A DNA stretch of 64,000 bases. It comes from Capsulimonadaceae bacterium. GTDB lineage: Bacteria; Armatimonadota; Armatimonadia; Armatimonadales; Capsulimonadaceae. The DNA lies in contig OZ244065.1 of NCBI GenBank assembly GCA_965215505.1, forward strand, positions 5,600,001 through 5,664,000. Reading direction: 5' to 3'. This document shows, one piece after another, positions 1-64,000 of this stretch. The translations under genes and the position numbers were made by a program. How positions within the stretch are numbered: the first letter of the stretch is position 1; the number at the start of each line of letters is the position of its first letter. Under the pieces are notes generated by a model. It did not search any database. It was not told the origin of the DNA and worked only from the letters and a program-made list of their open reading frames with translations.

Positions 1-167
1 TCACGGAACGGGGCATCGAGTACGCGACGCGCCAGTGCCGCGACCTGCTGGAACAGGGCGTGGCGGGCCTGCACGTCTACACCTTCAACCGCGCCCTGTC
101 CGCCGTGCGTATCACCAAGACCCTGCGCGCCGAAGGCTACTTCCCGGTGCAGAAGAAGCCGAAGTAG
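1..167 (+). CDS. metF: Methylenetetrahydrofolate reductase, 3' end (partial)
   Basis: Frame from nt 3 reads TERGIEYATRQCRDLLEQGVAGLHVYTFNR...KKPK*, matching the MetF C-terminal GLHxYTxNR motif; TAG at 165-167. Confidence 0.85.
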   Translation, partial: TERGIEYATRQCRDLLEQGVAGLHVYTFNRALSAVRITKTLRAEGYFPVQKKPK

Positions 168-196
168 CGACCCTTCGCACCTGAAAGCCCCATCTT

Positions 197-2584
197 TTGA
201 CCGAACCCATCACCTACGATGCCCAATCGTTCCTCATTGACGGCGAGCGCGTCTTCCTGACAGCAGGGGCGATCCACTATCCGCGCGTCCCGCGCGAGCT
301 GTGGGCGGACCGCATCCAGAAGGCCAAGGCCGCCGGGCTGAACACCTTGCAGCTCTACTTCTTCTGGAACGTCCACGAGCCGGAGGAAGGCAACTTCGTC
401 TTTGAAGGCCAGGCCGATGTCGCCGCCTTTCTGGACATGATCGCCGAGGCCGGGCTGTACATCGTCGTCCGCCCCGGCCCGTACATCTGCGCCGAGTGGG
501 ACGGCGGCGGCTTCCCCGCCTGGCTCTACACCAAGGCCGGGCTGGAGACGCGGACGCTGAACCCGCTCTACTTGCAGGCCGTCGAGAACTACTGGAGCCG
601 CCTGCTGCCGATCTTCGCCGAGCGGCAGATCACGCGCGGCGGCAGGATCATCCTCTGCCAGATCGAGAACGAGCTGAACCTGGGCGGCAGCCAGGGCCAC
701 GCCCAGGAACTCTACATGGAGGCCTTGATCGGCATCGCCCGCAAGTACGGGATTGACGTGCCCCTGATCACCTGCGAGGGCCAGTTCCCCGGTGCCATCG
801 AGTGCATCAACGCCCACCGGATCGCCGACCGCTTCGAGGACTATCGGCGGCGGCAGCCCGACAAACCCCTGCACTCCACCGAGTTCTGGACGGGCTGGTA
901 CAATGTCTGGGATAAGCCTTACGACACCGCCCCCGCCTGGGGCGGCGGCAACCCCTTCGCCCCGGCCTTCACCGAGCGCGAGACGTGGCGCATCCTGGCG
1001 ATGGGCGGGGCGGGCTACACCTACTATATGTGGCACGGCGGGACGAACTTCGGCTATGGCGCGATGTACGGTCAGACGACTTCCTACTATAGCACCGGCC
1101 CGCTCTCCGAGACGGGGGGCTTGCAGGAGAAGTTTGGGCGGACCCGCCGCGTCGCCCTGTTCGCGCAGACGTTCAAAGACATCCTGCTGAACGCGCCGGT
1201 CTATGACCCGGCCCTGCACCGCCAAACGCTCTCCAGTGGTGTCCTGCTGCACCGGCGCGAGACGGACGGCGGCAAACTCTGGTTCCTGGAAAATAAAGGA
1301 ACGGAGCGCACGGACGTGGACCTGTCCGAGATCGCCGAGGGCCTGCCGCACCATGTCGCCGTCCCCGCCGGGACGGTCCGCCCGCTCGTCCTGGACTGGT
1401 CCGTCGGCGGCACCCCGATGGATTTCTACGCGCCCATCATCACCCAGGTTCTGGAAGCCCCGAACGAAACCATCGTCGTCGCCTACGACCCGGACAATGA
1501 CCCCAAGTTCGCCGCCACCCCCGGTGACCCGGTCCACGTCCGCCGCCACGAAACGCCCGAAGGCCGGACGCAGACGTTCCTGACGCTGACGCCCGGCCAG
1601 ATAGACCTGACCTGGTTCGGCGCGGACGGCACGGTCTATCTCGGCGCGTACTATCTGCGCGAAACGGATGACGGGCCGAAAGCCGAGCTGACGCCCGGCG
1701 CGACCGACCTGTGGAAATACGGGGGCGGGGCCTGGACGCCGCTTCACGTCCCCGACACGGCCCTGCCGGATGCGCCCATCCTGGAGAACTGGCAGAGCGC
1801 GCCCGCCGACGAGGAGGCCCAGCCTGACTACGACACGTCGGCGTGGACGGCGATGTACCAGCCGATGAACCGCGTCCACCTGGGCGACAAGTCCGGCTAC
1901 GCCTGGTATCGGACGACGCTGGATGCCGAGAGCGACGGGGAAGCGACGCTGACGCTGACCGCCCTGGCCGACCGCGCCCTGCTCTTAGTCAACGGCGCAC
2001 TCGTGGCCGTGAGCGAGGCCCCCGCCGAGGAGCGCATGGCTGACCCGTCCCTGACCGCCCGCGTCTCGCTCCAAGCGGGCGCGAACACGGTCGCCGTCCT
2101 GAGCGACGACATGGGGCACCTCAAAGGGGCCTGGCAGTTCAAGGGGCGGCGGCTGGAGGAAGACAAAAAGGGTCTGTTCGGCCCCGTCCTGCGCGACTTC
2201 AGCGGAGCCATCACGGACTGGCGTTTCCGGCCCAAGCTCTCTTGGGAGATGGCACCGGGTGAGACTGCTTGGGGACCTTTGGAGGATGCCGCGCGCCCGC
2301 TGCGCCTCTTCCGCGCTTCGTTCGCGCTGCCGATGGACGAGATGGGCGTGCCGGATCGGGAGGTCATCGCCCACCTGGACTGCATGGGCAAGGGCGTACT
2401 GTACGTCAACGGGATCAACCTGGGCCGCTACTGGGCGATCAACGGCCACACGCGCTACTACGTCCCCAAGTGCTGGCTGCGGGAACACAACGAGCTGGTG
2501 CTGTTCGAGGAGACGGACGCCGCACCGGACGGCGTCCGTCTGGCCTGGGACAGCCTCTCAGTCGGCGCGCTCGTGTCCTTGTAG
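197..2584 (+). CDS. Beta-galactosidase, glycoside hydrolase family 35
   Basis: GAIHYPR, WNVHEP, RPGPYICAEWDGGGFPAWL, QIENE and YYMWHGGTNFG motifs; C-terminal MGKG..NG.NLGRYW; TTG start. Confidence 0.92.
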   Translation: MTEPITYDAQSFLIDGERVFLTAGAIHYPRVPRELWADRIQKAKAAGLNTLQLYFFWNVHEPEEGNFVFEGQADVAAFLDMIAEAGLYIVVRPGPYICAEWDGGGFPAWLYTKAGLETRTLNPLYLQAVENYWSRLLPIFAERQITRGGRIILCQIENELNLGGSQGHAQELYMEALIGIARKYGIDVPLITCEGQFPGAIECINAHRIADRFEDYRRRQPDKPLHSTEFWTGWYNVWDKPYDTAPAWGGGNPFAPAFTERETWRILAMGGAGYTYYMWHGGTNFGYGAMYGQTTSYYSTGPLSETGGLQEKFGRTRRVALFAQTFKDILLNAPVYDPALHRQTLSSGVLLHRRETDGGKLWFLENKGTERTDVDLSEIAEGLPHHVAVPAGTVRPLVLDWSVGGTPMDFYAPIITQVLEAPNETIVVAYDPDNDPKFAATPGDPVHVRRHETPEGRTQTFLTLTPGQIDLTWFGADGTVYLGAYYLRETDDGPKAELTPGATDLWKYGGGAWTPLHVPDTALPDAPILENWQSAPADEEAQPDYDTSAWTAMYQPMNRVHLGDKSGYAWYRTTLDAESDGEATLTLTALADRALLLVNGALVAVSEAPAEERMADPSLTARVSLQAGANTVAVLSDDMGHLKGAWQFKGRRLEEDKKGLFGPVLRDFSGAITDWRFRPKLSWEMAPGETAWGPLEDAARPLRLFRASFALPMDEMGVPDREVIAHLDCMGKGVLYVNGINLGRYWAINGHTRYYVPKCWLREHNELVLFEETDAAPDGVRLAWDSLSVGALVSL

Positions 2585-2604
2585 GGGCGCGATTCATCGC
2601 GCCC
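2581..2604 (+). repeat. GTAG-type REP-like palindrome
   Basis: GTAGGGGCGCGATTCATCGCGCCC; identical copy at 23775 and a one-mismatch copy at 29908. Confidence 0.8.
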
Positions 2605-2634
2605 TCCTTGTCAAGCGCGCCCTCCCCTTCGATA

Positions 2635-3666
2635 TCACACAGCTACCTTCTGCCCCGTCCGCGCGCTGGCCGCAACGGCGTCCAGGGCGCGCATGTTGTT
2701 CAGGCCGTCTTCGGCGGTCAATAGGAAAACATCATCGCCGAGGATGCGGCGCGACATCGCCTCCACCTCGGAGACGTACATGCTCCCTGCCTGAGACCGG
2801 CGCTCCTCGTCCTGCCCGCCTCGCGACAGGCAGTAATCGCCCGCTTCGGCGTGGTCCCCCTGTGCCTGGCCCCCGAGCAGGAAGTTCGGTACGATGACTG
2901 AGGCCTCACTGCCCACGATCTCGTAGGTCGCCCGGAAGGACAGCGAGAACGAGCAGTCAATCAGAGCGATGCCCCCCCCGTCGAACTCCATGAGCGCCGT
3001 CGTCGTCGTGTCAATCCCCGTCTGCGGGTCGTACAGCGATTTGGCCGTCACGGCCGTCGGCTCCCGCGCGAACACGCGCCGGGCGATGTGGATGCAGTAA
3101 CACCCGACATCGAACAGTGCCCCGCCGCCCATGCTGGGGTCGCGCCTATAATCGTCCTCGTCGGTCTGCACGAACGAGAAGGAGGCCCGCACCAGGCGCG
3201 GGTCGCCCAAATCGCCGCCGCGCACTAGGCCCGCTACCTCTTGCTGCAAAGGGTGATACCGGTACATGAACGCTTCGGACAGCACGACCCCGTTGTCTTG
3301 CGCCGTCTCGACCATCTCCTCCGCCTGTTGTGCGTTCAAGGCCAGCGGCTTCTCGCACAGGACGTGCTTGCCGTTGTTCATCGCCTCGACGGCCCAGCCC
3401 AGGTGCAGGTTGTTCGGCAGGGGCAGATAGACCGCGTCCACCCGGTCGTCGGCGATCAGCGAGTCGTAATCCCCATACGCCGCCACGTCCGGCCCGGCCA
3501 GTGCCGCGATCTCCCGCGCGCTGTCCCGGCTGCGCGAGGCGACGGCGGCGAGTTCCGCGTGTTCGCTGGTCAGGATAGCGGGGATCAGCGCGTTCTTGGC
3601 GATGCGCGCCGTCGCCCCGATGACCCCCCACCGGACTTTCCGTGTGTCCCCTTGCGTGTCCGCCAT
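2635..3666 (-). CDS. Gfo/Idh/MocA family oxidoreductase
   Basis: WGVIGA, DAVYLPLPNNLH, GKHVLCEKP, GGGALFDVGCY. Confidence 0.92.
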   Translation of the reverse strand: MADTQGDTRKVRWGVIGATARIAKNALIPAILTSEHAELAAVASRSRDSAREIAALAGPDVAAYGDYDSLIADDRVDAVYLPLPNNLHLGWAVEAMNNGKHVLCEKPLALNAQQAEEMVETAQDNGVVLSEAFMYRYHPLQQEVAGLVRGGDLGDPRLVRASFSFVQTDEDDYRRDPSMGGGALFDVGCYCIHIARRVFAREPTAVTAKSLYDPQTGIDTTTTALMEFDGGGIALIDCSFSLSFRATYEIVGSEASVIVPNFLLGGQAQGDHAEAGDYCLSRGGQDEERRSQAGSMYVSEVEAMSRRILGDDVFLLTAEDGLNNMRALDAVAASARTGQKVAV

Positions 3667-3729
3667 GTCTGCTCCTTACTGTTCGCTCTTATGCAGGACT
3701 TTCCGCCCGTTCAGGCGTATCTTACCCCC

Positions 3730-5433
3730 GTGAACGCCCGAATTATACCCACCCTCGCCGCCGCGTGTCTTCTGCTCACCGGCTGCCGCCACGACACCGA
3801 CTCGGCGCCCGCTCCGGCCCCACTGCCGGCTGATCAGGCCACCGCCGCGAACGCCCTGTTCCTGAACCAGAGGACCTTCGACCCGTGGGTGCTGACAACC
3901 ACGGACCAGAACCGCCTTGTTGACCCCTACCTGAGCGACGGCCGCATCGGCAGCCAGTTCACGGCCTCCGGCCACAACGGTACGACATATGCGGCAGGTG
4001 ATTATAAAGACGGACAGCTCGCAGCACATCCGCCACTGATTGTGGGAACGCTGAGTCCTGGGCTGCGATTCCAGCAGGCTTTGAATCTGCAATCAGGACA
4101 GTTATTCCTAAGCATGCAGGGAACACAGGTTGCTTCCCCCACGCCTGAAGATAAGCTGCATCTTCACCCCGCCGAGTGGCCCCGCCTCTGGCAGACCTCC
4201 GACATCGTCATCACGGGCGACCCGGAGGCGCAGCAGGTGACGCATGCCAACCTGTTCTATCTGCTCTCCTCCACCTACCCCGGCTCCGACCACTCCATCC
4301 CGCCGATGGGCCTGTCATCCAACATCTATGGGGGCCATATCTTCTGGGACGCGGAGGTCTGGATGATGCCCGCGCTCATCGTCCAGCACCCCGACTATGC
4401 TAGGTCAATCATCGCCTATCGGTTCAAGCTGCTGGGGCAGGCCAAGAAGAACGCCAAGATGCACGGCTTCGCCGGGGCCGAGTACCCCTGGGAGAGCGCG
4501 GACACGGGCGCGGAGATGGTCGGCGGGGAGTTCACCAAGGAGCGGCACATCACCGCGGATGTCGGCTGGGCCGCCTGGCAGTATTACCTGTGGACGGGTG
4601 ACAAAGCGTACCTGCGAAGCGAGGGATGGCCGGTTCTACAGGCGACGGCGCAGTACTGGGTTTCACGCGTGACGAAGGGCGCAGAAGGCAAGTACCACGT
4701 TAAAGGCGTCCTGTCCCCCGACGAGACGGCGGGCGTGGTGGACGACGACGCCTGGACGAATGCCGTCGTGCAGGCGAACCTCCGGGCGGCATCGCGGGCG
4801 GCGGCGGCTATGGGGCAGCCCGCCGACCCGCGCTGGAAGACGGTCGCGGACGGGATGTTCTTCCCCTTCGACAAGCCGCGCGGCATCCCCGCCGAGAACG
4901 ATGCGCCGCTGACGGACCGCTTCGCCGCCAAACAGGCCGACACGCTGCTGCTGGTCCATCCCTTGAATGTCCCGTTCGACCCGCAGACGGAAGGCAAGAT
5001 GCTGGACTTCTACACGGCCCACACCATCAAGAACGGTCCCGCCATGACGGCCAGCATCCACGCCGTCGTCGCCGCCCGGCTCGGGCGTGGCAAGGATAGC
5101 CTGGACCTGTTCCACGACTCCTACAGGCCGTTCATGCGCGGGCCGTGGGACGCCTTCGCGGAGAAGCGGACCTCGAACCGAGTTTACTTCTGCACCGGGA
5201 TGGGCGGCTGCCTCCAGAGTGTCCTGTACGGCTTCGCAGGCCTGCAAGTCGTCGAGCCGGGCCAGAAGGCGGCGGGGACGAAGATCGCGGGGGACGGCGA
5301 GGCGTCCCTGCACGCCGATCCGCACCTGCCGCCGGGGTGGGGCGGGCTGACCGTCAAGGGAATACAGTTCCGGGGCAGGACGCTCGACCTGAGCGTGATG
5401 TCGGGGAACAAGGTCACGGCGACGGCCAGATGA
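3730..5433 (+). CDS. Glycoside hydrolase family 65 protein, putative lipoprotein
   Basis: YGGHIFWDAE, GAEYPWES, SPDE and KQAD GH65 motifs; GTG start gives signal peptide with LLTGC lipobox (ATG at 3691 is an alternative). Confidence 0.85.
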   Translation: MNARIIPTLAAACLLLTGCRHDTDSAPAPAPLPADQATAANALFLNQRTFDPWVLTTTDQNRLVDPYLSDGRIGSQFTASGHNGTTYAAGDYKDGQLAAHPPLIVGTLSPGLRFQQALNLQSGQLFLSMQGTQVASPTPEDKLHLHPAEWPRLWQTSDIVITGDPEAQQVTHANLFYLLSSTYPGSDHSIPPMGLSSNIYGGHIFWDAEVWMMPALIVQHPDYARSIIAYRFKLLGQAKKNAKMHGFAGAEYPWESADTGAEMVGGEFTKERHITADVGWAAWQYYLWTGDKAYLRSEGWPVLQATAQYWVSRVTKGAEGKYHVKGVLSPDETAGVVDDDAWTNAVVQANLRAASRAAAAMGQPADPRWKTVADGMFFPFDKPRGIPAENDAPLTDRFAAKQADTLLLVHPLNVPFDPQTEGKMLDFYTAHTIKNGPAMTASIHAVVAARLGRGKDSLDLFHDSYRPFMRGPWDAFAEKRTSNRVYFCTGMGGCLQSVLYGFAGLQVVEPGQKAAGTKIAGDGEASLHADPHLPPGWGGLTVKGIQFRGRTLDLSVMSGNKVTATAR

Positions 5434-6488
5434 TTCCCTGGTTGCAGTCCCTCAAGTTCCGGCCGCGCCTGCGGGACTTCTACCGCAACCCGCTCCTGCG
5501 GCTGCGGCTGGCCCTGCTGCTCGGGGTCTTCATCCTGACCGGCGGCACGGCGGGCTACATGGGGATCGAGCATTACACCTTCCTCGAAGCGCTGTTCATG
5601 ACCGTCATCACGCTGGGCAGTGTCGGCTACGGCGAGGTCAAGCCGCTCGACACGGCCGGGACGGTCTTCACGATCGTCCTCATCCTGTTCGGGCTGGGCA
5701 CGGCGGCGTGGCTGTTCACCACCATCATCGAAACGTTCGTCAGCGAGCAAACGCTGCTGCTTCTCTTCAGGAAACGGATGGACCGCACGGTGAACGCCCT
5801 CAAAAACCACTACATCGTCTGCGGCTATGGCCGTATCGGGCAGCAGATCGCGCTAGGGTACACGAACGACAAAGTGCCCTACGTCGTCGTTGAGCAGGAG
5901 CCTTCGCGCGTGGAAATGTTACGGGAAGCCGATGTCCCGCATGTGGAAGGGGACGCCGCCGACGATGAGGTGCTGAAAAGGGCCGGAATAGACCGCGCCG
6001 CCGCTCTCATCGCCGTAACGCCGACCGATGCCGTCAACACGTTCATCGTCCTCTCGGCGCGCGGCCTGCGGCCGGACCTCTACATCGTCGCCCGCGCGGA
6101 CACATTGCAGAACGAGGCCAAGCTGCTCCGGGCGGGGGCCAGCAAGGTCGTCTCGCCGCACATCCTGGGAGGCCGGTGGATGGCGATCACGGCGATCAAC
6201 CCCGCCGTCACGGACTTCATCACGGCCATGACGGAAACCGACCAGTCCAAGTTCCTGCTGCGGGAGGCGACGGTGACCGCCCGTGCCGCCTGCGCGGGTA
6301 TGACGTTCGGGGCCGCCCAACTCAAGCAGAAGACCGGTGCCCTCGTCGTCGCCCTGCGGGCCGGCGGCGAGGGCGGCGTCTTCGTCCCGAACCCGCCCGA
6401 CGCACGGACGCTGACGCCCGGCGACATCTTGATCGCCATCGGCTCCCCGACCCAGCTTTCGAACCTCGCCTGCCTGCTGAACCCCTAG
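5430..6488 (+). CDS. Potassium channel protein with RCK (TrkA-N/TrkA-C) domains
   Basis: TLGSVGYGE selectivity filter; HYIVCGYGRIG RCK motif; ATGA overlap with the upstream gene. Confidence 0.92.
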   Translation: MIPWLQSLKFRPRLRDFYRNPLLRLRLALLLGVFILTGGTAGYMGIEHYTFLEALFMTVITLGSVGYGEVKPLDTAGTVFTIVLILFGLGTAAWLFTTIIETFVSEQTLLLLFRKRMDRTVNALKNHYIVCGYGRIGQQIALGYTNDKVPYVVVEQEPSRVEMLREADVPHVEGDAADDEVLKRAGIDRAAALIAVTPTDAVNTFIVLSARGLRPDLYIVARADTLQNEAKLLRAGASKVVSPHILGGRWMAITAINPAVTDFITAMTETDQSKFLLREATVTARAACAGMTFGAAQLKQKTGALVVALRAGGEGGVFVPNPPDARTLTPGDILIAIGSPTQLSNLACLLNP

Positions 6489-6497
6489 CAGCCCGTG

Positions 6498-7091
6498 TCA
6501 CATTCGCAGCAGCGCGTTCCCCGCCGAGGCCAGCCACTCCCGATCGGCTTCGCGCAGGAACTCGCCGATCACGACCTCCTCGCCTCGGCCTTGAAGAGTG
6601 AGAGTGCCCGCGTCAAGCCCCGGCGGGATGCGCCGGAGCAGGAAGCCGCGCACATCCCGCCGCGCCAGCCGATGCTCCCGCGCTCGCCCCCACTCCGAAT
6701 GCCGGACGCCCACCCATTCTTCAGAGATCTCCACCGTGTCACGCGCCGTGACCGGGCGCAGGATCGCCGCCAGGGTGAAGAACCCGAGTGCCTCAGCCAG
6801 CAACAGGCCCAGCAGCAGGGCCGGCTCCCAGTGGCGCAGCGAGTAGGGCAGTCCGGTGGGCGAGATCTGGGCCATGAACAGCACGCTCCGACGTGCTAGC
6901 ACCAGAACCAGGCCGGTGTAGAAGGTAATGAGGAGGTTTGCGAGCAGTACGCAGGCGAAGAACAGGACGACGGGGGAGACGCCGCGCGGCGGGATGACGA
7001 GGGTGATGTTCCCGTCCTCCTCGCGCCGGATTTGGATGGGGCAGTGGCCGGGCCGCTCGCGCGCCCCAGGCACCTCGTCCAGAGTCGTCAT
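6498..7091 (-). CDS. Hypothetical membrane protein (2 TM segments, PH-like C-terminus possible)
   Basis: Two hydrophobic stretches; 4-nt overlap with the UDG stop. Confidence 0.7.
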   Translation of the reverse strand: MTTLDEVPGARERPGHCPIQIRREEDGNITLVIPPRGVSPVVLFFACVLLANLLITFYTGLVLVLARRSVLFMAQISPTGLPYSLRHWEPALLLGLLLAEALGFFTLAAILRPVTARDTVEISEEWVGVRHSEWGRAREHRLARRDVRGFLLRRIPPGLDAGTLTLQGRGEEVVIGEFLREADREWLASAGNALLRM

Positions 7092-7699
7092 GCCGCCCGC
7101 GTTTCCAGCAGCGTCCGTAGGGCGCGGTAGTCCGCCTCCTGTGCAGCGTGACTGCGCCCCGTCGGGCTGATGACGACTTGCGGGGATGGGTGATAAAGCG
7201 GGAATAGTGTGTGCCCGTTCCAGGAAACCGCCGTCGCCGCGTGTTGCCGGAGGGTGTAGGAGTGGCTTTCGATGAGGTGCAGTGCGGCCAAGGCTTTGTT
7301 GCCCAGCGTCACGAGGACGGCCGGCCGGACGACGGCCAGGGTGCGCCGGAGGAAGGGCGCACAGTTCCGCAGTTCGGTCGGGGAGGGTGGGGCGTTCGTC
7401 CCGCGCTCCGTGCGCGGGTTGCAGAGGGCGGCGTTGGTCACGAAGACCTCCTCCCGAGCCATCCCCGCCGATTGGAGGTAACGAGTGAAGTTGCGGCCGG
7501 AAGCGTCCCCGGACAATGGAATGCCGCCCTTCTCCGCCCCGAACCGCCCAGGCGCTTCGGCGATGAACAGGACGCGCGCCGCCAGCGGCCCGTTGCCGGC
7601 AGAAAGCACCCGCCGACGTCCCTCCATGCGCGGGCAGGCCCGGCAGGCCTGGGCCTCGCGGACCAGCGCGGCGAACTCGTTTTCGGGGTCGGTCGTCAC
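7088..7699 (-). CDS. Uracil-DNA glycosylase, family 4-like (Fe-S)
   Basis: CRACPRM, FIAEAPG, TNAALCNP, LYHPS; GTG start at 7699 chosen. Confidence 0.85.
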   Translation of the reverse strand: MTTDPENEFAALVREAQACRACPRMEGRRRVLSAGNGPLAARVLFIAEAPGRFGAEKGGIPLSGDASGRNFTRYLQSAGMAREEVFVTNAALCNPRTERGTNAPPSPTELRNCAPFLRRTLAVVRPAVLVTLGNKALAALHLIESHSYTLRQHAATAVSWNGHTLFPLYHPSPQVVISPTGRSHAAQEADYRALRTLLETRAA

Positions 7700-7713
7700 T
7701 CGTCCCACCGCCG

Positions 7714-8226
7714 TTAAATTTCCAGCTTGTCGAAACGGCCCGCGCCGGGGTCGAGCGCGTTCTGTAGAACCTGATAGGCCTCCTCGACTTTTTGCAGGAT
7801 CATCTTGGCTTCGGCCTGCTCCTGGGTGCCGTCGGCGAACCGGGAAGGCGCGCACCGGTCGCGCAGCTTGTTGGCCGCCGTCTGCACGGTCAGGAAGTCC
7901 GAGCCGGGCGGGACGCCGAGGATCTTATAGGCCGTCTGCATCGGGTCGGTCTGCAAGGCCGGAGACGCGGCGGGAACGGGCGACGGGGCGTAGCGTGCCG
8001 GAGACAGCTCCCTCTGATTGGCGGACGCCTGGCGCGCGGCGGTGATCTTCGCCTGCGCGCGCTCCATCGGGTCGTCACTGGCCGACAGCCCCGCCTGGAT
8101 GTCGTCGCGGTTCAGGGCCTTCGTCAGCTCATCCTGCGCGTCCGCCGTGATGTCGTTCAGGCGGCCCTTCGCTTCGTTGAGGTAGGTTTTCGCGAGGCGG
8201 AACGACCGCCCCAGAATGTCAGCCAT
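7714..8226 (-). CDS. J-domain-like protein lacking HPD
   Basis: C-terminal AYKILGV...LRDRCAPSRF...KVEEAYQVL follows the DnaJ-domain pattern. Confidence 0.75.
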   Translation of the reverse strand: MADILGRSFRLAKTYLNEAKGRLNDITADAQDELTKALNRDDIQAGLSASDDPMERAQAKITAARQASANQRELSPARYAPSPVPAASPALQTDPMQTAYKILGVPPGSDFLTVQTAANKLRDRCAPSRFADGTQEQAEAKMILQKVEEAYQVLQNALDPGAGRFDKLEI

Positions 8227-8269
8227 AAATGATCCTGGTCCTTACGGGCGAGCCGTTGTATGCCGGCCG

Positions 8270-9052
8270 TTACGAGGGGGACGTGCCGTTGCCGCCGACG
8301 CGGGCTTCCAGCTCCTGGAGCTGCCGGTCGATGTCGGACCCGGCGATGGGGGTGCGGGGCGCGACATTTGCGCTGGCGGCGGGCTTGGGGGCAAGCCCGA
8401 GCCGCTGCTCCATCTGTGCCAGCTCGTCGTCTGCGTTGTTGGCGGCCTCCACGTCTCCCAAGCCGGCCAGCTTGCCGCTCAGGCTCTCGCGGGCAAGCTC
8501 CGTCCGCGCCTGCCCCTCGCTGCGGGCGTTGGAGATCTTGGCCGCCGCGCGCTCGAAGGCCTGGTCGGTGCCGTCCGCCGACATGCCTTCCAGGGCCTTG
8601 TTCATCGAGTTCTCGATCTGGGCCTGCTTCCACTGCGCCTTCATCGAGAGCGCCTGGGCGGTCTTGGCACGGATGCGCTCCTCCTCGCGCCGCATGGCGG
8701 TCTTGACGGCTTCGGTCGTTTCCAAAGCCTGCTGGAGCGAGACCTTGGTGGACTCCAGCGTGCCGTCATACTGCCCCTTCTCGATCAGGAGCTGGCGGGC
8801 CAGATCGCGGTCGCCGTTCTTCAGGGCAAGCTCGGCCTTCGCCTGCAAGTTGTTGACCATCTTCTGGGTCTGGTCCACGAGGGCTTGCAGGTTGTTCTTC
8901 TGCGTGATCGCCTGCACCGCCCGCTCGCGGTTCTTGGCCTGCGCCTCTCGCATCTCTTGCTGGGCCTGCTGCAAGAGGATCTCGGGGTCCTCCAGCTTGT
9001 CCAGATTGAAGCCGAGCAGGCCCTTCAAATACCGCATGATTCGACTGAACAT
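8270..9052 (-). CDS. pspA: PspA/IM30 (Vipp1-like) protein
   Basis: LDKLEDPEILLQQAQQEM, AELALKNGDRDLARQLL, coiled coil, extra C-terminal helix; RBS GAAGGAG. Confidence 0.92.
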   Translation of the reverse strand: MFSRIMRYLKGLLGFNLDKLEDPEILLQQAQQEMREAQAKNRERAVQAITQKNNLQALVDQTQKMVNNLQAKAELALKNGDRDLARQLLIEKGQYDGTLESTKVSLQQALETTEAVKTAMRREEERIRAKTAQALSMKAQWKQAQIENSMNKALEGMSADGTDQAFERAAAKISNARSEGQARTELARESLSGKLAGLGDVEAANNADDELAQMEQRLGLAPKPAASANVAPRTPIAGSDIDRQLQELEARVGGNGTSPS

Positions 9053-9190
9053 GAACTGTCTCCTTCGGGAACGTGCGAGGCACGGCGTACCTGGAATGTC
9101 GTAGAGAATGTCGTAGAAAGCGTCGTCAAGTCTTTATGACACGCGAACCGGCGAAAAGTCGCAGAGCGCCGGCAGGGCCTCATAGAACAT

Positions 9191-9219
9191 ATTATAACAG
9201 ACTGTAAACCCTTTTTCAA
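9191..9219 (-). promoter_or_regulatory. Sigma70-type promoter for the pspA operon
   Basis: Minus strand TTGAAA (9214-9219), 17 nt, TATAAT (9191-9196). Confidence 0.7.
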
Positions 9220-9251
9220 TCGCGGCTTCCAAGAGCAGGTATAATCGCCCC

Positions 9252-10658
9252 ATGATACCCGACGCGACGCCCGACGAAGTGCCTGACGAGACGCCCGACG
9301 AAGTCCGGGATGAAGACACCATCTGCGCGCTGGCGACCCCGCCCGGAACCGGCGGTCTGGGCGTCATCCGCGTCAGCGGCCCCGCCGCCTTCGCCATCGT
9401 GGACCGGGCGACCTGGCGGCCCAACCACACGCCCTGTGCGGGCTGGGCCGGCTACACCCTGCACCGCGCCGACATCGTCCACCCCACGGGCGAGGTGATT
9501 GACGACGTGCTGCTCGCCGTCTTCCACGCCCCGCGCTCCTACACCGGCGAGGACCTCGTCGAGATCTCCGCCCACGGCGGCCCGGTCCCGCTGCGGCAGA
9601 TACTGGGGCGTCTGATGCAGTGCGGGGCGCGGGCCGCCCGGCCGGGCGAATTCACGCAGCGCGCTTTCCTGAACGGCAAGATGGATCTGGCACAGGCTGA
9701 GGCCGTCGGCGACATCATCGCCGCCCGGACCGAGCAGGCCCACCGGCTCGCCCGGCGGCAGAGCGAGGGACGCCTCAGCGCCGCCGTCCGGGAGGTCCGG
9801 GAGATCGCCCTGGGCGTCCTGGCCCGGATCGAGGCCTCGATTGACTTCCCCGAAGACGTGGGCGAGCTGGACATTGATGTCTGCCGGTCCGAGCTGGACC
9901 TCGCGGAGCGCAAAGTCGGCACCCTGCTGGCGACCGCCGATCAGGGCATCCTGTACCGTGAGGGCCTGAAAGTGGTCCTTGCGGGCCGGCCCAACGTCGG
10001 CAAGTCGTCCCTGCTGAACGCCCTGCTGCGCGCCGACCGCGCCATCGTCACCGCCGTTCCGGGCACTACGCGCGATGTAATCGAGGAAACCCTGAACCTG
10101 CGCGGCATCCCCCTGCGCGCTGTGGACACGGCGGGCCTGCGCGAGACGGAAGACGAGGTGGAGCGCATCGGGGTCGCGCGGACGCGCGCCTCCCTCGCCG
10201 ACGCCGACATCGCCTTGCTCGTCCTGGACGCCACGGTCGGCGAGACTGAGGAAGACACCGCCCTGCGCGCCGAGCTGACGGGCCGCCCGCATATCGTCGT
10301 CTGGAACAAGTGGGATCTGAAGCCCGGCGAGGACCCGCCCGCCGGGGGAGTCGTCGTGTCTGCCGTGACCGGCTGGAACCTGGTCGCCCTGGAAGATGCC
10401 CTGGCCGCCCTGGCGTTGGGGGGCCGCGCCGCCGACACCGAAGACACGTTCGTCACCCACGCCCGCCACAAACAGGCGCTGGAGGCGGCGTCAGCGCATC
10501 TGGCGGACGCGCGCGGCACCCTGGACGCCGCCCTGCCCGCCGACTTCCTCTCCATTGACGTGCGGGGCGTCCTGTCCGCCCTGGGCGAGATCACCGGCGA
10601 GACGGCGGGGGAGGACGTAATCAGTGAGATATTTGCGCGTTTCTGCATCGGCAAATAG
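9252..10658 (+). CDS. mnmE: tRNA modification GTPase MnmE
   Basis: DTICALATPPG, PRSYTGED, GEFTQRAFLNGK, GRPNVGKSS, GTTRD, DTAG, NKWD, FCIGK. Confidence 0.97.
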   Translation: MIPDATPDEVPDETPDEVRDEDTICALATPPGTGGLGVIRVSGPAAFAIVDRATWRPNHTPCAGWAGYTLHRADIVHPTGEVIDDVLLAVFHAPRSYTGEDLVEISAHGGPVPLRQILGRLMQCGARAARPGEFTQRAFLNGKMDLAQAEAVGDIIAARTEQAHRLARRQSEGRLSAAVREVREIALGVLARIEASIDFPEDVGELDIDVCRSELDLAERKVGTLLATADQGILYREGLKVVLAGRPNVGKSSLLNALLRADRAIVTAVPGTTRDVIEETLNLRGIPLRAVDTAGLRETEDEVERIGVARTRASLADADIALLVLDATVGETEEDTALRAELTGRPHIVVWNKWDLKPGEDPPAGGVVVSAVTGWNLVALEDALAALALGGRAADTEDTFVTHARHKQALEAASAHLADARGTLDAALPADFLSIDVRGVLSALGEITGETAGEDVISEIFARFCIGK

Positions 10659-12516
10659 GCTCCTGGCTGCCTTCTTCCTGCTTGTCCTGTTCATGCCGGG
10701 CGCGGTTGCCGCGCCTACAAACAAAACGCCCCTTTACACCTACGACCTCGCGCCCGTCCTCGCCTACGACCTGCACACCGAGCGCGGCAGCCGGAAGGCC
10801 TGGACCGAGGCGCATCTGGTCGCCGCCCTGCAAGGCCTGGTCAACCGGAATCGCCCCCGCCTCTACATCACCTACGTCAGCGGCGACACGGGCAGACCGG
10901 GCGGCGTTGACCGTTTCTGGCTGGATCACCTGCGCGCGCCCGGCGGCTGGCTCGCCAAGATGCCGCTGCGCCCGCTGCCGACTTTGGAAAGCCTGGTCCA
11001 GACCTTCCGCCCGCAGATCAAGGGCATCGTCCTCTATGACCTGCACGTCCCCGCCACGAGCAGCGTCGCCTCGACGGCGGCGGGCTGTGAGGACCTCCTG
11101 CCCGTCGCGTATGACCCGGCTCCCGGCTCCGTCTACGACCGCCTCGTCGCCCACGGCCCGCGCCTGCCGGTCAGACTGCGCCTCCTGCACACCGACGGCT
11201 CGCCGCTGTTCACCGGGGCAGAAACCGGCAGCGCCAAGTGTGACGCCTACCTGTGGGCCAAGCGCCACTATCTGGACACGGGGCGGTGTGACCCGACCCT
11301 CCTGGCCTATTACATCGACTCCTGGTGGCTGACCGCGCCCACGAAGTCCGGCCCGGACACGCACGGGCTGTCCGACCATGACTACTTCATCGCCCATCGC
11401 GCCTTCTTCTTCGACCTCTCCCCGTGGGACGACGAGAAGCCGCAGGACGACCCCGATCAGCCGCTCGGCGCGGACACCCGGACGCTGACGGCGATCCTGC
11501 GTACCGCTTATAATCAGACATTGGGCCGGAGCATGATCCACGTCGGAGGCTTCGTCCCCTGGGCCTGGAAGTACACGCGAACTGCTGGGGGTGGGCACGG
11601 CGATGTCGCCACCGAATGGCGCTACGCGGCCATCCTGTCCTGCTTTAACGCCTACATGGACGCCGACGCGTTGGGCCTGAACGCCATGGCAAACGCCTCC
11701 GTCTTCGCCCTGTTTCCCCGCCAAACTCACTACCCGCAAGCCAAGCCGACCGCCGCCGACTGGGCCAAAGCAGGCGACTTGGATGGTACTGGAGGTGTCG
11801 CGCCCTACACCTACATCACGTTCTACGTCGGCGACTACGACTCGGCGGCCTGGCTCTATCAGCGTCTCCCCGCCCTCTGGAACGACCCGGCGCGCGGGTC
11901 CGTCCCGCTCGGCTGGGCGTTCAACCCGAACCTCGCCGACCGCTTCCCCATCGGCCTGGATTGGGCGCGTCGCACGGCCACCGCCAACGACCACTTCATG
12001 GCGGGCGACTCGGGCGCGGGCTACCTCAACCCCGGTAACCTCGACGGCGACCGCCCGTTCTCGCACCTTCCTTCCGGCCTGACCGCTTGGGAGGCGCACT
12101 GTCGCCGCTATTATCAGGCCTGGGGCCTGTCCCTGACCGGGTTCGTCATTGACGGCGATGCGCGCCCCATGTCCGCCGCCGCCCTGGCCGCCTACGCCCG
12201 CTTCTCCCCGGACGGGTTTGTCGCCCAAAAGCTGCCCGCCTATTCGGGCCTGGTCCCCGGCACCCAAACGCCTTACCTGACGATGGGGGCCGACATGCCG
12301 AACCCGGACCAGACTGACGAAGCAGTTCATCGCATCGGGGCGACGCTTGAAGGGGATAGGGGCGCGGGGCCACACTTCCACATCTTCCGCACCATCCTCT
12401 GGTCGCCGTCCGCCCATCAAAGGCTGTTCACGCGCCTACGAGCATCGCCCAACGTCCGCATCGTGGACCCGTACACGCTCCTGGGCCTGCTGCGCCGCCG
12501 CCTGACGCAAAAATAA
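10624..12516 (+). CDS. Secreted GxGYxYP-domain protein (putative glycoside hydrolase)
   Basis: Signal peptide; ALQGLVNR, YVGDYDS, PLGWAFNP, DSGAGYLNP. Confidence 0.75.
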   Translation: MRYLRVSASANRLLAAFFLLVLFMPGAVAAPTNKTPLYTYDLAPVLAYDLHTERGSRKAWTEAHLVAALQGLVNRNRPRLYITYVSGDTGRPGGVDRFWLDHLRAPGGWLAKMPLRPLPTLESLVQTFRPQIKGIVLYDLHVPATSSVASTAAGCEDLLPVAYDPAPGSVYDRLVAHGPRLPVRLRLLHTDGSPLFTGAETGSAKCDAYLWAKRHYLDTGRCDPTLLAYYIDSWWLTAPTKSGPDTHGLSDHDYFIAHRAFFFDLSPWDDEKPQDDPDQPLGADTRTLTAILRTAYNQTLGRSMIHVGGFVPWAWKYTRTAGGGHGDVATEWRYAAILSCFNAYMDADALGLNAMANASVFALFPRQTHYPQAKPTAADWAKAGDLDGTGGVAPYTYITFYVGDYDSAAWLYQRLPALWNDPARGSVPLGWAFNPNLADRFPIGLDWARRTATANDHFMAGDSGAGYLNPGNLDGDRPFSHLPSGLTAWEAHCRRYYQAWGLSLTGFVIDGDARPMSAAALAAYARFSPDGFVAQKLPAYSGLVPGTQTPYLTMGADMPNPDQTDEAVHRIGATLEGDRGAGPHFHIFRTILWSPSAHQRLFTRLRASPNVRIVDPYTLLGLLRRRLTQK

Positions 12517-12562
12517 TTTTGCGGCGATGTTTCGGCCCGAAACCCGCCGGGTATCATGTTCT

Positions 12563-12690
12563 CGTAAGACAACCGAATAGCGACAACTAAAAAGTGCCTC
12601 ACAACCGAATATAGACAACTTCATAGTGCCGACCAAAACCGAATACATAAACCACGAACAGCCCCCGGAACCACCGGGGGCTGTTCTTAT
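12563..12690 (+). ncRNA. Candidate repeat-containing small RNA
   Basis: TATCAT at 12552-12557; two 30-nt repeats (12569-12598, 12601-12630) plus a third AACCGAATA core; followed by a 13-bp terminator. Confidence 0.55.
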
Positions 12691-12692
12691 GT
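12656..12692 (+). terminator. Intrinsic terminator
   Basis: GAACAGCCCCCGG-aacca-CCGGGGGCTGTTC perfect 13-bp stem, then TTATGTT. Confidence 0.75.
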
Positions 12693-12704
12693 TCTGTCTT
12701 CGCA

Positions 12705-13427
12705 ATGCTCTCCGTCATCATCCCCACGCTTAACGAGGCCGCGCAGCTTCCCGACACGCTGAACCGTGCTTGGGCCGCCCTGCGGCTCGGCGACGAGATC
12801 ATCGTCGCCGACGGCGGCAGCACCGACGACACGCGCGGACTTGCCTGCGCTTCCGGCGCGCGAGTGATTAGCTCCCCACGTGGGCGCGGCACCCAGATGA
12901 ACGCCGGTGCGGGCGCGGCGACCGGAGACACCCTGCTGTTTCTCCACGCCGACACGCACCTGCCCTCCGACGCCTCCGACCTCATCCGACGCGCCCTCGA
13001 CGACCCTACCTTGCTGGGCGGCAACTTCACCCTCCGGTTCGACGCCTCCGGCTTGCTCCCTCGCCTCTTCGCCGCCGTCTACAACGCCCGCTCTCGCCGC
13101 TCCCGCCTGTTCTACGGGGACAGCGCCCTCTTCGTGCGCCGTGATGTTTTCGACGCCCTGGGCGGTTACAAGGAGGCCATACTGATGGAAGACCATGCTT
13201 TCTGCCTCGCCCTGCGCGCCGAAGCCAGACGCCGCGATGCCACTGCTCCCCTGTCCCATATGCTGCCGATGCTTCCGGCACCGGTCGTCACCAGCGCGCG
13301 CCGCTTCCACGGCAGGCGCGGCCTGGCCTGGCGCATGATCGGTGTGTGGACGCTGCTGCATCTGCTCTACATGCTGGGGGTAAAGGCCGAAGCACTGGAA
13401 CGCCGGTTCTACCCGCCGAAGGGGTAG
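12705..13427 (+). CDS. Family 2 glycosyltransferase (TIGR04283-like)
   Basis: LSVIIPTLNE, DGGSTD, GRGTQMNAGA, LLFLHADT, YGDSALFVRR, MED, TSARRF. Confidence 0.88.
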   Translation: MLSVIIPTLNEAAQLPDTLNRAWAALRLGDEIIVADGGSTDDTRGLACASGARVISSPRGRGTQMNAGAGAATGDTLLFLHADTHLPSDASDLIRRALDDPTLLGGNFTLRFDASGLLPRLFAAVYNARSRRSRLFYGDSALFVRRDVFDALGGYKEAILMEDHAFCLALRAEARRRDATAPLSHMLPMLPAPVVTSARRFHGRRGLAWRMIGVWTLLHLLYMLGVKAEALERRFYPPKG

Positions 13428-13449
13428 GAATCAGGTACAATCCCTTCCG

Positions 13450-14253
13450 ATGACACACGCCACCCTCACCCACATCAACGTCTACCCTGTCAAATCGCTC
13501 GGCGGCTGCTCGGCGGACGTGGCTGCCGTCGAGCCGCGCGGCCTGCGGCATGACCGCCGCTGGATGGTCGTGGACCAGAAGGGCCGGTTTTTGACCCAGC
13601 GCGCTCTGCCGCGCATGGCGCTCGTCAAGGTTGGCCTGACGCCGAATGGGCTGATGCTCACAGCGCCCGGAATGGAACCCTTGAGTGTGTCCTGTGAGCC
13701 GGAAGTCCCGGCCCGGCGTCAGACCGTACAGGTCTGGTCGAGCGTCTGTGAGGCAGTGCCGGTGGGGGAGGCGGCGGATGGGTGGTTTACGGACTATTTG
13801 GACGTTCCCTGCCGCCTCGTTTTCATGCCCGACGAGACGCGGCGACCGGTCAATCCCGAGTACAGCGCGGGCGAGGGCATCGTCAGCTTCGCCGACGGCT
13901 ACCCGCTCCTGCTGCTGGGCGAGGCGTCGCTGGCCGACCTGAACACGCGGCTGGAAATGCCGGTGCCGATGGACCGCTTCCGGCCAAACCTCGTCGTCTC
14001 CGGGGTGCCCGCGTATGTGGAAGACGGCTGGACTAAGGTTCGCATCGGGGACGCGACGTTCTACGGTGTCAAGCCGTGTGACCGCTGCGGCCTCATCACC
14101 GTAGACCAGGAGGCGGGCGAGGCCACCGGCCCCGAGCCGTTGAAGACGCTGGCGACGTACCGGACCAAAGATCAGAAGGTCCTTTTCGGCCGGCTGCTCA
14201 TCCCGGACGGAACGGGCGTCGTGCGCGTCGGCGACGCCGTCGAGGTGCTATGA
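13450..14253 (+). CDS. MOSC domain protein (YcbX/mARC-like)
   Basis: YPVKSLGG, DRRWMVVD, FADGYP, RFRPNLVV, KPCDRC. Confidence 0.92.
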   Translation: MTHATLTHINVYPVKSLGGCSADVAAVEPRGLRHDRRWMVVDQKGRFLTQRALPRMALVKVGLTPNGLMLTAPGMEPLSVSCEPEVPARRQTVQVWSSVCEAVPVGEAADGWFTDYLDVPCRLVFMPDETRRPVNPEYSAGEGIVSFADGYPLLLLGEASLADLNTRLEMPVPMDRFRPNLVVSGVPAYVEDGWTKVRIGDATFYGVKPCDRCGLITVDQEAGEATGPEPLKTLATYRTKDQKVLFGRLLIPDGTGVVRVGDAVEVL

Positions 14254-15068
14254 CGAAAGACAACGAGACGCCACTGCTCCAGATCGACCGGGCCACGCTC
14301 GTCAAAGGCGGCGCGCGCATCCTGGACGACCTGAGCCTCACCATCGGGTCAGGCGAACACACCGCCATCGTCGGCCCCAACGGGTCCGGCAAGTCCTCCC
14401 TCATCAAGCTCATCACGCGCCAGCACTACCCGCTGGCGGGCGCAGACGGCAGGCCCAAGATCACGCTCTTTGGCCGCGCCCGGTGGGACGTCTTCGAACT
14501 CCGGACGCTGCTCGGCATCGTCTCCGCCGACCTGCACCAGACCTTCGTCAATGACGGCGCGCTCACAGGCTCCGAGGTCATCCTGTCCGGCTTCTTCGCC
14601 TCGCAGGGTTTAGCAAAACACCATGCCGTGACATCGGCCATGCGCGAACGGGCGCGGGAGGCTTTAGACCTGATGGAAGCCGGTCCGCTCGCGGGCAAGC
14701 CGATGGCGCACATGTCCACGGGGGAGGCGCGGCGCATCCTGATCGCCCGCGCCCTCGTCCACGACCCGCGCGCCCTGCTGCTGGACGAGCCGACGACGGG
14801 CCTTGACCTGATCGCGCGCCGCCGTTTCTTGGAGACGCTGCGGCGCATCGCCGAGCGCGGCACGACCCTCGTTCTGGTCACGCACCACGTCGAGGAGATC
14901 CTGCCGGAGATCGGGCGCGTCGTCTTGATGAAGGCCGGCACGGTCTTCCGCGACGGCGCAAAAGAAGACATCCTGACGCCGCCGACCCTGTCCGCGCTGT
15001 TCGACGCGCCGGTTCAGGTCCGCGAAGAGGCGGGCTACTACGCGGCGGGGTACAATAGCGTCCTATGA
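14250..15068 (+). CDS. ABC transporter ATP-binding protein (ModF/YlmA-like)
   Basis: Walker A GPNGSGKS, signature MSTGE, LLLDEP, VTHH. Confidence 0.88.
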   Translation: MTKDNETPLLQIDRATLVKGGARILDDLSLTIGSGEHTAIVGPNGSGKSSLIKLITRQHYPLAGADGRPKITLFGRARWDVFELRTLLGIVSADLHQTFVNDGALTGSEVILSGFFASQGLAKHHAVTSAMRERAREALDLMEAGPLAGKPMAHMSTGEARRILIARALVHDPRALLLDEPTTGLDLIARRRFLETLRRIAERGTTLVLVTHHVEEILPEIGRVVLMKAGTVFRDGAKEDILTPPTLSALFDAPVQVREEAGYYAAGYNSVL

Positions 15069-15937
15069 ACGGCGTACTGAACATTGACAAACCCGCCGGG
15101 ATGACCTCGCATGACGTCGTCGCCCGCGTCCGGCGCGTCGCGCATCTGAAGCGAGTCGGCCATGCGGGGACACTTGACCCGGACGCGACCGGGGTGCTGC
15201 TGGTGTGCCTCGGCGCGGCCACGCGCCTCTCGGACTTCCTGGCCGACGAGGGCAAGCAGTACCGGGCGACTCTGGCCCTGGGCGTGACGACGACGACCGA
15301 GGATGCGTCCGGGGAAGTGCTTACCCGTACAGACGCGAGCCACATCACCGCGTCGGATTTGGCCGCCGTCCTGCCGCGATTCCTCGGCGACGTGTCCCAA
15401 ATCCCGCCGATGGTGAGCGCGGTGCATCACGAGGGGCGGCGGCTGTATGAACTGGCGCGGGAGGGGGTGACAGTCGAGCGGGCAGCCCGGACGATTCGGA
15501 TTGACACGCTTACCATGGCCGACTTCGTGCCGGGCGAAGTGGCGACGGCAACTCTCGAAGTCTCGTGCGGCAAGGGGACCTACATCCGTACCCTCTGCGC
15601 CGATCTGGGCGCGGCACTCGGGGTGGGGGGGCACATGGCGACCCTGCGCCGGACGCGCGTCGGCGCGTTCGGGGTCGAGGCGGCGACGCCGCTGGCCGAC
15701 CTGGCCGAGGAGAACCTGCCGACCCTGCTGGTTTCGCCCGCCGACGCCCTGGACAGCCTGCCCGCCCACCGCGCCGACAACGACGCGGACGCGGACGCGA
15801 TCCGGCACGGGCGCGCTCTCCCCTCGCCCCTGCCGCCGGATACCGTCGCCCGCATCCTGGACGCGCAGGGCGCGCTCCTCGCGCTGGGCCGGGCGGACGG
15901 GGAACAACTCCGCCCGTTCAAGGTGTTCGCCTTGTGA
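15065..15937 (+). CDS. truB: tRNA pseudouridine(55) synthase
   Basis: DKPAGMTSHD, VGHAGTLDP, QIPPMVSA, CGKGTYIRTL. Confidence 0.97.
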   Translation: MNGVLNIDKPAGMTSHDVVARVRRVAHLKRVGHAGTLDPDATGVLLVCLGAATRLSDFLADEGKQYRATLALGVTTTTEDASGEVLTRTDASHITASDLAAVLPRFLGDVSQIPPMVSAVHHEGRRLYELAREGVTVERAARTIRIDTLTMADFVPGEVATATLEVSCGKGTYIRTLCADLGAALGVGGHMATLRRTRVGAFGVEAATPLADLAEENLPTLLVSPADALDSLPAHRADNDADADAIRHGRALPSPLPPDTVARILDAQGALLALGRADGEQLRPFKVFAL

Positions 15938-16905
15938 TGACAGCCATGCGTACCATTTACCCGCTCCAAGACTCGCCGGAGACGCTGAAAGACACCGCCG
16001 TCGCCATCGGCGTCTTCGACGGCGTCCACCGGGGGCACCAGGAGATTCTAAAGCAGACCGTCCGCGAGGCCCGCTCGCAGGGGCTGACGCCGGTCGCGCT
16101 GACCTTCGACATCCACCCCACGGAACTTTTCGCCCCCCAGCAGTCGCCGCCCTACATCGCCTCGCTCTCGCAGCGGGTGGAACTCATGGAAGAGTTCGGC
16201 GGGGGGATCGAGGCCGTCGCCGTGGTCCGCTTCGACAAGGCTTTCGCGGGCCTGTCACCCGAAGCGTTCGTCGCGGACGTTCTGGAAGGGACGCTGGGCG
16301 CGCGCCACGTCCTGGTCGGCGCGGACTTCTGCTACGGGACACGCCGGTCGGGGTCAGTGACGACCCTGCTGCGCGACGGCGCGCGTAACGGCTTCGCCGT
16401 CACCGTCGTGCCGCCCATCCTCATCGGCGGCGAGCGCGTCAGCAGCACCCAGATACGCGGCCTGGTGGCGGGCGGCGACCTGCCCGCCGCAACGCACCTG
16501 CTGGGCCACCCGTTCGTCGTGCAGGGCGTCGTCGGCCACGGCAAGCGGCTCGGCAGGACACTGGGCTACCCGACCGCGAACCTCGTCCCGACGCAGCCCG
16601 GCCAGCTCCTGCCCGGCAACGGCGTTTATGCGGCCTATGCCCGATTGGCGGACGGGCGGACTGTGCGTGCCGCCGTCAGCGTCGGCACGAACCCGACGAC
16701 GGACACCGACGGGGGCCGCAAAGTGGAGGCGTTCCTGATGGACGGCTTCGCCGGGGACCTGTACGACCAGCCCTTCGCCCTGGACTTCCGGGAGAAGGTA
16801 CGGGACGAGCAGAAATTCGACGGCCTTGATGCTCTGGTTACGCAGATGGGCCGAGACGTTGTGGAAGTCGCGGCACTGCTCACGTTGCCGGGCGCTACTT
16901 TTTAG
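15937..16905 (+). CDS. ribF: Bifunctional riboflavin kinase/FAD synthetase
   Basis: IGVFDGVHRGHQ, VSSTQIR, GRTLGYPTAN, GTNPT; ATG at 15937. Confidence 0.96.
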   Translation: MTAMRTIYPLQDSPETLKDTAVAIGVFDGVHRGHQEILKQTVREARSQGLTPVALTFDIHPTELFAPQQSPPYIASLSQRVELMEEFGGGIEAVAVVRFDKAFAGLSPEAFVADVLEGTLGARHVLVGADFCYGTRRSGSVTTLLRDGARNGFAVTVVPPILIGGERVSSTQIRGLVAGGDLPAATHLLGHPFVVQGVVGHGKRLGRTLGYPTANLVPTQPGQLLPGNGVYAAYARLADGRTVRAAVSVGTNPTTDTDGGRKVEAFLMDGFAGDLYDQPFALDFREKVRDEQKFDGLDALVTQMGRDVVEVAALLTLPGATF

Positions 16906-17659
16906 GCTTGCTCATCTGCACCATCTGACTGAGCATGAACGCCGGGGCGATCCGGCTCATCGTCTTCAGCACGTTGCTCAGGCCGGGTCGGATCTCCAGC
17001 CTCCCCGCCTCGATCCCGGCGATGGCCTGCTTCGCCAGAACCCCCACGTCCATCCCCTTCTGCCCCTTTAATTCCTCCGCGAACTCGCCCCGGAACAGCG
17101 GCGTCTCGACGCCGGGCGGGGCCAACTCGATCACGGTAACGCCCGTCCCGTCGAGCTGGACGCGCAGGGACTGTGTGAAGGAGTGGAGGGCGGCCTTCGT
17201 AGCGCAGTAGACCGGCGAGAGGGGCAATGGGATGAAGGCCAGGCCGGACGTCACGTTGACGATCAGGGGGGCCTTCTGGGTCTTGAGGTGCGGGAGGAAC
17301 TGCTGGATCATCCGCACCGGGCCGCTCAGGTTGGTCTCGATCTCGCGCGTCACGTCGCTCAGGCCGTGCTCCTGGTTGAGATTCAGGTTCCGCATGATGC
17401 CAGCGTTGTTGATGAGGGTGTCGAGGGCGGGGAAGCGCGCGAGTAGGGCGTCATGCAGCGCGGTGATGGCTTTCGGGTCGCTCACGTCGCTTTTGAAGGT
17501 GTGAACACCGGGCAGCGCCCGTTCGGCGGCGTCCAGCTTTTCCCGGTTTCGACCGGTGACGAGGACCGTGTTGCGCCGCTGGAGGAGCTGCTTCGCCAAC
17601 TCCAGGCCGATCCCGCTGGTTCCTCCGGTGATCAGGACGGTTCTGTTTTCTAGTTTCAT
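16895..17659 (-). CDS. Short-chain dehydrogenase (DltE-like)
   Basis: TGGTSGIG, NNAG, YCATKAALHSF. Confidence 0.92.
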   Translation of the reverse strand: MKLENRTVLITGGTSGIGLELAKQLLQRRNTVLVTGRNREKLDAAERALPGVHTFKSDVSDPKAITALHDALLARFPALDTLINNAGIMRNLNLNQEHGLSDVTREIETNLSGPVRMIQQFLPHLKTQKAPLIVNVTSGLAFIPLPLSPVYCATKAALHSFTQSLRVQLDGTGVTVIELAPPGVETPLFRGEFAEELKGQKGMDVGVLAKQAIAGIEAGRLEIRPGLSNVLKTMSRIAPAFMLSQMVQMSKPKK

Positions 17660-17679
17660 GGCCCCTCTGCTTTCCGGGT

Positions 17680-17985
17680 TCAGACTTGCGGTCCGACCTC
17701 AAAGTCGAAGTCAATGACGCTCTCCAGGATCGGCTTCAGATGCGTCTCGATGACGGCGCGGTGGGCCTGGTGCGGGCCGTAGGCGTCGAACGAGGCCCGG
17801 TCGGAGAAGCGGATGACCAGGGCGTGCGTGTAGCCCTGCGCTTTGCCTGAGAAGTCGGCACCGCAGGCCAGGGACGCAATGCCTGGAATGCTGTCCTTCA
17901 GGGCGCGCAGACCTTCTATGCCTGCCCCGATCTGCTCGGCGGTTGCTTCGATCTTCCAGCGGAACAGTACGATGTGTTCGATCAT
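17680..17985 (-). CDS. Dabb family stress-responsive A/B-barrel protein
   Basis: MIEHIVLFRWK...IPGI...GYTH...Y..H.AH; RBS GAGGGAAGGA region upstream. Confidence 0.88.
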   Translation of the reverse strand: MIEHIVLFRWKIEATAEQIGAGIEGLRALKDSIPGIASLACGADFSGKAQGYTHALVIRFSDRASFDAYGPHQAHRAVIETHLKPILESVIDFDFEVGPQV

Positions 17986-18001
17986 GGTGTTCGTCCTTCC
18001 C

Positions 18002-18778
18002 TCATTCGCCCAGTCTTGAGGCAGACATGGCATCGTTCATCGTCTTGAAGAAGTCATCATAGCCGCCATTGGCCTCGGCGAAGCGCCGCGACTTCACCCG
18101 CTCCACGCAGATCTCGGTGGCCTCGGGCGAGTTCGTGAGGATGCTCATGGACTCGGCGATGTAGTCGGCCAGCGGCATCGCCATGGGGTCGTTGGCCTGG
18201 CGGTTCCCCATCAGACCTGTCTGCACATAGGGCGGGATGAGTTCCAGGACCTCGACCGAGGTATCCTGGAGCTGGTAGCGCAAGGATTGCGTGTAGGAGT
18301 GGAGCGCGGCCTTGGTCGCGGAGTAGGTCGGCGTCATCGCCAGCGGCATGAACGCCAGCCCGGACGTGACGTTCATGATCGTGGCGCGGGGCTGTTTCAG
18401 CAGAGCCGGCAGCAGGGCGGCCGTCAGGCGGATCGGGCCGAGCAGGTTGGTCGCGACCGTGGCTTCCATGTCGGCAAGCGGCTCCTGCTGGTCGAGCAGC
18501 TTCTCGTTCTTCATGACGCCTGCCATGTTGATGAGGACGTTGAGCCTAGGGTAGTCCTGGATCACCTGGGCGGCGAACGCACGGATGCTGCCCGCGTCCG
18601 CCATGTCCACCGTCAGGGATTCCATGCCGGGGTTGGCCCCGGTCGTCTCGTCCAGGCGGCTCTGCCCGCGCCCGGCGATGATGACCCGGTTGCCCAGCGT
18701 GTGGAAGGCTTCGGCCAGGCCGCGCCCGATGCCGGAGCCGCCGCCCGTGATGAGGATCGTGTTGTCAGTCATTTTCAT
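18002..18778 (-). CDS. Short-chain dehydrogenase (DltE-like)
   Basis: TGGGSGIG, YSATKAALHSY, ELIPPYVQT. Confidence 0.92.
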   Translation of the reverse strand: MKMTDNTILITGGGSGIGRGLAEAFHTLGNRVIIAGRGQSRLDETTGANPGMESLTVDMADAGSIRAFAAQVIQDYPRLNVLINMAGVMKNEKLLDQQEPLADMEATVATNLLGPIRLTAALLPALLKQPRATIMNVTSGLAFMPLAMTPTYSATKAALHSYTQSLRYQLQDTSVEVLELIPPYVQTGLMGNRQANDPMAMPLADYIAESMSILTNSPEATEICVERVKSRRFAEANGGYDDFFKTMNDAMSASRLGE

Positions 18779-18803
18779 GCTTCTTCTCCTGTCTGTACTC
18801 GTG

Positions 18804-19391
18804 TCAGTGTCTTGGTCTGAGGCCGTTCAAAGTGAGTGACCAGACCTCTTTAAAGTCCGCGTCAATGTCGGGATGTGCCCACTCCGACGCGTGTGCGGGG
18901 TGGTGGAACCGGGCGGTCGCGCCCAGCACGGCGCGGCCCGTCGCCGCCGGGTCCTCGGCCTCAAACTCGCCGCGCGCCACGCCCTCCCGGATGATGCGCG
19001 CGACTTGGGCGGTAAGGTGGTCCATATGCTCCGCGACGACCTCCCGCGCCTCAGCCCCCAACTCGACATAGGTGGCGAACAGCTCGGGGTCATCAGCGAG
19101 CAGGCGGCGCTTGATCGTAATGAGTTCGCGCAGCCAGCGGTAAAGCCGCTCGGCGGACGTGGCCTCTTCGGCAATTACGGCTTCGAGAGGATCGTGAATC
19201 CGCGCCAGCCAGATTCGTGTGACGGCATCGCGCAGCTCGGCCTTGCTGGCGAAGTGCCGGTAGACACTGCCATGGCTGACCCCGAGGGCGCGCGCCACAT
19301 CAACGACGGTTGCCTTGCTCGGCCCAAAGCGCCGCAGAACATCCTCCGCCGCCTCTATTATCCGTTCGCGCGTCAGTGCCGTTTCGCTCAT
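18804..19391 (-). CDS. TetR family transcriptional regulator
   Basis: TVVDVARALGVSHGSVYRHF HTH; ATG at 19391. Confidence 0.93.
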   Translation of the reverse strand: MSETALTRERIIEAAEDVLRRFGPSKATVVDVARALGVSHGSVYRHFASKAELRDAVTRIWLARIHDPLEAVIAEEATSAERLYRWLRELITIKRRLLADDPELFATYVELGAEAREVVAEHMDHLTAQVARIIREGVARGEFEAEDPAATGRAVLGATARFHHPAHASEWAHPDIDADFKEVWSLTLNGLRPRH

Positions 19392-19397
19392 GGCGTG

Positions 19398-19435
19398 ATT
19401 GTACCCTGACAAATGACAAAATACAACATATGTCA
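19398..19435 (-). promoter_or_regulatory. tetR promoter with candidate operator
   Basis: Minus strand TTGTAT (19421-19426), 17 nt, TACAAT (19398-19403); TGACA-N12-TGTCA inverted repeat at 19414-19435. Confidence 0.6.
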
Positions 19436-19501
19436 GATGATTTTCGCCGTCACTGGCGGCCCTGTAGGAGTATCTGCCGATGGGGCGGGGTATAAGGGGG
19501 C

Positions 19502-20701
19502 ATGGAAAAATGGACCCGCCTCCTCGTCATCATCGCGACCGTGCTGCTGCTCATCACGTTTTTGGGCGTCGGCATCCACATCGCGACTTATATCCACCAC
19601 ACGCTGCTCCTGTTCGCGCTGGGTGGACTGGTGGCCTATGCTCTCAGTCCCCTGGTGGAACGACTGAGCCGGACGCGGCTTTCACGGCCCCTGAGCGTCG
19701 CCGCCGTCTTCCTCGGCCTGTTCGTGATCTTCGGCCTGGGGGCATGGTTCCTGGAAGGCAAGCTGTCCAGCCAAGTCCAGGACATCCAGCAGAACTTCCC
19801 GCAGTACAAGCAGGCCGCCCTGGACCGGGCCGCCGACCTGGACCAGAAGCTGGCGGCGCGGCACGTCAAGTTCAGCCTGACCGACACGATTCAGCACCCG
19901 CCCGCCAACGTCGCCGCCTTCGGCGAGCGCGCTGGGAAGGAGGCTCTGCCGATCCTGCGCCGCTCGTTCACCGACGCCGCCGAGGCCGTCATCGTGCTGC
20001 TGATCGCCCTGTACTTCCTGATCTTTGCCCCAGACATGCGCGAGAAGTTTAACGGGATGCTGCCCGCCGACCTGGGCCGCCGGGCGGACCTGTGGGAAAC
20101 CGACGTCAGCCGCATTCTCGGCGGGTTCGTCAGCGGCCAGCTCATCATCGCGCTCATCATGGGGGCGGCGGCGGCCTTGGGCTGCCTCGCCATCGGTATC
20201 GGCCCGTGGCTGGTCATCGGGTTGTTCGTGGTGGTCGCATCGCTCATCCCCGTCTTCGGGCCGTACATCGGGGCGATCCCCGCCGTCCTAGTCGCCCTCA
20301 TCACTCCGACCCACATCCACAGCCCGGTCGGGGCGGCCATCGCCGTGGTGGTCCTGTTCGTGGTCATCAACGAGGTGGGCGGTAAGGTCCTGTATCCCAA
20401 GCTCGTCGGCAGCGCCCTCGGCCTGCACGAAGTCCTGGTCCTGTTCGTCCTGTTCGCGGGCCTGGAGATCAACGGCATCGTCGGAACGCTTTTCGCCGCC
20501 CCCATCGCGGCCCTGGCGATCGTGACCGTGGTTCACCTGTACCGGCTGTGGATGGACATGCCGGACGGCCTGATCTCCAATGCCAACCGCCGCGAGTCAA
20601 GGCAGAACGGTCAGATCGCACCGGCCCCGGCATCAGCGGAACCGGAAACGCAGGCGGACGACCGGAAGGCACGGGTGCCGCGCGAGTCGCAGGTTTCTTG
20701 A
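19502..20701 (+). CDS. AI-2E family transporter
   Basis: AYALSPLV, GFVSGQLII, LIPVFGPYIG, LYPKLVG..LGLH, GTLFAAP. Confidence 0.9.
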   Translation: MEKWTRLLVIIATVLLLITFLGVGIHIATYIHHTLLLFALGGLVAYALSPLVERLSRTRLSRPLSVAAVFLGLFVIFGLGAWFLEGKLSSQVQDIQQNFPQYKQAALDRAADLDQKLAARHVKFSLTDTIQHPPANVAAFGERAGKEALPILRRSFTDAAEAVIVLLIALYFLIFAPDMREKFNGMLPADLGRRADLWETDVSRILGGFVSGQLIIALIMGAAAALGCLAIGIGPWLVIGLFVVVASLIPVFGPYIGAIPAVLVALITPTHIHSPVGAAIAVVVLFVVINEVGGKVLYPKLVGSALGLHEVLVLFVLFAGLEINGIVGTLFAAPIAALAIVTVVHLYRLWMDMPDGLISNANRRESRQNGQIAPAPASAEPETQADDRKARVPRESQVS

Positions 20702-20720
20702 CAGAGTCCTTGAGTCGCGC

Positions 20721-20750
20721 TTGACACCGCGCACGCCGACCGGGTACACT
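20721..20750 (+). promoter_or_regulatory. Sigma70-type promoter of rpsO
   Basis: TTGACA (20721-20726), 18 nt, TACACT (20745-20750). Confidence 0.65.
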
Positions 20751-20798
20751 GTGCCGAATACACCAAGGTTTAAAACGTACAAGGGGGAAAAGAGCTAA

Positions 20799-21074
20799 AT
20801 GGCTCTGCTCAAAGAACAGAAAGAAGTCGTGATCGGCGACAACAAGACGCACGACGCGGACACTGGCTCGCCCGAGGTCCAGATCGCGCTGCTGAATGCG
20901 TCCATCAAGAACCTGACCGAGCATCTGAAAATGCATCGGCACGACAACCACACCACGCGCGGCCTGCTGGTGCAGATCGGCAAGCAGCGCCGCCTGCTGA
21001 ACTATCTGGCGGCCAAAGACATCAACCGCTACCGCGCGCTCGTCGCCAAGCTCGGCATCCGCAGCAAGCACTGA
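20799..21074 (+). CDS. rpsO: 30S ribosomal protein S15
   Basis: [38 protein letters not shown]. Confidence 0.98.
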
Positions 21075-21111
21075 AACCCGGTCCCGCTCGGCCACGACGC
21101 CCGGCGCGGCC

Positions 21112-21166
21112 CCAAAAGCAAATGCCTCCTGGCGACTTAAACCGCGCAGGGGGCGTTTTGTTTTGG
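21112..21166 (+). promoter_or_regulatory. Long rpsO-pnp intergenic hairpin (terminator and/or RNase III site)
   Basis: 21112-21131 pairs with 21147-21166, 18 of 20 positions including G-U. Confidence 0.6.
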
Positions 21167-21222
21167 ACGGCGCAACATAGATTTCAACGGCGTAACGTAA
21201 ATGGAGAGATGAAAACAGACAC

Positions 21223-23646
21223 ATGGAACAATTTGTAGAGGCCGAATGGTGCGGTGCGACGCTTCGCATCAGCACCGGCAAACTCGCCCAGCAGGCCAAC
21301 GGCTCCGTCCTGCTCTCGAACGGCGACACGATGATCCTGGCGACCGCCACGATGTCCAAGGAGCCGAAGTCCCACCTCGATTTCTTCCCCCTCACCTGCG
21401 ACTATGAGGAGAGGAAGTACGCCAACGGCAAGATCCCCGGCGGCTTCATCAAGCGCGGCGGGCGTCCCGGCGAGAAGGCCACCCTCACCTGCCGCCTGAT
21501 CGACCGGCCCCTGCGCCCGCTGTTCCCCTACGGAATGCGGAACGAGACGCAGATCATCGCGATGCCGCTCTCGTACCAGCCCGAGTTCTCCCCCGACGTG
21601 CTTTCCGTCACCGCCGCCTCGGCCGCCCTGATGGTCTCCGACATCCCCTTCAACGGTCCCATCGGCTGCGTCCGCGTCGGCCTGGACGCTGAGGGCGCGT
21701 TCATCCTCAACCCGTCCTTCCCCGAGCAGCAGGAAAGCCCGCTCGACCTGATCGTCGCCGCCAGCGATGACGCCATCGCGATGGTCGAGGCCGGCGCGTC
21801 CGAGGTCAGCGAGGAGAAGATGCTCGAAGCCATGGACTTCGCGCACGAGGCCTGCCGGAAGCTCTGCGCCATGCAGCGCGAGCTGGCCGCCAAAGTGGGC
21901 AAGGCCAAGGCCGACGTTCCCCTGCACCATGTTCATGCCGAAATTCTTGGCGTCATCCAGGAGCGGTTCAACGCCACCCTGCGGGCGGGACTCCAGGACC
22001 CGGACAAGTCTTCCCGCGAGGCCGGCCTGACCCTGCTCATTAATCAGGTGGTGGAAGAGCTAAAGGGCGAGTACCCGGACAACATCGCCGACATCAAGGA
22101 GGCCGCCGATAAGGCCGTCAAGGACCAGCTCCGCGACCTCATCCTGACCGAAGGCAAGCGGCCCGACGGGCGCGGCACGACCGACATCCGCAAGATTGAC
22201 TGCGAGGTCGGCCTGCTCCCGCGCGTCCACGGCACGGGCCTGTTCACGCGCGGCCAGACCCAGGTGCTGACCACGCTCGTGCTCGGCTCGGGCGACGATG
22301 CTCAGATGGTGGATACGCTGGAAGAAGACAGCGAAAAGCACTACATGCACTTCTACAACTTCCCGCCCTACTCGGTCGGCGAAGCGCGCCCCATGCGCGG
22401 GCCGGGCCGCCGCGAGATCGGCCACGGCGCACTCGCCGAGCGCGCCCTGCGGGCGGTCATCCCCTCCCGCGAGACGTTCCCGTATACCATGCTGCTGACC
22501 TCGGAAGTGCTGGAGTCCAACGGCTCGACCTCGATGGGGTCCACCTGCGGTTCCACGCTGGCGCTCATGGACGCGGGCGTACCCATCAAAGCACCCGTCG
22601 CGGGCATCGCCATGGGCCTGATCGAAGGGCCGGAAGGCAGCGGCGAGGGTGGCACGGGCCGCAAGTACGCCGTCCTGACCGACATCCAGGGCATGGAAGA
22701 CTTCTCGGGCGACATGGACTTCAAGGTCGCCGGGACGGCCGAGGGCATCACCGCCTTGCAGCTCGACACCAAGATCGGCGGCGTCCCGCGCGCGGTCTTC
22801 GTGCAGGCCTTCCAGCAGGCGAAAGAGGCCCGGCTGTTCATCCTGGACAAGATCACGCAGGCCATCCCCGCGCCGCGCGAGAACCTGTCGCTGTACGCCC
22901 CGCGCATCTTCACGATCCAGATCGAGCCGGAGCAGATCGGCCTGGTCATCGGGCCGGGCGGCAAGACCATCAAGAAGATCACCGCCGACACCGGCGCGAA
23001 GATCGACATCGAGCAGGACGGAACGGTCTACATCGCCTCCGTTGATGGCGCGGCCGGCGAGGCCGCCCGCAAGGCGGTCGAGGACCTGACCCGGACGGTC
23101 AAGCCCGGCGACGAGTTCGAGGGGACGGTCGTCCGCTTCCTCCAGTTCGGCGCTTTTGTCGAGCTGATGCCCGGCAAGGACGGCCTGGTCCACGTCTCCC
23201 AGCTCACCGACTCGGACGAGCGGATCGGCAAGCCCGAGGACGTGGTCAAGATGGGCGACAAGATCAAGGTCCGTGTCACTGAAGTAGATGGGCAGGGGCG
23301 CGTCAACCTGACCGCGCGCGGCCTGGACCAGCCCTTCGACCCGGCCAACCCCGAGCCGGGCCGGCCCCCCCGCCCCGGCGGCGGTGGTGATCGCGGCGGA
23401 CGCCCCGGCGGCGACCGTGGCGGGGATCGCGGTGGGCGTGGCGGCGGCTTCGGCGGTGGAGATCGCGGCGGCAACGGCGGCGGACGCGGCAACTTCAGCC
23501 CAGACCGCTCCGAGAGCGCCGTCCGCGCCGAGCCTCCCAAGCCCGAAGGCACCGGCGATGTCGCGGCGGCAGCCCCCGCCGCCGATGCGCCCCTGGCCCA
23601 GTCGGACGACGAAGCCCCCCGCGCCCGGTTCCGGCCCAAGCGGTAA
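21223..23646 (+). CDS. pnp: Polyribonucleotide nucleotidyltransferase
   Basis: DFFPLT, IPGGF.KR, FTRGQTQ, RREIGHG, ESNGS, GDMDFKVAG, KH (IGPGGK) and S1 domains. Confidence 0.98.
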   Translation: MEQFVEAEWCGATLRISTGKLAQQANGSVLLSNGDTMILATATMSKEPKSHLDFFPLTCDYEERKYANGKIPGGFIKRGGRPGEKATLTCRLIDRPLRPLFPYGMRNETQIIAMPLSYQPEFSPDVLSVTAASAALMVSDIPFNGPIGCVRVGLDAEGAFILNPSFPEQQESPLDLIVAASDDAIAMVEAGASEVSEEKMLEAMDFAHEACRKLCAMQRELAAKVGKAKADVPLHHVHAEILGVIQERFNATLRAGLQDPDKSSREAGLTLLINQVVEELKGEYPDNIADIKEAADKAVKDQLRDLILTEGKRPDGRGTTDIRKIDCEVGLLPRVHGTGLFTRGQTQVLTTLVLGSGDDAQMVDTLEEDSEKHYMHFYNFPPYSVGEARPMRGPGRREIGHGALAERALRAVIPSRETFPYTMLLTSEVLESNGSTSMGSTCGSTLALMDAGVPIKAPVAGIAMGLIEGPEGSGEGGTGRKYAVLTDIQGMEDFSGDMDFKVAGTAEGITALQLDTKIGGVPRAVFVQAFQQAKEARLFILDKITQAIPAPRENLSLYAPRIFTIQIEPEQIGLVIGPGGKTIKKITADTGAKIDIEQDGTVYIASVDGAAGEAARKAVEDLTRTVKPGDEFEGTVVRFLQFGAFVELMPGKDGLVHVSQLTDSDERIGKPEDVVKMGDKIKVRVTEVDGQGRVNLTARGLDQPFDPANPEPGRPPRPGGGGDRGGRPGGDRGGDRGGRGGGFGGGDRGGNGGGRGNFSPDRSESAVRAEPPKPEGTGDVAAAAPAADAPLAQSDDEAPRARFRPKR

Positions 23647-23657
23647 GGCACAACAGA

Positions 23658-23690
23658 AAGGCCGTGGCAGCAATGCCACGGCCTTTTTCG
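23658..23690 (+). terminator. Intrinsic terminator after pnp
   Basis: AAGGCCGTGGCA-gcaa-TGCCACGGCCTT followed by T tract. Confidence 0.85.
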
Positions 23691-23740
23691 TCCGTGGGGG
23701 CGAAGAAGGATGGGGATGGGAGAGAGGGCGAGATCAAGAA

Positions 23741-23798
23741 GGGCGGGGGAACCCCGCCCCTACGCTATGACGATGTAGGGGCGCGATTCATCGCGCCC
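23741..23798. repeat. Back-to-back pair of GTAG-type REP-like palindromes
   Basis: GGGCGGGGGAACCCCGCCCCTAC (23741-23763, minus) and GTAGGGGCGCGATTCATCGCGCCC (23775-23798, plus). Confidence 0.8.
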
Positions 23799-23864
23799 TC
23801 TTTCCCTCGTGTTCTCCTCTCTGTCCATGTCCTTTCTTCTATGCCCCTCCGAAAGAGGCAACCG

Positions 23865-24122
23865 ATGTCTTCAGCCAGTTACGCTCAGACGATGGCCGAC
23901 AAGAAGCAAATAGAGCAACAGGTAGACGCAGAGTTTGCCTTCGGTGAGTTGCTAGAGGCCAACGGGGTAGACCCAATCCTATTTATGAAGCAGTGGAAGC
24001 TGTCTCATCATCAGTTCAACACGCTCGCCCACTATCTCCACGGCGTCAACGATGAAGAGACTATTCTGCCGCCTGCGCTGAAGGCAATGCTGACGGCGAT
24101 GGAGACTCGGCGCGCGGCTTGA
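23865..24122 (+). CDS. Hypothetical protein (85 aa)
   Basis: AAAGAGG before ATG 23865; MSSASYAQTMADKKQ...; no family recognised. Confidence 0.55.
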   Translation: MSSASYAQTMADKKQIEQQVDAEFAFGELLEANGVDPILFMKQWKLSHHQFNTLAHYLHGVNDEETILPPALKAMLTAMETRRAA

Positions 24123-24219
24123 AAGCGGTAACGCGAAACAACCGAGGTGGGAGCAGGAAAGCACCGGGGGGCACAGAATTATTCTCTGCCGCCTTTTCGC
24201 TTCGCTCCGGGCGTAAAAC

Positions 24220-24750
24220 ATGCAAGTGACGTATACACAGACTTCTGAGGAGTTGCGGCGGCGTTTCCTGCCTCCTACCCGTTTTCGAGAGCGCCTGGCA
24301 ATGCTGGGAACGCCGCTCCTGTTCTTTGCCGCCGCATGTCAAGCTGGCGTTGGGAAAGCCAGCCTCTGGGTTGCCGTTGCCGCCCTGTATGGAGTAGTGG
24401 TGGCTCTGTTCTGGATAGTGACAAAGTGCCTGGCACGGAAAGACGTTTCAACTGATTATCTCGTCGAAATCAACGAACTTGACTTCTCTGTGAAGGCTGT
24501 GGATAGTCCCGAACGACGTCATCCGTGGGCGCATGTTGGAAATGTCGCTGACGAGGGTGACTACATCGTGTTCACCTCAAATCGTGGGCAGAACCTAGCT
24601 GTCGTTCCTCAGTCTGCGTTTGCTGACAGCCATGCAAAAGCATTCTTTGAACAGTCGCGCCGGTATTGGGAGACTGCAAAAGAAAAGCAACGAGACGAGG
24701 CGCAAAGGGCTGAGGGGTCTTGGCCGCCCCCGCCGCACACCGGAGCCTGA
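24220..24750 (+). CDS. YcxB-like membrane protein with C-terminal WPPPP
   Basis: Two TM segments, W..V..V.D...Y, VVPQSAF pattern, GSWPPPP tail. Confidence 0.65.
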   Translation: MQVTYTQTSEELRRRFLPPTRFRERLAMLGTPLLFFAAACQAGVGKASLWVAVAALYGVVVALFWIVTKCLARKDVSTDYLVEINELDFSVKAVDSPERRHPWAHVGNVADEGDYIVFTSNRGQNLAVVPQSAFADSHAKAFFEQSRRYWETAKEKQRDEAQRAEGSWPPPPHTGA

Positions 24751-24754
24751 ACCC

Positions 24755-25261
24755 ATGACCACACTCACCGAACAAACAGCCCCCGCCTATACCAGCCGGT
24801 CGCAGTGGAACGTGGAGCGCCCGCGCGTCCTCGTCGCCTGCTGCTCGGACGGACGTTTGCAGGAGGCCATTGACGAGTTCTTGCAGAACCACCTGCACAT
24901 CCGCGATTACGACCGCTTCTACGCGCCGGGCGGACCCGGCGCGCTGACGCCGGGCGGGTACGAGTTCCTGCGGGCGACGCAGTACCGGGACGACCTGGCG
25001 TTCCTGATCCGCGCCCACAAGGTCGAGGATTTGCTGCTGATCTTCCACGGGGCCGCGCCCGACGGCACGGCGGAGGCGACCTGCGCCCACTACCACCGCG
25101 TCCTGCCGGGGGCCAGCGCGGCGGCCGTGCGAGAGCAGCAGTTCCAGGATCTCGCCGATCTCCAGATGTACCTGAACGGCCTGCGCCTGACCGCGCGGGT
25201 ACGCGCCTACCGGGCCGAGGTGAAAGCGGACCGTCAGGTGCAGTTCGTGCCGATGCTTTGA
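24755..25261 (+). CDS. Putative beta-carbonic-anhydrase-like protein
   Basis: CSDGR, PGGPGAL and FH...C, which resemble beta-CA Zn ligands with a long H-to-C spacing. Confidence 0.55.
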   Translation: MTTLTEQTAPAYTSRSQWNVERPRVLVACCSDGRLQEAIDEFLQNHLHIRDYDRFYAPGGPGALTPGGYEFLRATQYRDDLAFLIRAHKVEDLLLIFHGAAPDGTAEATCAHYHRVLPGASAAAVREQQFQDLADLQMYLNGLRLTARVRAYRAEVKADRQVQFVPML

Positions 25262-25273
25262 CGGAAACCATTT

Positions 25274-26191
25274 ATGGACTGGCAGGAGCGGCTGAACCGG
25301 AGCCTCGGGCGGATGCCGCTGGGGCGGGGGACGGTGGAGGTGCTGCAATGGGCCTACGACCGGCACCTGGCCGACAACCGCCCGCACCGGCACACGTTCT
25401 TTGAAGTGTGCCTGGTCGGCGGGTATGGGGCAGGCGAATTCGTCGTGCAGGACCGGGCGCACCGGGTCGGGCCGGCGGACCTGTTGATCGCGCGCCCCGG
25501 CGTCATCCACCAAATCGTCAATACGGGCCGACCAAATATGGAACTGTCCTGGGTCTCGTTCCAGTGGACGCCCACACCCGCCGGAGCGCCCGGTGAGGTG
25601 GACGCCCTGCTGCGGGACTTCGCGGAAGCCTCGCTCCTGGTCGCCCCGGACGGGCAGGGGCAGGTCACCGCACTCTGGGGGGCACTGCGGGCGGTCGCCT
25701 CGGGTCCGACCGGCGCGGCTTATGAGGTCCAGTATCAGGCCTTGGCGACCGCCTTGATTCTGGGCATCGCGCAGGCCGGGGCGGGGCGGGAGCGGTTGCC
25801 GGACGCGGAGCCGTCGGGGCCGGGAGCAGGCGACCTCGCTGCGCGGCTCGCCGTCCGCTTCATCCACGACAACCTAAACCGCCCCCTGCCACTGGCCGAG
25901 ATCGCCGCACAGGCCCACCTCTCCCCCCGCCACCTGTCCCGGCTGCTGACGCGCTTCACCGGCAAGTCGCCCGCGCATTACATCACCCACGCCCGCATGG
26001 ACCGGGCGCGCGGCCTGCTCCTGCGCTCCCAGACGCCGATCAAGGAGGTCGCCGTCGCGGTCGGCTACCCGGACGTCCACCACTTCACGCGCGCCTTCGC
26101 CGCTCACTTCGGCACGCCGCCGGGGGAGATGCGCCGCCACCCCGAACAGGCTCCTGTCCCGAATATCCAAAAGCCGGGCGATTTGGTCTAA
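25274..26191 (+). CDS. AraC family transcriptional regulator with N-terminal cupin
   Basis: HRHTFFE cupin; LSPRHLSRL...VGYPDVHHFTRAF..FGTPP HTH. Confidence 0.93.
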   Translation: MDWQERLNRSLGRMPLGRGTVEVLQWAYDRHLADNRPHRHTFFEVCLVGGYGAGEFVVQDRAHRVGPADLLIARPGVIHQIVNTGRPNMELSWVSFQWTPTPAGAPGEVDALLRDFAEASLLVAPDGQGQVTALWGALRAVASGPTGAAYEVQYQALATALILGIAQAGAGRERLPDAEPSGPGAGDLAARLAVRFIHDNLNRPLPLAEIAAQAHLSPRHLSRLLTRFTGKSPAHYITHARMDRARGLLLRSQTPIKEVAVAVGYPDVHHFTRAFAAHFGTPPGEMRRHPEQAPVPNIQKPGDLV

Positions 26192-26240
26192 AGACGTTTA
26201 GGCAGTGTCAGTGCTATCATGGGGACATAAGGAGAGACCC

Positions 26241-27119
26241 ATGCTTACCGACCAGCAGAAACAGTTTTTTGCCGACAACGGCTATGTCCTCGTCCCCGGC
26301 CTGTTCACGCCCGAAGAGGCCGCTTTGTACCGCCGGGAGGCGCACGATCTGGCCCACCGCCTGAGCGCTATACGCAACATCAACTCGACCTGGGGCAGCG
26401 CCAACACGGTCACAGACAAGCCCACTCAACTCCTGCACTGCCACGATGTCCAGTTCCAGTCCGCCGCCTTCACGCGGATGCTGGTCAACGCGAAGTTCAC
26501 CGAAGCCGCCGCCGACATCATCGGGCCGAACGTCCAGCTCCACCACACCAAGATGTTCATCAAGCCGCCGGAGAAAGGCTCGCCGTTCCCGATGCACCAG
26601 GACGCGCCGTTCTTCCCGCACGAGAACCATTCCATGATTGCGGCCATCATCCACTTTGATGATGCGCCCATCGAGCGGGGCTGCGTCCGGGTCGTCCCCG
26701 GCTCGCACAAGCTGGGGATGCTGCCGCACATCGCCGCCGGTGCCTGGCACCTGTCGCCCGAGGAGTACCCCGTCTCGGAGGCCGTTCCCGCCGAGGCCAA
26801 GGCCGGGGACGTGCTGTTCTTCAGCTACCTGACCATCCACGGCTCGGGCATCAACGAGAGCGACCAGGCGCGGACGACGGTTCTGGTCCAGATGCGCGAC
26901 CCCGCCGACCCGCCCTCCTTCCGCGCCCACGAGTCCAACGGCCAGGGCATGATGCTGGCCGGCGTAGACCCCTCCTGCGCCACGCGCCCTGCCTGGGAGC
27001 GCGAACAGACCCCCGACGGTACGCTGGGCGAGGCCAACGGGAACGGCGCGAAGGCCGTGCCGATGGGCATGGGCGCGGCCATGGCCGGGTCAATGGGCGG
27101 TGGGATGGGTAAGATGTAG
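26241..27119 (+). CDS. Phytanoyl-CoA dioxygenase (PhyH) family protein
   Basis: FADNGY, KPP...HQD, PGSH, AGDVLFF...IHGS..N.S...R; RBS AAGGAG. Confidence 0.9.
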   Translation: MLTDQQKQFFADNGYVLVPGLFTPEEAALYRREAHDLAHRLSAIRNINSTWGSANTVTDKPTQLLHCHDVQFQSAAFTRMLVNAKFTEAAADIIGPNVQLHHTKMFIKPPEKGSPFPMHQDAPFFPHENHSMIAAIIHFDDAPIERGCVRVVPGSHKLGMLPHIAAGAWHLSPEEYPVSEAVPAEAKAGDVLFFSYLTIHGSGINESDQARTTVLVQMRDPADPPSFRAHESNGQGMMLAGVDPSCATRPAWEREQTPDGTLGEANGNGAKAVPMGMGAAMAGSMGGGMGKM

Positions 27120-27148
27120 GGGAAACGCAGCGTCCGGCAGGACAACAG

Positions 27149-27186
27149 ACAGGCGGCGGGGAAACATACCCCGCCGCCTGTTTTTG
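27149..27186 (+). terminator. Intrinsic terminator
   Basis: ACAGGCGGCGGGG...CCCCGCCGCCTGT then T tract. Confidence 0.85.
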
Positions 27187-27200
27187 AGGCTGAGGCACCC

Positions 27201-27818
27201 ATGACAATTTCGTACCGTATGAGCATGACCGACAACTGGCACCAGATCAGATGCATCTTCACCAAGACGATATTAGGAAAGTGTCTCCTGGTGTTCTTCC
27301 TTGTCATTCCTTTTGTGGCCCCGGTCGTTTTCTACCACGTTGCGTCTTCGCACCCTGCCCTCCCTTCACATCATGCCGCCCCTAGCCCAAGGTTTGACCA
27401 CTTGGCAGCAATCACGTCTTTAATCGTGGTATCAGCGTTCTATGCCATCATCCTTTTCGGTGGGCTAATCGGTTTGTATCTGGCAACGCTGATACTTCCA
27501 AGGACGACGATCACTGTTGAGCCTGAATTTCTCACCCTAAGCATTCTCACGACTGAAAAGCTCCGCTGGAAGCAATTCTCCGCAGTCGCGGAAGAAGCCG
27601 ACCATTTCTACTTCGTTGGGTGGAAACGAGCGTTCCTTGTCCCAAAACGCGCGTTCAACAGTTCCGCCGAGGCCGAGTCTTTCTTCGATACCGCACTCGT
27701 CTACTGGCGGAAGGCAACGGGGATCGTTCCGCCTCCCGCCCCGAATGTCTCCGGCGTCTGGCCGCCCGCGCCGCGCGCGGGGGATTCTCAGGAACTAGGC
27801 GGAACCCCGAAAGGTTAG
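27201..27818 (+). CDS. YcxB-like membrane protein with C-terminal WPPAP
   Basis: Two TM segments, W.QF..V.E, LVPKRAF, GVWPPAP. Confidence 0.7.
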   Translation: MTISYRMSMTDNWHQIRCIFTKTILGKCLLVFFLVIPFVAPVVFYHVASSHPALPSHHAAPSPRFDHLAAITSLIVVSAFYAIILFGGLIGLYLATLILPRTTITVEPEFLTLSILTTEKLRWKQFSAVAEEADHFYFVGWKRAFLVPKRAFNSSAEAESFFDTALVYWRKATGIVPPPAPNVSGVWPPAPRAGDSQELGGTPKG

Positions 27819-27866
27819 GGGGTATACTAGAGCCGACAAATTAACCACGAGGATTATTCACCCATC

Positions 27867-29153
27867 ATGATACAACGCGAAGTGCTTCCTAACGGCGTCC
27901 GCATCGTCACCGAGAACATTACCTATGTCCAATCGGTGGCTTTGGGCATCTGGGTCGGGGTGGGGGCGCGCGACGAATCCGACAAACTGCGGGGCATCTC
28001 GCACGTCATCGAGCACATGCTGTTCAAGGGGACGCCGACGCGCACCGCCCAGCAGATCGCCGATCAGATCGACTCGGTCGGGGGGGACATCAACGCCTTC
28101 ACCTCCAAAGAAAGCACCTGCTATTACGTCCGCATCCTCTCCGAACACGTTCCCCTCGCCGTTGACATCCTCACCGACATGTTCCTGAACTCCAACGTTG
28201 ACCCCGAGGAACTGGCGCGCGAGCAGAACGTCATCCTGGAAGAGATCAAGCGGCGCGACGACGAGCCGGACGACCTGGTCCACGACATGTTCGCGCAGAC
28301 CTTGTGGCCGAATCACGTCCTGGGCAAGAGCATCATCGGGACGCCCGAGACGGTTTCCAGCCTGAAATCGGCGGACCTGAAGGGCTACATGACCGAGCAT
28401 TACACGCCGGACACCATCGTCGTGGCGGCGGCGGGCAACCTGAACCACGACGAGATCGTGGCGATGGTGCGGGAGCGGCTCGGGCACCTGACCGGCAGCA
28501 AGTCCGACTGGCGCGCGCCGGACACGACGCCGTTGTTCACGCCCGAAACCATTTACATCGAGAAGCCCATCGAGCAGGTCAACCTTGTCATCGGGGCACC
28601 CGGCTACTCGCAGCTTTCCGACGACAAGTACAAGCTTTCTATCCTGGACAACGTGCTGGGTGGCTCCATGAGCAGCCGTCTGTTCCAGGAGATCCGCGAG
28701 AAGCGCGGCCTGGCCTACTCGGTCGGGTCGTACTCGCAGTCCTATCGGGAGGGCGGCTACTTCGGCGTCTACTCCGGCACCAGCGCCAAGACGGCGGAGC
28801 AGGTCATTGATCTGGTCCGGGCGGAGTTCAAGAACGTCCACAAGAACAACATCACCCAGAAGGAGCTGGACCGGTCCAAGAACCAGTTCCGTGGGTCGAT
28901 CGTGATGAGCCAGGAAGGGATGAACTCGCGCATGATGCGGATCGGGCGCAATGAGCTGACCTACGACCGCGTCATCCCCGTCGAGGAGATCATGGACAAG
29001 ATCGTCGCCGTGACGCTCGACGACATCGCCGAGGTTTCGGAGTACCTTTTCGGGCGCGACGAGTACGCGATGGCGACGGTCGGCCCGTTCACCAAGGACG
29101 GCGCGACGATTGTCGAGGAAGAGGAAGACGGCGGCGAAGAGGCGGCGCAATGA
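27867..29153 (+). CDS. M16 (pitrilysin) family zinc peptidase
   Basis: GISHVIEHMLFKGT (HxxEH), NAFTS, LGGSMSSRLFQEIREKRGLAY. Confidence 0.95.
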   Translation: MIQREVLPNGVRIVTENITYVQSVALGIWVGVGARDESDKLRGISHVIEHMLFKGTPTRTAQQIADQIDSVGGDINAFTSKESTCYYVRILSEHVPLAVDILTDMFLNSNVDPEELAREQNVILEEIKRRDDEPDDLVHDMFAQTLWPNHVLGKSIIGTPETVSSLKSADLKGYMTEHYTPDTIVVAAAGNLNHDEIVAMVRERLGHLTGSKSDWRAPDTTPLFTPETIYIEKPIEQVNLVIGAPGYSQLSDDKYKLSILDNVLGGSMSSRLFQEIREKRGLAYSVGSYSQSYREGGYFGVYSGTSAKTAEQVIDLVRAEFKNVHKNNITQKELDRSKNQFRGSIVMSQEGMNSRMMRIGRNELTYDRVIPVEEIMDKIVAVTLDDIAEVSEYLFGRDEYAMATVGPFTKDGATIVEEEEDGGEEAAQ

Positions 29154-29911
29154 CGGACCGGATCACGGTCGCCGTCTCGGGGGCGCTGGGCCGCATGGGG
29201 CGTGAGGTCGTTGCCGCCGTCAGCGCCGAGCCGGACCTCCAACTTGTGGCTGAAACGGACAGGGACGACAATCTGGGGGACGTGCTGGGCCGGACGAAGC
29301 CCAGTGCCTTGGTGGACTTCTCAGTCCCCGAAGCTGTCATGGGCAACATCGAGGCCGCCCTGGTTGCCCATGTCGTCCCCATCGTTGGCACGACCGGCCT
29401 GTCGCCGGGTGATGTCGCCCATGTCCGCGACCTGTGCCGCCGTCACGGGTGCGGCGCGCTCATCGCCCCGAACTTCGCCATCGGCGCGGTCCTGATGATG
29501 CAGTTCGCCCGGCTGGCGGCGAAGCACATGCCCGACGCCGAGATCATCGAAATGCACCACGAGAAGAAGCTGGATGCGCCTTCCGGGACGGCTGCCAAGA
29601 CCGCCGAGATGATCGCTGAGGGCCGGGCCAGTGCCGCCCCGACGCCGCTCCCCGCCGATGCCTTCGAGAAGATCCCCGGCTCGCGCGGCGGCAAGGGGGT
29701 GGGGGACGTTCCCGTCCATTCCGTCCGCCTGCCCGGCTTCGTCGCCTCCCAGATGGTCATCTTCGGCGGCCTGGGCCAGACCTTGACCTTGCGGCACGAC
29801 TCGATAGACCGCAAATCCTTTATGCCCGGCGTCCTGCTCGCCGTCCGCCACGCGCCCGCCCTGGCCGCCAACGGCGGCGAACTGGTCTATGGGCTGGAGA
29901 ACTTGCTGTAG
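29150..29911 (+). CDS. dapB: 4-hydroxy-tetrahydrodipicolinate reductase
   Basis: GALGRMG, VGTTG, APNFAIG, EMHHEKKLDAPSGTA. Confidence 0.97.
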   Translation: MTDRITVAVSGALGRMGREVVAAVSAEPDLQLVAETDRDDNLGDVLGRTKPSALVDFSVPEAVMGNIEAALVAHVVPIVGTTGLSPGDVAHVRDLCRRHGCGALIAPNFAIGAVLMMQFARLAAKHMPDAEIIEMHHEKKLDAPSGTAAKTAEMIAEGRASAAPTPLPADAFEKIPGSRGGKGVGDVPVHSVRLPGFVASQMVIFGGLGQTLTLRHDSIDRKSFMPGVLLAVRHAPALAANGGELVYGLENLL

Positions 29912-30010
29912 GGGCGCGATTTATCGCGCCCTCTTCCTTTATCGCGCCTGACGGGAGGGCGGGGGAACCCCGCCCCTACGATGTCGCGTAGGGGTCGGGT
30001 TCCCCGACCC
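29908..30010. repeat. Cluster of three GTAG-type REP-like palindromes
   Basis: 29908-29931 (+), 29957-29979 (-), 29988-30010 (+). Confidence 0.8.
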
Positions 30011-30797
30011 TTTCTTTTGCCTTCCCCATCTCCCGCCTCAGCGCCCGCTCCCGCCACCGCAGGCGCAGCGGCATGATCAGCGACTCCCACACGACCCCTT
30101 TGGACAGCTTCGACTGGCCCGCGCGCCGCTCCATGAAGATGATCGGCACTTCGGTGATCCCGAAGCCCGCGACTTGCGCCCGGAACGTCATCTCCACCTG
30201 GAACGAGTAGCCGTTCGAGCGGACAGTCTCCAATTTGATGGCCTCCAGAACGCGCCGGTGGTACATCCGGTAGCCGCTCGTGCAGTCGTTTACGGTCAGC
30301 CGCGTCACCGTCCGCACATACCAGTTCGCGCCCCACGAAAGCAGGATGCGGCGCAGGGGCCAGTTGATGACCGAAATTCCGTTGAGATAGCGCGAGCCGA
30401 TGACCACGTCTGAGGTGCGCGCGGCCTCCACCATGCTTTGCAGGTACAAAGGGTCGTGTGACAGGTCGGCGTCCATCTCGACAACGGCCTCATAGCCCCC
30501 CGCCAATGCCCAGGCGAATCCGGCGAGGTAGGCCCGGCCCAGGCCCTCTTTCGACGCCCGGTGCAGGACGTGGACGCGGCCCCCTGCCTCCGGGGAAGCG
30601 GCCAGTGTGTCGGCGAGACGCCCGGTGCCGTCCGGAGAATTATCGTCCACGATCAGCAGGTCCACGCGGGCGGGCTGTTTCAAGACCTCATGGGCCACTT
30701 TTTCCAGGTTGTCTGCCTCATTGTAGGTCGGGACGACAACGATTGTGCGGGTTTTCGGGTATTCTAAAGACGTTTGATGGGGGACTGCTGGGGACAT
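29976..30797 (-). CDS. Polyprenol monophosphomannose synthase (GT2, Ppm1/DPM1-like)
   Basis: VPTYNE, VDDNSPDGTG, EMDADLSHDP, GSRY, DCTSGYR, GYSFQVE. Confidence 0.92.
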   Translation of the reverse strand: MSPAVPHQTSLEYPKTRTIVVVPTYNEADNLEKVAHEVLKQPARVDLLIVDDNSPDGTGRLADTLAASPEAGGRVHVLHRASKEGLGRAYLAGFAWALAGGYEAVVEMDADLSHDPLYLQSMVEAARTSDVVIGSRYLNGISVINWPLRRILLSWGANWYVRTVTRLTVNDCTSGYRMYHRRVLEAIKLETVRSNGYSFQVEMTFRAQVAGFGITEVPIIFMERRAGQSKLSKGVVWESLIMPLRLRWRERALRREMGKAKERVGEPDPYATS

Positions 30798-30859
30798 ACG
30801 CGCGTTCTTGTACCGACCTCTTCTTGAATTGACTCCAACGAATACGCTACTGGAATACG

Positions 30860-33100
30860 ATGTCGTTCGGCCGTAAAATCGCAAACCGGATCGTGCTGGC
30901 TTACCTGGTCCCGCTGGCCTTCACGCTGCTGATCGGCATCGTTCTCATCCATTTGGGTGGAGACCAGATCAAGCTGCGGGATTACGCCTTGGGCATGGTC
31001 TTCGCCCTCATCCCCGCCGTGATCATCGGACGCCTGCTGACCCAGCCGATCACGACGCACCTGGGACAACTCCGGCGCGGGGCGGAGCGGATCGAACACG
31101 GCGATTACCAGTCCCGCGTGGTCGCGAGTACGGGGGACGAGTTCGCGGACCTCGCCCGCGCTTTCAACCACATGGCGGACGTGCTGGCCCAGCGCGAGAG
31201 CGTCCTGCGCGAGCAGAACGGCGTCCTGGCGACCCTCAACCACCGGTTCGAGTCGGTCCTGAACGCCGCCAACGACGGCATCGCCATGCTGGACCGGCAG
31301 GGCCACTTCGTGCTGATTAACCGGCGTTTTGGCGAGCTGCTGGGGGGCAGGCCCGAGGCATTGCTGCGCCACACGGTGGAGGAGGCACCCCCCCTGCTCC
31401 TGGAGCGGCTGGCCCGCCTGAGCAGCCGCCTGGCCGCGCTGCTGCCCGGCGACGTGCAGGACGAGCGCGGAGTCGCCGAGGAGATCATCGCGCTCGACGG
31501 CTCGGACCAGCGCTTCTTGCAGTTCTACACGGCCCCCGTCCAGGGCGAAGACGGTCAGGAGACCATCGGCCGGATTCTTGTCCTGCGGGACGTGACGCGC
31601 GAGCGGGAGCTGGACAAGATGAAGACCGACTTCATTTCGGTCGTCTCGCACGAGCTGCGGACGCCGCTCACCAGCATCAAGGGCTATACGGACTTGCTGC
31701 TGTCCGGGGCGACCGGTGAGGTGTCCGAGCTGCAAGCGGAGTTCCTGGGCATCATCCAGAGCAGCACGACGCGGCTCTCTAACTTGATCAACGACATCCT
31801 GGACATCTCGCGGATCGAGTCCGGCAGCATCCAGATCAAGCACGAGCCGATCGACTACCGCCGCATCGTTTCGGACACACTGCGGCTGATGAAGGCCGCC
31901 GCCGACGAGAAGCAGATCAGCATGGATGCGAGCCTGCCCGAATCCATCCCGCCGGTCCGGGGCGACACGGACAAAGTGACGCAGGTCCTGGCGAACCTCG
32001 TTTCCAATGCCATCAAGTATACCCCACACGGGGGCTGGGTCAAGGTCAGCCTGGAAGTCACCGGCGAGAGCAGCGTCACGACCTGTGTTGCGGACAGCGG
32101 CATCGGGGTGACAGACGAGGATCAGGCCAAGCTGTTCCAGAAGTTCTTCCGGGCCGATAACACCAGCACGCGGGAGGCGGGCGGGACCGGCCTGGGCCTG
32201 GTCATCGCCAAGACGATCATCGAACTGCTCGGCGGCGCGATCTGGGTGGAGAGCGAGCCGGGACGGGGCAGCCGCTTCTCGTTCACCCTGCCGCTCTTCC
32301 CCGAGGCGGCGGGCGGGTCCGCGCCCGCCCCGGTCGCCCTGCCGGATCGGGGCATCGGCCTGGTCCTGATCGTGGACGACGACGGCTACGTCCGCAGCCT
32401 GATCCGCCACGCCCTGCACCGGCGCGGATACGGCACGCTGGAGGCCGGGGACGCGCGGGAGGCGCAGCAGAAGGCGCGGCTTCACAAGCCCGATGCCATC
32501 ACGCTGGACATGATGATGCCGGACATGGAAGGCCTGCGCGCCCTGCGCGCGCTCAAGGAGGACCGGGCCACGTCGCCGATCCCGATCATCGTCCTCTCCG
32601 TGCTGGGCGACCCCGCGCGGGGGGAGCTGGCGATGGGCGCGTTCTCGTTCCTGCAAAAGCCGCTGTCGTCTCTGGAGCTTTCGTCGGTCATCGCCGCCGC
32701 CCTGCATGGGAAGCCGGCCGGTAAGGCGCTGGGGGTCTGCGGGCGGGACGCGGCCGTCTGCGAGGATCTGGAAGGGGCGGCAGCACGGCTGCGAACCGAA
32801 GGGATCACGCTCCACCTGGCCGCGACCGCGCCGGACGCCGTCGCGTATGTCATCACCGAGTCGCCTGCGCTCATCCTGCTCGACTCGGAGGCGTCCGACC
32901 GTGAGCTGTTCGAGTTGCTGAACGCCCTGAAGGCCGAGGAAGAGGCCGCCCGCATCCCGATCGTCCTGCTGACCGAGGACGTCTCGCAGGAAGGCTTGCA
33001 CTTCCATACCGGCGCGGCGGCGGACAACACGGCCCTGCTGGACTATCTGTGTGAACAACTCCACCGAGTCCTCTTGACGCCCGAGATGCGGGTGAAGTGA
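30860..33100 (+). CDS. Hybrid sensor histidine kinase (2TM-HAMP-PAS-HisKA-HATPase-REC-REC-like)
   Basis: DEFADLARAFN, SHELRTPLTSI, NLVSNAIKYT, DSGIG, GGTGLGL, LIVDDD..TLDMMMP. Confidence 0.95.
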   Translation: MSFGRKIANRIVLAYLVPLAFTLLIGIVLIHLGGDQIKLRDYALGMVFALIPAVIIGRLLTQPITTHLGQLRRGAERIEHGDYQSRVVASTGDEFADLARAFNHMADVLAQRESVLREQNGVLATLNHRFESVLNAANDGIAMLDRQGHFVLINRRFGELLGGRPEALLRHTVEEAPPLLLERLARLSSRLAALLPGDVQDERGVAEEIIALDGSDQRFLQFYTAPVQGEDGQETIGRILVLRDVTRERELDKMKTDFISVVSHELRTPLTSIKGYTDLLLSGATGEVSELQAEFLGIIQSSTTRLSNLINDILDISRIESGSIQIKHEPIDYRRIVSDTLRLMKAAADEKQISMDASLPESIPPVRGDTDKVTQVLANLVSNAIKYTPHGGWVKVSLEVTGESSVTTCVADSGIGVTDEDQAKLFQKFFRADNTSTREAGGTGLGLVIAKTIIELLGGAIWVESEPGRGSRFSFTLPLFPEAAGGSAPAPVALPDRGIGLVLIVDDDGYVRSLIRHALHRRGYGTLEAGDAREAQQKARLHKPDAITLDMMMPDMEGLRALRALKEDRATSPIPIIVLSVLGDPARGELAMGAFSFLQKPLSSLELSSVIAAALHGKPAGKALGVCGRDAAVCEDLEGAAARLRTEGITLHLAATAPDAVAYVITESPALILLDSEASDRELFELLNALKAEEEAARIPIVLLTEDVSQEGLHFHTGAAADNTALLDYLCEQLHRVLLTPEMRVK

Positions 33101-33115
33101 AGGAAGCTGAGTACT

Positions 33116-34156
33116 ATGCCTGAGTATAACGTCGCCGTCGTCGGCGCGGGCGTCGTCGGCAAGGAGATGCTGCGCGTTCTCGCCGAACACCATTTCCCGG
33201 CGCGGGAGGTTCGCGTCCTGGCCCGGAGCGAGCGGACGCTGACGGTGGACGGTCGCGACTACGAAGTCCGCGCCACCACCCCGGAGGCCTTTGACGGGGT
33301 ACACATCGCCCTGTTCGCCGGGACCGAGGGCGAGAAGGGGGCGGCCGTCACCTTCGGCCCGGAGGCGGTCCGGCGCGGCGCGGTCATCATTGACAACGGT
33401 GCGGACTTCCGGATGCGCCCCGACGTCCCGCTCGTCGTCCCCGAGGTCAACGCCGAGGCCCTGAAACGGCACGAGGGCATCGTCGCCAACCCGAACTGCT
33501 CGACGGCCCAGCTCGTCCTCGCCCTCAAGCCGCTGCACGACGCCGTGCGCGTCACGCGCGTTCTCGTCGCCACCTACCAGGCCGTGTCCGGCGCGGGCGG
33601 CGCGGCGGCGGAGGAGCTGAAGGACCAGAACATCGCGCTGTCCGAGGGCCGCGCCATCACGCAGCCCGGCCCGGCCTTCGCGGTCCAGATCGCCGCGAAC
33701 GTCATCCCGCAGATCGGCGGCTTCGACGAGGCGGGCTACACGTCCGAGGAGATGAAGCTGGTCCACGAGACGCACAAGATCATGGGCGACGACACCATCC
33801 GGATCACGCCCATCGTCGCTGCCCGCGTCCCGGTCTTCGTCGGCCATTCCGAGGCGGTCTACATCGAAACCGAGCGGCCCATCACGCCCGCCGAGGCCCG
33901 CGCCCTCTGGCATGACGCGCCCGGCATCGGCGTCCTGGACGAAACCGGCGGGGATGACCCGTACCGCGCCTACCCGACCCCGCTGATGGCGGCGGGCAAG
34001 GACACGACCTATGTGGGACGCATCCGGCAGGATTTGGGCAGCCCGAACGGCCTGAACTTCTGGGTCGTCAGCGACAACCTGCGGAAAGGCGCGGCGACGA
34101 ACGCCGTCCAGATCGCCGAGAGCCTTGTAGCGCAGAACCTTTTGAGGAAGAACTAA
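33116..34156 (+). CDS. asd: Aspartate-semialdehyde dehydrogenase
   Basis: PLVVPEVN, ANPNCST, TYQAVSGAG, RVPVFVGHSE, DNLRKGAATNAVQIAE. Confidence 0.97.
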   Translation: MPEYNVAVVGAGVVGKEMLRVLAEHHFPAREVRVLARSERTLTVDGRDYEVRATTPEAFDGVHIALFAGTEGEKGAAVTFGPEAVRRGAVIIDNGADFRMRPDVPLVVPEVNAEALKRHEGIVANPNCSTAQLVLALKPLHDAVRVTRVLVATYQAVSGAGGAAAEELKDQNIALSEGRAITQPGPAFAVQIAANVIPQIGGFDEAGYTSEEMKLVHETHKIMGDDTIRITPIVAARVPVFVGHSEAVYIETERPITPAEARALWHDAPGIGVLDETGGDDPYRAYPTPLMAAGKDTTYVGRIRQDLGSPNGLNFWVVSDNLRKGAATNAVQIAESLVAQNLLRKN

Positions 34157-35058
34157 TGGCAAGCCCCGAGCCGATCTTTGGCCGCGTCCTGACCGCCATG
34201 ATCACTCCCTTCGACGCGGCGGGGAACGTGGATTACGCTGAGGCCGCGCACATCGCGCAGTGGCTGACCGAACACGGCTCGGACGGGCTGGTCGTCACCG
34301 GCACCACCGGCGAGAGCGCGACCCTGAGCCTGGACGAGAAGATGCGGATGTACGAAACCGTCGTCAAGGCCGTCGGTGGTCAGGCCAAAGTCCTGGCCGG
34401 GACGGGCAGCTACGACACCGCCGAGACGGTGGAACTGACGCGGGCGGCCTCCGAAACGGGCATAGACGGCCTGCTCGTCGTCACCCCCTACTACAATCGG
34501 CCCTCCCAGGAGGGCCTGTACCAGCATTATCAGGCTGTCGCGGGGGCTACCGCACTCCCCATAATGCTCTACAATGTCCCGGCCCGCACCGGGATCAACC
34601 TGGAAGCGGCGACTGTGCTGCGCCTAACCCAAATCGAGAACATCGTCGCCGTGAAAGAGGCCAGCAAACTGCTGGACCAGGTCGGCGAGATCATCGCGGG
34701 CGCACCCGAAGGCTTCCAGGTCTATGGCGGGGCCGACGAGGTCAATCTGCCCATCCTCGCGCTCGGGGGTGTCGGCAACGTCAGTGTGATCTCACACGTC
34801 GTCGGCCCTGACCTCCAGAAGATGCACCAGGCGTTCTTCCAGGGCGACCTGGAAACCGCCCGCCGGATTCACCTGGACACGCTGCCCATCACGCGGGCGA
34901 TGTTCATCGCCCCCTCCCCCGTCCCGACCAAGACGGCCCTCGCGATGATGGACGTCCTGCCGTCCAGCCGCGTCCGCCTGCCTCTGGTCGAAGCCAATGA
35001 GAAAGAACGCGGCCTCATTCACGCCGCACTGAAAGACTATGGGCTGCTGCGCGGCTGA
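34156..35058 (+). CDS. dapA: 4-hydroxy-tetrahydrodipicolinate synthase
   Basis: GTTGES, PYYNRP, YNVPARTG, AVKEAS. Confidence 0.97.
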   Translation: MASPEPIFGRVLTAMITPFDAAGNVDYAEAAHIAQWLTEHGSDGLVVTGTTGESATLSLDEKMRMYETVVKAVGGQAKVLAGTGSYDTAETVELTRAASETGIDGLLVVTPYYNRPSQEGLYQHYQAVAGATALPIMLYNVPARTGINLEAATVLRLTQIENIVAVKEASKLLDQVGEIIAGAPEGFQVYGGADEVNLPILALGGVGNVSVISHVVGPDLQKMHQAFFQGDLETARRIHLDTLPITRAMFIAPSPVPTKTALAMMDVLPSSRVRLPLVEANEKERGLIHAALKDYGLLRG

Positions 35059-35082
35059 CGCCGCCAAGCCCGAAACGAGATT

Positions 35083-36807
35083 ATGACAACACAAAACACC
35101 AAAACACGCTCCGGCAAGCCGAATGCCGGCGCTGCGGCTGCCAAAGCAAACACCCGCACACTCCAGATCATCCCCCTCGGCGGCATCGGCGAGATCGGCA
35201 AGAACATGACCGCCGTCCGCTGCGGCGACGAGATCCTCGTCATTGACTGCGGCCTGGCCTTCCCCGGCGCGGACCAGCTCGGGGTTGACCTGGTCATCCC
35301 CGATATTTCCTACCTGCTCGAACACAAGGAGATGGTCAAAGGCATCATCCTGACCCACGGCCATGAGGACCACATCGGGTCATTGGCCTTCGTCCTGCGG
35401 CAGCTCAACGTCCCCGTCTACGGCACACGGCTCACCATCGGCTTCACGAAAGGCAAGCTGAGTGAGTACAAGGTGCTGGACAAGGCCAAGCTGCACACCT
35501 TCAACGCCGAAGACCGGTTCAAGGTCGGGAGCTTCGACGTCGAGCCGTTCCGCGTCGCGCACTCCATCCCCGACGCCGTCGGCTTTGCCGTCCACACACC
35601 GGCGGGGACACTGGTCCACACAGGCGACTTCAAGTTCGACCAGACGCCCGTGGACGGCCAGCTCTTCGACATCGCCCGCCTGACCCGCATCGGCCAGGAG
35701 GGGGTTCTCGTCCTGCTGTCCGACTGCACGAACGTCGAGCGGCCCGGCTTCGTGCCTTCGGAGCGCAACGTCGGGGATGCCTTCGATGCCATCTTCAAGG
35801 ACGCCCCGCGACGCATCATCATGGCCTGCTTCGCCTCCAACGTCCACCGGGTCCAGCAGGCGATTGACTTCTCGGTCAAGTATGGCCGCAAGGTCGCCCT
35901 GATGGGCCGCTCGATGGAGCGGAACATGGACATGGCCCAGCAGATGGGCTACCTGCGTGTGCCGGAGGGCACGCGCATCCGGGCCGACGAGATCGAAGAC
36001 TACTTCCCGCAGCAGGTGACGGTCATCACGACCGGCTCCCAGGGCGAGCCGATGGCCGCCCTCTCGCGCATCGCCGTGGATGACCACCGCAAGCTCAAGA
36101 TCGTGGCGGGCGACTCCGTCATCCTGTCCGCCTCGGCCATTCCGGGCAACGAGGACGCCGTGTACCGGACGATCAACCACCTGTTCCGGCGCGGCGCGAA
36201 CGTCTTCTATGACAGCATCGCCAAGGTCCACGTCTCCGGCCACGGCTACTCCGAAGAGCTGAAACTGATGCTCAACATCGTCGAGCCGCAGTACGTCATG
36301 CCCGTCCACGGCGAGTACCGGATGCTGCACATGTACTCCAAGATCGCCGAGGACATGGGCTGGCCGCCCGAGGACATCATCCGGGCGGAGATCGGCGACA
36401 TCGTCGAGGTCGGCGAGGACGTGGCCGGCGTCGTGGGCCGCGTCGAGAAGAGCGGCGCGGTCCTCATTGACGGCACCGGCATCGGCGACGTCAGCGACAT
36501 CGTCCTGCGCGACCGCATGCACATCGGGACGGACGGGTTCCTGGTCCTGGTCGTCGGCATCTCCCAGGAGACCGGCGAGATCGTTTCCGGCCCCGAGGTC
36601 ATCTCGCGCGGCTTCGTCTACATGGACAAGTCCGAGGAGCTGGTCGAGCAGATCAAGCAGGTCATCATCGAGAAGATCAAGAACCTGCCCGAAGAGGACA
36701 ACGACTGGCTGGTCGTCCAGCAGGACCTGCGCGACGCCGTCGGCAAGTTCCTGTACAAGAAGACCGCCCGCCGCCCCATGATCCTGCCGATCCTGCTGGA
36801 TCTGTGA
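35083..36807 (+). CDS. rnj: Ribonuclease J
   Basis: PLGGIGEIGKN, THGHEDHIG, TGDFKFD, TGSQGEP, HVSGH, PVHGE. Confidence 0.97.
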   Translation: MTTQNTKTRSGKPNAGAAAAKANTRTLQIIPLGGIGEIGKNMTAVRCGDEILVIDCGLAFPGADQLGVDLVIPDISYLLEHKEMVKGIILTHGHEDHIGSLAFVLRQLNVPVYGTRLTIGFTKGKLSEYKVLDKAKLHTFNAEDRFKVGSFDVEPFRVAHSIPDAVGFAVHTPAGTLVHTGDFKFDQTPVDGQLFDIARLTRIGQEGVLVLLSDCTNVERPGFVPSERNVGDAFDAIFKDAPRRIIMACFASNVHRVQQAIDFSVKYGRKVALMGRSMERNMDMAQQMGYLRVPEGTRIRADEIEDYFPQQVTVITTGSQGEPMAALSRIAVDDHRKLKIVAGDSVILSASAIPGNEDAVYRTINHLFRRGANVFYDSIAKVHVSGHGYSEELKLMLNIVEPQYVMPVHGEYRMLHMYSKIAEDMGWPPEDIIRAEIGDIVEVGEDVAGVVGRVEKSGAVLIDGTGIGDVSDIVLRDRMHIGTDGFLVLVVGISQETGEIVSGPEVISRGFVYMDKSEELVEQIKQVIIEKIKNLPEEDNDWLVVQQDLRDAVGKFLYKKTARRPMILPILLDL

Positions 36808-36831
36808 GGCACCGCCACCGAGGCAGATGCT

Positions 36832-37038
36832 ATGGCCGACTCGGAAGAGCATGAAGACATCGTGTGGGATATGGAGGAAGACGCGGACCTACGCGCCGCC
36901 GCCCAGGAAACATGGGGTTTCTGGCATAACCCCGTGGACGACGCCGTTTGGAATGAAGGGGGTGAGGCTGACAAGGGCCTGCCCCAAGGAGAAACCCCAT
37001 GGTCATCGGCAGAATCGGCGCGGACCTGCGCCCCATAG
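36832..37038 (+). CDS. Small acidic hypothetical protein
   Basis: 68-aa ORF; FWHNPVDDAVWN resembles the tails of small antitoxin-like proteins. Confidence 0.45.
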   Translation: MADSEEHEDIVWDMEEDADLRAAAQETWGFWHNPVDDAVWNEGGEADKGLPQGETPWSSAESARTCAP

Positions 37039-37373
37039 TCCCGATCGTCGTCCAGGGCGCGGACGGGCAGGAGCGGAAAATCCCCGTCCTGCTCTCCACC
37101 GGCTTCGGCGAGGCCCTGCTCCTGCCCCCCGCCGAGGTCGCCGCGCTGGGCCTGCCGCAGACGGGGGCGCGCACGGTCCAATTTCCCGACGGCAGCAGTG
37201 TCGTGGCGACCATCCACCCGGCCCGCATCCTGCTGGCGGGCGAGGCACGAGACGTGGACATCCTGGCCGGCGGCTGGGAGCCGCGCATGGGGATGCATCT
37301 GCTGCAAGGCTGCCGCATCAGCATGAGGTTCCGGGAAGGTGAGGCGGTCAACGTGGAGCGCCTGGAGGCGTAG
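36999..37373 (+). CDS. Clan AA aspartic-protease-like protein with a degenerate active site
   Basis: RBS AAGGAG; LLSTGF in place of xxDTGF; MGMHLL in place of LIGMxLL. Confidence 0.7.
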   Translation: MVIGRIGADLRPIVPIVVQGADGQERKIPVLLSTGFGEALLLPPAEVAALGLPQTGARTVQFPDGSSVVATIHPARILLAGEARDVDILAGGWEPRMGMHLLQGCRISMRFREGEAVNVERLEA

Positions 37374-37546
37374 GCCAGCCTGGACTGAAGTACGGTCCGG
37401 CCCCAGAGCGACCCGGCCCTGAAGGGCCGGTCTAGGGTTTTATTGGGGTACTCCCGGCTGCGCCGGCGGGCCGCCCCCTTCGGGGCTTCGGAGACGCCTC
37501 CTGTGGCTCCTTGAAGGCTCTCGACCCGCGCGACCTCTAACGAGAC

Positions 37547-39868
37547 ATGAAGAACAGCCTTAGCTTCCTCGTGCTGCTCCTCCTGACCTGTCTCCGGCTG
37601 CCCGCCGCCGGTGCCGCTCCGGACTTCGAGGCGGCTCGGCTCAACGCCGTGTCGGCCAATCCGTCCGGCGTTTCCCTCACGTTGAGCCTGTCCAGCGGCA
37701 GGACTCAGTTCCACCAGGGCGAGGTCATCTCGCTCATCGCCACCTTCGCGAGCAGCCGGCCCAAGGCGTACAAACTCAACACCGGCCCTGGTGACCGAGA
37801 TACGCCCTGGAATACCGATGCATTCTCCGTAGACAACCCGACCGGCGCGGTAGACCCACTGGCCGCCTACTACGCTAACGGCTTTCCCGAAGCCTTCAGC
37901 GGAGCCGGGCCGCAGTTCCAGGACCTCACGGCACAGCCCGCTTCCGTCTCCTACGCTCTGAATGAATGGCTGCGCTTTAACGTACCGGGCCGCTACCGCG
38001 TCTACCTGACGAGTGGCAGGATTATTGATGTCGGCTGGAAATGGCGGGGCCGCCCAGGATTGGAAGGCCGCGTCACGACCTCCAACGCCGTTGACCTGGA
38101 GATACTGCCCCGCGACCCCGCCCTGGATGCTCAGACACTACAGCAGGCGCTGCCGCTCTTCAATGAAGACGGATTTGATCCCAGGACCCAAATCACCCGG
38201 CGGGCCGCCGTCCGCGCGATCCGCTTCCTCGGAACGCCCGACGCCGCGCGGGCGATGGTCGCGCGCTACGGCCACCTCAGCGACATCTACTTTTTCAGTT
38301 CCCCTGCCTATTCCCAGACCCGTCTTGCCCTGTTCGGATTTCGGCAGCCGGCAGTTGTCACCCAGGAAATGGAACACAGAATCGCAGACGCCGACTTTCC
38401 CGTCCCCTTGTTGTTCATGCAGGACCTAGCGCAGACACAGCTCCTCGCCACCCATCCTCAACCCTCGCCCCCCTACAATGCCGCCGACCCCGAGGGGAAC
38501 AAAAAACGGCAGCAGTTGCTCCACGAACGCCGCGATGCCCTCGCAGTGTTGACCAAACAAGATCGGGACCGACTGGCCGCCGCTATCACCACGAAACAAG
38601 GAAGGGCGCGGGCCGTCAGCCTCTACACGCTGTTCCAGATGGGCGTCTCGCCACCAGATACGGCAGCGGATCGGGCGCTGGCAAGGGCGCTGGTGCCCGT
38701 CTTCGACGCCCTGACGACGGAGGAGCAAACTGGCCTGCTTTATGATGAGAGTTGGAAACTAGTGCGTGGTCCGGACATGCTGCCGGTTCTGAGGCGCCTC
38801 CTTGCGAAGCCTGGCCGCATAGATGGGTATGAGGCGCCATGGTCTGAGGCGGTACAACTCGACAGCCTTGCTCTCCGCCGCCTCATGGAGTTGTCGCCCG
38901 TCGAGGGCCGCGCGCTGCTGCTCACGGAAATTCAAAGCCGCCACCCACATGTAGATTTGTCCACGCTGTGTTCCCTCCCTGACAAAACCCTGCCGGGTTT
39001 TGACGCCGTCCTTGCGAATGACCTCGAAGGAAACCTGCACAACAGCGGGGATTGGCAGTACGCTCCGGGTCTGGTCGAGCGCTATGCGACGCGGGCCATC
39101 CTGCCGCGCGTCAAGGCCGCGTATAGCAGCAACGGCGACGGGTGGGGCGGCGACACCCAATCCAGCCTGTTGGCCTACTTCCTGCGGATGGACCATGACT
39201 ATGGTCTGGAGCAGATGCGGGATGCGCTGGCATCACGCAAGAAGAGTGGTTGGTATAAGTCCGTCCTGAGTGATGTCGCCGCTCTCCTCCCTAGCCCCGA
39301 CCCGGATATAGATCGCCTGGCCATCGCCCACCTCGACGACCCCGACCCGGAGGTCGGCGTTGATGCCATCAGGATGCTCGGTGCCTACGGTTCTCCCGCC
39401 GCCGAAGCCCCGCTCTGGGCGCGGATGCGCGACTGGCACCGGCAGGAAGTGGGGAAGGCCGAGCGGAGTACGCCCGCACCGGAGGAACTGGAATACGTCT
39501 TCACCAACGCCCTCGCGACCTCGCCCGGCTGGCTTGCGGACCGCGCGAAGCTCCGGGCGCTGGAGGACCTGTGTATTACGCCAAATGGCCGTGCCAACGT
39601 CGCCGCGTTCTTTCAGCAGTGGCAGGAGCCGGTCACGGTCACCTTCATGCGCGATCAGGGACAATGGTCGGTGGTCCAGTACGGGCAGCTTCCCTCGCTC
39701 GCCGCCCTGGAAAGAAAGCTGGCCCAATTCCCGCGCGGTTCGCGGTTCCGGCTCGCCCACTGGAACTTCCCAGGCCGGGCGGAGCAGGCGCAGGCATTCG
39801 GGCGGCTGAAGCCGTTCCTGGAGGCGCGCGGGATGCGGCTGGAAGAGGAGCCGTTTCCAGCCCATTGA
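37547..39868 (+). CDS. Large secreted hypothetical protein with HEAT-like repeats
   Basis: Signal peptide; N-terminal beta-rich region; AVRAIRFLGT and HLDDPDPEV..DAIRMLGAYG. Confidence 0.75.
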   Translation: MKNSLSFLVLLLLTCLRLPAAGAAPDFEAARLNAVSANPSGVSLTLSLSSGRTQFHQGEVISLIATFASSRPKAYKLNTGPGDRDTPWNTDAFSVDNPTGAVDPLAAYYANGFPEAFSGAGPQFQDLTAQPASVSYALNEWLRFNVPGRYRVYLTSGRIIDVGWKWRGRPGLEGRVTTSNAVDLEILPRDPALDAQTLQQALPLFNEDGFDPRTQITRRAAVRAIRFLGTPDAARAMVARYGHLSDIYFFSSPAYSQTRLALFGFRQPAVVTQEMEHRIADADFPVPLLFMQDLAQTQLLATHPQPSPPYNAADPEGNKKRQQLLHERRDALAVLTKQDRDRLAAAITTKQGRARAVSLYTLFQMGVSPPDTAADRALARALVPVFDALTTEEQTGLLYDESWKLVRGPDMLPVLRRLLAKPGRIDGYEAPWSEAVQLDSLALRRLMELSPVEGRALLLTEIQSRHPHVDLSTLCSLPDKTLPGFDAVLANDLEGNLHNSGDWQYAPGLVERYATRAILPRVKAAYSSNGDGWGGDTQSSLLAYFLRMDHDYGLEQMRDALASRKKSGWYKSVLSDVAALLPSPDPDIDRLAIAHLDDPDPEVGVDAIRMLGAYGSPAAEAPLWARMRDWHRQEVGKAERSTPAPEELEYVFTNALATSPGWLADRAKLRALEDLCITPNGRANVAAFFQQWQEPVTVTFMRDQGQWSVVQYGQLPSLAALERKLAQFPRGSRFRLAHWNFPGRAEQAQAFGRLKPFLEARGMRLEEEPFPAH

Positions 39869-39969
39869 CTACTTCTCGTTGGCGATGTAGTCCACGATCA
39901 CCTTGCACGGCGCGGCCAGGAACAGTTCGCGGGCCGTGTCGCCGGGCAGGCCGCGCGTCCGGTCCGGGC
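39869..39969 (-). repeat. Duplicated 3' end of the usp gene (direct repeat with 40757-40857)
   Basis: 90/97 nt identical to 40761-40857; encodes PDRTRGLPGDTARELFLAAPCKVIVDYIANEK*. Confidence 0.9.
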
Positions 39970-39970
39970 C

Positions 39971-40330
39971 TCAGAGTGGCAGGTAAACGATGCGGTCCTC
40001 GTACTCGCCGGGTAGGGCAGCGAGGGCGACCAGGAGCAGATCGTCCAGGTTGCCGGCCATGTCGCGGGTGATGTCTACGGTGAGGATTCCGGGGATGTGC
40101 CGGCCTGCCGCAAGGTGATCGGCGAGATGCACCGGCATGGATTTTCGGTTGTTGGTGACCAGGATGAAGTCGTTCGCTTCGCACCAGAGCAGGATTTCGG
40201 GATCAAGCGTTCCCGACGGCGGTACGCCGGGCATCCCGATCTTCCAGAGGGTCAGACTCGGCGCGCGGGACAATAGTTGGGTCCGGTAGGCGAGCGGCAT
40301 GTGTTCGTCGAGAAGATATTGGATGGGCAT
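39971..40330 (-). CDS. DUF5615 family PIN-like toxin
   Basis: YLLDEHM, GTLDPEILLW, ILVTNNR, HIPGIL. Confidence 0.85.
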   Translation of the reverse strand: MPIQYLLDEHMPLAYRTQLLSRAPSLTLWKIGMPGVPPSGTLDPEILLWCEANDFILVTNNRKSMPVHLADHLAAGRHIPGILTVDITRDMAGNLDDLLLVALAALPGEYEDRIVYLPL

Positions 40331-40337
40331 TAGGCGC

Positions 40338-40760
40338 TCAAGCGGTGATCAAGCGCCCTATCTCTGAGGCTTGCTCTTCGGCCCGTTCGCGCAGGTAGCG
40401 TTCCGGGGGCAGGCCGGAAGCCTCGATATCCGCTTTGAGCGCACGGAGGCGAGTGACGGCGGGTGAAGGGTTCTGACTCTGCTCTGCCCGCGCGCTTCGG
40501 CTGAACTCAAGCCACCTCGCCAAATAATCATCCACACTTTGCTTGTTCCGCAGGTAATACAGGATCGCCGCGTGGACTTGTTCCAGAGTAAGGCTCGGAA
40601 AAGTCTCCTGGATCGCCTCGGGGCTTTGGGCGCGATAGACGTGTTCGTACAAGACCGACTCGATGCCGATGCGGCTCCCTTTGATGCGGATGTCGTCTGC
40701 GGTCAGAAAGTCAAAATAGTCCTCCAGCATTGCATTCTCCAGTCTAGGAACCGTGGTCAT
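40338..40760 (-). CDS. DUF433 domain antitoxin
   Basis: IRIKGSRIGIE, FPSLTLEQVHAAILYY; ATG overlaps the usp stop (alternative start 40730). Confidence 0.87.
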   Translation of the reverse strand: MTTVPRLENAMLEDYFDFLTADDIRIKGSRIGIESVLYEHVYRAQSPEAIQETFPSLTLEQVHAAILYYLRNKQSVDDYLARWLEFSRSARAEQSQNPSPAVTRLRALKADIEASGLPPERYLRERAEEQASEIGRLITA

Positions 40761-41257
40761 TTCTCGTTGGCGATGTAGTCCACGATCACCTCGCACGGCG
40801 CGGCCAGGAACAGCTCGCGGGCCATGTCTCCGGGCAGGCCGCGTGTGCGGTCGGGGCGCGCGCCGAGGACGAGCAGGTCCACTTTGCCCTCGGGAATCAG
40901 GGACAGGATGCGCTCGTGCGCCTTGCGGGTGCGGTGGATCACCGACTCGACGTTTACCTTGTAGGGGATGGCGGCGCGCTCGGCGATGTGCAGGGCGTTG
41001 GCCGCCACCGACTCGGCATCGGGCAGGGCGGCGTTCAGCGGCAGGATGCGCGGGACTTCGATTAGGTAGGCGAGCTGGATGCGGGCGTCGGTCCCCTGCG
41101 CCAGCCGGAAGGCGACTTCGAGGGCGCGGTTGGAGTACGGCTGGTCCACGGCGGGAATCAACAGGGAGCGCCACTGGCCCGGCGTCTGGCCCGCGCCCGT
41201 CGGGGTGGGGGAGGATGCGTTGGGGCGGGCCGGGAAAAGGCGGCTGAGGAGGGACAT
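40757..41257 (-). CDS. Universal stress protein family
   Basis: ALEVAFRLA, YLIEVP, DLLVLGA, APCEVIV; ATG at 41257. Confidence 0.8.
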   Translation of the reverse strand: MSLLSRLFPARPNASSPTPTGAGQTPGQWRSLLIPAVDQPYSNRALEVAFRLAQGTDARIQLAYLIEVPRILPLNAALPDAESVAANALHIAERAAIPYKVNVESVIHRTRKAHERILSLIPEGKVDLLVLGARPDRTRGLPGDMARELFLAAPCEVIVDYIANEK

Positions 41258-41260
41258 GGT

Positions 41261-41311
41261 TTGACAGGGCCTTTCGGGAAGGGGTACAATCTTCAAGAGG
41301 ATTGTACCCCT
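41261..41311 (+). promoter_or_regulatory. mrp promoter overlapped by a perfect inverted repeat
   Basis: TTGACA (41261-41266), 18 nt, TACAAT (41285-41290); AGGGGTACAATC-N8-GATTGTACCCCT. Confidence 0.7.
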
Positions 41312-41312
41312 A

Positions 41313-42434
41313 ATGGCTATTTTGCAGGACAGAACGACTACACAAGGCAGCACGCAAGAGATTACAAAGGATCAGGTACTTGATGCGCTGCGGCGCGTCA
41401 TTGACCCGGACTTTCATAAAGACCTCGTGACGCTCGGCATGATCAAAAACGTCGTCGTGGACGGGCCGGTCGTCGCCTTCACCGTGGAGCTGACCACGCC
41501 CGCCTGCCCGCTGAAAGAAGAGATCGAGCGGATGTGTCGCGTCGAGGTCGGAAGCATCGAGGGCGTCGGCGAGATCAGGATCGAGATGACGGCCCGCGTG
41601 CGGGCCAACACCGGCAAGGGCACGCAGCAGCCGATACCGGGCGTCAAGAACATCGTCGCCATCGCCTCGGGGAAGGGGGGCGTCGGCAAAAGCACGGTCT
41701 CGGCCAACATCGCCTGCGCACTGGCCCAATCGGGCGCGAAGGTCGGGCTGATGGACGCCGACATCTACGGGCCGTCCATTCCCATCATCATGGGCGTCGA
41801 GGACAAGCAGCCCTTGGTGGACGAGAAAAAGGAAAAGATGCTGCCAATCGAGCAGTACGGCGTCAAGGTCATGTCCATGGGCTTCTTACAGCCCGGCGGC
41901 GCGGCCGTCATCTGGCGCGGCCCGATGGTCGCCAAGGCCGTGCAGCAGTTCCTGCGGGACGTGGAATGGGGCGAGATAGACTACCTGATTGTGGACCTGC
42001 CGCCGGGTACGGGTGACGCGCAGCTTACGCTGGCCCAGGCCATCCCGCTGTCCGGCGCGGTCGTCGTGATGACCCCGCAGGACCTCGCCGCCGCCGTGGC
42101 CGTCAAGGCCGTCTCCATGTTCAAGCGGCTGGACGTGCCCATTCTGGGCATCGTCGAGAACATGTCCTACTTCCTCTGCCCCACCTGCAACTCCCGCCAC
42201 CACGTTTTTTCGCACGGCGGGGGCCAGCAGGCGGCTGAGGCGCTGGACGTGCCGTTTTTCGGCGGCATCCCGCTGGCCCTGGACATCGGGGCCGAGGCCG
42301 ACGAGGGGACGCCCTCCGTGGTCGCCAGCCCGAACGGGCCTTACGCCCAGGTCTTCCGCGAGGTGGCCGAGCGAATCGCGCAGGCGGTCAGCATCCGCGC
42401 CCGGACGTTCGTGCCGCTGGCGATGACGAAGTGA
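41313..42434 (+). CDS. mrp: Mrp/NBP35/ApbC Fe-S cluster carrier ATPase
   Basis: LTTPACPL, GKGGVGKST, DADIYGPS, WRGPM, DLPPGTGD, ENMS..CPTC. Confidence 0.96.
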   Translation: MAILQDRTTTQGSTQEITKDQVLDALRRVIDPDFHKDLVTLGMIKNVVVDGPVVAFTVELTTPACPLKEEIERMCRVEVGSIEGVGEIRIEMTARVRANTGKGTQQPIPGVKNIVAIASGKGGVGKSTVSANIACALAQSGAKVGLMDADIYGPSIPIIMGVEDKQPLVDEKKEKMLPIEQYGVKVMSMGFLQPGGAAVIWRGPMVAKAVQQFLRDVEWGEIDYLIVDLPPGTGDAQLTLAQAIPLSGAVVVMTPQDLAAAVAVKAVSMFKRLDVPILGIVENMSYFLCPTCNSRHHVFSHGGGQQAAEALDVPFFGGIPLALDIGAEADEGTPSVVASPNGPYAQVFREVAERIAQAVSIRARTFVPLAMTK

Positions 42435-43258
42435 CCTGGCCGGAACTCGTCGTCCTGGCCGTCGCCCTCCTCTTCGGCTTCGGCGGTGCGGCCTGGCTCA
42501 TCCGCCGCTACGACCTGCACCGCCCCAACTTCCAGGGGCGGCGCATCCCCATGATCGCCGGGCTGGCGTTTGTGCTGGGCGGCGAGTTCTTTTACGCCTG
42601 CGAGTGGTTCTTGCAGGGCCTCCACACCAGCCTCGCCTCCGTCTACTTCCTTGTGACTCTGGGCTTCGGCGGTCTGGGGCTGCTGGACGACCTGAAGGGG
42701 GACCGGAAGGTCGGCGGGTATCGGGGCCACCTGGGGGCGCTGGCGCGAGGGAGGCTGACGACTGGGGCGGCCAAGGCCTTCGGTGGCGGACTGGTCAGTC
42801 TGGCGGCCGGGTTCCTGGTCGCCGCGCCCCGGCCCTTCGGCCATGCCCTGCTGGCCGGCCTGGTGATCGCGCTCTCCGCCAACACTTTGAACCTGCTGGA
42901 CCTGCGGCCGGGCCGATGCCTGTTCGGGTTTGGCGTCGGCACGGCGACTGTCGGGGCGGTCCTCTTTTCGCAGCACGCGCTGGGGACCGGCTACCTGCTG
43001 TGGGCGGCCCTCGCCTTCGCCCTGATCCTCTACCCCCTGGACGCCTGGGGTTCGGCGATGCTGGGGGACACGGGAGCCAACACCTTCGGGGCGGTTTTGG
43101 GCGTTGCCGGGGCCGTCTGTTTCTCCCCGCTCTGGCAGGGCGTCCTCGTGTTCGGCCTGCTCGGCTTCCAGCTCTGGTGCGAGCGCTACTCGCTGTCGCG
43201 CGTCATCGAAGGCAGTCCGTTCCTAGGCGGCCTCGACCGCAAAATCGGCGTCCGCTGA
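42431..43258 (+). CDS. MraY/WecA-like polyprenyl-phosphate sugar-phosphate transferase (GT4 family)
   Basis: GLLDD, ANTLNLLDLRPGR, MLGDTGAN; multiple TM segments. Confidence 0.8.
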   Translation: MTWPELVVLAVALLFGFGGAAWLIRRYDLHRPNFQGRRIPMIAGLAFVLGGEFFYACEWFLQGLHTSLASVYFLVTLGFGGLGLLDDLKGDRKVGGYRGHLGALARGRLTTGAAKAFGGGLVSLAAGFLVAAPRPFGHALLAGLVIALSANTLNLLDLRPGRCLFGFGVGTATVGAVLFSQHALGTGYLLWAALAFALILYPLDAWGSAMLGDTGANTFGAVLGVAGAVCFSPLWQGVLVFGLLGFQLWCERYSLSRVIEGSPFLGGLDRKIGVR

Positions 43259-44119
43259 CAGCCGGACCGCGCCGAGATATTTCCCCACATACTCGGGTTC
43301 ATCGCAGTCATCGATCCGCACGCCCTGCCCGCCCCGCGCGTGCAGGAAACGGCCGTCACCCAGGGCCAGCCCGATGTGCGTGGGCTTTTTGTCCTCGCGG
43401 CGGCTGAAGACGACCAGATCTCCGTCTTCCAGCAGCGCCGTATCGAACGACTGCCCCTCCTCCACCCGCCGGAACCGCCTGTCCGTGAACTGGATGTCGG
43501 CGTCGCGCAGGAGCTGTATGCCGTTGAGCTTGTAGGCGAGCTGCGTCAGCCCGGAGCAGTCAATCCCGAAGGGGGTGCAGCCGCCCCACAAGTAGGGGGT
43601 GCCGATGAGGCGCTTGGCGGTCTCGACGATGTTCCTGCCCAACGCCGCGATCAAGTCTTCCCGCGCGATTCGGTCCCGCAGCGTCTGCACCGCGGCCTCG
43701 GGGGCGTGCGTGAGGTTCAGGCTGACCCGGTGGACGTAGCCCGTTTGACCGTCCGGAAGAAGGAGGGGGACCCAGTCGCCGGCCTCGGCCCGCCGGGCGA
43801 TGACGGCCCTGGTGCCGACCACCAGCTTGGTCAGCATCTCGGAGCGGGCGTCTGGGGCGGAGAAGACGTCGGCGAAGAGGGTGGCGATGGTTGTCGTCAG
43901 CGCATCCGAGTCGTCGCGAACCGGCAGGAGAAGGCGGGCGGCGGCCCAGCCCTCATAGCGGTCCCCGGTCGCGACGCGGCAGAAGTCGCCCTGCGTGTCT
44001 AGGACGCGGACGCGGTCGCCCAGAATGGCCTGCGAGGCCAGTTCGGAACCTGAGTCCGGCTCCTCGTACACATCGGCGACGTTCTGCGCGACGACGCACT
44101 CTTGGAACTCTGGACTCAC
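43223..44119 (-). CDS. NlpC/P60 peptidase with SH3-like domains (YkfC-like)
   Basis: GTPYLWGG, GIDCSGL, RDAD.Q, THIGL, FLHA. Confidence 0.9.
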   Translation of the reverse strand: MSPEFQECVVAQNVADVYEEPDSGSELASQAILGDRVRVLDTQGDFCRVATGDRYEGWAAARLLLPVRDDSDALTTTIATLFADVFSAPDARSEMLTKLVVGTRAVIARRAEAGDWVPLLLPDGQTGYVHRVSLNLTHAPEAAVQTLRDRIAREDLIAALGRNIVETAKRLIGTPYLWGGCTPFGIDCSGLTQLAYKLNGIQLLRDADIQFTDRRFRRVEEGQSFDTALLEDGDLVVFSRREDKKPTHIGLALGDGRFLHARGGQGVRIDDCDEPEYVGKYLGAVRLSADADFAVEAA

Positions 44120-44943
44120 TCGAAAACAATTTCCGTCCGCTCGCCGACCCGGATGCGGTCGCCATGCGCCAGCGGCCTCTCCTCATGGGCGAGTAGGGTT
44201 TCGCCGTTCAGCAGGGTGCCGTTCGTGCTGCCCGTGTCTACGATAGAATAGGCACCGTCGCGCCGGATGATCTCCGCGTGGCGGCGCGAAACGGCGTCGT
44301 CCAGGTCTATCTCCACGTCAGGGTAGTAGTGCATCTCGCCGTCGGGCCGCCCGATGACCGTCACCTCCTTGGTGATGTCGAAGGCGGCTGAGAGCCGGCC
44401 CATGCGTAAGACCAGGCGGGGCGGCGTCTCCTCGGTGGCGGGCGCGACCAGGGGGGCGTCCAGGACGAACGGCGCGACGATGGGAATGCCGGTCGGCGCG
44501 GTCGGGGTGAAGGCCGCCGCCAGCTCCTCGCGGGTCATGCGGAGGGTGGACGTGAATTCCCCGGCGTCCTCGCCGGGTTCCGCCGTGGAGGTGTCGAAGG
44601 ACGGCGTCGCCAACGTCGGCATCTCTGCCGTGGGGGCGGCAGGCGTGTCTTTGAGCGGTGGCGCGGCGATGACGGGCGCGGAGGCCAGCGGCAGGAGGTC
44701 TCCGGCGTCCGAGTAGTCCATCATCTTCAGCGGGCCGTCTTCGTCCTCGAAGTGCAGGGAATCGCCCGCTTCCATATCAGAGGCGGGCGCGTGCCCGAAC
44801 TCCGCCGGCGACTCGGTGCCGATCGCCGAAGCGCTGTAAATCTCCGCACCGCCCTCGGGCGTGATTGGCCCCGCCGCAGTCGCGGTCTCCGCATCCGGCG
44901 AATCCGACTGCGTCTTGTCCTTGCGTAGTTTCCATCCCGCCAT
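44116..44943 (-). CDS. FHA domain protein with a long acidic/Pro-rich N-terminus
   Basis: IGR, VSRRHA, DTGSTNGT, L.HGDRIRVG; ATG at 44943. Confidence 0.9.
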   Translation of the reverse strand: MAGWKLRKDKTQSDSPDAETATAAGPITPEGGAEIYSASAIGTESPAEFGHAPASDMEAGDSLHFEDEDGPLKMMDYSDAGDLLPLASAPVIAAPPLKDTPAAPTAEMPTLATPSFDTSTAEPGEDAGEFTSTLRMTREELAAAFTPTAPTGIPIVAPFVLDAPLVAPATEETPPRLVLRMGRLSAAFDITKEVTVIGRPDGEMHYYPDVEIDLDDAVSRRHAEIIRRDGAYSIVDTGSTNGTLLNGETLLAHEERPLAHGDRIRVGERTEIVFE

Positions 44944-44996
44944 AATGAAGGCTGCTCCCCGCCGAAGGTGGTTTTCGGCCGCTAAAAAGTTTCCAC

Positions 44997-45070
44997 AGTA
45001 TATCACGGCCCGCCCTGCGTGTCAAGCGGGCCGCCCGCCCTTGTCAAAAGGGGCCGTGATGTGCTATAAT
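44997..45070. promoter_or_regulatory. Divergent sigma70-type promoters (FHA gene and rpmH)
   Basis: Minus: TTGACA (45020-45025), 17 nt, TATACT (44997-45002). Plus: TTGTCA (45041-45046), 18 nt, TATAAT (45065-45070) with TG extension. Confidence 0.7.
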
Positions 45071-45128
45071 CCCTCACCAATTTCGCCTGAACTCCGATAG
45101 CGAGAGACTTGAAGAAGGACCCGAACCC

Positions 45129-45293
45129 ATGAAGCGACCCTACCAGCCGAACGTCCGGCACAAGATGAAAACGCACGGTTTCCGCGAGCGCATGAGTACG
45201 CCCGACGGCCGCAACGTCCTCAAGCGCCGCCGCGCCAAAGGCCGCTACAAGCTGTGCGTGACCCACACCGCCACGATCCCCAAGAGCATATAG
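45129..45293 (+). CDS. rpmH: 50S ribosomal protein L34 (not in the ORF track)
   Basis: Translated by hand: [54 protein letters not shown]. Confidence 0.97.
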
Positions 45294-45299
45294 TCACTG

Positions 45300-45674
45300 A
45301 TGTTGCCGCGCCCTTCGCGCCTGAAACGCAGCCGGGACTTCCAGGCCGTTTACAAACGCCGGGCCTCCTGGGCATCGCCCCACCTTGTCTTGTACGTCCG
45401 CTTCCGCGCCCCGCGCGAGGGGGAAGACTCGCGTCTGGGCTTCGTGATCAGCAAGAAGATCGCCAAGCGCGCGCACGACCGGAACCGCCTGAAGCGCCGC
45501 CTGCGCGAGATCACGCGGCTCCACCTGCTGGCAGGCAGCCTCCGGCCTTATGACGCCCTCGTGGTCGCGCGGACGTCCGCCCCGGCGGTCGGCTTCGCGG
45601 CACTGAGGGCGGAACTGACCGGCATGGCCGTGCAGGCCGGGCTGCTCAGGGGGGCGGGGCTTGTGGGGGCATGA
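45300..45674 (+). CDS. rnpA: Ribonuclease P protein component
   Basis: RLGFVISKK...[13 protein letters not shown]. Confidence 0.96.
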
Positions 45675-45883
45675 TGGGGCACGTTCTAGTCTCGATTATT
45701 CGTATGTACCAGCATTACATCTCGCGCTGGACGCCCTCCGCCTGCCGGTTCCGGCCCACATGCTCGGAATACGCCGCCCAGGCCATCCTGCGGCATGGGG
45801 CGCTGCGCGGGGTGGGCATGGCCGCCCGTCGGCTCTGCCGCTGCCACCCGTTCCACCCCGGCGGCTATGACCCCGTGAAGTGA
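45671..45883 (+). CDS. yidD: Membrane protein insertion efficiency factor
   Basis: [26 protein letters not shown]. Confidence 0.96.
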
Positions 45884-45937
45884 TGAACGGGGATAGTGAT
45901 GGACGGGAATAAGAAAAGCTTGTACTTGGGAGCATTG

Positions 45938-47344
45938 ATGAAGAACTGTCTCGCCGCCTCACGGATACTGCTCTGCGCGGCGTTTTTCCTGACCTCCGGC
46001 GTGGCCGCCAGCGCGCAGGCGCCCGGCGACCCCAACTCGCCGCCCGCCTACGGGGTCGCCATGCGGCTCCAGGCGGAGGCGCAGGCCGCCCGCTCGGCTG
46101 GCCAGCTCGAAACCGCCCACAACCGCGCCTATCAGGCCGTCCTGCAATTCCAGCAGGTGGTCAAGAGCCGCGCCTATGGCCACACCCCCTATGCCCGCGA
46201 GGCGCTGCGGCAGCAGGCCGTTCTGGAAGAGAGCTTCTTGCAGGACAAGAACGCCGCCATCCAGTCCCTCCAGACCCTGCACAACACTTTCCCCGAAGAT
46301 CAGGCCGTCTTGATGCAGATCCAGCGTGTCGGGAACGCCCTGGACCAGTTCAACAAGACCATCACGCCACGGAGTACGCCGTTCCACGTTCTGGGCGCGC
46401 TCCTCTACCGGACCATGGACTTCCTGGTCGCGCTGACGGGCCGGCAGCCGTGGTCGTATTTCCTCGCCATCCTGATGGTTTCCGTCCTGGTCAAGCTGGC
46501 CCTGACGCCGCTCTCCAACAAGCAGTACGCCTCCATGAAGGAGATGCAGAAGCTCCAGCCGTACATGGCGGAGCTTCAGGCCAAGCACAAGAACGACAAA
46601 GAGCTGCTGGGCCGCAAAATGATGGAGCTGTACAAGGAACACAGCATCAACCCCGCCGCCGGGTGCATCACCATGCTGCCGACGATCCCCATCATGTACC
46701 TGCTCTACTACATGATCCGGCTCTACCAGTACCAGTTCTCGCACGGCACCTTCCTGTGGATCGGCAGCGGCCTGTCGCACCTGTTCCCCAGCATCATGGG
46801 CATCAACCTGGGCCAGCCCGACTGGCCCCTGCTGCTGCTGTACGCCGGCTCCATGTACGTCACGCAGAAGATGACGATCCAGCCCTCCATGGACCCGCAG
46901 CAGGCCGAGACGCAGAAAATGATGACGATCATGACGCCGTTCATGACGACCTACTTCTTCTACCAGTATCATCTGCCGTCCGCCTTCGTCCTGTACTACC
47001 TGATCTTTAACATCCTGTCCACGTCGCAGCAGAAGTACTACATGAGGAAGCGGGCCGGCGATGCCCCGAGCGCGGACAGCGGCGGCGACGGCGGCAGTAA
47101 GCGTCTTCCCCTCCTGCCTACCGGCCCCAGCGGCGGCCAGTCGAAGCCCCTGACCAACGGGAACGGCACGAGCAACGGCAACGGCAGCCGCCGCATCGGG
47201 CCGGGCCGGACCGTTCCCATCGCCGAGGCCAAAGAGGAAGACCGCACGGGCGACAATTTTGCGCCCCTGCGGAACGGCACCGCGCCGACCGCGCGGGGCG
47301 TGATTGCGCCGAAAAAGGTCCACCCCAAGAAGAAGCGACGCTAG
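45938..47344 (+). CDS. yidC: Membrane protein insertase YidC
   Basis: VKLALTPL..KQ..SM..MQ.LQP, NPAAGC, FLWI, LP....LY...NI...QQ; operon position. Confidence 0.93.
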   Translation: MKNCLAASRILLCAAFFLTSGVAASAQAPGDPNSPPAYGVAMRLQAEAQAARSAGQLETAHNRAYQAVLQFQQVVKSRAYGHTPYAREALRQQAVLEESFLQDKNAAIQSLQTLHNTFPEDQAVLMQIQRVGNALDQFNKTITPRSTPFHVLGALLYRTMDFLVALTGRQPWSYFLAILMVSVLVKLALTPLSNKQYASMKEMQKLQPYMAELQAKHKNDKELLGRKMMELYKEHSINPAAGCITMLPTIPIMYLLYYMIRLYQYQFSHGTFLWIGSGLSHLFPSIMGINLGQPDWPLLLLYAGSMYVTQKMTIQPSMDPQQAETQKMMTIMTPFMTTYFFYQYHLPSAFVLYYLIFNILSTSQQKYYMRKRAGDAPSADSGGDGGSKRLPLLPTGPSGGQSKPLTNGNGTSNGNGSRRIGPGRTVPIAEAKEEDRTGDNFAPLRNGTAPTARGVIAPKKVHPKKKRR

Positions 47345-47388
47345 AAAAAGCGACGCTAGGGAGCGCCCCGAGAGGAATCGCCGCAGCC

Positions 47389-47871
47389 GTGCCAGACACC
47401 GATCTCGAAATCGCCAGCGCCACCGCCCTGGCCCACCTGCAAACCCTGCTGACCCTGGGCGAGCTGTCGGCGGTCGCCGCGCCCGAGTCGCTCGAGCGCG
47501 AGACGCTGACGCTCGCCGTCACCGGCCCCGACGCCTCCTTCCTCGTCGGGGCGCATGGGCAGACGCTCGACGCCCTCCAGTACCTGCTGATGCTGATGAC
47601 CAACAAGGGTCAGGGCAGCCGCCTCCGCGTCACCGTGGACGCCGACTCGTACCGCGCCCGCCGCGCCCGGAAGCTGGCCGAGTTCGCAAACGAGTTGGCC
47701 GCCGAGGTGGGCAAGACCGGCCAGGAGGCCATCACGGACGCCTTGAACCCGATGGAGCGCCGCCTCATCCACACCGCCCTGGTGGATCACCCCGACGTCG
47801 AGACATACTCCGAAGGGGACGAGCCGAACCGATACGTCGTCATCACGCCGCGCAAAACGGCGGCGGGCTGA
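47389..47871 (+). CDS. jag: Jag/KhpB/EloR RNA-binding protein (KH + R3H only)
   Basis: LVGAHGQTLDALQYL, ERRLIHTAL, TYSEGDEPNRYVVI. Confidence 0.9.
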   Translation: MPDTDLEIASATALAHLQTLLTLGELSAVAAPESLERETLTLAVTGPDASFLVGAHGQTLDALQYLLMLMTNKGQGSRLRVTVDADSYRARRARKLAEFANELAAEVGKTGQEAITDALNPMERRLIHTALVDHPDVETYSEGDEPNRYVVITPRKTAAG

Positions 47872-47930
47872 CCACCCGTTTTCCGGTCCGTGGACGGGGC
47901 AAAGAGGCAGGCTCTCTTAAAGGGCCTGCC

Positions 47931-47960
47931 TTGACTTTTGTGTGGGGAACCCCGTATAAT
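47931..47960 (+). promoter_or_regulatory. recG promoter, overlapping the jag terminator hairpin
   Basis: TTGACT, 18 nt, TATAAT; hairpin AGGCAGGCTCT...AGGGCCTGCCT at about 47905-47931. Confidence 0.7.
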
Positions 47961-48033
47961 GTCGTGTTAAGCAGCGTTCCTACTAGATGTGCTATGCAGG
48001 CACGGGGCGAGGCGATTGGACTCTCAACACGCT

Positions 48034-50184
48034 ATGGTGACACGCGCTGCTAAGGTGAAAGATTTACCGGAGGACACGGCGGAAGGGGGGCCGCCGGAAG
48101 ATCCGGCGGAGAAGTCGCTCGACGACCTGGTGACCCGCCTGCCCGGCGTCACCGAGCAATTCGCCGCCGCACTAGGCAAGGGGCTGGCCGTCCACACGGT
48201 CGGCGATCTGCTGCGCCACTACCCGCGCCGCTACGAGGACCGAACCCACTTCAAGCCCATCTGCGACGTCCGGCACGGCGAAGCGGTGACCATCAGCGGC
48301 AAGGTGATCAGCGTCGAGAACATCCCGACCCGCTCCCGCGTCACGCTCACCAAGGTCGCCCTGGATGACCGCAGCGGCATCGCCTTCCTCGTCTTCTTCA
48401 ACCAGTGGTATCTCAAGAAGCAGTTCGACAAGCTGCGCGGCAAGGTCGTCGTCGCCTACGGCAAGTCCTCCCGCGCCGGGCGCGGCGGCCTGGACATGAC
48501 GGATGTGGAATGGGAAGCGCCCGAGGACGACAAAGATGCTCTGTCTTCGGGCCGCATCGTGCCGGTCTACCCGCTCACCGAGGGCGCGTTGCAGGCGCGC
48601 GTCCGCCGGGCCGTTTGGTGCGCCCTGGAGGAGTACGGTGATCTGGCCGAGGAAACTCTGCCGCCGGACCTGCGCGGCCGCCGGGACCTGCCGCCGCTGG
48701 CCGACGCCTTGCGCGCGATCCATTTCCCCGAGACGGAGGAAACCCGGCTGGCCGCCCAGCGCCGGTTCGTCTTCGATGAGTTCTTCGGCCTCCAGCTCCT
48801 GCTCGCCGTCCGCAAGCGCCAGGCCGACAAGATGCAGGGCACGGCCTTCGCTGAGACGAGTGGCCCGATCGCCGAACTCCGGGGGGTCCTGCCGTACCCC
48901 CTGACCGGCGCGCAGGACCGCGTCATCGGCGAGCTTGCCCTCGACATGGCCTCCACGCGGCCCATGAACCGGCTGGTGCAGGGGGACGTCGGCGCGGGCA
49001 AGACCGTCGTCGCCATGTCCGCCCTGCTGATCGCGGTCCGCAACGGCTACCAGGCCGCCCTGATGGCCCCGACGGAGATACTCGCCGAGCAGCACTATCT
49101 GGGCATCCGGCGCACGATGGAGTCGCTGGGCGTCACGGTCACGCTGCTCTCCGGCAGCCTGCCCGCGAAGGAGAAACGCGCCGCCCTGGCCGCCGCCGCC
49201 TCGGGCGAGGCGAACATCGTGGTCGGGACGCACGCGCTCATCCAGGATGACGTAGTCTTCCACCGCCTGGGCCTGGGCGTCGTGGACGAGCAGCACCGCT
49301 TCGGCGTCATGCAGCGCGCCGCCCTGAAGCAGAAGGGCTTTTCGCCGGACGTCCTGGTCATGACCGCGACGCCGATCCCGCGCACACTGACCTTGACCGT
49401 CTACGGCGACCTCGACGTCAGCATCATCGACCAGTTGCCGCCGGGCCGCAAGCCCATCAAGACGCACTGGAAGCGCAGCCACGAGCGTCAGGCCGTTTAT
49501 GAAACCCTGCGCCGTTTGCTGAAAGAGGGCCGCCAGGCGTATGTCATTTGCAGCCTGATCGAAGAAAACGAGAAGCTGCAAGCCCGCGCCGCGACTGAGC
49601 TTGCGAGCCACTTGCAGACCCACGTCTTCACCGAGTACAAAGTCGGCCTGCTGCACGGCCAGATGAAGCCCCTGGAGAAGGAAGCCACCATGACGAGCTT
49701 CCGCGACCGCGAGTTGCAGCTTCTGGTATCCACCACGGTCATCGAGGTCGGCGTGGACGTGCCCAACGCCTCGGTCATCGTCATCGAGGATGCCGACCGG
49801 TTCGGCATGGCCCAGCTCCATCAGCTCCGGGGGCGGGTAGGGCGCGGCGATACGCAGTCCTACTGCCTGCTCATCGGCGACCCGAAGACGGAAGACGGCT
49901 CCTCCCGCCTGACCACGATGGCCCAGACGACCGACGGCTTTCTGATCGCCGAGGAGGACCTGAAGCTGCGGGGTCCGGGCGACTTCTACGGCACGCGCCA
50001 GTCCGGCCTCCAGCCCTTGCCGTTCATTGACGTCGTCCGCGACGTGCCCGTCCTGAAGGAAGCCCGCGAGGAGGCGTTCGCCTTGCTGCTGGACGACCCG
50101 AAGCTCGCCCGCCCCGAACACGCCGCGTTGAAAGCCGTCGTCAAGAGCAAATACAAGAACGTGCTGGGGCTGTCGGCGAGTTAA
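48034..50184 (+). CDS. recG: ATP-dependent DNA helicase RecG
   Basis: QGDVGAGKT, MAPTEILAEQH, DEQHRFG, MTATPIPRTL, QLHQLRGRVGRG, LRGPG. Confidence 0.97.
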   Translation: MVTRAAKVKDLPEDTAEGGPPEDPAEKSLDDLVTRLPGVTEQFAAALGKGLAVHTVGDLLRHYPRRYEDRTHFKPICDVRHGEAVTISGKVISVENIPTRSRVTLTKVALDDRSGIAFLVFFNQWYLKKQFDKLRGKVVVAYGKSSRAGRGGLDMTDVEWEAPEDDKDALSSGRIVPVYPLTEGALQARVRRAVWCALEEYGDLAEETLPPDLRGRRDLPPLADALRAIHFPETEETRLAAQRRFVFDEFFGLQLLLAVRKRQADKMQGTAFAETSGPIAELRGVLPYPLTGAQDRVIGELALDMASTRPMNRLVQGDVGAGKTVVAMSALLIAVRNGYQAALMAPTEILAEQHYLGIRRTMESLGVTVTLLSGSLPAKEKRAALAAAASGEANIVVGTHALIQDDVVFHRLGLGVVDEQHRFGVMQRAALKQKGFSPDVLVMTATPIPRTLTLTVYGDLDVSIIDQLPPGRKPIKTHWKRSHERQAVYETLRRLLKEGRQAYVICSLIEENEKLQARAATELASHLQTHVFTEYKVGLLHGQMKPLEKEATMTSFRDRELQLLVSTTVIEVGVDVPNASVIVIEDADRFGMAQLHQLRGRVGRGDTQSYCLLIGDPKTEDGSSRLTTMAQTTDGFLIAEEDLKLRGPGDFYGTRQSGLQPLPFIDVVRDVPVLKEAREEAFALLLDDPKLARPEHAALKAVVKSKYKNVLGLSAS

Positions 50185-50195
50185 GGCATAATCTT

Positions 50196-50462
50196 GTGGA
50201 CGAGGAAACAAACCACCTTCCATATTTCGGGGAGGTCTTACCGGACGGCAGCCTGAGCATTCCCACTTTTGGGTGTTCATCAAGTGGTGAAAAATGGGAT
50301 GGGCGCGTTGTAGTGACGCCGGAACACCCAAGCTACGCGCTCTGGCTATCACAGATCAACAACCAAGCCGCCTATCATGCGGCTCTCGCCGAAGAGCGGA
50401 GGCAAGCGAGAGAACAGAGAAGGCAGGGGAGCAGAGGGCGAAGGCAAGAGCGTCAGCCATGA
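50196..50462 (+). CDS. Hypothetical protein (88 aa)
   Basis: GTG-started ORF filling the gap, with ATGA overlap to the next gene; lower GC. Confidence 0.45.
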   Translation: MDEETNHLPYFGEVLPDGSLSIPTFGCSSSGEKWDGRVVVTPEHPSYALWLSQINNQAAYHAALAEERRQAREQRRQGSRGRRQERQP

Positions 50463-50671
50463 CAAACTGCGTTGAGGGCCAGTACACTTCCGATGCTGAC
50501 GGCAAAGAGATCGGCGTTATTCTGCCAATCAAGCTTTGGCACGAGATCAACTCCGAGCGCGAAACGGCCCACCTCCTGAAAAGCGAGAACATGAAGCGCC
50601 GCCTGTTGGAAGCCAAAGGGGGCGAGAATGTTATCCCTTCTGACAAGGTCTTTTATCTACTTGGCTTGTGA
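50459..50671 (+). CDS. Phd/YefM-like antitoxin (no cognate YoeB toxin seen)
   Basis: GVILPIKLW...ETAHLLKSENMKRRLLEA resembles the YefM ET.YLL.S..N..RL helix. Confidence 0.6.
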   Translation: MTNCVEGQYTSDADGKEIGVILPIKLWHEINSERETAHLLKSENMKRRLLEAKGGENVIPSDKVFYLLGL

Positions 50672-50695
50672 CCAGTCGCGGAGGAGCAACAGACT

Positions 50696-50980
50696 ATGAC
50701 ACTTACAATCACACCACAGACGGAAGCCCTGCTGCTGGCGAAAGCCGAGCGAGACGGCGGAGACATCAATACCGTTGCGGACGTGCTGCTGGCGTATATT
50801 CTCGCGCGTGAGCAGGAGGAAGAGATTGCCGCATTGCGCGTCGGACTGGAGGCGAGTGACGCGGGGCGTGTCCGTTCACTAGCCGAAGTCGCCGCAGAGA
50901 AGCGCGCTAAGTATCACCTGCCGACACACCTCTCCGATGAAGAAATTTTCTCGGGTGAAGAAGGTATCCCCCGCAAGTGA
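50696..50980 (+). CDS. Putative antitoxin (ParD-like)
   Basis: MTLTITPQTE..., ALRVGLEASDAGRV; RBS GGAGGAG; coupled to the ParE gene. Confidence 0.7.
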   Translation: MTLTITPQTEALLLAKAERDGGDINTVADVLLAYILAREQEEEIAALRVGLEASDAGRVRSLAEVAAEKRAKYHLPTHLSDEEIFSGEEGIPRK

Positions 50981-51327
50981 GCTTCATCGTTGAGACTTCG
51001 GACGTTGCCGAGGCTGAGATCGACGCGGCCTACTTCCGGCTCTCTGCCCGGAACCCTGAGTTCGCGGGCCGCTGGCTGGAAGGTATCTATCGCAAAATCG
51101 CTACGCTTGACACATTCCCAATGAGCCATGCCCGTGTCTCGGAGAGCGACGTTTTAGGTCGCGAGGTGCGGCGGATGCTCTACCGCAACGGGAGGACCGT
51201 CTACCGGATTTTGTTCACGCTGATGGACACCGATGGCGACGGTGAAGCCGACACGGTGCGCGTCCTGCGCGTCCTTCATGGGGCGCAGCAACCGCTCAGG
51301 CAGCGGAGTGACGAGGACGACAGATGA
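50977..51327 (+). CDS. RelE/ParE family toxin
   Basis: AEAEID, IATLDTFP, YRILF, VRVLRVLHGAQ. Confidence 0.88.
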   Translation: MSFIVETSDVAEAEIDAAYFRLSARNPEFAGRWLEGIYRKIATLDTFPMSHARVSESDVLGREVRRMLYRNGRTVYRILFTLMDTDGDGEADTVRVLRVLHGAQQPLRQRSDEDDR

Positions 51328-51803
51328 CCGCCGTCTATCCCGGCAGCTTTGACCCCGTGACCAGCGGGCACTACGACATCATCGTCCGGGCGGCGGGGAT
51401 GTTCGAGACGCTTACCGTGCTGGTGGCCGCGAACTCCGCCAAGTCCCCGCTGTTCACGGCGGAGGAGCGGGTGGCCCTGCTGCGGCAGTCCTGCGCCGCC
51501 CTGCCCAACGTCAGGGTCGAGATGCTGCCGCCCACGCTGCTGGTGCAGTATGTGGCGCAGAACGGCGCGAAGGTCATCGTCAAGGGCCTGCGGGCCGTCT
51601 CGGACTTCGAATACGAGTTCCAGATGGCGCTGCTCAACCGGCACCTGGAGCCGGGCGTCGAGACGATCTTTTTGATGACGGCAGCGGAACACTCGTACCT
51701 GTCGTCCAGCATCGTGAAAGAGATCGCGCGTTTGGGCGGTGACATCGCCGGGCTGGTCCCCGAAGTCGTCCGGTCCGCGCTGGAACAAAAGTTCGGCCGG
51801 TGA
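51324..51803 (+). CDS. coaD: Phosphopantetheine adenylyltransferase
   Basis: YPGSFDPVTSGH, GLRAVSDFEYE, SSSIVKEIA. Confidence 0.97.
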   Translation: MTAVYPGSFDPVTSGHYDIIVRAAGMFETLTVLVAANSAKSPLFTAEERVALLRQSCAALPNVRVEMLPPTLLVQYVAQNGAKVIVKGLRAVSDFEYEFQMALLNRHLEPGVETIFLMTAAEHSYLSSSIVKEIARLGGDIAGLVPEVVRSALEQKFGR

Positions 51804-51900
51804 CGAGAGTTTTGGCCGGTAAGGGCCAGTCGCAGATAACCACAACCGAAACCTTACCAATGAAACACAAAAAAGGAACGGCCCGATAAAGGGGGACACA

Positions 51901-52575
51901 ATGGACATCATCAAACTGCTGAATGAGCTGGAACGGCTGATCGAGGGGCAGAAGACCTTCGTCGGCTTCACCTACGACTTCCACTCCGACGACTATCTGG
52001 ACATCACCAACAAGATCCGCGCCTCGCTGCCCGAGGAAGTCAAGCGCGCCAGCCGCCTGACAGCGGAGAGTGACAAGATCGTGGACGGCGCGCGCGAGGC
52101 CGCCGAGCAGACCCTGGAAGACGCCACGGTGGAGGCCGACGAGATCGTCCGCGAGTCGCGCATCAACGCCGAAAGGATGCTGCGCGAGGCCGAGGCGCAG
52201 GCCAACAAGATGACGCTGTCCGCCGAGGCGACCGCCAAGCAGGGCGTCGAGGACGCACGCCAGCGGGCGGAGAAGATGCTGGCCGACGCCCACCAGCAGT
52301 CCGAGATGATGGTCAGCCAGAGCGAGGTCGTCCGGCTCGCCACCGCCCAGGCCCGCGAGATCGTTGCCGCCGCCGAGTACGAGACGCAGTCGCTCCGGCA
52401 CGGGGCCGACGAGTACGCGCACGGCGTCATGACCGACCTGGAGAAGCAGGTGGGCGAGCTGATGGCGACTATACAGCGCGGGCGGGTAAAACTCGACCAG
52501 CGCGTCGCCGTCGCCGGCCCGCCCCACGTTGCCAACGGGAACGGCCGCGCGCCGGAAATGGCCGCGCGCCGCTGA
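51901..52575 (+). CDS. Coiled-coil protein (DivIVA/ATP-synthase-subunit-like) typical downstream of coaD
   Basis: IRASLPEEVKRA, AxxI..EA heptads, GADEYA..V...LE. Confidence 0.8.
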   Translation: MDIIKLLNELERLIEGQKTFVGFTYDFHSDDYLDITNKIRASLPEEVKRASRLTAESDKIVDGAREAAEQTLEDATVEADEIVRESRINAERMLREAEAQANKMTLSAEATAKQGVEDARQRAEKMLADAHQQSEMMVSQSEVVRLATAQAREIVAAAEYETQSLRHGADEYAHGVMTDLEKQVGELMATIQRGRVKLDQRVAVAGPPHVANGNGRAPEMAARR

Positions 52576-52588
52576 AGCCCCCGGCGGC

Positions 52589-52736
52589 TTGATTTTTCCC
52601 GTTTTTGTGGTAGAATAGGGGGCGGCTTTGACTGTCCTGCGCTCCGCGCCGCCTGGCCCGTGCCGGAGGGGGAAGGGCGGGCGTAGCCGCAAGAGGAAGG
52701 CCGAGGGCCAAGTGCCGAGGAGTAGAGGCCGCCGCC
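52589..52736 (+). promoter_or_regulatory. Promoter and structured 5' leader of the yceD-rpmF-fab operon
   Basis: TTGATT, 16 nt, TAGAAT (TG-extended); 52621-52633 pairs with 52721-52733. Confidence 0.55.
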
Positions 52737-53243
52737 ATGCTGCGCTATGATCTGACGGAACTGTTGCGGACCCCTGGGATGCGGCAGGTTTTTGAAATCC
52801 ACGAGGCCCCCTATACCGACGAAGACGTGGAGTACGTCGCGCCGGTCGTCGGGCGCGTCGTCGTCACCAATACTGGGACGATGGTCCTGGTGCGCGGCCC
52901 GATAGACACGGTGATCGCGCTCGAGTGCAGCCGCTGCCTCGACCCGGTCCGCGCCCCGATCCACGCGGACCTGGAAGAAGAGTTCGACCTCAACGTCGTC
53001 GAAGAAGGCATCCGCCACGACAAGGACGTGCAGGTGGTCGAGGAGGAGGTGGGCCGCGTGTTCGAGGGGAAGACCCTCCAGCTCGACGTACTCATCCGGC
53101 AGGCCGCCCTGCTGAACGCGCCGCTCCAGCCGCTCTGCCGGGAGAACTGTCCGGGCATACCCGTACAAGAGACTCAGGACCCTGACGAGGAGGCGGTGAA
53201 GAACTCGCCCTTCCATGCGCTGGGTCAACTGTTAAAAGAATAA
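52737..53243 (+). CDS. DUF177 (YceD) protein
   Basis: ECSRCL, PLCRENCPGI, PF.AL; located upstream of rpmF. Confidence 0.92.
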   Translation: MLRYDLTELLRTPGMRQVFEIHEAPYTDEDVEYVAPVVGRVVVTNTGTMVLVRGPIDTVIALECSRCLDPVRAPIHADLEEEFDLNVVEEGIRHDKDVQVVEEEVGRVFEGKTLQLDVLIRQAALLNAPLQPLCRENCPGIPVQETQDPDEEAVKNSPFHALGQLLKE

Positions 53244-53280
53244 ATTTCGTTCCATAATTTCGTTCCGAGGAGACCGTTCC

Positions 53281-53511
53281 ATGCCACTGCCGAAGCGACG
53301 CCATTCCAACCAGCGCACCCGCAAGCGCCGTACTCACTATAAGCTCACCCCGCCGACCCTGGCGCGCACGAGCGTCTGCCCCATCGCGTCACAGCGCGGC
53401 GGCTGCCCCGTCTTCCAGTACCGCCTGGACCACCACGCCTGCCCCGAGTGCGGCTTCTACGACGGCAAACAGGCGGTCGTAATCAAAGAAAAAGCGACCG
53501 CTGAAGAGTAA
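53281..53511 (+). CDS. rpmF: 50S ribosomal protein L32
   Basis: MPLPKRRHSNQRTRKRRTH...HHACPECGFYDG. Confidence 0.95.
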   Translation: MPLPKRRHSNQRTRKRRTHYKLTPPTLARTSVCPIASQRGGCPVFQYRLDHHACPECGFYDGKQAVVIKEKATAEE

Positions 53512-54555
53512 ATGATGCCCATGAAGATCGCGGTTGACGCGATGGGCGGCGACCACGCCCCCGCCGAAGTCATCAAAGGGGCGCTCCAGGTGGCGCGCGA
53601 TTCGGCGGGAGTGCAGATCGTCCTGGTCGGCGACGAGGCCGCCATCCGGGCCGTGCTGGACACCCAGGAAGGTGTCCCCGACAGTGTGACCGTCCGTCAC
53701 GCCTCTCAGGCGGTCGCCATGGGCGAACACCCCGTTCAGGCGACGCGGCGCAAGCGGGATTCTTCCCTGGTCGTCGCGGGCATGATGGTCAAGAACGGCG
53801 AGGCTGACGCGACATTCAGCGCCGGCAATACCGGTGCGGCGATGGCGATCGCGACGCTCGACATCGGGCGCATCCCCGGCATCGAGCGCCCCGCCATCGG
53901 CACCAGCATCCCGACCATCCAGGGCCAGGCGCTTCTCGTGGATGCCGGTGCGAACGTGGACTGTTCGCCGCGCAACCTGCTCCAGTTCGCCCTCCTCGGG
54001 GCGATCTACGCGGAGCGCGTCCTGAAGGTGCCGAACCCCAAGGTCGGCCTGCTGAACATCGGCGCGGAGGAGGGCAAGGGCAACGACCTGACCAAAGAGG
54101 CATTCCGCCTCCTCAGGGCCACCTCGCTCAACTTTTTCGGCAATGTCGAGGGCAAGGACGTCTTCGAACACGCGGTTGATGTGGTGATCTGTGACGGCTT
54201 CGCCGGGAACGTGTTGCTTAAGAGCGGCGAAGGCATGGCCGAAATGGTCTTCGACCTGATGCAGCGCGAGATCAACATGCAGCGCGAGGCCAGCACGGAC
54301 CCGCTCGTCGCTGAGGCGCTCGACCTGTTCACGCCGATCCTGCGCCGCGTGACCCAGCGTGTCCACTACTCCGAGTTCGGCGGCGCACCCCTCCTGGGTG
54401 CCAACGGTGCCTCGTTCATCGCCCACGGCCGCTCCAACGCCAAGGCAATCGCCGGCGGGCTGCGTACCGCCATAACGGCTGCGGGCAGCGGCTACGTCCA
54501 GGCCATCCGTGAGGCGCTCCCCGGTCTAGAGGGCAAGGCTGAAGGCAAGGCATGA
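53512..54555 (+). CDS. plsX: Phosphate acyltransferase
   Basis: IAVDAMGGDHAP, SAGNTGA, DAGAN, LLNIGAEEGKG, DGFAGN, HGRS. Confidence 0.97.
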   Translation: MMPMKIAVDAMGGDHAPAEVIKGALQVARDSAGVQIVLVGDEAAIRAVLDTQEGVPDSVTVRHASQAVAMGEHPVQATRRKRDSSLVVAGMMVKNGEADATFSAGNTGAAMAIATLDIGRIPGIERPAIGTSIPTIQGQALLVDAGANVDCSPRNLLQFALLGAIYAERVLKVPNPKVGLLNIGAEEGKGNDLTKEAFRLLRATSLNFFGNVEGKDVFEHAVDVVICDGFAGNVLLKSGEGMAEMVFDLMQREINMQREASTDPLVAEALDLFTPILRRVTQRVHYSEFGGAPLLGANGASFIAHGRSNAKAIAGGLRTAITAAGSGYVQAIREALPGLEGKAEGKA

Positions 54556-55541
54556 CTCAGACGACCCCGCTGCGCCGTGCCGGCATCCTCGGCACCGGCT
54601 CCTTCGTGCCGCCCAAAGTCGTCACCAATGATGACCTCGCCGCCCGCATGGACACCACGGACGAGTGGATCGCCAGCCGGACCGGGATACGCTCCCGCCA
54701 CATCGTCGAGCCTGGCGTCCTGACTTCCGATCTCGCCGCCGCCGCCGCCCGGAATGCTCTGGCCGGTTCGGGCCTGACGGCCTCCGACCTGGATCTGATC
54801 ATCGTCGCCAGTTCCACGCCCGACTATCCCGGCTCTTTTCCCTCGACGGCGACGGTCGTTCAGGCAAGCCTCGGCGCGGCCAATGCCGCCGCCTTCGACC
54901 TGGGCGCGGTCTGCTCAGGCTTCGCTTATGCGCTGCATGTCGCCGCCCAGATGGTCGCGACGGGAGCCAACCGCCACGTTTTGGTCATCGGGGCTGAGAC
55001 GTTCTCGCGGGTCCTGAACTGGGACGACCGCAGCACCGCCGTCCTGTTCGGCGACGGCGCGGGGGCGGTCATCGTCGGCGAGGTGCCGGAGGGCGGTTAC
55101 CTCGGCGGCGTCCTGGGCGCGGACGGGGTGGGCGGCGAGCTGCTGTGCATCACGCGCAGCGGGGAATGCCCCGGCACGATCTACCAGAATGGCCGTGAGG
55201 TCTACAAGTTCGCCGTGCAGATCATGGGCGAAGTCGCGCTCAAAGCCGTCGAGGCCGCCGGCCTGACGCCCACAGACATTGACTTGCTGATCCCGCACCA
55301 GGCCAACATCCGAATCATCGAGAAGGCCGCCGAGCGTATGGGGCTGCCGCGCGAGAAAGTCGTCGTCAACCTGGACCGCTACGGCAACACCTCCGCCGCT
55401 TCCATCCCGCTCGCGCTGGACGAGGCCGCTCGGGCGGGGCGGCTCCAGCCCGGCAGCCTGCTCGTCCTCGTCGGATTCGGGGCGGGCCTGACCTGGGGCG
55501 CGAACGTCATCCGCTGGTCCGGTAACACCATCAATGGCTAA
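54552..55541 (+). CDS. fabH: 3-oxoacyl-ACP synthase III
   Basis: EWI..RTGI, AVCSGF, LFGDGAGA, PHQANIRII, YGNTSAAS, GFGAG. Confidence 0.97.
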   Translation: MTQTTPLRRAGILGTGSFVPPKVVTNDDLAARMDTTDEWIASRTGIRSRHIVEPGVLTSDLAAAAARNALAGSGLTASDLDLIIVASSTPDYPGSFPSTATVVQASLGAANAAAFDLGAVCSGFAYALHVAAQMVATGANRHVLVIGAETFSRVLNWDDRSTAVLFGDGAGAVIVGEVPEGGYLGGVLGADGVGGELLCITRSGECPGTIYQNGREVYKFAVQIMGEVALKAVEAAGLTPTDIDLLIPHQANIRIIEKAAERMGLPREKVVVNLDRYGNTSAASIPLALDEAARAGRLQPGSLLVLVGFGAGLTWGANVIRWSGNTING

Positions 55542-56499
55542 AATCGCCTACATTTTCCCCGGTCAGGGGTCACAGGCCGTCGGCATGGGGCAGAACCTGT
55601 GCGCGCACTCCCCCGCCGCACTGGCCGCCTTTGACGAGGCGGACTCGCTCATCGGGACCAAGCTGAGTACGCTCTGCTTCTACGGTCCGGAGGAGTCGCT
55701 GCGCCAGACCACTTACACGCAGCCCGCCCTCTACGTCACGTCCGTCGCCGCCCTGCGCGCCTTGCGGGAGGCCGGGGCCGCCCCGCCCGAGGCCTTCGCG
55801 GGCCACTCCGTGGGCGAATACGCCGCCCTTTTTGCGGCGGGGGGCTTTGACTTTGAAACCGGCCTGCGCCTCGTCGAGCGTCGCGCGCAGGAGATGCACC
55901 GGGCGACGCTCGCGCGCCCCGGCGCGATGGCCGCCGTCCTGGGCCTGACCGGGCCGGAAGTGGCGGCGGCCTGCGCCGAGGCCGAGGCGGGCGGCGCGGG
56001 CGCGGTCCAGCCCGCGAACTTCAACGGCGGCGGCCAGGTTGTGATCTCGGGCAGCCCCGAAGGCGTCGCCCGCGCGTCGGAAATTGCGAAAACGAACGGC
56101 GCGCGGCGGGTCCTGCCGCTGGCTGTCTCCGGCGCATTCCATTCGCCTCTGATGGCACCCGCCGTGGAGGCCATGTCTTACGCCCTTGCCGACGCCGCGA
56201 TTCTTGACACAACCCTGCCCGTGGTCGCAAACCTCTCGGCGGAGTACGAAACCCGGCCGGACGAGATCCGGGCCAGCCTGGCCGCACAGATAGATCACCC
56301 GGTCCGGTGGGAAGAAAGCATCGCGCGGCTTATCGCCGACGGTTTTGACACCTTCGTCGAGGTCGGGGCGGGGACCGTGCTGACCGGCCTGATGAAGCGG
56401 ATCGCGCCGGACGTGCGCGCCTTCAGCGTCGGCGACAGTGCCGGCGTGAAAGCGTTCGTGGAGGCAGTGGGCGCGAAAAATCCGCCCGCCGGGTCTTGA
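55534..56499 (+). CDS. fabD: Malonyl-CoA:ACP transacylase
   Basis: FPGQGSQ, GHSVGEY, SGAFHS. Confidence 0.97.
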   Translation: MAKIAYIFPGQGSQAVGMGQNLCAHSPAALAAFDEADSLIGTKLSTLCFYGPEESLRQTTYTQPALYVTSVAALRALREAGAAPPEAFAGHSVGEYAALFAAGGFDFETGLRLVERRAQEMHRATLARPGAMAAVLGLTGPEVAAACAEAEAGGAGAVQPANFNGGGQVVISGSPEGVARASEIAKTNGARRVLPLAVSGAFHSPLMAPAVEAMSYALADAAILDTTLPVVANLSAEYETRPDEIRASLAAQIDHPVRWEESIARLIADGFDTFVEVGAGTVLTGLMKRIAPDVRAFSVGDSAGVKAFVEAVGAKNPPAGS

Positions 56500-56524
56500 C
56501 AACACGGGGCGGTTTGGATATAGT
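56496..56524 (+). promoter_or_regulatory. Sigma70-type promoter of acpP
   Basis: TTGACA (56496-56501), 17 nt, TATAGT (56519-56524). Confidence 0.75.
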
Positions 56525-56636
56525 AGAGGGCAGCGCCGGGACGACCCGAGACGGGCCGCTGCCCCAGCCGGCCGTCAGGCGAAATCTTTAAACGAATCAT
56601 TGCACAAGAACAGGGAAGCCTGAGGAGGAAGAAAAC

Positions 56637-56870
56637 ATGTCGACTTTTGATCGAGTCAAAAAAGTGGTGGTGGAACAGCTAGAGGTGGCCGAAGACGAGG
56701 TCACCCCGCAGGCGTCCTTCGTGGACGATCTGGGGGCCGACTCCCTGGACGTCGTCGAGCTGGTGATGGGCCTCGAAGAAGAATTCGATGTCGAGATTCC
56801 GGACGAGGACGCCGAGAAGATCACCACCGTTCAGGAAGCGGTGAGCTACATAGACGACAAATCCAAATAG
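56637..56870 (+). CDS. acpP: Acyl carrier protein
   Basis: [15 protein letters not shown]. Confidence 0.98.
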
Positions 56871-56886
56871 CGCCCTCCTCACGATG

Positions 56887-56920
56887 GCCCGCTGCACCGC
56901 GCGGCGGGCTTTCGCTTTCT
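56887..56920 (+). terminator. Intrinsic terminator after acpP
   Basis: GCCCGCTGC...GCGGCGGGC then TTTCGCTTT. Confidence 0.65.
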
Positions 56921-56939
56921 CAAGCTTTCTTCTTATCCT

Positions 56940-58199
56940 ATGATGACTATGGCGAATGACCGACGAGTAGTGGTGACCGGGCTGGGGGCGATCACGCCGC
57001 TCGGCACCGGGGCGGAACAGTATTGGCAGGCGCTCCTGGCCGGCCGGAGCGGCGTCAGCCCCGTGCAGGGCTTCGACTGCTCCGCCATCGCGACGCGGAT
57101 CGCCGCCCAGGTCAAGGACTTCCGTGCCGAGGACTATCTGGACCGGAAGGAGGCGAAGCGCATGGACCGCTTCGCCCAGTTCGCCGCCGCCGCCTCCAAG
57201 ATGGCCGTCGCCGACGCCGCCCTACCGATCAGTGACGAGACGCGCGCCCGCGTCGGCGTCTTCATCGGCAGCGGCATCGGCGGCATCGCGACCTTCGAAG
57301 ACCAGCACCGGAAGATGATGGAGGGCGGGCTTGGCCGCGTCAGCCCCTTCTTCATCCCCATGATGATCGCCAACATGGGGACGGGCAACGTCGCCAAGAT
57401 GCTTGGCGCACAGGGGCCGAGCGAAACCGCCGTGACCGCCTGCGCCACGAGTACCAACTCCATCGGCGACGCCTACCTCGTCATCAAGCGCGGCGAGGCC
57501 GACGCGACGGTCGCGGGCGGGGCCGAGGCCGCCGTCGTCCCGATCTCCATGGCCGGCTTCTCCAACATGAAGGCCATGACCACCCGCAACGACGACCCCG
57601 AACACGCCTCCCGGCCCTTCGACGTGGGCCGCGACGGCTTCATCCTGGGCGAAGGCAGCGGCATCCTCGTCCTGGAAGAACTCGAAGCCGCCCGGTCGCG
57701 CGGCGCGACTATCTACGCCGAGGTCATCGGCTACGGCATGAGCAACGACGCCTACGACATGGTCCACCCCGCCCCCGAGGGGGCCGGGGCCGCCCGCGCC
57801 ATGACGGCCGCCCTGAAGAGCGCCTGCATCCCTGCCGACGCCGTCGGCTACATCAACGCCCACGGCACCAGCACGCCGGCCGGCGATGTCCTGGAAGTGC
57901 AGGCCATCAAGAGCGTCTTCGGGGCGCACGCCCGCCGCCTTGCCGTCTCCTCCACCAAGTCCATGACCGGCCACCTGCTCGGCGCGGCCGGGGCCATCGA
58001 GGCTATCGCGACCGTTCTGGCCTTGCAGCGCGGCATCCTGCCGCCGACCATGAACCTCGAAGCCCCCGACCCCGAGTGTGACCTGGACTTCGTCCCCAAC
58101 AAGGCCCGCGAGCAGCAGGTGGAAGTCGCCGTCTCCAACTCCTTTGGCTTCGGCGGTCACAACGCCACCCTCGTCTTCAGGCGCTGGTCCGGCGAGTAA
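56940..58199 (+). CDS. fabF: 3-oxoacyl-ACP synthase II
   Basis: RRVVVTGLG, TACAT, SRPFD, INAHGTST, KSMTGHLLGA, NSFGFGG. Confidence 0.97.
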   Translation: MMTMANDRRVVVTGLGAITPLGTGAEQYWQALLAGRSGVSPVQGFDCSAIATRIAAQVKDFRAEDYLDRKEAKRMDRFAQFAAAASKMAVADAALPISDETRARVGVFIGSGIGGIATFEDQHRKMMEGGLGRVSPFFIPMMIANMGTGNVAKMLGAQGPSETAVTACATSTNSIGDAYLVIKRGEADATVAGGAEAAVVPISMAGFSNMKAMTTRNDDPEHASRPFDVGRDGFILGEGSGILVLEELEAARSRGATIYAEVIGYGMSNDAYDMVHPAPEGAGAARAMTAALKSACIPADAVGYINAHGTSTPAGDVLEVQAIKSVFGAHARRLAVSSTKSMTGHLLGAAGAIEAIATVLALQRGILPPTMNLEAPDPECDLDFVPNKAREQQVEVAVSNSFGFGGHNATLVFRRWSGE

Positions 58200-58227
58200 C
58201 ATCTGTTGCAGCCGAGGGGGGAGGGCG

Positions 58228-58869
58228 ATAAAAAAGTACATCCTATTCGATCATGATGGTGTGCTGGTTGATACCGAGTTCTGGTATTTCAGAGCCGCAG
58301 AGCGCGCCCTGGCGGACATCGGCTTCGCTCTGGACAAGCAGCAATACCTCCGGGACATGACGCTGGGGTTGGGCAGTTGGGTCCAAGTCAGGGCGGCTGG
58401 GATTGATGAGCAGGCGCTCAGTACGCGGCGTGCGGCTCGTGATGCCTACTACCAGGAATATCTGAGAACCGAGGCCATCGAGATCGAAGGCGTCGTCGAG
58501 GCGCTTGCGGAACTGTCGAGATACGCCCGCATGGCCATCGTGACTAGTGCAAAGCGTGTGGATTTTGAGATCATCCATGAAAAGCGCCAAATCCGACAAT
58601 TCATGGATTTCGTCCTCGTTCGCGACGACTACGAGTTCGCCAAGCCGCACCCGGAACCATACCTGACCGGCCTGACCCGCTTCGGAGCCGGCAAAGAAGA
58701 GGCGCTGGTGGTAGAGGATTCAGCCAGGGGGCTGGGCTCAGCCGTGGCGGCCGGTATCGACTGTGTCATTGTCTATAACGACTTCACGAAAGCGCACGAC
58801 TTCTCACAAGCCAGCTATCGGATCGACACTCTGATTGGGTTGAAGGACATCATCCTGACTGTGAGCTGA
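58228..58869 (+). CDS. HAD family phosphatase with ATA at the expected start position (possible pseudogene)
   Basis: (I)KKYILFDHDGVLVDTE, KPHPEPY, VVEDS; no in-frame ATG/GTG/TTG between the fabF stop and motif I. Confidence 0.8.
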   Translation: MKKYILFDHDGVLVDTEFWYFRAAERALADIGFALDKQQYLRDMTLGLGSWVQVRAAGIDEQALSTRRAARDAYYQEYLRTEAIEIEGVVEALAELSRYARMAIVTSAKRVDFEIIHEKRQIRQFMDFVLVRDDYEFAKPHPEPYLTGLTRFGAGKEEALVVEDSARGLGSAVAAGIDCVIVYNDFTKAHDFSQASYRIDTLIGLKDIILTVS

Positions 58870-59031
58870 GGAGCATCTATCAGCGTATGCACGCGCCTCC
58901 GAAAGCGAAAGACGACGGCTCAGACCCGAATCAGCCGTGTATGCTTGATTATCCGCGTCCCTTTCTGTTTCTCCTCTCTAGCCTCTTTGGCTTCGGTCGG
59001 TTATAGCGCCACTGAGAAAGCCACTACTTCC

Positions 59032-61821
59032 ATGTATCTTCGCTCCCTCCTCATCCTCTCTGCCCTCTTCCTCCTGTTCGGCAACATAGCCGCAAGGGCG
59101 CAGGAGACCCAGACCCAGTACCTCTCCGGCCATGACAAGGACGATGCCGTGTTGTGGGACTTCTACAGTACCGCCGGGCGCAACGCGAACCAGTGGACCA
59201 AGATCAAAGTACCCTCGAACTGGGAGCTACAGGGGTTCGGTCGGTTCACCTACCAGACCGGCCCGCCCGCAGGCGAGGCGCAGGTCGAGGGGCGCTACAA
59301 GCGGACGTTCTCGGTGCCTGAGTCCTGGTCGGCCAAGCGCGTGTTCCTGACGTTCGAAGGCGTCATGACCGACACGTCGGTGCAGGTCAACGGCCAGTCT
59401 GCCGGGCCGATGCACCAGGGCGGGTACTATCGCTTCCAGTATGAAGTCACGAAGCTGCTCAAGTTCGGCCAGGACAACCTGCTGGAAGTGACGGTGGATG
59501 AGGAATCCGCCAACGCTTCCATCAACAACGCCGAGCGCCGGGCCGATTACTGGAACTATGCCGGCATCTACCGGCCCGTCCTGCTGGAAGCCGTCCCGAC
59601 CACCTACATCCAGCGCACCGCCATCAACGCGAAGGCCGACGGCAGCCTTGCCGTGGACGTCTACGGGAACGGCACCATCCCCGGCGATACCGTCGAGGCC
59701 CAGGTCATGGACCTCAAAGGCACCCCCGTCGGTCAGCCGTTCTTACAGTCCCTCTCCGCAGGCCCGGAACCTACCCGACTGCAAACCCAGTTCGCGGCCC
59801 CTCGCTTGTGGACTGCGGAGACGCCGAACCTCTATCAGATCGAGGTGCGCCTGAAACGCGGCGTGACGGTCCTGCACTCGCTCCGGCAGCGGTTCGGCTT
59901 CCGGACCATCGAGCTGCGGCCCGGCGACGGTATCTACGTCAACGGTCGGCGCGTCATCCTGAAAGGCAGCAACCGGCACTCGTTCTGGCCGGACTCGGGG
60001 CGCTGCACCAGCGAAAAGATCAGCCGGATGGACATCGGGCTGATGAAGGACATGAACATGAACGCCGTGCGGATGTCCCACTATCCGCCCGACCAGCATT
60101 TTCTGGACGACTGCGACGAGATGGGCCTCTACGTCCTGGATGAGCTGGGCGGCTGGCAGCACACCTATGACACCCCCACGGGTCACCGGCTCGTCGGCGA
60201 GATGGTGGTGCGGGATGTGAACCACCCCTCTATCCTGTTCTGGGACAACGCCAACGAGGGCGGCTGGAACAAGGCCCTGGACGATGATTTCGCGCTCTGG
60301 GACCCGCAGCAGCGCCACGTCCAGCACCCCGGCGGGGGCCTCTTCCGCGACGTTGATGATCCCCACTACCCCGACTATGCCCGCACCCAGCAACTAGCCG
60401 CCGGTGCCAACGTCTACATGCCGACGGAGTTCCTGCACGGGATCTATGACGGCGGGGCGGGGGCGGGCCTGGCCGATTATTGGGACGCCATGCGCTTGAG
60501 CAAGGTCCTGGGCGGCGGCTTCATCTGGGCCTTCCTGGATGAGGACGTCAAGCGCGTGGACCTCGACGGCCATCTGGACAGCCACGGCAGCAACGCGCCG
60601 GACGGCATCGTCGGCCCCTACCGAGAGAAAGAGGGCAGCTATTACACGATCAAAGAGGTCTGGTCGCCCATCGTGCTTGAGGAAGGCCGCCTCAGTCAGT
60701 TGCCGTCGGTATTCGACGGAACGCTGACGGTCGAGAATCGCTACGACTTCCTGGACGCGCGGCAGTGCCGGTTCACCTGGCAGCTACGCAAGTTCGGGCG
60801 TCCGGGTGCGGCCGGGGGGGCCTTCTCCGTCCTGGCGCAAGGGGTGGGGAAGCTGGCTTCTTCAGTCCCGCCTGGAGGCAGTGGGGCGCTCACTCTGGGC
60901 CTGCCGCGAACATGGCGGCAGGCGGAGGCGCTGGCGGTGCGGGTGGACGATCCCACCGGGCACACCCTCTATACTTGGGTCTGGCCGCTCCCGCACGCAT
61001 CGGACTATCGGGCCATCACCGGCACACCGGGAGACACGAGAACGACGGTTTCGGAAACCGCTGACGCGATCCAGGTCCGCAGCGGCGCTCTTGTGGCGAC
61101 GTTCAGCAAACAGAACGGCCGGCTTTTGTCGGTGGAGCGGGGAGGCAAGCCGTTCTCGCTGAGAAACGGCCCGCGCCCGGCTGCCGGTGAGGCCACCCTG
61201 GCGAACATCGAACACCACGCGGAAGGACCGGACACGGTCATCAGCGCCACCTACACCGGGAACATGAAAACGGTCCGCTGGCGCATGAAGAGCAATGGCT
61301 GGCTGCAACTGGACTACGACTACGCGCTCGAAGGTCCGCAGGACCTCTTCGGCGTCAGTTTCGATTATCCCGAGGCGGACGTCAAGGCGATGACATGGCT
61401 TGGGAAGGGGCCGTATCACGTCTGGAAGAACCGGGTGGAAGGCACGACGCTGGGCGTCTGGTCCAACACCTACAACGACACGATCACCGGGGATGCGGTC
61501 TGGAAGTACCCCGAGTTCAAGGGCTACTTCGGCGGCGTCCGCTGGGCACAGCTCCAGACCACTGAGGGACCGATCACGGCCGTCATGGGCCAGGATGACC
61601 TCTTCCTTCAGGTGTTCACCCCGAAGTTCCCGACGAATCGGGAGTCCCGTTATACGTCCCCTGCGTTTCCCATCGCAGGCTTGTCATTCCTCCATGCCAT
61701 CCCGCCGATCGGCAGCAAGTTCACCCCCGCCGCCCGGAGCGGCCCGCAGGGGGAGCCTGCCGTCGCCACGGGTTCGTATCACGGCACGGTCAGTTTCTAC
61801 TTCGGCGGGCTGCCCAAGTGA
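59032..61821 (+). CDS. Secreted glycoside hydrolase family 2 (beta-galactosidase-like)
   Basis: Signal peptide; FEGV, GIYRPV, LWTAETPNLY, FGFR, NAVRMSHYP, NHPSILFW..NE, TEFLH. Confidence 0.93.
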   Translation: MYLRSLLILSALFLLFGNIAARAQETQTQYLSGHDKDDAVLWDFYSTAGRNANQWTKIKVPSNWELQGFGRFTYQTGPPAGEAQVEGRYKRTFSVPESWSAKRVFLTFEGVMTDTSVQVNGQSAGPMHQGGYYRFQYEVTKLLKFGQDNLLEVTVDEESANASINNAERRADYWNYAGIYRPVLLEAVPTTYIQRTAINAKADGSLAVDVYGNGTIPGDTVEAQVMDLKGTPVGQPFLQSLSAGPEPTRLQTQFAAPRLWTAETPNLYQIEVRLKRGVTVLHSLRQRFGFRTIELRPGDGIYVNGRRVILKGSNRHSFWPDSGRCTSEKISRMDIGLMKDMNMNAVRMSHYPPDQHFLDDCDEMGLYVLDELGGWQHTYDTPTGHRLVGEMVVRDVNHPSILFWDNANEGGWNKALDDDFALWDPQQRHVQHPGGGLFRDVDDPHYPDYARTQQLAAGANVYMPTEFLHGIYDGGAGAGLADYWDAMRLSKVLGGGFIWAFLDEDVKRVDLDGHLDSHGSNAPDGIVGPYREKEGSYYTIKEVWSPIVLEEGRLSQLPSVFDGTLTVENRYDFLDARQCRFTWQLRKFGRPGAAGGAFSVLAQGVGKLASSVPPGGSGALTLGLPRTWRQAEALAVRVDDPTGHTLYTWVWPLPHASDYRAITGTPGDTRTTVSETADAIQVRSGALVATFSKQNGRLLSVERGGKPFSLRNGPRPAAGEATLANIEHHAEGPDTVISATYTGNMKTVRWRMKSNGWLQLDYDYALEGPQDLFGVSFDYPEADVKAMTWLGKGPYHVWKNRVEGTTLGVWSNTYNDTITGDAVWKYPEFKGYFGGVRWAQLQTTEGPITAVMGQDDLFLQVFTPKFPTNRESRYTSPAFPIAGLSFLHAIPPIGSKFTPAARSGPQGEPAVATGSYHGTVSFYFGGLPK

Positions 61822-62252
61822 CGCGACTGACCGAGGTCGCGGAGCGCGTCAACACGGGAGCGGATGACCCGGAAACGTCCCGCGCCCTGGTCGTTTTCAA
61901 CCAGGCCGACCTGCCGGTGAGCGGCGTCGCCGTCTTCCGGGCCGCCATGTCCTGGCCGCGCGCCCTGCCCCTGCCACCGGTCGTGGTCACGGACGACGGG
62001 CAAGCCGTCGCTTCCGCCGTCTGTGACCGGGCCGAAGCGCCGGACCTGAAAGGCCGTACCGACCGCTGCCTCCTGTCCTTCTCCCTCTGCTTCGCCGTCT
62101 CCGATGTTCCCGCGAACGGCTGGCGCACTTACATCGCCGCCTACACGGACGCGCCCGCCCCCCCGCTCGGCGATTTTGTGGAGACTCCCGGCCTCGTTGT
62201 GGTAGAAACAACGAGGCACGGCGGCGACCTGCCGCCAGTAGGAAACTTTTGA
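61818..62252 (+). CDS. Hypothetical protein resembling a GH38 beta-sandwich segment
   Basis: LVVFN...F.V.DVPANGWRTY; GTGA overlap with the GH2 gene. Confidence 0.55.
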   Translation: MTRLTEVAERVNTGADDPETSRALVVFNQADLPVSGVAVFRAAMSWPRALPLPPVVVTDDGQAVASAVCDRAEAPDLKGRTDRCLLSFSLCFAVSDVPANGWRTYIAAYTDAPAPPLGDFVETPGLVVVETTRHGGDLPPVGNF

Positions 62253-62286
62253 TGCCGCCGCCGCGTTTATATGCTATACTGAAACG

Positions 62287-62619
62287 ATGTTCCTGCAAAC
62301 GCTGGTCCAACTCAATATCCTGATTCTGGCGACCCCCGCGCTGGCCGGCTGGACCCTGATGCCGCTCACCCAGCCGGGCGCGGTGCGGGCCGCCTGCGTC
62401 GTCTGGCAGGGCCGGACGGTCGAGGCGGTCGCGCCCAAATCGGAGCAGGTAGAGGTGGCGAAGACTCGGCAGGCGGCGCGTCCGCAGCCGCTCATCCTGC
62501 CGCGCTTTGTGTCGCCGAGCGCGGCTAGGCCAGCACATCAGGCCCTCGCATTCTTTGTCGCCCCGACGGTAGCCCCCGCCTCGTTTAATCCCTTCCCCCA
62601 TGCCACCCGCGCCCCCTGA
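62287..62619 (+). CDS. Candidate SecM-like translation-arrest leader peptide
   Basis: TGcTATACT 6 nt before the ATG; hydrophobic N-terminus; ends CGC GCC CCC TGA (RAP*); directly upstream of secA. Confidence 0.6.
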   Translation: MFLQTLVQLNILILATPALAGWTLMPLTQPGAVRAACVVWQGRTVEAVAPKSEQVEVAKTRQAARPQPLILPRFVSPSAARPAHQALAFFVAPTVAPASFNPFPHATRAP

Positions 62620-62662
62620 GATCGCCCCCTGGCCCCCAATTCTGGGGGGATCGGAGGACGCT

Positions 62663-62687
62663 GTAGGGGCGAACCTTGTGTTCGCCC
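62663..62687 (+). repeat. GTAG-type REP-like palindrome
   Basis: GTAGGGGCGAAC-cttgt-GTTCGCCC; preceded by hairpin CCCCCAATTCTGGGGG (62633-62648). Confidence 0.7.
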
Positions 62688-62758
62688 TCATGACCTGGCT
62701 CCTTACCTAGACCTTTGTGAGCTGGGCCATCTTGTGTGAGAGGCAATCACTAACAACC

Positions 62759-64000
<1,242 letters not shown>

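Follow-up and report, generated by a model that had tools for sequence, protein, structure and literature searches.

The systems closest to the locus analysed here are described in Fujiwara 2024 (PMC10987492, cited throughout from the parts available to us). In E. coli SecM and in ApdA/ApdP, a monitor is encoded upstream of a Sec gene and a hairpin that masks the SD sequence lies under the stalled ribosome (PMC10987492 and the available parts of PMC7897499). The secA table of PMC10987492 contains the group uA_RQH_Armatimonadales with three rows, all from the Armatimonadaceae and all with a RAPP motif, and the available text does not name the group among the peptides tested. For uA_RQH_Fimbriimonadales (RDGP), which also belongs to the Armatimonadota and has an equally uncharged signal, stalling was reported in vitro and in vivo. 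Peptides that end in NSP-stop or NAP-stop before secA or secDF stall with the stop codon in the A site, and positions -3 and -1 are needed. The yidC table of the same source has 14 whole-word RAP matches, of which the two rows listed are ApcA with RAP-stop, and its script code covers RAP-stop and RGP-stop before secDF. A spacer of >30 residues is required of Sec/YidC monitoring substrates, and the majority of the RAPP-like motifs that occur in ordinary proteins cause no stalling (PMC10987492). A planctomycete group in the same source has RAPA, RAPG or RAPS and not RAP-stop. RAPP arrest needs a Pro in the A site and is lost when that Pro is changed (PMC10951233, available parts). LudP and DGMK-stop show that related motifs can be adapted to arrest either elongation or termination (bioRxiv 10.64898/2026.10.26.761930, available parts), which gives a switch from elongation to termination arrest a precedent.

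The upstream open reading frame (uORF) before secA in the Capsulimonadaceae would follow the same logic as SecM and ApdA/ApdP. It shares the order, the position before secA and the layout of putative signal, spacer and RAP with uA_RQH_Armatimonadales but is shorter (93-111 aa vs 127-177 aa) and always has a stop codon at the fourth position, where the published group has RAPP. A basic n-region is present in 18/18 sister-family peptides and in 0/36 Capsulimonadaceae signals, and no similarity to that homology group was detected beyond the motif. With NSP-stop/NAP-stop the uORF shares a putative signal, a spacer, a terminal x-[AS]-P that the stop codon immediately follows, and a place upstream of a Sec gene; those peptides, compared here by motif alone, come from a different phylum and have Asn at position -3, whereas the Capsulimonadaceae uORF has Arg. 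The terminal RAP-stop itself is shared with ApcA (yidC, Streptosporangiales) and with the RAP-stop/RGP-stop peptides before secDF (Rhodothermales, UBA7662), which are computational assignments, concern other target genes and phyla and are minority variants there (PMC10987492). The earlier note on this DNA had seen no similarity to SecM beyond the motif, and this was borne out: the uORF matches neither PF06558 nor FxxxxWIxxxxGIRAGP, and a profile search detected no SecM domain in this genome.

The reading frame upstream of secA

The window is the whole stretch of 64,000 nucleotides that was analysed, and the features between 61818 and 64000, the repeats aside, lie on its plus strand. A 110-aa uORF (62287-62619) ends FNPFPHATRAP-TGA, and 139 nt separate it from the secA ATG at 62759, as the earlier note had it. 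Judged by its motifs and by the sister-family rows in the available part of PMC10987492, the gene that begins at 62759 is secA; its 5' part (62759-64000) lies in the window and the whole gene encodes 1036 aa. The uORF is single-copy in this genome, has a third-position GC of 0.82 and is, like the monitoring substrates of PMC10987492, a small unannotated reading frame directly upstream of secA. Its usual upstream neighbour is a 144-aa ORF (61818-62252) that is probably outside the proposed switch, with tblastn matches in 23 Capsulimonadaceae loci and in none of the sister-family or other secA loci compared. Neither the uORF nor this neighbour gave a Pfam or NCBIfam match at the cut-off. Further upstream (58945-61821) lies an ordinary secreted glycoside hydrolase family 2 gene, beta-galactosidase-like.

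The first 22 residues (62287-62352) form a signal-like segment that contains no K, R, D or E and carries A-L-A at residues 18-20, in agreement with the uncharged hydrophobic N-terminus noticed previously. The best 15-residue hydropathy of the peptide is 1.89 (residues 6-20). An AlphaFold model based on the alignment gave a confident N-terminal helix over residues 2-24 and an unfolded C-terminal half with no folded domain (pTM 0.25). At the putative cleavage site, A-L-A followed by G-W is found in 28/36 copies. No copy has a basic n-region before the hydrophobic stretch (36/36 without) and a median of 2 basic residues occurs in the following 30, so the topology of the signal is uncertain. A variable Pro/Ala-rich linker follows; the spacer between signal and arrest site measures 68-95 residues in the 36 aligned copies, which exceeds the 30 residues required in PMC10987492 and is close to the 71 of the short SecM class. 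The Arg-Ala-Pro codons and the stop (62608-62619) constitute the predicted stall site, where Pro-tRNA would occupy the P site and the stop codon the A site.

A second small ORF with a terminal RAPP was seen in this genome outside the window (L190:466-816; G000:C1:5541265-5541615). It encodes 116 aa with a signal-like start and a CxxC motif, lies directly before genes for a TonB-dependent receptor, ExbB, ExbD and a TonB-like protein, and resembles the CruR-type RAPP uORFs mentioned in the discussion of PMC10987492.

Conservation of the RAP-stop terminus

The search within the class covered two families, with 39 Capsulimonadaceae genomes (this one included) and 32 genomes of the sister family. 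The DNA upstream of secA was examined in all 39 Capsulimonadaceae genomes, and a counterpart uORF was identified in 38/39; in the remaining genome the contig has only 95 nt upstream of secA, leaving 38 informative loci. Each of these ends in RAP-stop (38/38), which is the outcome of the comparison with relatives that the earlier note had proposed and provides the C-terminal conservation among homologues by which PMC10987492 recognises monitoring substrates. RAP*, one of the query motifs of PMC10987492, thus occurs in more than two uORFs of an order, as in the definition of an RQH motif given there. The distance from the uORF stop to secA is 86-293 nt (median 125.5, 38 loci), and the frame was maintained across many indels. 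One uORF (L132) has a divergent start. In another locus (L033, genome G032) the uORF is split over two frames, with the signal-like part in one and RAP-stop in the other, which reflects either an assembly error or a pseudogene.

Five residues are invariant in the 36 aligned uORF proteins (Q8, P17, R108, A109, and P110). Within the genus, the share of codon pairs that differ non-synonymously is 0.11 for residues 1-22, 0.51 for residues 23-45, 0.69 for residues 46-100 and 0.39 for residues 101-107; residues 23-45 retain some similarity within the genus and the linker diverges fast. The RAP codons show no non-synonymous difference in 759 codon pairs and 55% synonymous differences. All three stop codons are used after RAP (TAG 21, TAA 9, and TGA 8 in the 38 loci), and a SecA tree of 29 rows implies nine changes of the stop codon, none of them to a sense codon. 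The Arg codon of RAP is CGG in none of the 38 loci; such a bias was considered as proof of selection on the RNA and rejected, since CGG is also absent from 3/22 invariant Arg columns of SecA.

Beyond the family loci, RAP stands at the C-terminus of 96/99 database homologues, and the members of the homologue cluster are named Capsulimonas corticalis, Capsulimonas sp. or Capsulimonadaceae bacterium. A single record (P0083) is labelled as a Janthinobacterium MAG, yet its protein matches the family uORF and the label is probably wrong. The background is low, with RAP-stop at the end of 15/15,624 long reading frames of this genome, so that its occurrence before secA in 38/38 family loci and in 96/99 homologues exceeds chance. 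In a control set of 69 distant secA loci with full flanks, no RAP-stop uORF was found (0/69). The family profile matched 12/13 family genomes, and among 251 genomes only four marginal places elsewhere.

Of the 32 Armatimonadaceae genomes 30 were examined (one had no secA match and one was cut at secA), and RAPP or RGPP was found at the same place before secA in 30/30 loci and RAP-stop in none. A first filter identified 28 of these loci by a signal-bearing uORF that ends in RAPP or RGPP plus 1-5 residues; the two remaining loci also have RAPP, in one case followed by a longer tail and in the other within an assembly that is full of frameshifts. Three of these uORFs are identical to rows published in PMC10987492. 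Among 40 loci from the best-scoring other families of the phylum, three of them truncated, a signal combined with RAPP was found in two and RAP-stop in none (0/40). Homology between the uORFs of the two families was not detected by hhalign (probability 0.2%) or by HMM comparison (best E 0.018), and the Capsulimonadaceae profile matched 0/12 sister-family genomes; position and phylogeny make descent of RAP-stop from RAPP plausible. In G155, G220 and other genomes of families f5 and f16, open frames of ~2,200-2,600 aa that contain SecA, twice the usual length, were observed and are possibly fusions or inteins.

Transcript, spacer and predicted pairing with the secA SD

A promoter is predicted at 62249-62280. 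The extended -10 element TGCTATACT (62272-62280) lies 6 nt 5' of the uORF ATG, where the earlier note had placed it, and 20 nt from a -35-like TTGATG (62249-62254) that overlaps the stop codon of the 144-aa ORF. A generic promoter scan did not call the uORF promoter. An extended -10 precedes the uORF in 32/32 loci with a canonical start (6-8 nt from the ATG in 27, 18-21 nt in 5), with TTGAC(A/T) at 17-19 nt in most loci, and an SD-like word precedes the uORF in only 1/32. A leaderless message is the simplest reading of this arrangement, which suggests, as far as sequence goes, that the uORF-secA transcript is leaderless or nearly so. The promoter of its own for secA that would speak against control by the uORF was not seen, as the last 60 nt of the uORF and the spacer contain no promoter-like site in any locus (0/38).

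The spacer is a patchwork of repeats whose 3' end retains the motif GYGC-GARAGG-CA. In this genome it contains a 16-nt palindromic repeat (62633-62648, 11 exact genome copies) and a 26-nt hairpin repeat (62663-62688, 62 exact genome copies), both of which we take to be REP-like and which lengthen the distance between uORF and secA, as had been noticed. Across genomes (loci L001-L037 and this one), at least three unrelated families of REP-like repeats have entered the stretch from the stop to the SD motif and left both of its ends intact. An SD-type hexamer is present in 32/38 loci at 7-15 nt before the secA ATG; in this genome it is GAGAGG at 62738-62743, 15 nt before the ATG, a spacing that the earlier note had recorded as a caveat. 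The hexamer is complementary to the ...CCTCCTTTCT end of the 16S gene of this genome, the distal end of the anti-SD. Pairing at this distal end of a 16S terminus that is itself predicted would make the effective spacing shorter and ease the caveat.

Two local pairings had been proposed to cover this SD. The hairpin of 62692-62701 with 62719-62728 (spanning 62692-62728) does form in folds (pair 62725:62695, P 0.86-0.92) but is specific to this genome and not conserved in relatives. The pairing of CTCAT with GTGAG depends on the fold window (P 0.89 vs 0.07 or less), does not change when a ribosome footprint is placed at the stop and involves a sequence not common to relatives. A local anti-SD hairpin was consequently rejected as the switch, being neither conserved nor sensitive to the footprint.

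A long-range helix is the better candidate. Its predicted 5' arm (62601-62622) comprises the His-Ala-x-Arg-Ala codons and the stop region, and its 3' arm (62729-62745) contains the conserved GYGC-GARAGG-CA motif that holds the SD. Complementarity to the His-Ala-x-Arg-Ala codons lies in the flanks of this motif, with seven core pairs in 22-23/23 genomes of the genus and 88.8% of cells paired vs 17-57% in slid controls. The native tail masks the SD more than a shuffled tail does in 21/23 genus genomes. Removal of the part covered by the ribosome lowers the opening energy of the RBS by >1 kcal/mol in 18/23, and a footprint at the stop eases opening in 17/23, as compared with 5 and 2 for control footprints. 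The non-coding arms fit each other better when both come from one genome than when they come from two (-4.9 vs -2.9 kcal/mol, 19/23, 0/5000 permutations), but this difference is inflated by inverted ends that derive from repeats and by the kinship of the genomes. In the coding arm, covariation does not exceed that of shuffles (56-253/500 reach the observed values), RNAalifold on 26 spacers did not find the long-range helix, and Rfam gave no match. In a comparison with synonymous resampling, the duplex energy of the tail was better than the mean in only 22/38 loci and in the top decile in 9/38, which is a weak signal. In this genome the helix is present in some fold windows only and a footprint has little or no effect (8.0 to 8.6 in one calculation, 8.7 to 7.8 in another); in the other 15 family genomes the footprint effect occurs in 5-6/15 and the matching of the arms is at chance. 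The last codons and the stop region are thus predicted to pair with the secA SD motif over a long range in the 23 genomes of the genus, with weak support in this genome and in other genera. In the genus of L029, L031 and L131 the architecture is unlike that of this genus, as the predicted pairing of the uORF tail falls immediately upstream of the SD, which itself lies in a small hairpin with a GAAA loop.

Proposed mechanism and alternative explanations

The main reading, to which we assign a probability of roughly 0.68, is that the uORF encodes a secretion monitor whose stall at termination exposes the secA SD. Stalling, export sensing and control of secA are steps that we infer. The uORF and secA would be carried by one leaderless transcript, and a ribosome would stall on the uORF with Pro-tRNA occupying the P site and the stop codon in the A site while the N-terminal signal, which is ~80-90 residues back and has left the tunnel, engages Sec. 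A pull on the nascent peptide by active SecA/SecYEG would end the stall. When export lags, the ribosome would stay on the final codons and the region of the stop, which would otherwise close the long hairpin over the secA SD, and the freed SD would yield more SecA; the pairing behind this step is a prediction that is strongest in the own genus. What the earlier note had claimed as a lineage-specific Sec monitor tuning secA stands in its layout of signal, spacer and RAP-stop, invariant in 38/38 loci, and falls in its choice of the local hairpin as the switch. The codon after RAP, which encodes Pro or Gly in RAPP elongation arrest, is a stop in 38/38 loci. The RAPP mechanism needs an A-site Pro, so RAP-stop must work differently, closer to NSP-stop/NAP-stop, and by the same structural argument RAP alone may stall weakly.

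Two of the alternatives retain the stall and change what it reads or controls. TnaC is the comparison case for a stall at a stop codon that blocks Rho loading. A similar transcriptional output before secA, in which a ribosome stalled at the stop codon would keep Rho from loading or prevent a terminator-like hairpin within the spacer of 86-293 nt, would fit the presence of Rho in the genome, the C-rich first 40 nt after the uORF stop in many loci and the hairpin followed by 3-6 T in 8 nt that precedes the SD motif in 27/32. We regard it as improbable, because no terminator-like site was called in the spacer of this genome, the T-tract pairs with the stop region in folds and it is with the SD itself that the coding tail has its conserved pairing. 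About equally improbable is an arrest peptide whose uncharged N-terminus inserts head-first as an anchor and senses membrane insertion (SecYEG/YidC, SRP route) instead of SecA-driven export. The lack of basic residues before the hydrophobic stretch in all 36 copies, their presence behind it and the modelled helix over residues 2-24 are what one would expect of an anchor, but A-x-A followed by G-W in most copies, polar Q/N residues within the helix and a long variable spacer typical of Sec monitors point to export, similarly uncharged Fimbriimonadales signals are classed as signal peptides by SignalP-6 in the available part of PMC10987492, and the gene that would be controlled is secA.

The other two alternatives dispense with a regulated stall. 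Any ribosome finishing the uORF would open the hairpin by translational coupling, with RAP-stop as a relic or a fixed pause; a C-terminal Pro slows release in general (PMC7246954, available parts) and there is no A-site Pro, on which RAPP peptides depend. Plain coupling nevertheless leaves two observations unexplained, the invariant Arg and Ala with free synonymous change and the conserved signal at a kept distance, and is in our view slightly less probable than a transcriptional output or an insertion sensor. The least probable explanation, and a very unlikely one, is a small exported or membrane protein with a function of its own in which the C-terminal RAP is a binding or degradation signal. 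The similarity retained in residues 23-45 within the genus and the entry as a hypothetical protein in public records agree with it; against it, there is no folded domain, the linker diverges fast, the frame is always directly before secA and RAP stands at the place of the published RAPP motif in the sister family.

The secretion monitor stalling at termination allows a more specific scenario, which is tentative and for which we consider the odds to be somewhat unfavourable. The Capsulimonadaceae would have converted an ancestral RAPP elongation-arrest monitor to termination arrest by a fixed stop codon, RAP-tRNA would block both release factors (all three stop codons are used) by a chemistry distinct from the mechanism with an A-site Pro, and leaderless control of secA would be exerted via a hairpin that tolerates repeat insertions of 100-200 nt.

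The novelty is smaller than the earlier note had claimed, as the available parts of PMC10987492 already report both the RAPP uORFs of secA in the sister family and arrest peptides that precede secA and end in Pro-stop. The candidate novelties, read from sequence, are the family-wide RAP-stop before secA, the leaderless transcript and the long-range hairpin, within a known class of regulator. In the available secA table of PMC10987492, no row is from Capsulimonas or the Capsulimonadaceae and RAP is absent as a whole-word motif, although C. corticalis is in the genome list. The RefSeq model of the C. corticalis uORF lacks the signal, which is a possible reason for this absence; two public annotations start too late, so that the signal is lost, or too early. 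No description of the Capsulimonadaceae RAP-stop uORF was found in the literature searched, which lay mostly outside subscription journals.

The RAP-stop uORF extends current knowledge and does not overturn it. The late and early start calls on the C. corticalis copy show how such monitors get overlooked, and this species is a cultured carrier of the uORF. The RAPP mechanism is solved and depends on the incoming Pro, and a RAP-stop allele that occurs naturally throughout a family raises the question of whether this P-site motif can jam release factors as well. If the conversion scenario is true, the two sister families would be a natural experiment on how a single motif changes from preventing peptide-bond formation to preventing release.
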